Source: Caulobacteraceae bacterium (GTDB lineage Bacteria > Pseudomonadota > Alphaproteobacteria > Caulobacterales > Caulobacteraceae). Taken from it: a stretch of 42,799 nt of DNA. This document shows, one piece after another, positions 1-42,799 of the stretch. A model generated the notes under the pieces. That model did not search any database. It was not told the origin of the DNA and was given only the letters and a program-made list of their open reading frames with translations. The DNA is taken from contig JAYTXV010000460.1 of assembly GCA_043742805.1 (NCBI GenBank), forward strand, positions 1 to 42,799, read 5' to 3'. Both the position numbers and the translations under genes were made by a program. Position 1 is the first letter of the stretch. Every line of letters begins with the position of its first letter.

Positions 1-1200
1 CAGCAAACATCGCTATCAGAGGAGTTGAGACTGCAGTCGTCGTTCAAGTCACCGCTCAATTTCACCCTTGGTGGCTTCTATGGTCACGATCGGCGGAGCT
101 TCCACCAAGCCGGCAGCATCGGTTTCCTTGGGTTCGACCAAGCGACCGGCAAGACCGATCTTTTCGAGAGCATCGATTACTATTCGACCGACACCTTCTC
201 CGTGTTCGGCGAGGCGAGCCTTAAGCTGGGGCACAACGTCGAATTGGCCGGCGGCGCCCGATACACCAGCGAGCACAAGAACGGCGACGTCGGGCAGACC
301 TACGTCCACCCGCTGCTGAGGCTGCTGATTCCCCAAATCGCCGCCCCGGTCGGAACGCGCTTCATCTCCGAGATCAACAACAACAACATCTCCCCGCAAG
401 TCACCCTGTCCTGGCACGCGTCACCGAATGTGATGGTCTATGGGGCCTACAAGACTGGCTTCAAATCCGGCGGCATCTCGACCCCGGCGATCATCCCAGC
501 CTCCGCCACAACTGAAAATCAGAAGTTCAAGCCCGAGTCCGCCGAGGGTGAGGAGATCGGCGCGAAGTTCTCGGTCATGGACCGCCGCCTTAACGGCGAC
601 CTCAGCCTTTACAACTATACCTACTCGGACCTTCAGCTGACGCAATTCAACGCCGCGACGACGTCCTACTTTACCCAGAACGCCGCCAGCGCCACCACCA
701 AGGGCGTCGAGCTTAACCTCGCCTTTCAGGCTACCAGAGAGTTGAACCTGCATACCGGCATCGGCTACAGCCACGCGCGCTATGACAAATTCACTGGTGC
801 GCAATGCTATACTGGCCAGGTATGCGGTCCAACGGGTCAAGACCTCTCCGGCCAACCGCTGTCGCGGGCGCCCGACTGGTCGGCAATGGCCGGCGCCAAC
901 TACGACATCCAGCTCAAGGGTGACTGGCGGGTCGGCGCGACCGCCGATGTCCGATACAACTCGGGCTATCAACTGCAATCGAATAATAACCCGGACAGCG
1001 TCCAGAAGGAATTCGCCACGTTCGACGCCAGCGTTCGCGCTTACGACGGCAAGTGGGAAGTCGCCCTGATCGGTCAGAACCTCACGGACACCTATTATGC
1101 CGTGCTCGCCGGCGACAAGCCGCTGGGCTTGGCGGGGGACATCCTCGCCGCACTGGGCAAGCCTCGCCAAGTGACCTTGCAGATCACCCGCCACTTCTAA
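1..1200 (+). CDS. TonB-dependent outer-membrane receptor, C-terminal beta-barrel part (5' end lies outside the window)
   Basis: Frame is open from base 1 (QQTSLSEELRLQS). Typical TBDR strands (GGARYTSEHK, YGAYKTGFKSGG, KGVELNL, NLTDTYY) and a terminal Phe (ITRHF). Confidence 0.93.
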   Translation, partial: QQTSLSEELRLQSSFKSPLNFTLGGFYGHDRRSFHQAGSIGFLGFDQATGKTDLFESIDYYSTDTFSVFGEASLKLGHNVELAGGARYTSEHKNGDVGQTYVHPLLRLLIPQIAAPVGTRFISEINNNNISPQVTLSWHASPNVMVYGAYKTGFKSGGISTPAIIPASATTENQKFKPESAEGEEIGAKFSVMDRRLNGDLSLYNYTYSDLQLTQFNAATTSYFTQNAASATTKGVELNLAFQATRELNLHTGIGYSHARYDKFTGAQCYTGQVCGPTGQDLSGQPLSRAPDWSAMAGANYDIQLKGDWRVGATADVRYNSGYQLQSNNNPDSVQKEFATFDASVRAYDGKWEVALIGQNLTDTYYAVLAGDKPLGLAGDILAALGKPRQVTLQITRHF

Positions 1201-1207
1201 ATACGGC

Positions 1208-1235
1208 TCCGCCCAGGCCCACTCACCTGGGCGGA
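1208..1235 (+). terminator. GC-rich hairpin after the TBDR stop, possible terminator
   Basis: Perfect 10-bp stem TCCGCCCAGG / CCTGGGCGGA with an 8-nt loop, 7 nt after TAA. No clear U-tract. Confidence 0.5.
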
Positions 1236-1254
1236 ACACCATTACCCGGAAAGC

Positions 1255-1340
1255 GCCGCTGACAACCGCCCCGTCTCCATGGACGACCAGGACGTCATCT
1301 TCCCTTGTCAGGACTATTGCGACGACGGAGAGAGCCGACT
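1255..1340 (+). pseudogene. Highly degenerate IS91-family (Y2) transposase fragment
   Basis: Reads AADNRPVSMDDQDVIFPCQDYCDDG, versus the recalled IS91-like pattern AI(S/A)NxRLVxxDxxxVTFRWKDYR. Several mismatches are single-base changes (CCC/CTC, ATC/ACC, CCT/CGT, TGT/TGG, CAG/AAG, TGC/CGC). Confidence 0.35.
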
Positions 1341-1365
1341 GGAGGCGCCTACCCCAGCGGGCGAC

Positions 1366-2193
1366 CTACGCCTCGTTCTTGTCTTTTGGCGAGGCGTCGG
1401 GCGCCATTTTGGCCGTCGCGACCTTGCGTCGAGCACGCTGCGGAGCCTGCGGCCCCGTCGACGCGGCCCGCAGCCTCTCCCACTCTGGAGTATGCGCGCG
1501 GACGTGATTCAACCATTCCTGGGCTTCCTTCCTGGCGGCGCCCCGTGTGAAGGCCAAGGTCGCGATGAGCAGCGTCTCCGCCAGACCGTCCACCAGGTCG
1601 ACGTCCAGAATCTCACCCGCGCACCAATCACTAAGCGTGCAATACACCGCGCTTGTCATATAATCAGTAAATCTCTTGGGGGTGACATGGTCCACGAAGT
1701 AACGGTTGGCGGCTAGATGATCCACGAAGGGGCGGGAATTGTCGTAGGAAAGCGTCCGGATCGCGAGGCGTATGGAAGGGGCCGGGCCTTGCGAATTATA
1801 CACCGCCATGATTGCACTCGTGTAGGAACGAATCTCTATATTGCGAGAGTGCACGCTGATCAAACGTTCCAGAAGTCCGCTCAATGTGTGCGCCGGCTCG
1901 ATATACAATGCGCGGTCGGTGAAAGCCTTAGAGTAAGCAAATATCGCACTGGTGACGATGTTCTCACGGCTACCAAAGAGGTTGTACAGCGTCCGCGGCG
2001 CGACCTCGGCTCGTTTAGCGAGTTCGCGGAAACTAAAATTCTCGTAGCCAAGCTCGGAGATCATTACCCGCGCCGCGCGGAGAATGCGGCGGCGCCGCTC
2101 CAGCATTGCCTGACTATTGTATATCGGCGCCTTCTCTGGCGACGTGCTCCCCGCGGAAGAGTTTTTGTCGATCAATTCTCGCCTCGGTGACAT
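1366..2193 (-). CDS. TetR/AcrR family transcriptional regulator (alternative start 2226)
   Basis: N-terminal HTH RRRILRAARVMISELGYENFSFRELAKRAEVAPRTLYNLFGSRENIV. Confidence 0.88.
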   Translation of the reverse strand: MSPRRELIDKNSSAGSTSPEKAPIYNSQAMLERRRRILRAARVMISELGYENFSFRELAKRAEVAPRTLYNLFGSRENIVTSAIFAYSKAFTDRALYIEPAHTLSGLLERLISVHSRNIEIRSYTSAIMAVYNSQGPAPSIRLAIRTLSYDNSRPFVDHLAANRYFVDHVTPKRFTDYMTSAVYCTLSDWCAGEILDVDLVDGLAETLLIATLAFTRGAARKEAQEWLNHVRAHTPEWERLRAASTGPQAPQRARRKVATAKMAPDASPKDKNEA

Positions 2194-2354
2194 TGGCCAA
2201 CACGGTCTGAACTCAAGGTCCGGCATGCCACCCGGACCAATCAGGGCGGCGCTACGTCATACGACCTCCACTAGAGGCATCATCATCTGTCGACGGCGTT
2301 TATCAACTCCTCTTCGCTAGCGCAAGAAGGTAGGCGGCGCTGCTGGATATCAAA

Positions 2355-2366
2355 ACTTATATAAGT
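2355..2366. promoter_or_regulatory. Perfect 12-bp palindrome, candidate TetR operator
   Basis: ACTTATATAAGT lies in the AT-rich divergent region upstream of the TetR gene. Confidence 0.35.
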
Positions 2367-2681
2367 GACTAAATTCTATGGGCATTGGACGCACACGCGG
2401 CGCCGCGCGCTGGCGATGCCTCGTGTGCCATTGAGAATGCTGAAGAATGCCGGCGTATTTGCCCGACCAGTGATCACCATGGCCACTGATCATAATTTTT
2501 TAAAAGTCGCCAACTGTGTAAATTTAGCTTGCTCCCGGCGGAACTGGGGCGCAGAGCATCCGCCATGTCAGACGGTATTTGAAGCGCCGTTCGATTTGTC
2601 GGTTGCGTAATCCTCGCAGTCAGAGGGGATGCGGTTGCGCCCAACATCTGTAATGGAGCCGCGTCGCCGGATCAGACTTCA

Positions 2682-2795
2682 GTCGGTCGGGCGTATGGCG
2701 AGATGGCCGCCCGCGCCTTTCTCTTGGCATCCGACGACGCCAGCTTCGTGACCGGCTCCGAAGTGCTCGCCACCCGCGGCGGGCTAGCCGCGCAG
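2682..2795 (+). pseudogene. C-terminal remnant of a short-chain dehydrogenase/reductase (SDR)
   Basis: Translates VGRAYGEMAARAFLLASDDASFVTGSEVLATRGGLAAQ, the classic SDR tail (PxGR...EIA..A.FLASDDASFVTG..L.VDGG). No N-terminal Rossmann part upstream. Confidence 0.7.
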
Positions 2796-2826
2796 CCTCC
2801 CTCTAAAGCGCTTACAGGATACGAAA

Positions 2827-3831
2827 ATGACTAACACAAACCGTCAATGGCTGATCAACGGCCGCCCCATCGGCCGCCCGGTGGTCGAGGACGATTTCAA
2901 GTATGTGGAAACGCCGGTTATCGAACCGGGCGATGGCGAAGTGCTTGTGCGCAACCTCTATCTGGGCTTCGACCCTGCCCTGAAAGGCTTGATGGAGAAC
3001 AGCGGAGGCTACGCCGCGCCCACCGTGATCGGAGAGGTGATGCGCGGTTCAGGGCTCGGCGAGGTGGTCGCCTCAAAGGCGCCGGGCCTCGCCGTCGGCG
3101 ACAAAGTCACTGGCATGCTGAACTGGCAATCCTATGCCACCGTTTCGGCCAAGGAACTGTTGAAGGTCGATGACGATGACCTGTTCACGGCCAATCTCGG
3201 CGTGCTTGGAGGGACTGGCCTGACCGCGATCCTGGGCTTGTTCAAGATCGGCAAGCCCTTCATCGGTGACACCCTGGTGGTCACCGGCGCCGCCGGCGCC
3301 ACAGGCTCGGTCGTGGGCCAGTTGGGCAAGATCGCTGGATGCCGGGTGATCGGCGTGGCCGGCGGCGCCGCCAAGTGCGCGTGGCTGGTGGACGAACTCG
3401 GTTTCGACGCCGCCGTCGACTACAAGGCCGGCAGTGTCCTTGCCCAGGTCAAGGCCGCCGCGCCAGATGGCATCGATGTCTTGTGGGACAACGTGGGCGG
3501 GCCGGTGTTCAATGACCTGTTGGGCGAATTGGCGTTGCACGCCCGGGTCGTGGCCTGCGGCGGTATCTCACGCTATGAAGCCGGCCAGATGCCCGCGGGA
3601 CCGGAAAACTACTTCAACCTGATCTTAAAGCGCGCCAGCATGGAGGGGTTCATCGTTTTGGATTGGGCGTCGGAATTCCCCTGGGCCCGCAATCGGCTGG
3701 CTACCTGGATCCGCGATGGCCGGCTGCATTATATGGAAGACGTTCAGCAGGGGCTGGAAAACGCCCCATCGACCTTGAAGCGCCTGTTCGAGGGCCTCAA
3801 CTTCGGTAAGCAGCTGCTTAAGCTGACCTGA
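2827..3831 (+). CDS. NADP-dependent oxidoreductase (MDR superfamily, prostaglandin/alkenal reductase, CurA/YncB-like)
   Basis: Motifs LGFDPA, GAAGATGSVVGQLGK, DNVGG, CGGISRY, GLENAP, NFGKQL. Confidence 0.92.
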   Translation: MTNTNRQWLINGRPIGRPVVEDDFKYVETPVIEPGDGEVLVRNLYLGFDPALKGLMENSGGYAAPTVIGEVMRGSGLGEVVASKAPGLAVGDKVTGMLNWQSYATVSAKELLKVDDDDLFTANLGVLGGTGLTAILGLFKIGKPFIGDTLVVTGAAGATGSVVGQLGKIAGCRVIGVAGGAAKCAWLVDELGFDAAVDYKAGSVLAQVKAAAPDGIDVLWDNVGGPVFNDLLGELALHARVVACGGISRYEAGQMPAGPENYFNLILKRASMEGFIVLDWASEFPWARNRLATWIRDGRLHYMEDVQQGLENAPSTLKRLFEGLNFGKQLLKLT

Positions 3832-3841
3832 ACAAGAAGCT

Positions 3842-4451
3842 TCAGCGATCCTTGTCGTGCACGACGATGAGGGGTTGAACGTCCTGGTTGCCGCCATGGG
3901 TAGTGACCGGGGACCTCTGCGCCGAGCCCTTCGACTTGAACGCTCGCTGCTGGCGCTCGTGTCTTCGGATCGGCAGGTGTCTGTTCTCAGCCCGGTTGTT
4001 CCGCCGCAGGCGACCGGGACGGTGAAGGTGCTGCGGGCCCAGTTCGCGCAGCGCGGCGCCGTCCGAGGTGAGCCCATCGGTGACGATTGCGGTGGGGTCG
4101 ACGGGCTGGTTTCGGATTAACCGCCGAAGCAATCTCAATGCCGCTTGGGTGTGCCGTTTCCGTTGCATCACAAGGTCCAGGACCTCATCGTCCCCGGGCC
4201 GCCAGAGATACTTTCGTTTGCCGGCCACCTTGCAGACCATCTCGTAACTGCCTGCGATCCCGAGCTCCGCCAGCAGATTTTCGACGTCGCGAAATCTGAG
4301 GGTGAAACGGAAATACAGCCGCACCGCATGGGTGATCACCGCCGCTGGAAAGCGGTGGCGCCAGAACGAAAGGGGCTTCATCAGCGGCTTGCCCCAGCTG
4401 GGCTTTCGCCTTTATCGCAGGAGACCTTTTAGCGTTGACCTGACAGCCACC
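3842..4451 (-). mobile_element. Degenerate IS6-family insertion sequence remnant (transposase pseudogene 3842..4381 plus probable left end)
   Basis: RHRFPAAVITHAVRLYFRFTLRFRDVE, YLWR, IVTDGL, NNRAEN, FKSKGSAQR. An internal deletion removes the WHLDE catalytic Asp. GG-initiated IR-like sequence GGTGGCTGTCAGGTCAACGC at 4451..4432 (minus strand). No matching right end found. Confidence 0.85.
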
Positions 4452-4504
4452 TCGTATGTTGGGCTCGTGAATATCTCGTTGATGGACAAAGGTAGGGATC
4501 TGCC

Positions 4505-5572
4505 ATGTCGGAAGCTATGACATCAACGATGAGCCGTTATTGGACCCTGTCCGACAAGCCCGTGGGCGCATGGCCGGACGCCGACACTTTTGTCCTGCGC
4601 GAGACGCCGACGCCGACGCCGGCTCCCGGGCAGGCGCTGACCCGCACGATCTATATTTCGCTCGACCCCTATCAGTGGGGATACAAGCGGCGCGGGGTCG
4701 AGGCGCCGGGCGCGCCTTGCCATGCGCGAACGGTCTCACAGGTGATCGAGAGCCGAATGGACGGTTTCTCGCCCGGAGATCTGGTGTTCAACACCAACGG
4801 CTGGAGCGAATACGCGCTGATGGGCGAGGGCGTCGCTCGGCCCTCCTACATGATCCCGCGCAGGCTCGATCCGGCCCAGGGGCCGATCTCCCTGGCGATC
4901 GGCGTGCTGGGGATGCTGGGCCTCACCGCCTACGCGGGGATGATTCTGCTGGGCGATCCGAAGGCCGGCGAAACCGCGGTGGTTTCGGCCGCTTCCGGCG
5001 GGGTCGGCCAGATCGCCGGCCAGCTCGCCCGCCTGCGCGGGGCGCGGGTGGTGGGGATCGCCGGGCGCGAGGAGAAGTGCCGGTTCGTCGTTGATGAGCT
5101 CAGGTTCGACGCCTGCGTCTCGCATCTCAGCCCGACCTTCGCCGACGATCTGCGCGCCGCCTGCCCGGCCGGCGTCGACGTCTATTTCGAGAATGTCGGC
5201 GGGGCGGTGTTCGATGCCGTCCTGCCGCTGTTCAACCCCGGCGCACGGATGACGATCTGCGGCCTGATCGCTCACTATGGCGAGGCGGCGGGAACCGACG
5301 CCCGGGCCGCCCTGATGGTGCGCGGCGCGGCGATCTTCGCCGAGCGAGGCGTGACCGTGCGCGATCTGTTCGTCGGCGACTATGTGGCCGAACATCACGA
5401 CGCCTTCCTCCGCGAGGTGGCGGCCCACGTCGCCTCCGGCGCGATCCGTTACCGGGAGGACCTGCGTGAAGGCTTCGAATCCGTGCCGGCCGCCTTTGCG
5501 GACATGCTGCGGGGCGCCAACTTCGGCAAGACGCTGGTGCGCGTGGGCGAGGATCCGACCGCCGGTGTGTGA
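4505..5572 (+). CDS. NADP-dependent oxidoreductase (MDR, alkenal reductase-like), second paralogue
   Basis: ISLDPY, GMLGLTAY, SAASGGVGQIAGQLAR, YFENVGG, ICGLIAHY, NFGKTLV. Confidence 0.92.
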   Translation: MSEAMTSTMSRYWTLSDKPVGAWPDADTFVLRETPTPTPAPGQALTRTIYISLDPYQWGYKRRGVEAPGAPCHARTVSQVIESRMDGFSPGDLVFNTNGWSEYALMGEGVARPSYMIPRRLDPAQGPISLAIGVLGMLGLTAYAGMILLGDPKAGETAVVSAASGGVGQIAGQLARLRGARVVGIAGREEKCRFVVDELRFDACVSHLSPTFADDLRAACPAGVDVYFENVGGAVFDAVLPLFNPGARMTICGLIAHYGEAAGTDARAALMVRGAAIFAERGVTVRDLFVGDYVAEHHDAFLREVAAHVASGAIRYREDLREGFESVPAAFADMLRGANFGKTLVRVGEDPTAGV

Positions 5573-5723
5573 CACCATCGGCGGACCGATTTTATCCGGC
5601 CCCAAACCGGCCTACGCCAAACCGCCGACCGCCTGCACCGCATCGATCCGGCCCTTGCGATTTTTCAAACGCTTGTTAGTCATGCCGCCGCGCCGCGATG
5701 GCGCTATCCGCGGGAAGTGATCA

Positions 5724-6797
5724 ATGGCCGACGACAAACCAGGCATCCTCGCCGCGACCGCCACGGCGGATGAGGATCAACCGACGCCTCTGGCCCCGGA
5801 CATGCCGCCGGAAATCGGCTCGCCACTGGCGCGCTTCAAGGGCCAGGCTCCCGAAGCGCCGGCTTGGTTCCATGAGGCGGTGGCCAGGCGGCCCGAGCGG
5901 ACCCTGGTTCCCGTCGAGGGGGCCAATATCGAACTGCTGGTCTGGGGCAGGCTGGGCGCTCCCGGCCTGATCCTGGTCCACGGCAACAGCGCCCACGCCG
6001 ACTGGTGGAGCTTCATCGCCCCGTTCCTGGCCGACAACTACCGTGTCGCGGCCATGTCCCTGTCGGGCATGGGCGGTTCCGATTGGCGGGATGTCTATAC
6101 TTTCGAGACCTTCGCCACCGAGATCCATGAATGCGCCAAGGCCGCGGGCCTCTATGAGTCCGACGTCAAGCCGATCTATGCCGGTCATTCGTTCGGCGGC
6201 GCCCAGGTGTTCTATTCGGCCGCCCATCACCCCGAGCGGATGCGCGCCTGCCTGCTGGTCGACACCGGCTTCGGCGGGCCGCCGAGCCCCGAGGAAATCG
6301 CCCGTTGGGAGGCGGAGGAACGCGCCGCCGGTCGCACACCGATGCGGTTCAGCGGACCGCGGATGCGCGGCGCCGAGAACAAGGTCTATCCGACCCTCGA
6401 GAAAGCCCTGACCCGGTTCCGCTTCATGCCGCCGCAGGTCCCGGGCAACCTTTATATCGCCGACTTCATCGCCCGCCGCTCGCTGAAGCCCGCGCCGCTG
6501 CCCGACGGTTCGGGCCAGGGCTGGACCTGGCGTTTCGACCCGGGCCTGTGGACCAAGCTCGACCGCACCGGCATGACCGCCATCGACGGAAGCGCGGTCG
6601 CTGTTCCCATGGCCCACATCTATGGCGACCGGTCGGAGATCATCAAGCGGCACGGCCTTGGGTCAGGTCGGGCCGATCAGATTCCCTCAACCGTTCCCCG
6701 GATCATCATTCCCGACAGCGAGCATCACATCATGGTCGACCAGCCGCTGGCTCTGGTCGCAGCGATGCGGACCATACTCGCCGTCTGGCCAGCTTGA
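5724..6797 (+). CDS. Alpha/beta-fold hydrolase
   Basis: LVHG oxyanion motif, GHSFGG nucleophile elbow, C-terminal HHIMVDQP. Confidence 0.9.
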   Translation: MADDKPGILAATATADEDQPTPLAPDMPPEIGSPLARFKGQAPEAPAWFHEAVARRPERTLVPVEGANIELLVWGRLGAPGLILVHGNSAHADWWSFIAPFLADNYRVAAMSLSGMGGSDWRDVYTFETFATEIHECAKAAGLYESDVKPIYAGHSFGGAQVFYSAAHHPERMRACLLVDTGFGGPPSPEEIARWEAEERAAGRTPMRFSGPRMRGAENKVYPTLEKALTRFRFMPPQVPGNLYIADFIARRSLKPAPLPDGSGQGWTWRFDPGLWTKLDRTGMTAIDGSAVAVPMAHIYGDRSEIIKRHGLGSGRADQIPSTVPRIIIPDSEHHIMVDQPLALVAAMRTILAVWPA

Positions 6798-6863
6798 GAC
6801 CGTCCCGCCTGTAGTGTAGCACCGCCCTCCTAACGCCTCGCTTTCATCAAGGACCGCGCGACC

Positions 6864-7106
6864 ATGAACGACGCCGCCGCCGACGACTACCACCAGGGTG
6901 ATCAGAACATCACCGAACAGGTCGCCAGCTATAACGCCTTCGGCGCCCTGTCGAAATATGCCTCTCTGGTCATCGCGGTTCTGGTGTTGATGCTGACCCT
7001 ATGGTTCTGTGTGGGAGCCGGGTTCTTTGGGGGTTTGATTCCCGGCGGGGTCTTGTTGGGTCTGGGTCTTGTCTTCCTCCGGTCAAAACCCGCGCAAGAC
7101 CACTAG
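6864..7106 (+). CDS. Small membrane protein, aa3-type cytochrome c oxidase subunit IV-like
   Basis: GDQNITEQVASYNAFGALSKYA followed by hydrophobic helices. This position directly upstream of pntA is typical of Caulobacterales/Sphingomonadales. Confidence 0.65.
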   Translation: MNDAAADDYHQGDQNITEQVASYNAFGALSKYASLVIAVLVLMLTLWFCVGAGFFGGLIPGGVLLGLGLVFLRSKPAQDH

Positions 7107-7134
7107 GCTTTAGTTCCGTAAGGGGGGATTCAAC

Positions 7135-8268
7135 ATGGCCGTCGTCGCCGTCACCAGGGAACGCCGGGCTGGCGAAACTCGCGTGGCCACCACGCCCGAT
7201 GCGGTCAAGAAACTGCTCGCCCTGGGCGTTTCCGTAGTCATCGAAGCTGGGGCCGGCCTGACCGCGTCGGTTCCGGACGCCGACTATCAGGCGGTGGGCG
7301 CCACCATCGCCGCCGACCTGGCCGGGGCCCTGTCGGGCGCTGACATCCTGCTGAAAGTCCGCGGCCCCTCCGACGAGGAGATCGCCGCGTTGAAGCCCGG
7401 CGCGATCGTTGTCGGTTTGCTCAACCCCCACCTGGAACGCCCGGTGCTCGAAGCCCTGGCCGCCCACGGCGTCGACGCCTATGCGATGGAGTTCATCCCC
7501 CGCACCAGCCGCGCCCAGGCGATGGACGCCCTTTCCAGCCAAGCCAATCTGGCCGGCTATCGTGCCGTGATCGAGGGCGCCCACGCCTACGGCCGGGCCA
7601 TGCCGATGATGATGACCGCGGCCGGCGCGATCGCCCCGGCCAAGGTGTTCGTGATGGGGGCCGGCGTCGCCGGGCTTCAGGCCATCGCCACCGCCCGGCG
7701 CCTGGGCGGGGTGGTCACCGCCACCGACGTGCGGCCCGCCTCCAAGGAACAGGTGGAATCCCTGGGAGCCAAGTTTATCGCGGTGGAGGACGAGGAGTTC
7801 AAGGCCGCCGAAACCGCCGCCGGCTACGCCAAGCCCATGAGCGCCGAATACCAGGTCAAACAAGCGGCCCTGGTCACCGAGCACATCAAGAAACAGGACA
7901 TCGTCATCACCACCGCGCTGATCCCCGGCCGCGCCGCGCCGCGGCTGGTCACCGAGGCGCAGGTGCTGTCGATGAAGCCGGGCTCGGTCCTGGTCGACCT
8001 GGCCGTGGAACAGGGCGGCAATGTCGCCGGCGCCCGGCCCGACGAGGTAGTGGTGGTTGGCGGCGCCAAAATCGTCGGTATCAGTAATCTGGCCGGCCGC
8101 ATCCCGGCCGACGCCTCATCGCTCTATGCGCGCAATCTGGCCGCCTTCGTCGGCCTGCTGATCGACAAAACCGGGGCTCTGGCCCCCGATATGAACGACG
8201 ACATTCTCCAAGCCTCGCGGGTCACCCACGGCGGCGCCATCACCCATCCCGCCCTGCAAGCGGCCTGA
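7135..8268 (+). CDS. pntA: NAD(P)+ transhydrogenase subunit alpha, part 1 (domain I)
   Basis: [58 protein letters not shown]. Confidence 0.97.
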
Positions 8269-8281
8269 AGGAGACAACGCC

Positions 8282-8617
8282 TTGGACGCCGTCGTCGACC
8301 CGACCATTTTCCGCCTGGCGATCTTCGTGCTCGCCGTGTTCGTCGGCTACTATGTGGTCTGGAGCGTCACGCCGGCGCTGCATACGCCGCTGATGGCGGT
8401 GACCAACGCCATCTCATCGGTGATCATCGTCGGGGCGCTGCTGGCTGCGGCGGCGCACGGAGCGCCCGGCGGATCGGCTAACGCCGGCGTATGGGTGTCG
8501 AAGGGGGCCGGCGCGGCGGCTGCCGCCCTGGCCTCGGTCAACATCTTTGGCGGCTTCCTGGTCACCCAGCGCATGCTCGCGATGTATCGCAAGAAAGACA
8601 AGGCGCCGCTTAAATGA
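8282..8617 (+). CDS. pntA: NAD(P)+ transhydrogenase subunit alpha, part 2 (membrane)
   Basis: [37 protein letters not shown] start after the AGGAG RBS. Confidence 0.96.
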
Positions 8618-10029
8618 TCGCCAATCTGGCCTCCATTGCCTACCTCGTCTGCGGGGTGCTGTTCATCCTGGCCCTGCGCGGCCTATCCAGCCCGGTGACC
8701 AGCCGCCGGGGCAACCAGATGGGCATGATCGGCATGGCCATAGCCGTGTCGGTCACCCTGGGAACCCTGTTCGCCACCGGCGCCCTGGACGGGATCACCC
8801 TGGCCCTGATCGTCGCTGGCGTCGCGGCCGGCGGCACGGTGGGCGCCGTGGTGGCCCGCCGGGTGGCCATGACGTCCATGCCCCAGCTGGTGGCGTTTTT
8901 TCACTCGCTGGTCGGCATGGCCGCCTGTCTGGTGGCGGTGGCGGCGATCTATACACCGGCCGCCTATGGCATCAACGAGGGTGGCGGGGTCAAGCTGGAG
9001 AGCCTGATCGAACTTTCCCTGGGCCTGGCCATCGGCGCCATCACCTTCACCGGCTCGTTGATCGCCTTCGCCAAGCTCAACGGCAACATGTCGGGCGCGC
9101 CGATCATGCTGCCTGCCCGCCATGCCCTCAATCTGGCTATCGCGGCCGGCATTGCCGTGCTGATCGTGCTGCTGGTGCTCAGCGGCGGCCACGCGCTGTG
9201 GGCGTTCTGGGCGATTTTCATTTTGGCCCTGGTCGCCGGCGTCACCCTGATCATCCCGATCGGCGGCGCCGACATGCCGGTGGTGGTGTCGATGCTCAAC
9301 AGCTATTCGGGCTGGGCGGCGGCGGCGCTGGGTTTCACCCTGGCCAACATCACCCTGGTCATCACCGGCGCCCTGGTCGGCTCGTCGGGCGCGATCCTCA
9401 GCTACATCATGTGCAAGGGCATGAACCGCTCGTTCATATCGGTGATCCTGGGCGGCTTTGGCGGCGAGACCGGTGGCGCGACGGCGGCCGGAACGGTGGA
9501 GACCCGCCCGGTCAAACAGGGGTCGGCCGAGGATGCAGCCTTCATCATGAAGAACGCCTCCAAGGTGATCATCGTGCCCGGCTACGGCATGGCGGTCGCC
9601 CAGGCCCAGCACGCGCTGCGAGAAATGGCCGACAAGCTCAAGGAAGAGGGGGTCGAGGTCAAATACGCCATTCACCCCGTCGCGGGCCGCATGCCTGGCC
9701 ACATGAACGTGCTGCTGGCTGAAGCCAATGTGCCCTATGACGAAGTGTTCGAGCTCGACGACATCAACGCTGAATTCGCCACCGCCGACGTGGCCTTTGT
9801 GATCGGGGCCAACGACGTCACCAACCCGTCGGCCAAGACCGACCCCAAGAGCCCGATCTACGGCATGCCGATCCTCGACGTGGAAAGGGCCCAGACCGTA
9901 CTGTTTATCAAGCGGGGCATGGGTTCGGGCTACGCCGGGGTGGAGAACGAACTGTTCTTCAGGCCCAACACCATGATGCTGTTCGCCGACGCCAAGAAAA
10001 TGGTCGAGGGCATCGTCAAGGCGCTGTAG
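8614..10029 (+). CDS. pntB: NAD(P)+ transhydrogenase subunit beta
   Basis: [60 protein letters not shown]. Confidence 0.98.
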
Positions 10030-10148
10030 CGGTGGTCATGCCGCTTTTGGTCAAACGCGCCTGACCCCTGTCAGGCCGCCGCGCGATTGTCTCACGAAGT
10101 CTTGGCGGTCAGTTTCGCCCCAGATCAAAAGCCAGGGGAAGAATTACC

Positions 10149-11288
10149 ATGTCCGACATCGAGGTTGGCGGTTTTGCCGATGAACGCTTCGCGCCGGTGC
10201 GCGAGGTGTTTGCCGCCAATCTTCGGAGCGGCGCCGATCTCGGCGCCAGCTTCACCGCCACAGTGGACGGCGAGACCGTCGTGGATATCTGGGGCGGCTG
10301 GGCCGACGAGGCGCGCACCCGGCCGTGGGAGCGCGAGACCCTGGTCAATGTCTATTCGACAACCAAGACCATGACGGCCCTGACCGCGCTGTTGGTGGCG
10401 GACCGCGGCGAGCTCGATTTTGACGCGCCGGTCGCCCGCTACTGGCCGGAGTTCGCCCAGAACGGCAAGGCCGGGGTCAAGGTCAGCCACCTGATGAGCC
10501 ACTCGGCCGGCCTGTCGGGCTGGAAGCAGCCAATCACGAAGGAAGACCTCTACGACTGGGACAAGGTCACCGCCTTGCTGGCCGCGCAGGCGCCCTACTG
10601 GGAACCCGGAACGGCGATCGGCTACCACGCCCTGACCCAGGGCTACCTGGTCGGAGAGGTGGTTCGCCGTATTACCGGCAAGACGCTCGGAACGGTGTTT
10701 CGCGAGGAGATCGCCGAGCCGCTCGGCGCAGATTTCCACATCGGCCTGCCCGCCAGCGAAGACGCCCGGGTCGCGGACCTGCTTCCACCGCCGCCGGGAA
10801 CCGCCATCGGCAGCGGCGAGCAGAGTGAACTGTCGGCCAACATGTCGCGCAATCCGGGGATCGATGTGCCGGCCACCCGCACGCGGGCTTGGCGGGCGGC
10901 CGAGATTCCCGCCGCCGGCGGCCAGGGCAACGCCCGCTCGATCGCCGAAATCCATGTGCTTCTAGCCAATGGCGGCGTCGCCAGGGGCAAGCGGCTGCTC
11001 TCGGAGGCCGGCTGTCGCAAGGCTCTTGAGTTGCAGATTGAGGGGCCCGACCTCGTGCTCGGGATCCCGGCCCGCTTTGGCATGGGCTTTGGCCTGCCGG
11101 GCGCTCACCTGCCGTTGCCCAATGCCAATACGATCTATTGGGGCGGCTACGGCGGATCGCTGGCGATCATCGACATGGACGCCCGCACCAGCTTTGGCTA
11201 CGCGATGAACCGGATGGCGCCCACCACCACCGGCGATATGCGCGCCCTGGGGTTGGCCGCGGCCATGTGGCGGGGCCTCGCCGGCTGA
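10149..11288 (+). CDS. Serine hydrolase, beta-lactamase/family VIII esterase fold
   Basis: SxxK motif (YSTTK), HLMSHSAGL, YHALT, WGGYGGS. Confidence 0.9.
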   Translation: MSDIEVGGFADERFAPVREVFAANLRSGADLGASFTATVDGETVVDIWGGWADEARTRPWERETLVNVYSTTKTMTALTALLVADRGELDFDAPVARYWPEFAQNGKAGVKVSHLMSHSAGLSGWKQPITKEDLYDWDKVTALLAAQAPYWEPGTAIGYHALTQGYLVGEVVRRITGKTLGTVFREEIAEPLGADFHIGLPASEDARVADLLPPPPGTAIGSGEQSELSANMSRNPGIDVPATRTRAWRAAEIPAAGGQGNARSIAEIHVLLANGGVARGKRLLSEAGCRKALELQIEGPDLVLGIPARFGMGFGLPGAHLPLPNANTIYWGGYGGSLAIIDMDARTSFGYAMNRMAPTTTGDMRALGLAAAMWRGLAG

Positions 11289-11318
11289 AGCAAGGCGGCT
11301 GCATCCGACCTTTGCCGA

Positions 11319-11594
11319 TCACGGCTGTTTGGTGGGCTCGCTCGCCGGTTTGTCGGCCATCGCCTTGGTCTGGGCCGCCTTCATGGCGGCTTGGCACTCC
11401 GGCGTCGCCTTGTCGAAGTTCCTGATCATACAAGCCCGCACGGCGGCGCGGTTGCCTGACAGAGCCTCGGTTCGGCACAGGGACATCGCCGATGACCGGC
11501 ACGCCGCCCGTGTGGACGGTGGAGGGGTCTGGGCGAGAACCTGGGTCGCGGCGCTCAGCGCCAGCAGGCAAATACCAATGGTGGGCGAACGCAT
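11319..11594 (-). CDS. Small secreted cysteine-rich protein (91 aa)
   Basis: AGGAGG RBS at 11601-11606 before ATG 11594. Signal peptide MRSPTIGICLLALSAATQVLA, then a 4-Cys helical pattern C-x7-C...C...C. Confidence 0.75.
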   Translation of the reverse strand: MRSPTIGICLLALSAATQVLAQTPPPSTRAACRSSAMSLCRTEALSGNRAAVRACMIRNFDKATPECQAAMKAAQTKAMADKPASEPTKQP

Positions 11595-11770
11595 CAGACA
11601 CCTCCTTCGAACTCGACGTAGACCTGCGCATATCAGCGGTGGACGAGGCGTGTGCAATGGTTTTCCGCCCACGCCCATGGTCCAATATGGCGTTGAAACG
11701 CTCCGCATCGGTATTTGAACTGTATTCGAGTTCGGCGGGCTGTATGGGGCTGTAGGCGAGGCGACACATC

Positions 11771-12655
11771 ATGACCGCACAAACCAGATCGCCAACTCCA
11801 CGCGGCCGGACAATCGAGATCGGCGCCGGCCGAACGCTGCATGCGATATTCGCCGGTCCACTCGCCGCGTCTGCGCCTCTCGTGGTTCTGGAGGCCGGCG
11901 CCTTCGGGTTCTCGTCAGATTGGGCGGCGGTCCAGGAAAAGTTGGCGGGACTGAATATCCGGTCGATGGCCTATGACCGCGCCGGCCTGGGGTTCTCCGC
12001 GCCAGGCCCCGAGCCCCGGGATGGGCTGGCGATCGCCGGTGACCTCGAGCGGCTGTTGCTCCACGCCGGCGAGCCCGGACCTTTCATCCTGTGCGGCCAC
12101 TCGATGGCGGGGCTGCGGGTGCGCCTTTTCGCGGTGCGAAATCCCGGACGGGTGGCTGGGGTCGTGCTGGTGGACGCCACCACGCCCGAGGCGATGGAGT
12201 CCAAGGTCGTCAGTGACTTCGTCGGCCACTTCGGCCGGGCCTCCCGGCTGGCGGCCTGGGGCGCGGGGGCGGGACTGCTTTCACCGCTGTCGGGGACCGG
12301 GTTCGCCGACGCAATCGGCCTGCCGGGCGCGGCCGGGGCCGAGAAACGCTGGGCGTTTGCCGATGGCCAGCACAATCACTGGGCGGCGCGAGAGGTCCAA
12401 TCCTGGTCGGACAGCGCCCGGCAAGCCAGGGAGGCGGGTGCGTTCGACGCGCGCCTGCCGGTCGCGGTGATCCTGGTGGGAGGGCTGAGCAGTCGCGGCG
12501 GGTTCAGGGACGGCCAGACGGCGCCGGCGAGGGAGTCCAACCATGGATGGGTCGAAACCGTCGGCGGCGCCACTCACGCCACCATGCTCAATCACGACTT
12601 CGCCGATGCGATCATTCGCGGTGTCGAGCACGTCCAAACTGCGGCACGCGCCTAG
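11771..12655 (+). CDS. Alpha/beta-fold hydrolase
   Basis: VVLEAG, YDRAGLGFS, GHSMAG, VLVDAT, late His (ATHATML). Confidence 0.88.
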   Translation: MTAQTRSPTPRGRTIEIGAGRTLHAIFAGPLAASAPLVVLEAGAFGFSSDWAAVQEKLAGLNIRSMAYDRAGLGFSAPGPEPRDGLAIAGDLERLLLHAGEPGPFILCGHSMAGLRVRLFAVRNPGRVAGVVLVDATTPEAMESKVVSDFVGHFGRASRLAAWGAGAGLLSPLSGTGFADAIGLPGAAGAEKRWAFADGQHNHWAAREVQSWSDSARQAREAGAFDARLPVAVILVGGLSSRGGFRDGQTAPARESNHGWVETVGGATHATMLNHDFADAIIRGVEHVQTAARA

Positions 12656-12682
12656 GCGACACCGCTAGCATCGGCAGAGCTG

Positions 12683-12919
12683 TTAGGCCCGGACGACCTT
12701 TTTCGGCGCGGGTATCAGGCCTTCGCGCTGCATGCGCTTGCGGGCCAGCTTGCGGGCGCGGCGCACGGCCTCCGCCTTCTGGCGAGCGCGCTTTTCGGAA
12801 GGCTTTTCATAGTGCACGTGCCGCTTCATTTCGCGGAACGAGCCTTCACGTTGCATTTTCTTCTTAAGCGCTTTCAGCGCTTGGTCGACATTATTGTCAC
12901 GAACGAAAATCTGAACCAC
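12683..12919 (-). CDS. rpsU: 30S ribosomal protein S21
   Basis: [25 protein letters not shown]...[24 protein letters not shown] start with AGGAGGA RBS. Confidence 0.97.
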
Positions 12920-13047
12920 CGGTCCTCCTGTGGGCTCCCGTGAAGCAACGGGACAGCGATTCCGGAAGGGCCCCTCCGGAACAAGGCGCGGCAATTAACA
13001 GGCGAGCGTTGTTTTGTCCATGCGAACCATTGGGTGTAGATGGGGCC

Positions 13048-13698
13048 ATGAGCAATGAATCCGACTGGACCATCCAGACCGAGGCGCGTCTGCTGGACGC
13101 AGCCATCGCCCATGTCGAAGCCCTGGGTTGGAGCCGGCGACTGGTCGACGCCGCAGCGCGGGACCTCGGATTCTCGATCGCCGAGGCGGAGCTTTTGCTG
13201 CCCGAGGGAGCCCGGGATCTTGCCGCGTTGCTGGCGAGACGGCACGACGCGGCCGCGCTGGCGGCCCTGGCGGGCCATGACCCTTCGGCCTTGAAGATCC
13301 GGGAACGTATCCGTGTCGGCGTCCTGGCGCGCATTGACGCGGCGATGGCGGATCGGCCGGCGACCCGTCGCTGGATGGGCTTTCTCGCCTTGCCGGCCAA
13401 TATCGCCCTGGGTCTGCGGCTGCTCTGGGCCAGCGCGGACGAGATTTGGCGCTGGGCGGGCGACACCGCCACCGACGAGAACCACTATACCAAACGTGTC
13501 CTGCTGGCCGAGATTCTGCTCTCGACCCTCGCCCTTCGTCTGGCGGCCGACGCGGACGCCGCCGAAAGACATCTCGACGGCCGGATCGCCTCGGTGATGG
13601 CCTTCGAGCGCTGGAAGGGCGGTTTCAAGCCCGCCGATATCGCGGGGCGTCTGGCGGCGCGTCTGGGCCGGCTGCGTTACGGCGGCCTTTCGGCCTGA
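13048..13698 (+). CDS. COQ9-family protein (rpsU-divergently transcribed)
   Basis: LKIRERI, ADEIWRWAGDTATDENHYTKR. Canonical position divergent from rpsU. Confidence 0.9.
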   Translation: MSNESDWTIQTEARLLDAAIAHVEALGWSRRLVDAAARDLGFSIAEAELLLPEGARDLAALLARRHDAAALAALAGHDPSALKIRERIRVGVLARIDAAMADRPATRRWMGFLALPANIALGLRLLWASADEIWRWAGDTATDENHYTKRVLLAEILLSTLALRLAADADAAERHLDGRIASVMAFERWKGGFKPADIAGRLAARLGRLRYGGLSA

Positions 13699-13731
13699 TA
13701 CTCGGCAACCTGACACTTGGCGGCCCGGCGC

Positions 13732-14826
13732 CTACCGGCGGGGCCTGTCCAAGGCGGACAGGCGATTGACGTGACCCATTTTTCGGCCAGGCAGATGGGC
13801 GCGCTTGCCATAGAGCCAGACGCGGGTCTCCGGCTCGCGCGCCAGGCCCGCCCAGGCCAGCGCCTCCTCGCCGAGCAGATTGGTCATCTCCACATGGTGA
13901 GTGGCCGCCGTCGGCCCCAGCGGCCAGCCGGCCACCGCGCGGATATGCTGCTCGAACTGATCGACCCCGCAGCCGTCCAGGGTCCAGTGGCCGGTGTTGT
14001 GAACCCGGGGGGCGAACTCATTGACCAGCAGCCGACCGTCATCCCGCTCGAACAACTCCAGGCCCAGCACGCCCACATAGTTTAGCGCGGTCAACAGGGT
14101 GGCGGCGATCCGCTCGGCTTCGGCATACAGGCGAGGCGGGGCGACAGCCGGCGCCGTCGTGCTTCTCAGAATGCCGTTCTCATGATGACTTTCGGTCAAG
14201 GGATAGACAGCGATTTGTCCGTCTCGGCCACGAGCGGCGATGATCGCCACCTCGCGGCGAAAATCCGCCGGGGTCTCGGCGATGGCCGGCCGTTGCTCCA
14301 GCGCCGCCAGCGCGCTCGCCGAATCGTCAGCCTTTTCCACCCAGATCTGGCCCTTGCCGTCATAACCGCCCCGCCGCGTCTTCAGCAGCAGCGGCGGCCC
14401 ATAGCGTCGGAAGGCCGCGCGAAGCTCCGCCTCGCTGTCTATCGGGACAAAGCCGACGGTGGGGATGCCGACCTGATTGAGAAAGGTTTTTTCTTCGAGC
14501 CGGTCCTGCGCCACGGCCAGGGCGCGAGCATCGGGGGCCACCTCGGCGCCCAGGCGTCGCAGTTCAAGAACCGCGCCGGCCGGCACGTTCTCGAACTCGA
14601 AGGTGATGACCTGGCACAGGTCGGTCAGGGTCTTGAGCGCGGCGGGGTCTTCATATTCGGCCACGATCACATGGGCGGCTACCCGTCCGGCCGGGGAATC
14701 GACTTCGGGGGTGAGGATGGCGACATCGAAGCCCAGCCGCGCTGCCGCCAGGGCCAGCATCCGCCCCAGCTGTCCGCCGCCCAATATGCCGATGGTCGAG
14801 CCCGGGGGCAGGGGAAAACGTGTCAT
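13732..14826 (-). CDS. purK: 5-(carboxyamino)imidazole ribonucleotide synthase
   Basis: GILGGGQLGRML, ITFEFENVP, GGYDGKGQ, NEFAPRVHNTGH, RKMGHV. Confidence 0.96.
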   Translation of the reverse strand: MTRFPLPPGSTIGILGGGQLGRMLALAAARLGFDVAILTPEVDSPAGRVAAHVIVAEYEDPAALKTLTDLCQVITFEFENVPAGAVLELRRLGAEVAPDARALAVAQDRLEEKTFLNQVGIPTVGFVPIDSEAELRAAFRRYGPPLLLKTRRGGYDGKGQIWVEKADDSASALAALEQRPAIAETPADFRREVAIIAARGRDGQIAVYPLTESHHENGILRSTTAPAVAPPRLYAEAERIAATLLTALNYVGVLGLELFERDDGRLLVNEFAPRVHNTGHWTLDGCGVDQFEQHIRAVAGWPLGPTAATHHVEMTNLLGEEALAWAGLAREPETRVWLYGKRAHLPGRKMGHVNRLSALDRPRR

Positions 14827-14836
14827 CGCGATGGTC

Positions 14837-15328
14837 TTAAGCGTCCTCGACAGTCTCGGCGACCGATTGCGTCTGGCGCAGGCGAAATGCCGCGAGCCGT
14901 TCGGCCAGGGCATCGTCCGACAGAGCCAGGATCTGAGCGGCCAACAAACCGGCGTTACGCGCGCCGGCCTCGCCGATCGCCAGGGTCGCCACCGGCACCC
15001 CGGCCGGCATCTGGACGATCGAGAGCAGGGAATCGAGGCCGTTGAGGACCTTGGATTGCACTGGAACCCCCAAGACCGGCAGGTCGGTCATCGAAGCGGT
15101 CATGCCGGGCAGGTGCGCGGCGCCGCCCGCGCCGGCGATGATCACCTTGAAGCCGTCGGCCTTGGCCGAGGTCGCGAAGGCATAGAGCCGTTGGGGCGTG
15201 CGGTGGGCCGAGATCACCTTGGCCTCGAATGTCACGCCAAGCGCCTCGAGGCTTTCGGCGGCGCCTTTCAGCGTCGGCCAATCCGAGCGGCTGCCCATGA
15301 TGATCGCCACGCGCGGCTTGACTGTCAT
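14837..15328 (-). CDS. purE: 5-(carboxyamino)imidazole ribonucleotide mutase
   Basis: [39 protein letters not shown]. Confidence 0.98.
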
Positions 15329-15397
15329 CTCGGGTCCTTTCAGGCGCAGCGGCGGCGGATGGGCAAACTACAGGCCTGAAGGCTGATCGGGCAACCT

Positions 15398-16843
15398 TCA
15401 GGGTTTCGCGACGATCGCGGCGGCTTCCAGCGTATCCAGCTGAGCCTTGCGGAAGTGGGTCCTGATCCCGGCCGGATCACCGAACTCCAGCAGTTGATCG
15501 GTGGTGGGCTTATAGGCCGGCCAGGCTTGGCCACCGGCGCAATCGGGCCGCCCCGCGCGCGCGAAGCCTACCCAGCAGGAATGCGCCAGAGAGGCCTCAG
15601 CCCGCTCACTCGGGGTGATCAGCGGCGTCCGGCCAGGCACAACGTCGAGGGAATCGAACACGAACGGGATTTCCGACGCGTGGTTGGTTCCCGGACGGAT
15701 GCCTCTCTGTCGTTCCGGCACGTAGGAGAAGTAGTAAAGCCACGCTGGCGCCCGGGCTGAAGCCTTGGCGGCGATCCAGCGGGCGGGCGCGCCCATCACG
15801 GCGTCATTGAACAGGGCGCGCGCCAACGCCGCCTTGGGAGCCAGGCCGGCGGCGCCCAACAGCGAGGCCTCGTTGCTGTTGGAGCCGATGATCAGGGGGA
15901 CAGGGGCAGCTGCGCCGCGCGCGAAGGCCTCCCGGGCGTTCCGGCGGATCAGCCGTCCGTCGATCACCGGACCGACGTTCGCCGAAAGGGCGACCAGATC
16001 GACCGTCGGAATGGCCCGAAGCTGCTCGGCCGACGCCGTCCCGCCGGCCAGGCCAAGCTTGGTCGCCAGCGCCGCGCCCCGAGACTCGGCCTCGGCAAGG
16101 CTGGGAGTCGTGCTCCAGCCGCCGCCCGACTGCACGATCGCCTTATGGAACAGGCCCCTAGCGGATGGAGCGGCCATTAGCTGGAGGACGTCCTCGCCGC
16201 CGGCGGACTCGCCGAACAGGGTGACATTGCCGGGATCACCGCCAAACGCGGCGATGTTGCGCCTTACCCACTTCAGCGCGGCGATCTGGTCCATCAGGCC
16301 GTAGTTGGCCAGCGGCTGATCCTTCGGCGCCTCGGCGGTCAGGGCCGGGTGGGCGAAAAAGCCCAGCGCCCCCAGCCGATAGTTCATCGCCACCACGATC
16401 ACACCGTCCCGGGCGAAATTCACCGCGTCATAGCTGGGCAGATTGGTCGCCCCCGCGACGTTGCCGCCGCCATAGATCCAGACCATCACCGGCGCGCGCC
16501 GGGCGGCTTTGGGCGCGGTGATGTCCAAGGTCAGGCAATCTTCATCGGTCGGCCCGAAATAGCCGCCCAGATTGGGAATCCCCGGCGTGACTTTCTGCGG
16601 ACAGGCGGGGCCGGGGGCCTTCGCGTCCCGCGGCTCATCCCAGGGCTGAGCGGGGGCTGATGGTTTCCAACGCAGAGGTCCGACTGGTGGCGCGGCGTAG
16701 GGGATCGCGCGAAAAACCGCCGCGGGTCCGGCCTCCAAGCCCAGCACTTCGCCGCTCTCGATACGGACGGCGGGGGAGCCTGCGTGGGCCGCCGCCGCCC
16801 ATATTGCTGCAAGCGTCGCCATGCGGATGATTCCTCGACCCAT
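15398..16843 (-). CDS. Secreted carboxylesterase type B
   Basis: Signal peptide, IPYAAPPVGPLRW, EDCLTL, FGESAGG (Ser), SNEA (Glu), GTNHASE (His). Confidence 0.92.
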   Translation of the reverse strand: MGRGIIRMATLAAIWAAAAHAGSPAVRIESGEVLGLEAGPAAVFRAIPYAAPPVGPLRWKPSAPAQPWDEPRDAKAPGPACPQKVTPGIPNLGGYFGPTDEDCLTLDITAPKAARRAPVMVWIYGGGNVAGATNLPSYDAVNFARDGVIVVAMNYRLGALGFFAHPALTAEAPKDQPLANYGLMDQIAALKWVRRNIAAFGGDPGNVTLFGESAGGEDVLQLMAAPSARGLFHKAIVQSGGGWSTTPSLAEAESRGAALATKLGLAGGTASAEQLRAIPTVDLVALSANVGPVIDGRLIRRNAREAFARGAAAPVPLIIGSNSNEASLLGAAGLAPKAALARALFNDAVMGAPARWIAAKASARAPAWLYYFSYVPERQRGIRPGTNHASEIPFVFDSLDVVPGRTPLITPSERAEASLAHSCWVGFARAGRPDCAGGQAWPAYKPTTDQLLEFGDPAGIRTHFRKAQLDTLEAAAIVAKP

Positions 16844-16981
16844 GGCGCTGTTCTCTCCGGCCGCTCAAAGCCTGATGATGTCTGCCCGCCGTGTCGGGTC
16901 AATAGTGGGCATCGGGGCGGGCAAGGGTTGTGCCGGCGCCAGACCTCGCTCTAAGACCGCACCCTACGGAGGAAACGCGAC

Positions 16982-17470
16982 ATGCGCGCAACGATTGCTC
17001 TCATCGCCATAACCCTGTTCACCGTGTCGGCCGCCGCGGCGCCGGCCCCGATCGGCCCGTTGCCTCGGGCGTTCGCGGGCTACAATCAATCCACGATACC
17101 GGTCACCGCGTGCCGAAGCCTCGGTCCCACCGAGGCCCAGTGCGTGGTACCGGCTATGACCGCGGGTCGCTATCTGATCGAGGCGACGGGGACCTCCACC
17201 TCGCAGGGCGCCGACGCGATCCAGGCCCTGGAGATCGATATCGGCGGTCGCCAGTGCGGCGTGGGCAAGAACTCCGCCCCATGGCCCAGCGGCGCGCGGA
17301 CTTTTCGCCTGAACTGCGAGGTGTCGTTGCTTTCCGACTCGCCGTTGGTCGTGCGGGTGGTCTATGCCGACACCAAAGCGGTCAAGGATCCCAAGGGGCC
17401 ATCCCTGGCGATCCAGCCACTGCCCTGGAACGGCGTGCTGTTCAGTCAGCCTTTCGTTCCCAAGCAATAG
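16982..17470 (+). CDS. Hypothetical secreted protein with four Cys
   Basis: GGAGGA RBS upstream, clear signal peptide, GC3-biased codons, beta-strand-like mature part. Confidence 0.75.
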   Translation: MRATIALIAITLFTVSAAAAPAPIGPLPRAFAGYNQSTIPVTACRSLGPTEAQCVVPAMTAGRYLIEATGTSTSQGADAIQALEIDIGGRQCGVGKNSAPWPSGARTFRLNCEVSLLSDSPLVVRVVYADTKAVKDPKGPSLAIQPLPWNGVLFSQPFVPKQ

Positions 17471-17524
17471 CGGGTTAAGAGAAAAACAAGCAGTCGTGAT
17501 TGTTACGGCTTAGGGAGACGGCTC

Positions 17525-19021
17525 ATGCGCCAAATTCAGCATTTCGTGGATGGACAGGCGCTGGCCGGGACCAGTGGCCGCCTTGCTGACGTTTTCAACC
17601 CCAACACAGGCGAGGTTCAGGCCCAGGTAGCCCTGGCCTCCGCCGCCGAACTCGACGCGGCTGTCCAGGTTGCGGCTCGCGCCCAGATCGGCTGGGCTGC
17701 GACCAATCCCCAACGCCGCGCGCGGGTGATGTTCGAGTTCAAGCGCCTGGTCGAGGCGCGGATGGATGAGCTGGCGGGCCTGCTCTCTTCGGAGCACGGC
17801 AAGGTGATCGCCGACTCCAGGGGCGACATTCAGCGTGGCCTGGAGGTGATCGAGTTCGCCTGCGGCATCCCGCATATTCTCAAGGGCGAATACACCGAAG
17901 GCGCCGGCCCCGGCATCGACGTCTATTCGATGCGCCAGCCACTGGGCGTCTGCGCCGGCATCACCCCGTTCAACTTTCCGGCCATGATCCCGATGTGGAT
18001 GTTCGGCATCTCCATCGCCGTCGGTAACACCTTCATTCTCAAGCCCTCCGAAAAGGACCCCAGCTTGCCGGTACGGCTGGCGGAGCTGTTCATGGAGGCC
18101 GGGGCGCCGGCCGGGGTGCTTAATGTGGTGCACGGCGACAAGGTGTCGGTGGACGCCATTCTGACCCACCCCCTGGTTCGGGCGATCAGCTTCGTCGGCT
18201 CGTCCGACATCGCCTCCTACGTCTATTCCACCGGGGCGGCGAACGGAAAGCGCGTCCAGGCCATGGGCGGGGCCAAGAACCATGGCGTCATCCTGCCCGA
18301 CGCCGACCTTGACCAGGCGGTCAAGGACTTGATCGGCGCCGCTTATGGTTCGGCTGGCGAGCGTTGCATGGCGCTGCCGGTGGTGGTGCCGGTCGGCGCC
18401 AGGACCGCCGAGGCCTTGCGCGAAAAGGTGCTGGCCGAGATCGACACCCTGAAGGTCGGCATCTCCAGCGATCCGGCCGCGCAATATGGCCCGGTGGTCT
18501 CGGCCGCCCACAAGCTGAAGGTTGAAAACTACATTCAGATGGGGGCCGACGAAGGCGCCGAACTGGTCGTCGATGGCCGTGGGTTCGCGCTGCAGGGTTA
18601 TGAGAACGGCTTCTTCATTGGCCCGACGCTGTTCGACCATGTGAAAAAGGACATGAAGACCTATCAGGAGGAGATTTTCGGGCCTGTGCTGCAGATCGTC
18701 CGCGCCGAGACCTTCGAGGAAGCCCTGACGCTGGCGTCGGAACACCCTTATGGCAACGGCGTCGCCATCTACACCAGCAATGGTCGCGCCGCCCGCGAGT
18801 TCGCCTCGCGCGTCAATGTTGGCATGGTTGGTATCAATGTGCCGATCCCGGTGCCGGTCGCCTACCATACCTTCGGCGGCTGGAAGCGCAGCGCCTTTGG
18901 CGACACCAACCAGCACGGTGTCGAGGGGGTGAAATTCTACACCAAGGTCAAGACCATCACCGCCCGCTGGCCCGAAGGGCCGGTGGAAGACAGCGCCTTC
19001 ATCATCCCGACGATGAAATAA
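17525..19021 (+). CDS. mmsA: CoA-acylating methylmalonate-semialdehyde dehydrogenase
   Basis: [49 protein letters not shown]. Confidence 0.96.
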
Positions 19022-19047
19022 GAGGCCGGAAGATGATTGTGCTGCTG

Positions 19048-19150
19048 TCTCCCCCCTGCGGGGAAAGTCCCCCTGGAAGGAGGGATGGGGGCCGTCGTGG
19101 CGAGTCGTTGGCGGCTTCGTCCCCTCCGCCCCCAGAAGGGCGGGAGAAGA
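19048..19150. repeat. Degenerate CIR/RIME-like palindromic intergenic repeat of Alphaproteobacteria
   Basis: CTCCCCCCTGCGGGGAAAG...GGATGGGGG...CCCCCAGAAGGGCGGGAGAAG: terminal GC hairpins resembling Caulobacter CIR-type elements. Confidence 0.5.
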
Positions 19151-19154
19151 CAAG

Positions 19155-20294
19155 ATGAAGTTCACCCTGACCGAGGACCAACAGGCCATTCAGGACATGG
19201 CCCGCGCCTTCGCGGCGGCCGAGATGGGGCCGCATTCGGCCCGCTGGGACGAGGAGAAACATTTCCCCGTCGACGTGCTGCGCGCCGCGGCCGGCCTGGG
19301 CCTCGCCGGTATTTATGTGAAGGAAGACGTGGGTGGCTCGGCCCTGACCCGGCTGGACGCCACCCTGATCTTCGAGGCCCTGTCTCACGGCGATGTCTCG
19401 ACGGCGGCCTTTCTGTCGATCCATAACATGGTCGCGTGGATGATCGACCGGTTCGGGTCCGATGCCGTGCGTCAGAAATACCTGCCGCGCCTGACGACCA
19501 TGGAGTTGATCGCCTCCTATTGCCTGACCGAGCCGGGCGCGGGCTCCGACGCCGCCTCGCTACGCACCACCGCCCGGCGCGAGGGCGAGACCTATGTGCT
19601 GAACGGGGCCAAGGCGTTCATCTCCGGCGCGGGAACCTCCGATATTTATGTGGTCATGGCCCGGTCCGGCGGTGAGGGCGCGGGCGGCGTCTCGACCTTC
19701 GTGGTCGAGAAGGGCATGCCGGGCCTTTCCTTCGGCGCCCAGGAGCGCAAGATGGGCTGGAACAGCCAGCCCACCGCCATGGTCCATTTCGACAACGTCG
19801 TCGTCCCGGCCGAAAATCGGGTCGGCGACGAAGGCCAGGGCTTCAAGATCGCGATGATGGGCCTGGATGGTGGGCGATTGAACATCGCCTCCTGCTCGCT
19901 GGGCGGCGCCGGCCTCGCCCTGGATACAGCCAAGGCCTATGTCGGAAGCCGCAAGCAGTTCGGCCGCGCTCTCAAGGATTTCCAGGGGTTACAGTTCAAG
20001 CTGGCCGACATGGAGACCGAGCTTGAGGCGGCTCGCCTGATGGTTCGCAGGGCCGCGGCGGCCCTGGACGCCGGCGATCCGGCCGCCACGCGCCTGTGCG
20101 CAATGGCCAAGCGCTTCGCCACCGATGCCGGCTTCGAGATCGCCAACCAGGCCCTGCAGCTGCACGGGGGCTACGGTTATCTGAAAGACTATCCTCTGGA
20201 GCGGATCGTGCGCGACCTGCGCGTGCATCAGATCCTTGAGGGGACCAATGAGATCATGCGCGTGATCATCGCGCGGGAGATGTTCAGGCCATGA
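19155..20294 (+). CDS. Acyl-CoA dehydrogenase (isobutyryl-CoA dehydrogenase-like)
   Basis: [50 protein letters not shown]. Located in the mmsA cluster. Confidence 0.93.
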
Positions 20295-21349
20295 GCGATG
20301 ACGCACCGGAACCCGAAGTCCTGATCTCGGTCGAGGGCCGCGTAGGGCGCCTGCGGCTCAATCGTCCCAAGGCTCTCGGCGCCCTGACCGGAAACATGGT
20401 CGCCCTGATGACGGGCGCTCTGCTCGCCTGGCGCGATGATGCTGCGGTCCACACCATCCTGATCGATCACGCCGGCGAGCGCGGGTTTTGCGCCGGCGGC
20501 GACATCCGCTTTCTGGCCGACAGCGCCAAGGTCGGCGGGGAGGGCGCGCGGCGGTTCTTCTATACCGAATACCAGCTCAACCACCTGCTGATGGTCTATC
20601 CCAAGACCGTGGTGGCGGTCATGGACGGCATCACCATGGGCGGAGGGGTCGGCATCGCCTTGCCGGCCCGCTATCGGATCGCCACCGAGCGCACCACGTT
20701 CGCCATGCCCGAGACTGGCATCGGCCTGTTTCCCGATGTCGGCGGCGGCTGGCACCTGTCGCGGCTCCATGGCGCTGTCGGGGTGTGGCTGGCGTTGACC
20801 GGCGCACGGCTCAAAGCGGCGGGCTGCGAGATCCTGGGCATCGCCACCGACGTCATCCCCACCGATCGGCTGGCGGATTTCAAGGCGCGGCTGATTGCCG
20901 ATCCTTCCGCCATCGAGACCATCCTCACCGTAATAAAGTCCGATCCCGGCCGCTCGGAAATGATCGAACATCATGACGCTATCGACACCCTGTTCGGCGG
21001 CCCCACGGTCGAGTCGATCTTCGAAGCCCTGTCCGCCGATGAATCCGAGTGGGCGACGGCCCAGCTGGCCACCCTGAAAACCAAGTCACCTCTCAGCATG
21101 AAGGTCGCCCTGCGGCAGCTCCAGCTGGGGCGCACGATGACCGACTTCGCTGAAAACATGGCCATGGAAATGCGCATCGGCGCCCGAGTGGTGATGAGCC
21201 ACGACTTTACCGAGGGCGTGCGGGCGGTAATCGTCGATAAGGACAACAAGCCCCGGTGGGACCCCGCGACCCTGGAGGGCGTCAGCGACGCCATGCTCGA
21301 CGCCGTCTTTGCCCCGCTTCCCATCGACCAGGAATGGAAACCCTTATGA
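20291..21349 (+). CDS. 3-hydroxyisobutyryl-CoA hydrolase-like crotonase-fold protein
   Basis: [42 protein letters not shown]...DKDNKPRW. Confidence 0.92.
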
Positions 21350-22119
21350 ATTATGAAACGATCCTCGTCGAACAGCGGGGCGCGGTGACTTTGATCACCC
21401 TCAACCGACCCCAGGCGCTGAACGCCCTGAACACCGCGGTGCTGGCCGACCTGCTGGATGCCTTCGCCAAATATGACGCCGATTCCGTCCAGAGATGCGC
21501 GGTGATCCGTGGCTCCGACCGGGCCTTCGCCGCCGGCGCAGACATCAAGGAGATGTCCGAACAGTCGTTCGCCGATATGTATGGCGCCAATTTCTTCGCC
21601 GGCTACGCGAAGCTCACCGCGACCCGCAAGCCGTGGATCGCGGCGGTGTCGGGCTTCGCCCTGGGCGGCGGCTGCGAACTGGCCATGATGGCCGATTTCA
21701 TCATCGCCGCCGACAACGCCAAGTTCGGTCAGCCCGAGATCAAGCTGGCGGTCACCCCCGGCATGGGCGGTTCCCAGCGGCTGACCCGGGCGATCGGCAA
21801 GGCCAAGGCGATGGAAATGTGCCTGACCGGCCGCAACATGGACGCGCGGGAAGCCGAAGCCTCGGGCCTGGTCGCCCGCGTCGTTCCCCTGGCCGATCTC
21901 GAGGCCGAGGCGATGAAGACCGCCGAGGCCATCGCCGGCATGGCGCCCCTGGCGGTGATGGCCTGCAAGGAGATGGTCAACGCCGCCTTCGAGACCATGC
22001 TCGAACAGGGCGTCAACTTCGAGCGCCGCCTGTTCCACGGCCTGTTCGGCAGCGCCGACCAGAAGGAAGGCATGGCAGCGTTTATCGGAAAGCGGCCAGG
22101 GGTGTTCACGGGACGATAG
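21346..22119 (+). CDS. Enoyl-CoA hydratase
   Basis: ATGA overlap with the previous gene. [36 protein letters not shown]. Confidence 0.94.
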
Positions 22120-22204
22120 AGCCCTTCATTCAAGCCGGCTGGTGGCGTCGCGTATCCAAAGCGAAACGCTCCCGGTGTTTCGGGACATAGGCGCCCACCG
22201 CGTT

Positions 22205-22345
22205 CACCGGCGTGATCGACATCTCGGATTTGGCGAAGCCTCCAGCCGTCAGGGCGGCCCTTCAGAGCGCCGCGACCTCGGCGGTCCGGTCGCCGGGGCC
22301 ACGGACCGAACGAAGCGCGATGGCCTTCTCGGCCGGGTTACGCGC
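22205..22345 (-). pseudogene. N-terminal remnant of an M20/M25/M40 metallo-hydrolase
   Basis: Minus strand reads EKAIALRSVRGPGDRTAEVAAL*RAALTAGGFAKSEMSITPV, with an in-frame TGA at 22264..22262. Resembles the first helices of Caulobacter-type M20 peptidases. Confidence 0.55.
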
Positions 22346-22385
22346 ATCGCTCGGTCTCCAGGCCCGGCGCCCCTGGCGAATGGGC

Positions 22386-23720
22386 TCAGCTGCGGATCTG
22401 ACCCTTGCGGTAGTCGACATCGTCCCAGGTGATCGCTGAAAGCTCCTCCTTGCGCGGGCCGATATAGCCGAACAGGAAGGCCGCCACTTTGCGCATCTGG
22501 ATCTCCTCCGATCCCTCGGTGATCCGATAGCGGCGGTGATGGCGATAGATGTGTTCGAATGACTTGTGCCGCGAATAGCCGATGCCGCCGTGAATCTGCA
22601 TCGCCCGGTCGGCCGCCTCGCAGCACAGGCGGTTGCCCCAGTAGTTGCACATCGACACCTTGTCGGAGATCTGCCGCTCGACTTCCTTGTGCTCCATATT
22701 GTCCATCTGCCAGGCGGTCTTGCGGATCAGCAGGCGCAGCATCTCGGCCTGGGTGGACAGCTCGACCAGCGGCCATTGGATGGCCTGGTTGCGCGACAGT
22801 TCCTCGCCGAACGGCTTGCGCGCCCGGGCGTACCTAACGCTCTCCTCGATGCAATAGACCGCCGCCCCCAGCGACGAGGCAGCCTGCCGGATGCGGTTCT
22901 GGTGCACGAAGCTCTGACCCAGGCCCAGGCCCCGGCCCTCGACGCCCCAGATCGCGTCGTCTGGAACCCAGACGTTGGTGAACGACACCCGCGGGTGGTC
23001 GGTCGGCATGTTGAATGTCCACAGATATTCTTCGATCTTGAAGCCGGGCGAGGTCACCGGCACCAGGAAGACGGTGATCCCCAGGGCGTCGCCGTCCTTG
23101 CCGCCGGTGCGGGCGAAACACATCACGTAGTTGGCCACATGCATGCCGGTGGTCCACATCTTCTCGCCGTTGATCAGCCAGCCGTCGACCCCGTCGCGCG
23201 TCTCTTTCACCGCCCTGGTCTCCATCCAGGTGGCGTCCGAGCCGTGGTTGGGTTCGGTCAGGCCAAAGCCGGTGCGGATTTTGCCGGCCAGCAGATCGGC
23301 GCCATATTTGTCGTGCTGGGCGTTGGTGGCGAACTCCTTGAACATCAGGATGAAGGGGTTGTTGCCGACGATTGAGTGCTCGGTCTGCAGGTCGTTGTGC
23401 AGGCCCAGGCCCTTGGCCGCGAGGTGCTCGCGGATCACCGCCATTGCCAGATTGGATCCGCCCTTGCCGCCCATCTCAGTGGGCCACGAAAAGCGCAAAT
23501 GGCCACTTTCGTCGGCGATCTGCCGCGCCTTGGCCAGCAATAGCTCCCAATCATGGCGGGGAAGGCCGTTGTTGTCCCAGTCGGTGCGGGCGTGCTCGCG
23601 GCGATGGTCGAAGAAGCGGATGTTGTCGTCCGCATTTTCCAGTGGCTTGATCTTGGCCACAATGAAGGCGTCGAGCTCGGCGAGATAGTCGACGAGATCC
23701 TGGGGCAGGGAAAAGTCCAT
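22386..23720 (-). CDS. Acyl-CoA dehydrogenase family protein
   Basis: FGLTEPNHGSDA, INGEKMWTTG, QIHGGIGY, YRITEGSEE. Confidence 0.93.
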   Translation of the reverse strand: MDFSLPQDLVDYLAELDAFIVAKIKPLENADDNIRFFDHRREHARTDWDNNGLPRHDWELLLAKARQIADESGHLRFSWPTEMGGKGGSNLAMAVIREHLAAKGLGLHNDLQTEHSIVGNNPFILMFKEFATNAQHDKYGADLLAGKIRTGFGLTEPNHGSDATWMETRAVKETRDGVDGWLINGEKMWTTGMHVANYVMCFARTGGKDGDALGITVFLVPVTSPGFKIEEYLWTFNMPTDHPRVSFTNVWVPDDAIWGVEGRGLGLGQSFVHQNRIRQAASSLGAAVYCIEESVRYARARKPFGEELSRNQAIQWPLVELSTQAEMLRLLIRKTAWQMDNMEHKEVERQISDKVSMCNYWGNRLCCEAADRAMQIHGGIGYSRHKSFEHIYRHHRRYRITEGSEEIQMRKVAAFLFGYIGPRKEELSAITWDDVDYRKGQIRS

Positions 23721-23733
23721 GGCGGTTACCTCT

Positions 23734-24138
23734 TCAGGGTTCTTGTTTGGCTTTGGTTCGTTGAGTGCGTTCGTTCAGGGCGGCGCGATAGCCCCAATAG
23801 GTGGGTTGGTCGACGGCCAGCTTGGCCAGGGTCGTCTTCCATAGATGATCGGCGACGCCGGGCACGGTCAGGTCAATCTCTCCAGCGCCAAGCCGCCGAG
23901 CGAATTCCGCGTTCAGCATGGCCAGATCGCCGTCGATCGCCAACAGCGCTTTGAGAGAGATCAACTCGGCTGCCTCGGCGGCCGGCTGGGTGTCCAGCTG
24001 CCGGGTCATCATCTCCAGGGCGTTGGCGGCGACGCGGGCCTGGAACGACAGCCGTCCGGTGGTCTGGGACGCGACCTCGTCTTTTAGGAAAAGGGCGACG
24101 GCGGCGATGATCTCGCTGGGATGGGGATGGTCCTGCAT
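23734..24138 (-). CDS. Small helical protein (DUF6285-like, LvaB-position partner of the phosphotransferase)
   Basis: MQDHPHPSEII..V..FL, ARVAANAL, KLAVDQPTY. Sits between an APH kinase and an ACAD. Confidence 0.8.
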   Translation of the reverse strand: MQDHPHPSEIIAAVALFLKDEVASQTTGRLSFQARVAANALEMMTRQLDTQPAAEAAELISLKALLAIDGDLAMLNAEFARRLGAGEIDLTVPGVADHLWKTTLAKLAVDQPTYWGYRAALNERTQRTKAKQEP

Positions 24139-24141
24139 CGG

Positions 24142-25119
24142 TCAGCCCGCCAGTAGCCGCAGCAGGTCGATCTCGGTCTCGCTGGTGCGCCGTGCGATCA
24201 CCGCCCGCTCCACTACGGGGTCGGTGGTGCGGAAGCTCGTGAACATGCCGCTGCACATCACCCCCCAGCGCAGCGAGCCGAACACCTCCCAGAACAGGGC
24301 GCGGTCGGGATCTACCTTCACCCCGCCCGCGGCCTGATATCCCGCCCATAGATCCTCGCGCAGGCCAAAGCCGCCGACCGGCTTGGCTTCCACGCCAAAG
24401 CGCCAGGAGTTGGCGCAGATCCAGCCCAGGTCCTCCATAGGGTCGGCCACGTGGGCCAGCTCCCAATCCAGCACCGCGCGAAGGCCGTCTTCGCCCACCA
24501 TGATGTTGCCGTTGCGAAAATCGCCGTGCACCAGGCGCGGGCTCTCCGGCGGCGGCGGGCAGCGGTCGAGCAGCCAGCGGAAGGCCAGATCGAACACGGG
24601 CCGGGGCCATTCGGTCGCGCGATAGTCGTCCAGATACTGGGTGACGAACTCCAGCGGGGTCACGCGTTTCAGCGTTGGGAATGCGGCCGGGTCGATACGG
24701 TGGGTCGCCGCGAGGGCCGCGCCGCACTGGCCGGCCAGCACCGTGCGGGCGTTGGCGAATGTTTCGGCCCTGGCGATCCGGCCGCCGAGGGTTTCGCCCT
24801 CGACACAGCTCATCACATAGCCGCGTCCCAGGCCGTCTTCCTCGGTCAGCACCCAGCGGACGATCGGCACTGGTACTCCGGCGGCGTGGGCCGCCTGGAT
24901 CAGCGATGCTTCGATCTCGGGGCCTATGGCGGTTTCGGAAACCCGGGTTCCGCCGGGGGCGCGGCGCAGGATCAGCGGTGTCTCGACGTCGTTTGCGATC
25001 ACATTGAAACGCCAGATTTCCTGGCTCGCGCCGGCTGTGAGACGGGTCAGCCCGCTGATCTTCGTCCCGCCAAGACGGTGGCGAGCCAGTAGGTCCAGGC
25101 TTTCGGCAACCTCGTCCAC
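24142..25119 (-). CDS. APH/choline-kinase-like phosphotransferase (ACAD10/11 N-terminal-like)
   Basis: GASQEIW, LILRR, HGDFRNGN, LDWELAH, DPMEDLGW. Confidence 0.92.
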   Translation of the reverse strand: MDEVAESLDLLARHRLGGTKISGLTRLTAGASQEIWRFNVIANDVETPLILRRAPGGTRVSETAIGPEIEASLIQAAHAAGVPVPIVRWVLTEEDGLGRGYVMSCVEGETLGGRIARAETFANARTVLAGQCGAALAATHRIDPAAFPTLKRVTPLEFVTQYLDDYRATEWPRPVFDLAFRWLLDRCPPPPESPRLVHGDFRNGNIMVGEDGLRAVLDWELAHVADPMEDLGWICANSWRFGVEAKPVGGFGLREDLWAGYQAAGGVKVDPDRALFWEVFGSLRWGVMCSGMFTSFRTTDPVVERAVIARRTSETEIDLLRLLAG

Positions 25120-25228
25120 CCGTGTCCTATCTCTCGGTCAGTGGTTTACTCAAGCGCTCGGCTCCGCCGAACACCGTTGGACTCTAGCGTAGGCGATGCG
25201 GCGTTAAAACGGTCACCCAGCGGAAGGT

Positions 25229-26389
25229 CTAGCCGGCCATCGCCGAGTCGAGGCGCGCCCACATCGGCGTGCAATCAACCATCGTTCCGGTGGCGGCGGC
25301 TTCGTCGATGGCCATCACCGTCAATCCCGCCTCCAGTGAGTCGCGCGGCGTCACTGGAAAAACCTTGTCACCCTCCAACGCCGCCAGAAGATCGACCGCC
25401 ATCGCCTGATCGGCGCCGTTGTGGTTGTCGGCGGTGCGCGTGGCGTAGTCGATCCGCTCGGGCTTGCGCCGATCCAAGGCTGGCCGGATCATCAGCTTGT
25501 TGCGAACCAGATCTGCCAGCATCGTCCCGTTGGTCCCGGCGACGTACCAGCGCCGCTCCTGGAGTGAGACATGACTGTTGGAATGGAACGATAGCGCCAC
25601 GCCGTTTTCGTAGCGGACGATCGCCACCTGATGGTCGTCCACATCCATGTCTGAGTGGAACGCGTCGTTGGCTCCCATCCAGCCGGCGTCGCGCAGGGCA
25701 TAGGCGGCCGAGCCGTCCTCATAGGTCATGGGGACGTCGATCCGATCCAGCCTGAAGATGCGCTTCCCCCCGAAACTGGACACCAGCGCCGGTCGCGACC
25801 CGGCGATGCGCCCGAAGATATCGAAATCGTGGCAAACCTTATCCAGCATGAACGATCCGCCCCAGTCCTGGCGCCGTCGCCAGTTGCGGGCCAGATAGGC
25901 GCCGTGTTCCGGGGGCAGGTGCTCTGTGGCGTCCATGGAAATCAGTTCGCCCAGTTCGCCTGAGTCGGCGCGGGCGATGACCTCCCGCACGATCGGCATG
26001 GAGCGCATCACCAGCCCGATGAACAGGGGAGGCGCCGCCCGACCGGCGAGGGTGGCGGCGATGGCGTAGGTCTCCTCCGGCGTACGCACGATCGGCTTTT
26101 CGGCGAATATCGGATAGCCGGCGGCGAAGGCGGCGTTCAGGTGCGCGAAATGCAGGTGATTGGGCGAACCGATCATCACCAGGTCGAACGGCCCGTCGGT
26201 CAGCAGTTCGCCCTCGTCGCGATAGGCGCGGCCCGGACCTATCCCCGCTTCGGCCAGGATGGGCAGGCCGACCGGCGAGGGGTCGGCGTGGCCAGCCAAT
26301 TCCAGCATCCAGCCTACTTCTTTCATGGCCGCCAGAACGTGGGCGATGCGCTGGCCAAGGCCGATAACGCCGATCCGATAGTGCTTCAT
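25229..26389 (-). CDS. Gfo/Idh/MocA family oxidoreductase
   Basis: IGVIGLGQR, SPNHLH, FAEKP, DKVCHDFD. Confidence 0.92.
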   Translation of the reverse strand: MKHYRIGVIGLGQRIAHVLAAMKEVGWMLELAGHADPSPVGLPILAEAGIGPGRAYRDEGELLTDGPFDLVMIGSPNHLHFAHLNAAFAAGYPIFAEKPIVRTPEETYAIAATLAGRAAPPLFIGLVMRSMPIVREVIARADSGELGELISMDATEHLPPEHGAYLARNWRRRQDWGGSFMLDKVCHDFDIFGRIAGSRPALVSSFGGKRIFRLDRIDVPMTYEDGSAAYALRDAGWMGANDAFHSDMDVDDHQVAIVRYENGVALSFHSNSHVSLQERRWYVAGTNGTMLADLVRNKLMIRPALDRRKPERIDYATRTADNHNGADQAMAVDLLAALEGDKVFPVTPRDSLEAGLTVMAIDEAAATGTMVDCTPMWARLDSAMAG

Positions 26390-26580
26390 GGCCGTTCGAG
26401 CCTTCTTGGGAAATCTGCGCCGTCGGCGAAGGTTCTAACCCATTTTCACGCCGCCGAAGAGTTGTCGGCCCAGGCCGTCTTCGATGGACTCTCCCGCGCC
26501 GCGCCTATAAATCCTTCAGTAAGGCCCGAGCCGTTAGGCTTGGCTTTTGGACGGAATTTCTGGAACCGGACGATCAGGCC

Positions 26581-27486
26581 TTGCAACAGATTCCACAGAC
26601 TCCGACGCCGATGGTCAGCGTTATCGTCCCGCACTACAGCGATCTAGCGGGCCTCGATCGCTGCCTTGATGCGCTCGAAGCGCAGACCTATCCCAAGGAA
26701 TGTTTCGAGATCGTCGTGGGAGACAACAATTCCCCCGAGGGCGCCGAAGCCGTGGCCCGGGTCGTGGCGGGGCGGGCGCGGCTGGCGATAGTGATGGAGA
26801 AAGGCGCGGGACCGGCGCGAAACGGCGCTTTGGCCCTGGCCCGCTTCGAGACTCTGGCCTTCACCGATTCCGATTGCGTTCCCCATCCGCAGTGGCTGGA
26901 ACACGGTGTCAGCGCGTTAGGGGAGCTCGATCTGGTCGGTGGGCGGATGACCGTGTTCCCGGTCGACACCGCCAACCCCAATCCGGTCGAGTCGTTCGAA
27001 CTGGTCTTCAGATTCGACAACGAAGACTATATCCGCCGGACGAATTTTACTGTGACGGCGAACCTGTTCACCCGACGGGGCATCTTCGACCAGGTGGGTG
27101 GTTTCCTGGCCACGGGTGTTTCCGAAGACGTCGAATGGTGCCACCGCGCGACGGCCGCCGGCTATCGGCTCGGCTACAAAGGCGACGTCATCGTTCGGCA
27201 CCCAGCGAGGCCGGACTGGCCCGCCCTGTGCAAGATGACGCGCCGCATGGACATGGAGATGTTCAAGCTGAGGGTGACGTCCGATGTGGCGCGGATCCGA
27301 TGGATACTTCGTGTCCTGTTTTATCCCTTATCGGCGGTCGCCCACACGCCCAAGGTTCTTTGGTCGCCCAATATCAGGGGCCCAGGGCAACGGTTAGGCG
27401 CCTTGGCCGTGCTTTATCGCATCCGACTGCTGCGCAGCGTGATTGGCTTCAACCTATTGGTCTCCGGCGTTCCGGGAACGGCTTAG
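26581..27486 (+). CDS. Glycosyltransferase family 2 (alternative start 26611)
   Basis: VSVIVPHY, IVVGDNNS, GPARNGA, FTDSDC (DxD), GGF...EDVEW. Confidence 0.9.
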   Translation: MQQIPQTPTPMVSVIVPHYSDLAGLDRCLDALEAQTYPKECFEIVVGDNNSPEGAEAVARVVAGRARLAIVMEKGAGPARNGALALARFETLAFTDSDCVPHPQWLEHGVSALGELDLVGGRMTVFPVDTANPNPVESFELVFRFDNEDYIRRTNFTVTANLFTRRGIFDQVGGFLATGVSEDVEWCHRATAAGYRLGYKGDVIVRHPARPDWPALCKMTRRMDMEMFKLRVTSDVARIRWILRVLFYPLSAVAHTPKVLWSPNIRGPGQRLGALAVLYRIRLLRSVIGFNLLVSGVPGTA

Positions 27487-27521
27487 AGCCTAAAATCCGG
27501 CTCCAAAACTTTGAACCCGAC

Positions 27522-28604
27522 TCATGCCACCATCGAGTTCGGAACTTCCGTGGAAGAGGCTTTCGGCGCGGCGAGATCGGCGCGATTTTCCCGCATGATA
27601 CGTTCCACTACAGGCGCCAGCGCCCGCGCCATGGCCTGATGGCCAAGCGCCGAAAGGTGCAGGTCGTGCTTGAAACGAAACTTGCGCCGCTGTTCGGGCG
27701 AATAGGCCCAAAGATCGGGGATTGCGTCATACAGATGACAGCCTGTGTCCGCCGCCAATTCGCGGAACCGCGCCTGATAGTTGGATGGATCGCTGGTCCC
27801 CTCGATGTCCGTCCACATTGGTATAGGAGCCAGCAGGACGGGCGTCGGACTTTGGCGGATCCAGTTTTCCAGGATTTTGCGCAGGAGTAGCCACCCCGGG
27901 TTGTCCGGTGAATCGTAGTCCGGAACCGGCTGGGTCTTGGTGATCTTCTGCATCAGGTCCCGAATTCCTAGGGTCTTCAGCACGGTGCGGACGCCTTCGT
28001 TCTGCACGACTGGACGAAGCGCCGCTGGTACATTGGAAATCTGCGCACCCCAATCCACATGGGGCGCATCCTCCAGGGCCATCGTGTCTTTTGTCAGCGG
28101 TCGTTTGGGCACGGGAATGTGGTGAAGCGTCAGTTCGCCGTTTTCAATTTGATAATAAGGCTTAGCGTAAAATACTTCCTGGCCGGCAGCATCACGAAAC
28201 CTCAGGAATCTGTAATTGACCCGCCGAACGTTTTCGGCATAAGGGCTGATGATCAGCAAATCATGCTCGACATCGCCGAATTCTCGGTAAGTGAGATACT
28301 GCTGGTCTGTTCCCGTTCCCGTCAAGGAGTAGTTAAATACTTCGAGGCCGGGCGCCAGGGTCTCCAGAATGTCGCTGAAGCGTTCGCCGTTCGAGACCCC
28401 GTCACCGGCCGTCTGGGAATCTCCGAACAAGACCGCGCGATACACACCCGGCGAGCGTTCCCGCGTGAACTCTCGATCAGAGCGAAACCCGGCCGCGTTG
28501 GTCTGTACACGGTAGCCGCCGTTTTCGAACGGAACCCTCGACTTGACGCTCGGCATGTAGGTGTAACCGATGCGTGGATGATAGCTCCACAGAGAGTGCC
28601 ACAT
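27522..28604 (-). CDS. SGNH/GDSL-fold protein (360 aa) with no export signal
   Basis: Block I FGDSQTAG, block II NYSLTGTGTDQ, block III PYAEN, block V DLH. ATG 28604 follows the stop of the upstream gene and GAGGCGGG. Confidence 0.85.
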   Translation of the reverse strand: MWHSLWSYHPRIGYTYMPSVKSRVPFENGGYRVQTNAAGFRSDREFTRERSPGVYRAVLFGDSQTAGDGVSNGERFSDILETLAPGLEVFNYSLTGTGTDQQYLTYREFGDVEHDLLIISPYAENVRRVNYRFLRFRDAAGQEVFYAKPYYQIENGELTLHHIPVPKRPLTKDTMALEDAPHVDWGAQISNVPAALRPVVQNEGVRTVLKTLGIRDLMQKITKTQPVPDYDSPDNPGWLLLRKILENWIRQSPTPVLLAPIPMWTDIEGTSDPSNYQARFRELAADTGCHLYDAIPDLWAYSPEQRRKFRFKHDLHLSALGHQAMARALAPVVERIMRENRADLAAPKASSTEVPNSMVA

Positions 28605-28617
28605 AGCGCGCCCGCCT

Positions 28618-29163
28618 CTATATCTTACTGTATCGTCTGGCCATACGTTCGCGGCGTTCCACGACAAGTTCATATTGGTCGCGTGGCCAGTCCTTGTAAT
28701 AAGCCGTGCGCTGCAGCGCTTCGGCGCCTGACAAAACGGCCGCAAGTCGATTGGCGACCACAATGAAATACGGGTCCTTGCCAGGCGGACCCGGGTAGCG
28801 GCTTGTTCTGGTCTTGGTGACGCCGGTGTTGAGGAATACGCCGTCCGCGATCAGTTCGGCATTGAGCGTGTCTACAAAATCGCTGATGCCCCACTGTAGT
28901 TGAATGCGTGGCGGAAACGCCATCACACGTGTCGACAGCGATGGGGTGTCCCGCAGTTCGACGGATTTTTCGCGGATGTAGGCGCGCACGTCGCCTTTCA
29001 AATAGACCGTTACGTCTACCTGGTCGGCGAGAATGGCGGAGCGCGCATAGGGGCAGGGCGCGAATTTTCCATTGTAGAATGGATTTTTAACGGTCACGAA
29101 CTCTTTTAGCCAAGCCCAGATGTCCTCACCGACGGCACTGTCAATCGAAGCTGTATCACTCAT
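28618..29163 (-). CDS. Hypothetical protein (181 aa) with a W..EF...N......PCPYA motif, loosely DUF1415-like
   Basis: GAGGGG RBS. Tightly packed in the operon (30 nt after the upstream stop, 13 nt before the downstream start). Confidence 0.75.
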   Translation of the reverse strand: MSDTASIDSAVGEDIWAWLKEFVTVKNPFYNGKFAPCPYARSAILADQVDVTVYLKGDVRAYIREKSVELRDTPSLSTRVMAFPPRIQLQWGISDFVDTLNAELIADGVFLNTGVTKTRTSRYPGPPGKDPYFIVVANRLAAVLSGAEALQRTAYYKDWPRDQYELVVERRERMARRYSKI

Positions 29164-29193
29164 GAGTCAGACGCCCCCTCACGCAAATTATGT

Positions 29194-29586
29194 TTAGAAC
29201 ATCGTGTAGCAGAGTATATCGACGTTGCCGTCGCTCACGTCAGCTTCATCTCTTAGCGCCCGTGCGATTTCGTGCAATCGCGGAGTCATGGCCGCCACGT
29301 GAATTTCACCCTGGCTTCTCCAGTATTTCGCCAGCGCCTCGATCAGCCCCTCCGGGTCGCCGCCGCCTGGGAACTCGAAGTCGGCGGGCCGCATCACCGC
29401 CAGGGTGGGCGGCTCGAAATAGCTCGTGACGCCGACCTCGCCCGCGCGGGCAAAAAAGGCGGGGCGTTCGGCAGACCGCCTTGCGTTCGCCAGGGGCGCC
29501 AACATTTCATCGAACACCGCCAAGGCGAGGGTGTCGGCGGAAGTTTCCGTGATCGATTCCGGATTGATCGTCTCAGTCGAGCTCAT
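29194..29586 (-). CDS. Hypothetical protein (130 aa) ending in the LCYTMF Tyr-shuttle-like motif
   Basis: GGAGGAG RBS. ATG overlaps the carbamoyltransferase 3' end by 14 nt. C-terminus is DGNVDILCYTMF*. Confidence 0.8.
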   Translation of the reverse strand: MSSTETINPESITETSADTLALAVFDEMLAPLANARRSAERPAFFARAGEVGVTSYFEPPTLAVMRPADFEFPGGGDPEGLIEALAKYWRSQGEIHVAAMTPRLHEIARALRDEADVSDGNVDILCYTMF

Positions 29587-31399
29587 GTTCACTCCTCCAG
29601 TCATCATTTTCCGGCCACTCCGGCTGCTCGCTTTTCCATAGCAGGCAGTCTTCGAGCACCAGCAGGTCCATCCCGGTTCGCATGAAGCACCGATAGGCGT
29701 CCTGCGGCGTGCAAACGATCGGCTCGCCCCGCACGTTGAACGAAGTGTTGACCAGAACAGGGCACCCGGTGAGCTGGTCGAAAGCCGATAGGATGCGGAA
29801 GAAATCAGGACTGCGTTCCTGGTCCACGGTCTGCACCCGGGCGCTGTAGTCGACGTGCGTCACCGCGGGAATGTCGCTTCTCTGCTGGTGCAGGATTGGC
29901 ATCATGTCGTCGCCGTCGGACACGGCCCGGTCCATAGGCAGCTGGCGTTCAGTTTTCACCGGCGCCACGAGCAGCATGTAGGGGCTCTCGCCCTCGATCT
30001 CGAAATAGTCCGCGGCGCGACCGGCGATCACCGCCGGCGCGAACGGCCGGAAGCTCTCCCGGAACTTCACCTTGAGGTTCATGGTGCTCTGCATTTCCGG
30101 GTTGCGCGGGTCGCCGAGGATCGACCGCGCGCCCAGCGAGCGTGGCCCGAATTCCATGCGTCCGCTGAAGTAACCCACCACCTTGCCGTCAGCGATCGCG
30201 CCGGCGACGGCCCGCGCCAACTCGTCGGGGTCGGCGATCTGGTGGTGGGGCCAATCCTGGCGATCAAGGATCGAGGTGACTTCGTGAGGGGCGAACCGCG
30301 GCCCGAGATAGCTTCCCATCAGGGAGTCGCCTTCGCGGTTCACCACGCGCGGGGCGCCGAGCATCTGGTGCGATACCAGGAGCGCGGCGCCTAGTGCGCC
30401 ACCCGCGTCGCCGGCGGCGGGCTGGACAAACAACCCATCGAGCCCCGACTCCCGGAGTACGCGGCCGTTGGCCACGCAATTGAGCGCGACACCGCCGGCC
30501 ATCACCAGGTTTTTGGTCCCGGTCAGGGCCGTCGCACAGGCCACCAGCTTAAGAACCACATCTTCGGTCACCTGCTGGATCGACGCGGCCAGGTCCATTT
30601 CCTTGCGAGAGATCATCGTGTCCGGGCGCCGCGCCGGGCCGCCGAACAGCGTCTCAAAACGCTCGTTGATCATCAGTCCGGTGTCGAGATAGCCGAAGTA
30701 ACTTGTATCCAATCGGAACGATCCGTCATCTTTTACATCGATCAGGACGTCACGGATGAGATCGGCGTATTTCGGCTCTCCATAGGGTGCGAGCCCCATC
30801 AGCTTATATTCACCCGAATTCACCTTGAATCCGCAGTAATAGGTAAACGCGCTGTAGAGCAGGCCCAGGGAGTGCGGATAGCGGATCTCCCTCAGCAGTT
30901 CCAAGGTCTTGCCGCTGCCGAAACCCAGGGTGCAGGTTGCCCATTCGCCCACGCCGTCGATGGTTAGTATCGCCGCTTCGTCGAACGGCGACGGGTAGAA
31001 GCAACTCGCGGCATGGGCCATGTGATGATGTGTGCCAAGCAGGCGTGGCGTCTCGCCGAGAACCGAGTCGATGTCGTCGCGAAGGCGCGCCTTGGCTCCC
31101 AGCATCCCGCGACAGGCGGCCACGAACTGGTCGCGTCCGGCCGGCGCGACCGACAACGCATTTTTCATCACACGGTCAAGTGTCAGCAGGGGATTGTCAT
31201 AGAACACCACCCCTTCGAGTTCCGAAGGGTCGATGAAGGCCTCGCCCAGACAGTAGTTGATGGCTTGCCGAGGAAAGCGAGGGTCGTGCTTCTTGCGTGA
31301 GAAGCGCTCTTCCTGAGCCGCCGCGATGATCACGCCGTCTCGCACAAGCGCCGCAGCGGCGTCATGGTAATAGGCTGAAATACCGAGGACATAACCCAT
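29573..31399 (-). CDS. O-carbamoyltransferase, NodU/CmcH/TobZ family (SxtI-like)
   Basis: HDAAAAL, EERFSRKKH, HHMAHA, DGVGE, EYKLMGLAPYG, GGVALN, GDAG, GRMEFGPRSLGARS, KFRESFRPFAP, VNTSFN. Confidence 0.96.
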   Translation of the reverse strand: MGYVLGISAYYHDAAAALVRDGVIIAAAQEERFSRKKHDPRFPRQAINYCLGEAFIDPSELEGVVFYDNPLLTLDRVMKNALSVAPAGRDQFVAACRGMLGAKARLRDDIDSVLGETPRLLGTHHHMAHAASCFYPSPFDEAAILTIDGVGEWATCTLGFGSGKTLELLREIRYPHSLGLLYSAFTYYCGFKVNSGEYKLMGLAPYGEPKYADLIRDVLIDVKDDGSFRLDTSYFGYLDTGLMINERFETLFGGPARRPDTMISRKEMDLAASIQQVTEDVVLKLVACATALTGTKNLVMAGGVALNCVANGRVLRESGLDGLFVQPAAGDAGGALGAALLVSHQMLGAPRVVNREGDSLMGSYLGPRFAPHEVTSILDRQDWPHHQIADPDELARAVAGAIADGKVVGYFSGRMEFGPRSLGARSILGDPRNPEMQSTMNLKVKFRESFRPFAPAVIAGRAADYFEIEGESPYMLLVAPVKTERQLPMDRAVSDGDDMMPILHQQRSDIPAVTHVDYSARVQTVDQERSPDFFRILSAFDQLTGCPVLVNTSFNVRGEPIVCTPQDAYRCFMRTGMDLLVLEDCLLWKSEQPEWPENDDWRSEHELD

Positions 31400-31657
31400 T
31401 TACTCTACCCCATGCGCTATGACTTCTGTTCAATTGGTCGGCCCACGTTCGCCACGTCACAGCCCTGGGGCCGGTGGAACCCTCGCCGATCAATAGCTAT
31501 TGCATGCCTGAAACAGAACCCACTTTCCAACTTACTATGGACAGAATGTCGCAGGCAAGCAGTAAACCGCCTCAATCGAGGAGTGTAGGCCTAGATTTGG
31601 TCTTATTTCGCTGAAAACACGCTTTCCGAGCCGTTTCGTGGCTAGTGGACCGCGATT

Positions 31658-32833
31658 TCAGGCCTCAATCGTGAAGGTCAGCCCCGCCTTGGCCGGCAGT
31701 CGCTCAAGCAGCGCGGGGCCCATGGCCGCTGCGGCTGTCCAGCAACCGCCCGGCGTCGATGCGCGGCTGACGTCAAGGGCGAGGGCTAGGCCGGCCTCGG
31801 CCAGAATCTTGGAGGTGGAGCCATAGCCTGGGTCCATGTCACCCTTGACCGCCGCCCGAACCGTCCGCCCATCGGCGGCCTCGGCGATGAACAGGATGTC
31901 GTAGAAACCCGTTTCACGCTCGGCCCTGGTCGGGCCTTCGCCGGGCTTGGGCGGGTTCGCGCCGCCGAAATCGAAACCCGCCGCCGGACGCGCGCCTTCC
32001 TGGGGCGGCCCGGGGATCATCAGCATCTCGTCATACTGGAAGTCGGTTCCCCAGGGATGGCCAAGCAGGAAGTTGGTGCGATGCACCGCCTTGGTGTTTA
32101 TACCGGCCATCATGAAGCTCGCGACCCATGAGCCTGTGGTTGTGTCCTCATAGGTCTTGTCGCCATCAGGCTGCGCCGGACCTGTGAACCCGGGTGTCAG
32201 GGCGAACGGATTGGCCAGCAGGGCGCCTACCGCGGGATCCTTCTGGATCGCGGCCATGGTGGCCATGCCGCTGGCCATGGTGCCGCCCGACAACCCACCC
32301 AGCATGTTGCGCACCCGGCCGCGCACCCTGGGCGTGGGAGCGCCGAACCGGGCCGCCGCCTCCCGCTCCACGAACCAGACGCCCATGTCGAAGGGGATGG
32401 AATCGAAGCCGCAGGAAAACACCAGCCGCGCGCCTGACGCCTTCGCCGTCTGCTCGTGAGCGGCCATCATCGTGGCGATCCAGTTGGATTCTCCGGTCAG
32501 GTCCACATAGTCGCACCCGACCTTTGAGCAGGCCGCCACCAGATCCGAGCCGTAGAGCTGGTAGGGCCCCGCGGTGGTGATCACCACCTTGGCGCGGCGG
32601 GCCATGGCCTCCAGCGCCGCGGCGTCATGAGCGTCGGCGACGATTAGTGGAAGGGTAGCCGGCGCGCCGATCAGATCCCGCACCTCGGCCAGCTTGCCGG
32701 CGGACCGCCCCGCCATCGCCCATTTCACTTCGTCGCCGACGCCATAGGTCTTCAGCAAATATTCGGCCACAAGGCGGCCGGTGTATCCGGTGGCGCCATA
32801 GACGATGGCGTCGAATTCGACGGCGGTGGGCAT
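31658..32833 (-). CDS. Saccharopine dehydrogenase-like NADP-binding oxidoreductase (trans-acting enoyl reductase family)
   Basis: YGATGYTG, AGRS, GPYQLYG, YVDLTGE, CGFDSIPFDMG, DPGYGSTS. Confidence 0.92.
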   Translation of the reverse strand: MPTAVEFDAIVYGATGYTGRLVAEYLLKTYGVGDEVKWAMAGRSAGKLAEVRDLIGAPATLPLIVADAHDAAALEAMARRAKVVITTAGPYQLYGSDLVAACSKVGCDYVDLTGESNWIATMMAAHEQTAKASGARLVFSCGFDSIPFDMGVWFVEREAAARFGAPTPRVRGRVRNMLGGLSGGTMASGMATMAAIQKDPAVGALLANPFALTPGFTGPAQPDGDKTYEDTTTGSWVASFMMAGINTKAVHRTNFLLGHPWGTDFQYDEMLMIPGPPQEGARPAAGFDFGGANPPKPGEGPTRAERETGFYDILFIAEAADGRTVRAAVKGDMDPGYGSTSKILAEAGLALALDVSRASTPGGCWTAAAAMGPALLERLPAKAGLTFTIEA

Positions 32834-32934
32834 TGCGGCGTGTTCCCTGATTGGACGTTGAGTTCAACCTAGACCGAAAACCGGATGGCTCGAAACCCCG
32901 TTGACGGATTGGCTGACCAAACCCGATTGCATCG

Positions 32935-33111
32935 CTCGATTGCATCAGCGGTAGGCGGCTGGTGGCGGGCTGCCCGGTCGGCGCCTCGATGGACACGAAC
33001 TATTGCTATGGCCGGATCCCGGCTCTGAACCATTGGAAATACGCCGAGGCTCACGACCTGATCATCCGAGCCTGGACCGAGCGCGACCCGTTCGCCGTCA
33101 CCGGCCGCTTC
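32935..33111 (+). pseudogene. Internal fragment of an LLM-class (luciferase-like) flavin monooxygenase
   Basis: LDCISGRRLVAGCPVGASMDTNYCYGRIPALNHWKYAEAHDLIIRAWTERDPFAVTGRF matches the LD..S.GR...G.G...W....F..G segment of LLM enzymes. In-frame stop at 32914, and no N- or C-terminal domains. Confidence 0.7.
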
Positions 33112-33265
33112 TCGTGCACGCCGCCGCCCAACGCGCCACGGTGGCAACCCTGCCCCAAGCCCTATGACCCCGCCCCGATACCGACGCCCAGCAAACGCCT
33201 ACGGCCGTTGATCGTCGTTTTGGGGAACGACATGCTGCGGATCACTGTCTGAGCGTCGAGGTCGG

Positions 33266-34813
33266 TTAAATCTGCCGCGCCCGCCCGGCCCAAAAGGGCG
33301 CGCGAACCTTGCCGCGTTGAATCTTGCCGGCCGGGCTGCGGGGCAGTTCCGGGGCGAACTCGATGGTCTTGGGGACCTTGAAACCGGCCAGGCGGCCGCG
33401 GGCGAAGGCCAGGATGTCGGCGCCCAGGCTGTCGCTCGGTTCCTGGCCGGGATGCAGGGTCACCACCACCTTGACCGCTTCGCCCCAATCCTCGTCGGGA
33501 ACGCCGATCGCGCAGCTGTCCTCCACCGCCGGGTGCTTGATGATCTCGTTGTCGATCTCCTGGGGATAGATGTTGACTCCGCCGGAGATGATGCATTCTG
33601 CGGTGCGGCCGGTCAGGAACAGATAGTCGTCGTCGTCCAGATAGCCGACGTCGCCGAGCGTGAAATAGCCGTCCCGATGGGCCGAGGCGGTCTTGTGCGG
33701 ATCGTTGAAATATTCGAACGGCGCCACTGGTGACACCTTGAAATAGATCGTCCCGGATTTGTTGCGCCCGGTGATCTCGCCGCCTTCATCGTCGATCAGT
33801 CTCACCGCGTCGGGCGCCGGCAGGCGCCCGACCGTCCCGGGCTTGGCCAGCCATTCGTGGGAGTCGATCAGGAAACCGGCCCCACCCTCGGATCCCGCGT
33901 AATATTCGTGGATGATCGGGCCGATCCAGTCGATCATCGCCTTCTTCACTTCCGGCGGGCAGGGCGCCGCGCCGTGGATCACGTATCGCAGGCTGGAGAT
34001 GTCGTAACGGGCCTTGACCTCGTCAGGCAGGGCCAGCAGCCGTTGGAACATGATCGGCACCAGGTGAGCGCGGGTCACCCGATGGCGATCAATGGCCGCC
34101 AGCACCCCTTCGGAATTCCAGCGATCGAGGAACACCAGCGGATTGCCCTGATTCATCGCCGATCGCACGTCGAAGGCCAGCGGCGCGGCGTGATAGGCCG
34201 GCCCGGCGCATAGCGATACGTCATCGGGCTCACCTGGCGTCGGCAGGACCAGCAGGACGTTGTTGCGGCGATAGACGCCCTTGGGCCGGCCCGTGGTGCC
34301 GGAGGTGTAGAGCATCGCGCCGCCCAGCATCGGGTCTTCGATGTCCGATCCATCCAAACCGGCCAGGGTTCCGGCATAGGTCAGGAAACCCTCCGCGGCC
34401 TCGCCGATGGCCACCTTCAGTCGTACACCGGGCGGCTGGGCGCTCAAGGCGGCGGGGTATCGGGGTTCGGCGATCAGCGCCTTCGCCTCGCAATCGTTGA
34501 TGATGTATTCGACCTCATCTGCGGTCAGGTGCCAGTTCACCGGCGTAAACCGGTAACCTCCGCGCAGGGTGGCGTTCAGGACCTCCACGAATTCCGCCCG
34601 GTTGCCGCACATCACGGCGACTGGATCCCCCGGCTTCAGGCCATGGCCGCGCAACAGCCGCACGATGCGGTTGGCGTTGGCGTTGACCTCGAAGAAGCTA
34701 CGGGTCCCTTGTGGGTCGTGGATCGCCACCGCGTCCGGCTTCTCCCGGGCCCACACACTCCCGGTCATCCCGACGGCGGCGGCCTGGTGAAGGCGTTCGA
34801 TCAATTCCGGCAT
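33266..34813 (-). CDS. AMP-binding acyl-CoA synthetase
   Basis: YTSGTTGRPKG, YYAGSEGG, TLGDVG, ISGGVNIYPQEID, GKI. Confidence 0.94.
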   Translation of the reverse strand: MPELIERLHQAAAVGMTGSVWAREKPDAVAIHDPQGTRSFFEVNANANRIVRLLRGHGLKPGDPVAVMCGNRAEFVEVLNATLRGGYRFTPVNWHLTADEVEYIINDCEAKALIAEPRYPAALSAQPPGVRLKVAIGEAAEGFLTYAGTLAGLDGSDIEDPMLGGAMLYTSGTTGRPKGVYRRNNVLLVLPTPGEPDDVSLCAGPAYHAAPLAFDVRSAMNQGNPLVFLDRWNSEGVLAAIDRHRVTRAHLVPIMFQRLLALPDEVKARYDISSLRYVIHGAAPCPPEVKKAMIDWIGPIIHEYYAGSEGGAGFLIDSHEWLAKPGTVGRLPAPDAVRLIDDEGGEITGRNKSGTIYFKVSPVAPFEYFNDPHKTASAHRDGYFTLGDVGYLDDDDYLFLTGRTAECIISGGVNIYPQEIDNEIIKHPAVEDSCAIGVPDEDWGEAVKVVVTLHPGQEPSDSLGADILAFARGRLAGFKVPKTIEFAPELPRSPAGKIQRGKVRAPFWAGRARQI

Positions 34814-34897
34814 GGACGCTCCCTGACAATCCTTGCGCCCCAAGGCGTCTGTCGGCCGGGTGAACGCTAACCTATTGTTTGACCTTCTTCGCTGGCG

Positions 34898-35695
34898 TCA
34901 ATCGGAAAAATTCAGGACACCGCCGCTGGCCGCCATCGCGTCGCGCACCGCCTCGGGCGTGGCGGTGGCCCGGGTGTCGAAGTCGTGGAGTTCGGGCGGC
35001 ACATACCAGTGAATCTTGTCGGTGTGATAGGCGGCCCAAACCGCCTCGGCCACGGCGACGGCGGGCACCAGGCGCCACATCCCATCCTTGGGCGCTGCGA
35101 ACTTGGCTGCGTCGGGCAGCAGGGGCGTGTCGATCAGGCCAGGCAGGGTGTCAGCCACCCGCACGCCGTGGACCTTCATTTCCACCGACAGCGCCTCGGT
35201 GAAGCCTTTCACCGCGTGCTTGGTGGCCGAGTAGACGGCGATGCCAGCCATGCCGAAGGTGGCGGAGGACGAGGAGGTCGAGAAACAAAGCGACCCCGCC
35301 GTCGCCTTCAACAGCGGCAGAGCCAGGTGGATTCCGCTCAGGACCGCCACCAGATTGACGTTCACCACCGCCATCACGTCCTCCCAGGTCATGTCCTCGT
35401 AGCGGCCGCCCCGGCCGATGCCGGCGTTGTTAAACAGCAGGTCCATCTTGCCGCCGGTGGCCAGGGCGAAGCCTTCGATCGCGGCGCGATAGGCCTCGCG
35501 GTCGGTCACATCCAGGGTCTGGAACACACCATTGTCGCCGCCGATCTCGGTCTCCAGGCTCGCCAGCAGGTCGGCCTGAACGTCATAGGCGCCGACAAAC
35601 CAGCCCTGATTGGCGAACAGCCGTGCGGTTTCCCGGCCCATGCCGGATGCCGCGCCGGTGATGAAGATCGACTTGCGGTCTTTAGCTTTGGACAA
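34898..35695 (-). CDS. SDR family oxidoreductase
   Basis: ITGAASGMG, FNNAGI, YSATK. TTG start with AAGGAAG RBS. Confidence 0.93.
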   Translation of the reverse strand: MSKAKDRKSIFITGAASGMGRETARLFANQGWFVGAYDVQADLLASLETEIGGDNGVFQTLDVTDREAYRAAIEGFALATGGKMDLLFNNAGIGRGGRYEDMTWEDVMAVVNVNLVAVLSGIHLALPLLKATAGSLCFSTSSSSATFGMAGIAVYSATKHAVKGFTEALSVEMKVHGVRVADTLPGLIDTPLLPDAAKFAAPKDGMWRLVPAVAVAEAVWAAYHTDKIHWYVPPELHDFDTRATATPEAVRDAMAASGGVLNFSD

Positions 35696-35929
35696 GGCTG
35701 TTCTTCCTTATGGTTAATGGCGCGTCTCTCTAGAAGGTTTGCGTCCCGGCCGGAAGACTTAGCCAGCTTGTGCTTGATCAGCACACGCGTGCGGGGCTTT
35801 TCGGACTGGGACACCATTCCTAAAGTGTAGTCGGGAGGAGGGCGCGAGAACCGCGGCCTGGATTGTCCTGGATCACCGTCGCTTTCAGGCTCGCCTCGAA
35901 ACCCAAAGTCAGTCAACTGGGTTTATCGA

Positions 35930-36140
35930 GAGCAATAATCTCGGCTAAATTTGAAGTATTGTTGATGACTTTTAACCTGTAAATTATTAAAAACTTGTAT
36001 AATTATAACATATATTTTTTGGGAAAGCTCGTGACATGGAGACCTAGTGTAATAATGAACAAAAAATTCAGTATGAGACATATATCCACCGCGAGGGCAT
36101 CTCGATCATGTAAAGGAAAACTGTGATATAATAACCGACA
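35930..36140. other. Strongly AT-rich non-coding stretch
   Basis: Hand count: 57/180 GC (about 32%) over 35941-36120 and 16/80 (20%) over 35941-36020, in a window where core genes run at about 65-73% GC. Confidence 0.85.
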
Positions 36141-36196
36141 ATTGGATCGCGTGATGAAGCGTGACGGTTAGCTTTTCAAAACGCTGGAGTCGACGG

Positions 36197-36892
36197 TCAG
36201 ATTTCCACCGGCCGGTCGGAAAACTGCCTTGGCCCGGGACCCTCGGACGGGAAGTGCGCCCTGAGAACCGAGCCGCAGATGTCCACGGCCTGAACGATGC
36301 CGGTCGTCGGGTCCTTGCCCGCCTTCATCGCCGAGCCGATCGCCAGCGCCGCTGCTTTCCAGGACGCTTCGTCCGCCTTGCCGTGCAGCGCCGCGTCAGC
36401 CAGGATTTGCACCTGCCGGTCGACCAGAGCGACAAAGATCAGAACGCCGGTCTCGCTGCCTCGGGCGCGCGCCGCAATCGAGACGAACTGCTGTCGGGCG
36501 GCCCGTTCCACCTTGTGGCGCTTTAACATGGCCGGGGTCGCCCAACGCCGCGCCGCCGGGATTTCCAGGATCAGGAAGACGAGGATGAACAGCGCCGTCT
36601 GGATCAGGGCGTAGACCCCAAGCGCCAGCGTGATTTTTTCCTCCGCCGCCCCGCCGCCGGATTGGGCCGCCGTCCAGACGCCGGCGGCGCTCGCCGCCAG
36701 GGCCAATGGGTGAACGCCCAGCGCCACGGCTACCGCGGGCACAATAAGGGAGACCGCGGCCGCCCAGGCCAGGGCCACCTCCGGATAGTGGGAAACCTCA
36801 GAGGCTAATACGCAGATGATCTCGCCGGACGTGCCTTCTTCAGCCCTGGCGACGGCGGCCTCGACGCGGGTTTTTTCGATAGTGCTCAGCAT
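36197..36892 (-). CDS. TPM-domain membrane protein (partner of the lemA operon)
   Basis: AVARAEEGTSGEI, two TM helices, TGVLIFV...V.ILAD. ATG lies 1 nt after the upstream stop. Confidence 0.88.
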   Translation of the reverse strand: MLSTIEKTRVEAAVARAEEGTSGEIICVLASEVSHYPEVALAWAAAVSLIVPAVAVALGVHPLALAASAAGVWTAAQSGGGAAEEKITLALGVYALIQTALFILVFLILEIPAARRWATPAMLKRHKVERAARQQFVSIAARARGSETGVLIFVALVDRQVQILADAALHGKADEASWKAAALAIGSAMKAGKDPTTGIVQAVDICGSVLRAHFPSEGPGPRQFSDRPVEI

Positions 36893-36893
36893 C

Positions 36894-37691
36894 TCACCAA
36901 CTCCCCGAATCCCCACCGCCCCCACCGGACCCCCCGCCGCCGCCGAATCCACCGCCACCCCAATCGCCGCCGCCTCCGCCGCCCCAGCCGCCGCCTCGCC
37001 CTCCGCCAAGGAACATCAGCGGCAGCAGCCAGCCGAGGCCGCCGCCGCCACCGCCGCCGCCACGCCGGCCGCGGAAGATCGAAGAGAACACGAAGAAGAT
37101 GATGATCAGTGGGATCAGGCCCGCGATCGGATTGCGATGATGCTGGCGGGGGGCGTCTGCCTGAGCCTGGGCCGCTTGCGCCGCCTTGGCCTCCGCCGTG
37201 GAGCGATCGAGGCCGAGTTGTTCGATGATCGCGCCAGTTCCATCAACAATCCCGCCCGGAATATCGCCAGCCTTGAACTTCGGGAGCACGACACTCTGCA
37301 AGATGACGCTGGACATGGCATCGGTCAGCGTGCCTTCCAAGCCGTAGCCGACCTCGATGCGGACTTTGTGTTCGCTGGGTACGATGATGAACAGCGCGCC
37401 GTTGTTCAGGCCTTTCTGGCCGATCTGCCAATGGCGCAACAGCTGGACGCCGTAATCCTCGATCTCGTTGCCACCCAGACTAGGCAGGGTGACGACGACA
37501 AGTTGCCGGCTGTTGGTCTTCTCGAGGTTCGCCAGCTTGGCGGTGAGGCTGGCCTGTACTTCGGGACTGAGCACATGGGCGCCATCCACCACCCGGCCGC
37601 TCAGTTCAGGGAACTGTGGGGCGCTCGCCGCGAAGGCGGGCGCCCACAACAGCGCCAGCAGCAGGCCCAGAAGGCCCGCCAGCCGAATCAC
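36894..37691 (-). CDS. TPM-domain/YgcG family protein with Gly-rich tail
   Basis: Signal peptide, FPELSGRVVD, QLVVVTLPSL, RIEVGYGLEG.LTD, TM helix, GGGG...SGSW end. Confidence 0.92.
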   Translation of the reverse strand: MIRLAGLLGLLLALLWAPAFAASAPQFPELSGRVVDGAHVLSPEVQASLTAKLANLEKTNSRQLVVVTLPSLGGNEIEDYGVQLLRHWQIGQKGLNNGALFIIVPSEHKVRIEVGYGLEGTLTDAMSSVILQSVVLPKFKAGDIPGGIVDGTGAIIEQLGLDRSTAEAKAAQAAQAQADAPRQHHRNPIAGLIPLIIIFFVFSSIFRGRRGGGGGGGGLGWLLPLMFLGGGRGGGWGGGGGGDWGGGGFGGGGGSGGGGGDSGSW

Positions 37692-38389
37692 TTGGCGGCC
37701 GGGGTCGGGGCGGCCGGGGTGGGGGCGGGAGGCGGTGATCCAGGCGCCGCTCCCGGCGCCGCTTCTTGGGCGCTCCCGGGCGCCGCGGTGTCAAAGCTGA
37801 CGGTCGGCGCCGACTGAGCCGCCGCGGTGGCCGAGAACAGCGCCATGGGTTTTTCGCCACTGTACATCGTCGCTGCCCAGATCGAAGTCGGGAACACGCG
37901 CAGGGTGGTGTTATAATCCTGCACAGCGCCGTTGTAGTCGCGCCTGGACACCGCGATGCGATTCTCAGTGCCCTCGAGCTGCGACTGCAGGGCCATGAAG
38001 TTCCCGTTAGACTTGAGGTCTGGATAGCGCTCCTGGATCATCATCAGGCGACCGAGCACGCCCGAAAGCTTGTTCTGGGCTTGCTCATACTGTTGGAACT
38101 CGGCCGGGTTGGTCAGGGTGGAGGCGTCAACTTTCACCTGAGTGGCGCTGGCCCGGGCCTCGGTGACCTCGACCAGAACGCTCTTTTCCTGGGCGGCGTA
38201 ACCTTTCACCGTGGCCACCAGGTTGGGGATCAGGTCGGCTCGGCGCTGATAGTTGCTCTGGACATCGGCCCATGCGGCCTTGGCGGCCTCCTGTTTGGTC
38301 GGAATGGCGTTGATGCCGCAGCCCGCCAGGGCCATGGGCAAAACAATGGCGGCGGCCAGGGCCGCGATCTTGCGGAATGGGTTTTGCAA
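37688..38389 (-). CDS. lemA: LemA family protein (lipoprotein-type N-terminus)
   Basis: LAGC lipobox, YQRRADLIPNLVATVKGYA, ERYPDLKS, QLEGTENRI. TTG start after GGAGGA. Confidence 0.93.
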   Translation of the reverse strand: MQNPFRKIAALAAAIVLPMALAGCGINAIPTKQEAAKAAWADVQSNYQRRADLIPNLVATVKGYAAQEKSVLVEVTEARASATQVKVDASTLTNPAEFQQYEQAQNKLSGVLGRLMMIQERYPDLKSNGNFMALQSQLEGTENRIAVSRRDYNGAVQDYNTTLRVFPTSIWAATMYSGEKPMALFSATAAAQSAPTVSFDTAAPGSAQEAAPGAAPGSPPPAPTPAAPTPAAK

Positions 38390-38506
38390 AACAGTCCTCC
38401 CTCGCGCCGCGCGTCTCGGCGGCTGGTAAGAATCTAGTGCGCCGACCCAGCTTGCACCAAAGCGAACCTGGATCAGCACTCGACCAATACCATGAATCAA
38501 GCCCCC

Positions 38507-38549
38507 AAACCCGCTCATCCCCGCGAAAACGGGGATGAGCGGGTTTTTA
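38507..38549. terminator. Long perfect hairpin, likely terminator/REP-like element
   Basis: 17-bp stem AAACCCGCTCATCCCCG / CGGGGATGAGCGGGTTT with loop CGAAAA, just downstream of the ABC gene stop at 38555. Confidence 0.75.
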
Positions 38550-38554
38550 GTGGA

Positions 38555-40399
38555 TTAAGTTGTCTGCGACTTGGCGTCCGCGACATCGTCGAACGAGCCG
38601 TGACTGGAAGCGTAGAGCCTCGCATAGAGGCCGGCGTTGGCCATCAGGGCCTCGTGCGGCCCCTGTTCGACGATCCGACCGTCACGCAGCACAATAATCT
38701 GGTCGGCGTCGCGCACCGTGGCCAATCGATGGGCGATAACCAGACAGGTGCGGCCGGCGAACAATACGCGTAGCGCCCGCTGGATCGCCTGTTCGGTGAA
38801 GCTGTCGATATTGGCCGTCGCCTCGTCGAGGATCAGGATTCTCGGGTTGGCCACCAGCGTCCTGGCAAACGAGATAAGCTGGCGCTGGCCTACCGAAAGG
38901 TTGCGGCCTCGCTGGCCCAGCTGCGTGTCGTAGCCGCCCGGCAGACGCATGATGAACTCGTGGGCCGACACCGCCCTGGCGGCCGACACCACATCCTCGC
39001 GGCTGGCCAACAGCGTATTGTAGCGGATGTTCTCCCCGATCGTGCCGGAGAACAGGAACGGTTCCTGCAGCACCATGCCGACCATCCGCCCCAGCGATTC
39101 CAGGCTGACATCCCGAATATCCTGGCCACCGACCAGAATCCGACCGGCGTTGGTGTCATAGAACCGGTTGACGAGGGCGGTGATGCTGGTCTTGCCCGAA
39201 CCCGTGGGGCCGACCAGGGCCACCACCTGCCTGGGTTCCACCTTCAGGCTGATATCGTGCAGGACAGGCCGGCCCGGGGCGTAGCCGAAGGTGACGTGGT
39301 CGAGTTCGACGGTCGGCGGCGCGTCCTTCAGCACGATCGCGTCCGGCTTGTCGGCGATGGTCACGGGCACGTCGAGCACCTCGAAGATCCGGTGTCCGGC
39401 CGCCATGGCCCGCTGCATCACCGTATATTGCATCGACAGCAGGCGCACCGGTTCGAAGAACCGCTGGACCGAAAGGATGAAGGTCACCAGCACCCCGACG
39501 GCGAGTGATCCGCCCAGAACTTCGTTGCCGCCGACCACGATGATGCAGGCCATGGCGACGCCGGTGAGAATATCGACGGTCGGCGTCATTACCTGGGCCA
39601 GCCAGGACGACGCGGTCTGGGCGTGGAAATTCTCCCGGGCCTTTTCCTCATAGAGAGCGAAGTTCAGTGCCTCGCGCCGGGTTTCCTGGACGGTGCGCAC
39701 GCCGTTGATGTTCTCGGCCAGGGCTCCGTTGGCGATCGACGAGGCGTCCCGCGCCCGGCGAAAGGTGGCCTTGGAATAGGGCAGCCAAACCGCCCGCACC
39801 GCGATCAGGGCGGGAATCGTGGCCAGGGTCAAGGCGCCCAGGCGCCAGTCCATCCACAGCAGGATTACCGCATAGCCGAACAGGGTGGTGAAATCACCCA
39901 GCGCCCCGGTGGAGCTTTCGAGGAATTCCTGCAGCGCGTTCACGTCACCCTGCAGACGGCTCATGATCCGGCCCACATGGGTCTTGTCCATGAAGGTCAG
40001 GGCCACGTCCTGGAAGTGGGCGAACATCGCCCGGCGCACGTCGAAGATCACCCGCTGTGCCAGGCGCGAGGTCAGCCACTGGTCGCAGAAATTGGAGGCG
40101 GCGTTGACCACCACCAACATGGCGAACACCGTCAGAAGGGTGCGAAGGCCGGGCAGATCCCGCGCCACCGCCGCGTTGAGGATGGTCCCGATCATCCAGG
40201 GCGTGGCGACACTGGTCAGGGATGAGACCAACACCGCCGCTTGCGCGCCGATCAGGATGGCCCGGTGAGGTTCGAGAAACGCCAGAAACCGCCGGACGAT
40301 CCGGGTGTCGAATGACGCGAAGATTTCTTCCTCGTCCGGCGTGCCCAGATTGGCGTTCGGCCGGGGGGCCGCCGCATTATCTGCGATGGTATCGGTCAC
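38555..40399 (-). CDS. ABC exporter, fused TMD-NBD half-transporter (consensus Walker B)
   Basis: GTGA overlap with the upstream gene. TM domain, GPTGSGKT, LSVGQRQ, LILDEAT, IAHRL. Confidence 0.93.
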   Translation of the reverse strand: MTDTIADNAAAPRPNANLGTPDEEEIFASFDTRIVRRFLAFLEPHRAILIGAQAAVLVSSLTSVATPWMIGTILNAAVARDLPGLRTLLTVFAMLVVVNAASNFCDQWLTSRLAQRVIFDVRRAMFAHFQDVALTFMDKTHVGRIMSRLQGDVNALQEFLESSTGALGDFTTLFGYAVILLWMDWRLGALTLATIPALIAVRAVWLPYSKATFRRARDASSIANGALAENINGVRTVQETRREALNFALYEEKARENFHAQTASSWLAQVMTPTVDILTGVAMACIIVVGGNEVLGGSLAVGVLVTFILSVQRFFEPVRLLSMQYTVMQRAMAAGHRIFEVLDVPVTIADKPDAIVLKDAPPTVELDHVTFGYAPGRPVLHDISLKVEPRQVVALVGPTGSGKTSITALVNRFYDTNAGRILVGGQDIRDVSLESLGRMVGMVLQEPFLFSGTIGENIRYNTLLASREDVVSAARAVSAHEFIMRLPGGYDTQLGQRGRNLSVGQRQLISFARTLVANPRILILDEATANIDSFTEQAIQRALRVLFAGRTCLVIAHRLATVRDADQIIVLRDGRIVEQGPHEALMANAGLYARLYASSHGSFDDVADAKSQTT

Positions 40400-42306
40400 G
40401 CAGCGGCCTCCGCCAGTTTGCGGCGCAGCCGGGCGTCGGCGATGGAGAGGCCTTGTTCGGCGCGGGTTTGAAGGGCGAACAGGTCGGCGTATTCGCCGCC
40501 CAGCCCGATCAGCTCGGCGTGGGTTCCACGTTCGACGATCCGGCCGGCCTCGAGCACGATGATCTGATCGGCGTGCATCAGGCTGGAGAGCCGATGAGCA
40601 ATGATGATCGTCGCCTTGGACGCGGTGGCTTGCGCCAGGGCGTCGCGCACCTTCTTCTCGGTCACCGCGTCGATGGCGGCTGTGGAGTCGTCGAAGATCA
40701 TCACCCCGGGACCCGGAACCACACCCCTGGCGATCGACATCCGCTGACGCTGGCCGCCCGACAGCGCCACGCCGCGTTCGCCCACCCGTGTTTCGTAGGC
40801 GCCGGGCAGGGCGGCCACATAGTCGTGAATCTGGGCGACGCTGGCGGCGCGCACGATCCGGTCCTCCTCGGCCCACGGGTCGGCGTAGGCGACGTTGTTG
40901 GTCACCGTGGCGTCGAACAGGAACGCCTCCTGCTGAACCAGGCCCACGTGGTTGCGCAGGGAGGCCAGGGTCACGTCGCGCAAATCCTGGCCGTCGATAG
41001 TGACCCGACCGGCGGTCACGTCGTAAAAACGGGGGACCAGATTGGCGATGGTGGACTTGCCCGATCCCGGCGGCCCGACGACGCCGAGGCTGCGGCCGGG
41101 CGTCACCTCGAAGCTGATGTCATGCAGCACGGGCGCGCCGGGGTCGTAGGCGAAGTCCACATGCTCGAAGCGCAGCACGCCTTCGGTGACGATCAGGTCG
41201 CGGGCGGCCGGTTTGTCGGCCACCGTGGGCTCCAGGTCGAGAATCTCGAACAGGCGCGATCCCGAGGTGGTGGCCCGGGCTGCGGCCGCGACGATCATGG
41301 CGATCTGTCGGATCGGCGACTGCAGCAGGGTCATGTAAGTCAGGAACTCGGTCAGCCGTCCGGCGGTCATCCGGCCCGCGGCCACCTGTCCGCCGCCGTA
41401 CCAAAGCAACAGGCCCATCGAGCCATAGAAACTCAAGGTCATCACCGACACGGCCTGGAAGCGCAGGAAGATGCGCCGATAGGAATAGGCCAGGGCGGCG
41501 TTGGCCGCGTCGTCGAACTTGGCCAGCTCGAAGCTCTTGGCGGCGAACGACCTCACAACCCTGATCCCTTGAAGGTTCTCCTCCATGGTCAGGGTCAGGA
41601 TGCTCATCAGGCGCTGAACGTGCAGCCAGGTGACCCGCAGCATGAACCCCATGCGCGCCAGCACCACGCTGGCCAGGGGCGTGAAGGCCAGACCCAGCGC
41701 CGCCATTGCCGGATCGGTGGCGATCATCTGGCTGGCTGCGATGCCGACCAGCAGGATCATGGTCAGAGCGACCAGCAGGCCATTCTGAATGAACGACCGC
41801 GCGCCCTCCAGATCGAGCATCCCCCGGGTGATCAGATCGCCCGAATGGATTTTGTCGTGAAAGCCGAACGATAGCCGCTGGAGCTGGCGGAAGAAATCGA
41901 GCCGATACCTATAGGCGACCTTCTGGCTGACGTATTCAGCCTGATAGTTGGCGGTCATGGTCAGGAACCCGCGCGTGGCGGTGGCAAGGATCACCAGCGC
42001 CGCGGTGATCAGCAGGGCTTGGCGCGCCTCATGGGCGGCGAGGGCCTGGGCCGAGCCATGGACGAGGCCGGCGATGCCGAGCAGCTTCTGGGCTTCGTTG
42101 ACTGCGCCGCCGAACAGCCTGGGCAGGCTGAGGCTGGCCAACGCCGCGCCCAGCGAGGCGCCCACGGCCACCGCGACACGAGCCCGCTCAAGCTTCACCG
42201 CCTCGCCGGCGATGCGCCGAAGTATGCGCGGCATGGCCGCGACGTTGATGGCCTTGGGATCTGGCGCGATGGGCGCGCGAACGCCGTCGCCGGGTGGCGG
42301 GGGCAT
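40396..42306 (-). CDS. ABC exporter, fused TMD-NBD half-transporter (degenerate Walker B); start uncertain
   Basis: TM domain, GPPGSGKS, LSGGQRQR, IFDDST, IAHRL. Confidence 0.9.
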   Translation of the reverse strand: MPPPPGDGVRAPIAPDPKAINVAAMPRILRRIAGEAVKLERARVAVAVGASLGAALASLSLPRLFGGAVNEAQKLLGIAGLVHGSAQALAAHEARQALLITAALVILATATRGFLTMTANYQAEYVSQKVAYRYRLDFFRQLQRLSFGFHDKIHSGDLITRGMLDLEGARSFIQNGLLVALTMILLVGIAASQMIATDPAMAALGLAFTPLASVVLARMGFMLRVTWLHVQRLMSILTLTMEENLQGIRVVRSFAAKSFELAKFDDAANAALAYSYRRIFLRFQAVSVMTLSFYGSMGLLLWYGGGQVAAGRMTAGRLTEFLTYMTLLQSPIRQIAMIVAAAARATTSGSRLFEILDLEPTVADKPAARDLIVTEGVLRFEHVDFAYDPGAPVLHDISFEVTPGRSLGVVGPPGSGKSTIANLVPRFYDVTAGRVTIDGQDLRDVTLASLRNHVGLVQQEAFLFDATVTNNVAYADPWAEEDRIVRAASVAQIHDYVAALPGAYETRVGERGVALSGGQRQRMSIARGVVPGPGVMIFDDSTAAIDAVTEKKVRDALAQATASKATIIIAHRLSSLMHADQIIVLEAGRIVERGTHAELIGLGGEYADLFALQTRAEQGLSIADARLRRKLAEAAA

Positions 42307-42489
42307 GAGTCTTGAATCCGCGAGGCTTGAAAGGCGATATTGAACGCCTGCGGCCTTGATGGCTAGGCCGTTCGCCCCCTTCGGTAGGTTCCATTTGAGG
42401 GAATACGGCCTGGAAAATCGCCAGTTTATGACATTGACGCCACCACGATCGGTCTGGCGGGCTGAGGTTGCAGCTACTGCACGCTGGGC

Positions 42490-42687
42490 CTGGTCGCCGG
42501 CCCGGCCTTCAGCGCCGCCGACGTGTATTTCGGCTCGCAGATCGGCTGGGGAATGCAGTTCGGATCGATGGAGAAACGCCCGGCCTTCGAAGTCTATTGG
42601 GCGCGCATCAGCAACCGTCCGGCCGCGATCCGCGCCCGTGAGATCGATGACGCCCCGATCCCGGCGCAGGCGGCCCCGGCCGGCTGA
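42490..42687 (+). pseudogene. C-terminal remnant of a glutathione S-transferase
   Basis: LVAGPAFSAADVYFGSQIGWGMQFGSMEKRPAFEVYWARISNRPAAIRAREIDDA...* contains the GST N-capping box (S/T)xAD. In-frame stop at 42463 and no N-terminal thioredoxin-fold part. Confidence 0.8.
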
Positions 42688-42799
42688 CTCATTACCCGCG
42701 CCAAATGCCCGCCCGACCACGGAGAAATTCGAGACCGACGTCGTTTCAGCCGGTGACGGGCAAACCGTGAAAGGCGCGCACGAGGGGTAGCATGACCTG

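Follow-up and report, generated by a model that had tools for sequence, protein, structure and literature searches.

In a window of 42,799 nucleotides (the whole stretch of DNA analysed, contig JAYTXV010000460.1 of a Caulobacteraceae bacterium), a carbamoyltransferase (CT) gene is followed by genes for a 130-aa protein ending in a tyrosine motif, a 181-aa protein and an SGNH protein, raising the question of what the small tyrosine-tailed protein does between the two enzymes. To our knowledge, hand-off through a tyrosine tail has been shown so far only for acyl groups crossing membranes. A first-pass annotation had suggested that the same logic serves carbamoyl groups here, with the CT loading the tail Tyr and the SGNH protein acting as terminal transferase, and this interpretation is partly supported by the present analysis. 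On balance, the cassette probably works as a cytoplasmic carbamoyl-tyrosine relay, from the CT to the tail Tyr, then to the SGNH Ser and finally to a cytoplasmic acceptor. Literature searches, mostly outside subscription journals, found no report of such a relay.

Organization and Conservation of the Cassette

The four adjacent genes lie on the minus strand (Table 1), separated in the order CT, 130-aa, 181-aa and SGNH by a 14-nt overlap, a 30-nt gap and a 13-nt gap, as had been read initially; the 130-aa length is counted from the second ATG.

Table 1. Features of the cassette and its convergent neighbour, with positions in the window.
Feature	Position	Strand	Basis
CmcH/NodU-family CT, SxtI/GvgF-like branch, 608 aa	29573..31399	-	Pfam matches, motifs, tree
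130-aa helical soluble protein, C-terminus VDILCYTMF, proposed carbamoyl carrier	29194..29586	-	family alignments, structure model
Tyr127 codon, tail tyrosine of the 130-aa protein	29206..29208	-	sole invariant alignment column
181-aa protein, invariant P-C-P (Cys37), possible heme-thiolate oxygenase	28618..29163	-	distant likeness to DUF6875/P422 and YqcI/YcgG
SGNH protein of 360 aa with Ser63/Asn125/Asp314/His316, soluble, putative terminal carbamoyl transferase	27522..28604	-	PF13472, catalytic blocks
GT2 glycosyltransferase, convergent neighbour, probably outside the cassette	26581..27486	+	present in 2/25 close loci

All four genes are found together in 25/25 close loci from GTDB genomes, and the CT and SGNH genes stand beside the tail protein in 36/36 distant loci whose contigs extend 3.6 kb or more upstream, several loci being near-duplicates, so that these co-occurrence counts overstate independence. 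The expected association of the tail protein with both enzymes was thereby borne out, but the four-gene unit was retained only in part: the conserved core consists of three genes (CT, SGNH and tail protein), the 181-aa gene being confined to one subclade and present in 0/88 distant loci. Carbamoyl-phosphate synthase genes adjoin 11/88 distant loci, an MBOAT family lies near just 6/88, and distant relatives of the cassette are found in polysaccharide loci.

A search seeded with the SGNH protein alone recovered seven new genome loci, with a CT in 7/7 and the tail domain in 6/7. In two of them, SGNH, CT and tail are joined in one chain, 1,104 aa long with the end YVMY in one case and 1,204 aa with YVMF in the other, while in a third (L128), the SGNH domain is fused to a degenerate CT and the tail domain is absent. 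A CT-tail fusion was also found in one metagenome locus.

The flanks of the 25 close loci were scanned over 198 of 223 selected ORFs, the 25 omitted ones coming from L001 and L002. Beyond the core and shadow ORFs, no family is present there in more than 4/25 loci, leading to the rejection of a conserved biosynthetic cluster, and no acceptor-defining gene, exporter or protease is conserved. The GT2 gene was rejected as a fixed partner as well, since it occurs in 2/25 close loci, both in Caulobacterales. The four-gene cassette is self-contained in the close loci.

The Tyrosine-Tailed Protein

The 130-aa protein belongs to an unnamed family of 336 clusters, having no match in Pfam, NCBIfam and PHROG searches and none under E 0.05 in a PDB sequence search, so that sequence reveals no solved relative. 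The C-terminal Y-x-[ML]-[FY] motif is present in 182 of 188 distinct homologues, the other six being, by eye, frameshifted, fused or cut gene calls. In an alignment of 100 diverse members (34% mean identity), the tail Tyr is the sole invariant column. The Y-x-x-[FY] tail is far beyond chance: in the bacterium's own genome, 6 of the 8,220 ORFs that reach 100 aa have such an end, shadow ORFs counted. When the last 12 residues were cut from both profile and targets, 148/150 were recovered at E ≤ 1e-3, with 145/148 of these carrying the tail.

The first-pass annotation had anticipated an invariant terminal Y-x-x-F and likened the end to F-x-Y-x-x-F. The Tyr (182/182) and a terminal aromatic residue were retained, but this last residue is F in 155 tails and Y in 27, and F at -6 occurs in just 99/182, with L in the window protein. 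The corrected motif is then Y-x-[ML]-[FY]-COOH, the first F being variable, unlike the FXYXXF of the Dlt/Pat systems. The tail Cys was rejected as a carrier residue because it is found in 77/182 tails only. Neither loss of tail conservation nor, among loci with enough contig around them, homologues without CT and SGNH genes were encountered, the two sequence-level observations that the first-pass annotation had set against its own proposal.

Regarding its structure, the protein is modelled as helical (pLDDT 77) with a low-confidence tail (pLDDT below 50 for residues 127-130), and its highest 19-residue hydropathy of 0.99 indicates, by this measure, no membrane segment. A fold search with the model gave generic helical matches only (best Z 5.9), and the ESM matches (LuxE, GH3) were disregarded, all being below 0.9. 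Among viruses, 16 pattern matches to the tail-domain family were obtained, none of them confirmed, and a plasmid search seeded with a distant member gave no match.

The SGNH Protein

The SGNH protein matches PF13472 (E 1e-11) with its blocks intact: S63 in block I, N125 in block III, reading E-N-[IV]-R-R, and D314-x-H316 in block V. Across 63 rows of its clade, the Ser and His are present in 63/63, the block III Asn in 60/63 and the Asp in 50/63. Its highest 19-residue hydropathy is 0.91, compared with 0.77-1.76 among 62 relatives, most of which begin right at the SGNH domain. Judged by hydropathy alone, the protein is predicted to be soluble and cytoplasmic, and no part of the cassette appears to have a membrane segment. 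With MBOAT genes also absent from the cassette and from the scanned flanks of the close loci, the view of a system lacking MBOAT and membrane parts was upheld.

The Carbamoyltransferase and Its Predicted Complex

The CT, the sole carbamoyltransferase of the genome, matches PF02543 (E 4e-85) and PF16861 (E 2e-71), with metal and nucleotide motifs located at H12, H125/H129, D148, D331 and K443, motifs whose roles are known from TobZ. A quick tree places the 21 CTs that have a tail protein as partner together on a single branch (SH-aLRT 99), separate from the CTs of SxtIJK modules, while the window CT is 55-59% identical to three CTs adjoining SxtJ/K-type genes and falls within the same broad branch.

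The predicted complex of the CT with the 130-aa protein scores 0.93, the best control scoring 0.00; the mark used for this score is reached by 116/157 solved and 2/215 mismatched pairs. Runs share at least 83% of contacts, with a partner pLDDT of at least 78, suggesting that the 130-aa protein docks on the CT. The confident interface covers residues 17-115, including the conserved Y56, F70 and W89, and residues 116-130 are absent from it. Docking is thus predicted for the body of the protein, but the tail Tyr, which had been envisaged in the CT site, was not placed there.

Comparison with Known Systems

For DltB/DltX/DltD and PatA/PatB (PMC12148441), a C-terminal hexapeptide with an invariant Tyr and a terminal aromatic residue is described, always beside an SGNH protein and borne either by a separate small protein or by the loading enzyme, as in the cassette. 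Unlike these systems, the cassette has no MBOAT and no predicted membrane segment, its SGNH protein is apparently cytoplasmic, its loader would be an ATP-dependent CT and a helical domain of 120 aa forms the body of its carrier.

The SxtI-SxtJ-SxtK-SxtL module shares the broad CT branch, a Y-T-[LM]-F tail and an adjacent GDSL/SGNH gene. The SxtK/DUF5989 proteins end in PFIYTLF or PFIYTIF in 3/3 such loci examined, in agreement with the ending initially given. In place of SxtJ and SxtK, which are both small and membrane-bound, the cassette has one unrelated soluble domain: neither the 130-aa nor the 181-aa protein has a Pfam match, hence none to SxtJ-type or DUF5989 families, nor a hydrophobic segment. 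A genome search for DUF5989 gave no match, the control likewise giving none.

A closer soluble precedent than those named initially is found in gvg-type clusters, where gvgA/B/C/F/G (10.1101/080572, PMC8064604, PMC8067088) include a similar four-gene core of SGNH protein, CT, tiny ORF and oxidase. Basic micro-ORFs ending in Y-P-x-[FR] were found in 6/6 gvg-like loci examined, GvgB of strain WH6 not being among them. The gvg-like carrier is a lysine-rich peptide of 27-44 aa with a near-terminal Tyr, in contrast to the 130-aa soluble protein. Other differences are the oxidase, a heme-oxygenase-like or dioxygenase protein, the SGNH protein, from a divergent subfamily, and the presence of exporters and tailoring genes.

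The 181-aa Protein

The 181-aa protein weakly resembles heme-thiolate oxygenases, with scores all under family cut-offs. In its family, a Cys-Pro close to the N-terminus never varies and aligns with the known heme ligand, a feature shared with P422 (DUF6875) and YqcI/YcgG hydroxylases such as AglA; however, KF[AP]PCP stands in for the RxGxVCP heme motif, without RxGxV, leaving heme binding a candidate property (10.64898/2025.12.11.692455, PMC12866846). DUF6875 is matched by 21/41 relatives at E ≤ 5 (best E 2.7e-4) and not by the window protein itself, which has a YqcI/YcgG profile match (2%, E 0.023) with the Cys in register. Among 48,161 chains, the model matches AglA best in structure (Z 6.0 over 141 aligned residues, rmsd 4.0), with unrelated rows following within 1 Z, while Foldseek and a PDB sequence search gave no match at E ≤ 0.001. 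Phage relatives of the gene follow another Tyr-tailed peptide in 17/24 loci. The protein may tentatively be seen as an accessory heme-thiolate oxygenase acting on a carrier-bound group or on the acceptor.

Proposed Mechanism and Alternatives

In the proposed relay, the CT would form carbamoyl-AMP from carbamoyl phosphate and ATP, as is established for the CmcH/NodU family. The helical body of the 130-aa protein is predicted to bind the N-terminal, acceptor-side domain of the CT, and the flexible tail would then bring Tyr127 into the CT site for O-carbamoylation, by analogy with DltX and PatA. Ser63 of the SGNH protein would accept the carbamoyl group and pass it on; in distant members, the likely acceptor is a sugar from which a surface glycan is made. 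A point against this scheme is that it gives no reason for a shuttle where there is no membrane to cross, because TobZ, NovN and GdmN carbamoylate their acceptors directly.

An extension of the relay, possible but doubtful, is a carrier assembly line, where the tethered carbamoyl would be N-hydroxylated by the 181-aa heme-thiolate enzyme before hand-over to the SGNH protein. If true, such on-carrier tailoring would explain the shuttle despite the lack of a membrane, the position of the 181-aa family after Tyr-tailed peptides in bacteria and phages, and the origin of the N-O bond in gvg-type products. Elsewhere, methyltransferases occupy the neighbouring slot of the 181-aa gene; in the assembly line, they would methylate the tethered carbamoyl.

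It appears unlikely that the Tyr is carbamoylated and the SGNH protein is a hydrolase, which would either free the carrier of its carbamate, perhaps after oxidation, or decarbamoylate the product. The intact Ser-His-Asp triad suits hydrolysis equally well, and FVG, the product of a cluster that depends on both a CT and an SGNH-type protein, is not known to carry a carbamoyl group. A hydrolase so strictly inherited with the CT, and in places fused to it, would however run a futile cycle if the tethered group were not altered first. SxtL is proposed to remove carbamoyl groups (PMC2679770, PMC3037375). Against this, P. fluorescens WH6 no longer makes the product once any one of gvgA (lipase/esterase), gvgB, gvgF (CT) and gvgG is deleted, so that SGNH loss does not raise it, an indirect phenotype because the knockouts lower whole-cluster transcription.

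Quite unlikely is the 130-aa protein as a non-covalent subunit, its body activating or positioning a CT that carbamoylates directly and its tail docking the SGNH protein. The exclusion of the tail from the confident interface fits this, and SxtI and GvgF are reportedly assisted by small membrane proteins. However, Phe replaces the Tyr in 0/182 tails although the neighbouring positions vary, which points to the hydroxyl, and in DltX and PatA it is this same tail that receives the acyl group (PMC12148441).

Finally, the tail might itself be the substrate, as a precursor peptide that receives the carbamoyl group, is then oxidised by the 181-aa protein and is cleaved to yield a small product. This reading would suit a self-contained cassette, the 181-aa gene following Tyr-tailed peptides and its likeness to oxidisers of aromatic or guanidino groups, but is very improbable, as the tail is fused to enzymes of 1,100-1,200 aa, costly if consumed, the 181-aa gene is missing from the distant loci and no exporter or protease is conserved.

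If the carbamoyl-tyrosine relay is correct, the acyl-tyrosine relay of envelope acylation would extend to carbamoyl groups, in the cytoplasm and free of MBOAT. The small ORFs and GDSL proteins beside a large CT branch (SxtK/SxtL, GvgB/GvgA) would then have a function, and it would become doubtful whether they are rightly described as unknown or as hydrolases. As all parts appear soluble and single-chain fusions exist in nature, the cassette should be an easy system for testing the relay by mass spectrometry.

Organization of the cassette

The four minus-strand genes described in the first-pass annotation are present in the window with the lengths and spacing claimed, a 14-nt overlap being followed by gaps of 30 and 13 nt. 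The first encodes a CmcH/NodU carbamoyltransferase (CT), the sole CT detected in the source genome (87.7% complete), and the fourth an SGNH protein; neither the 130-aa nor the 181-aa protein matched any family in Pfam or NCBIfam. Caulobacterales genomes are the nearest relatives of the locus. The GC3 of the 181-aa and SGNH genes (0.64 and 0.67) is under that of two flanking genes (0.82), and searching for the SGNH gave hits in 3 of 401 sampled Pseudomonadota genomes and none in the one same-genus genome searched, which fits horizontal spread.

Conservation of the tyrosine tail

Searching by word index yielded 38 close homologues of the 130-aa protein, and a profile run against 1.84 billion representatives yielded 336 at E≤0.001. 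Of the 188 distinct proteins formed by the close set and the best 150 of the 336, 182 end in Y-x-[ML]-[FY], the six exceptions resembling, by eye, frameshifted, fused or cut gene calls, and the tail Tyr is the sole invariant column in an alignment of 100 diverse members, bearing out its proposed invariance. When the last 12 residues were stripped from profile and targets as a control for circularity, 148/150 still scored, 145 of these 148 being tailed, and the background frequency of such an ending is 6 of 8,220 ORFs of the source genome. The F-x-Y-x-x-F form suggested for the tail holds in its Tyr and terminal aromatic, but F is found at position -6 in just 99 of the 182 tailed homologues (L in 55), with C at -5 in 77. 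The likeness to the SxtK tail was confirmed in three plasmid loci, whose SxtK-type proteins end PFIYTLF or PFIYTIF. In DltX and PatA, as described in PMC12148441, the terminal FXYXXF Tyr bears acyl groups that are handed to an SGNH serine. The cassette would work like these Dlt/Pat shuttles, yet it is no member of them, because it has no MBOAT and no membrane parts; as anticipated, no hydrophobic segment was seen in the SGNH clade.

A conserved three-part module

A real module of CT, tail protein and SGNH, with a physical link between CT and carrier, is well supported and very probable. In the close subfamily, the four genes occur together in 25/25 GTDB loci, in the window's order in 24, across Pseudomonadota, Planctomycetota, Gemmatimonadota, Acidobacteriota, Myxococcota and Verrucomicrobia, with one SGNH truncated at a contig end and genes split in two loci, by assembly errors or decay. 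The distant subfamily was represented by 88 loci (the best 80 of 93 metagenome loci, seven Myxococcota genomes and one plasmid), with the CT in 76 and the SGNH in 41, most absences being due to short contigs. Both genes are present in all 36 distant loci having at least 3.6 kb upstream, the metagenome loci having been collected with a pattern demanding the tail and some of the loci being near-duplicates. The claimed co-occurrence with CT and SGNH genes stands in both subfamilies where contigs are long enough, but the four-gene unit only in the close one, as the 181-aa gene is found in 0/88 distant loci.

When the SGNH was the only seed, samples of 401, 301 and 401 genomes gave seven new loci, with the CT in 7/7 and the tail domain in six, as a separate gene in four and within a single SGNH-CT-tail protein in two; the seventh, L128, lacks it. 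At L128, an SGNH-CT fusion with no tail, its CT having lost the catalytic motifs, faces an intact CT, and genes for a polysaccharide deacetylase and a heme-oxygenase-like protein are nearby. A quick tree built from 40 CTs places the 21 that have a tail partner on one branch (SH-aLRT 99), within which the seven four-gene-type CTs nest (100), and the SxtJK-type and gvg-like CTs outside it.

Coordinates of the features discussed
Feature	Location	Remark
Cassette	window 27522-31399	minus strand
181-aa and SGNH genes	window 27522-29163	low GC3
Tandem pair of ABC transporter genes, lying upstream of lemA and a pair of TPM-domain genes	window 38555-42720	ordinary
SGNH-CT-tail fusion	L131:5493-8807	Planctomycetota genome
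SGNH-CT-tail fusion	L132:8389-12003	Planctomycetota genome
CT-tail fusion	L099:807-3044	metagenome contig
SGNH-CT fusion, tail-less	L128:5599-8805	
Split SGNH or CT gene	L011:3110-4232	close locus
Split SGNH or CT gene	L014:4979-8273	close locus
Polysaccharide deacetylase	L087:9352-10173	distant locus
HemK-like methyltransferase	L078:4194-5429	distant locus
HemK-like methyltransferase	L087:7737-9014	distant locus
gvg-like micro-ORF stop	L135:9071	IYPLR
gvg-like micro-ORF stop	L136:9338	IYPLR
gvg-like micro-ORF stop	L137:5950	IYPMF
gvg-like micro-ORF stop	L128:9293	IYPFF
gvg-like micro-ORF stop	L150:8093	IYPMF
gvg-like micro-ORF stop	L151 about 8240	TYPLR

Structure models and mechanism

The 130-aa protein is modelled as a helical domain with the tail not resolved, and a structural search with this model gave no clear match. 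Its complex with the CT scored 0.93 vs 0.00 for the best control, the runs sharing at least 83% of contacts with a partner pLDDT of at least 78; this mark was attained by 116/157 solved and 2/215 mismatched pairs, counts that are approximate with our own alignment. In the predicted interface, carrier residues 17-115 contact the CT at residues 65-233 and 341-346, at its N-terminal domain, the one doing the transfer in TobZ (retrieved by sequence among the solved CTs, with NovN, GdmN and 7xb6). The confident contacts exclude the tail, so the expected docking is upheld for the protein but not for its Tyr, and the model backs binding rather than the relay.

Of the mechanisms considered, the best single one, and somewhat favored overall, is the full relay, in which the carbamoyl group would pass from the CT to the tail Tyr and on to the SGNH, which would be the terminal transferase. 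The catalytic Ser and His are kept in 63/63 members of the SGNH clade, Asn in 60/63 and Asp in 50/63. Counting against the relay, a decarbamoylase role was proposed for SxtL in PMC2679770 and PMC3037375, and gvg knockouts are reported to lower transcription across the entire cluster. Hydrolytic release by the SGNH is an improbable alternative, and a role of the 130-aa protein as a non-covalent subunit is slightly more improbable still. Consumption of the tail as a precursor is very unlikely. Library searches with little coverage of subscription journals turned up no published carbamoyl-tyrosine relay. The new elements here are a scaffold that is soluble, the triple fusions, and the association between the 181-aa family and Tyr-tailed partners.

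Relation to the gvg clusters

According to 10.1101/080572, the gvg cluster requires gvgA (lipase/esterase), lysine-rich gvgB, gvgC, gvgF (CT) and gvgG, and PMC8064604 gives gvgA, B, C and F as the core of gvg-like clusters, with a GvgB match confined to residues 29/30-37 in two supplement rows. An unannotated, basic (lysine-rich) micro-ORF ending Y-P-x-[FR] is present in 6/6 gvg-like loci examined; we infer that these probably correspond to GvgB and provide yet another scaffold for the tail.

Gene context and the acceptor

Around the 88 distant loci, with families named from representatives only, polysaccharide deacetylases (27 loci), GT4 glycosyltransferases (14), carbamoyl-phosphate synthase (11), a second CT (10), sugar epimerases (8), acetyltransferases (7) and MBOATs (6) recur, which suggests that the acceptor is a glycan precursor and that its modification is cytoplasmic. 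The deacetylases, at L087 and 26 further loci, have no obvious signal peptide and mostly lie directly after the tail gene, suggesting deacetylation, then N-carbamoylation of an amino sugar. A HemK-like methyltransferase lies between CT and tail gene at L078 and L087, and its relatives are found in 11 distant loci. The flanks of the 25 close loci showed no common gene and no acceptor hint, a deacetylase following the SGNH in 1/25 and the window's neighbouring GT2 being present in 2/25.

The 181-aa protein

The 181-aa protein has 316 homologues and an invariant P-C-P. Its near-matches by ESM and Pfam are DUF6875 and DUF1415, the top structural match of its model is AglA (Z 6.0, rmsd 4.0, 141 residues), and Cys37 aligns in register with the Cys of YqcI/YcgG (profile match 2%, reversed control 0.45%), none of them significant alone. 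10.64898/2025.12.11.692455 and PMC12866846 describe DUF6875 as a family of tryptophan-hydroxylating proteins with Cys-ligated heme and AglA as a Cys-ligated guanidine N-hydroxylase. These three weak leads agree in direction, and heme binding has marginally better than even chances. In viral contigs, a basic peptide ending P[FY]IYx lies immediately ahead of the relative in 17 of 24 loci (about 14 independent), so the 181-aa gene comes after a Tyr-tailed partner in two settings whose scaffolds are unrelated, the phages and the bacterial cassette. A SAM methyltransferase is fused or adjacent to the relative in 6/24 phage loci, neither partner is present in one, and a CT lies within four of the 24.
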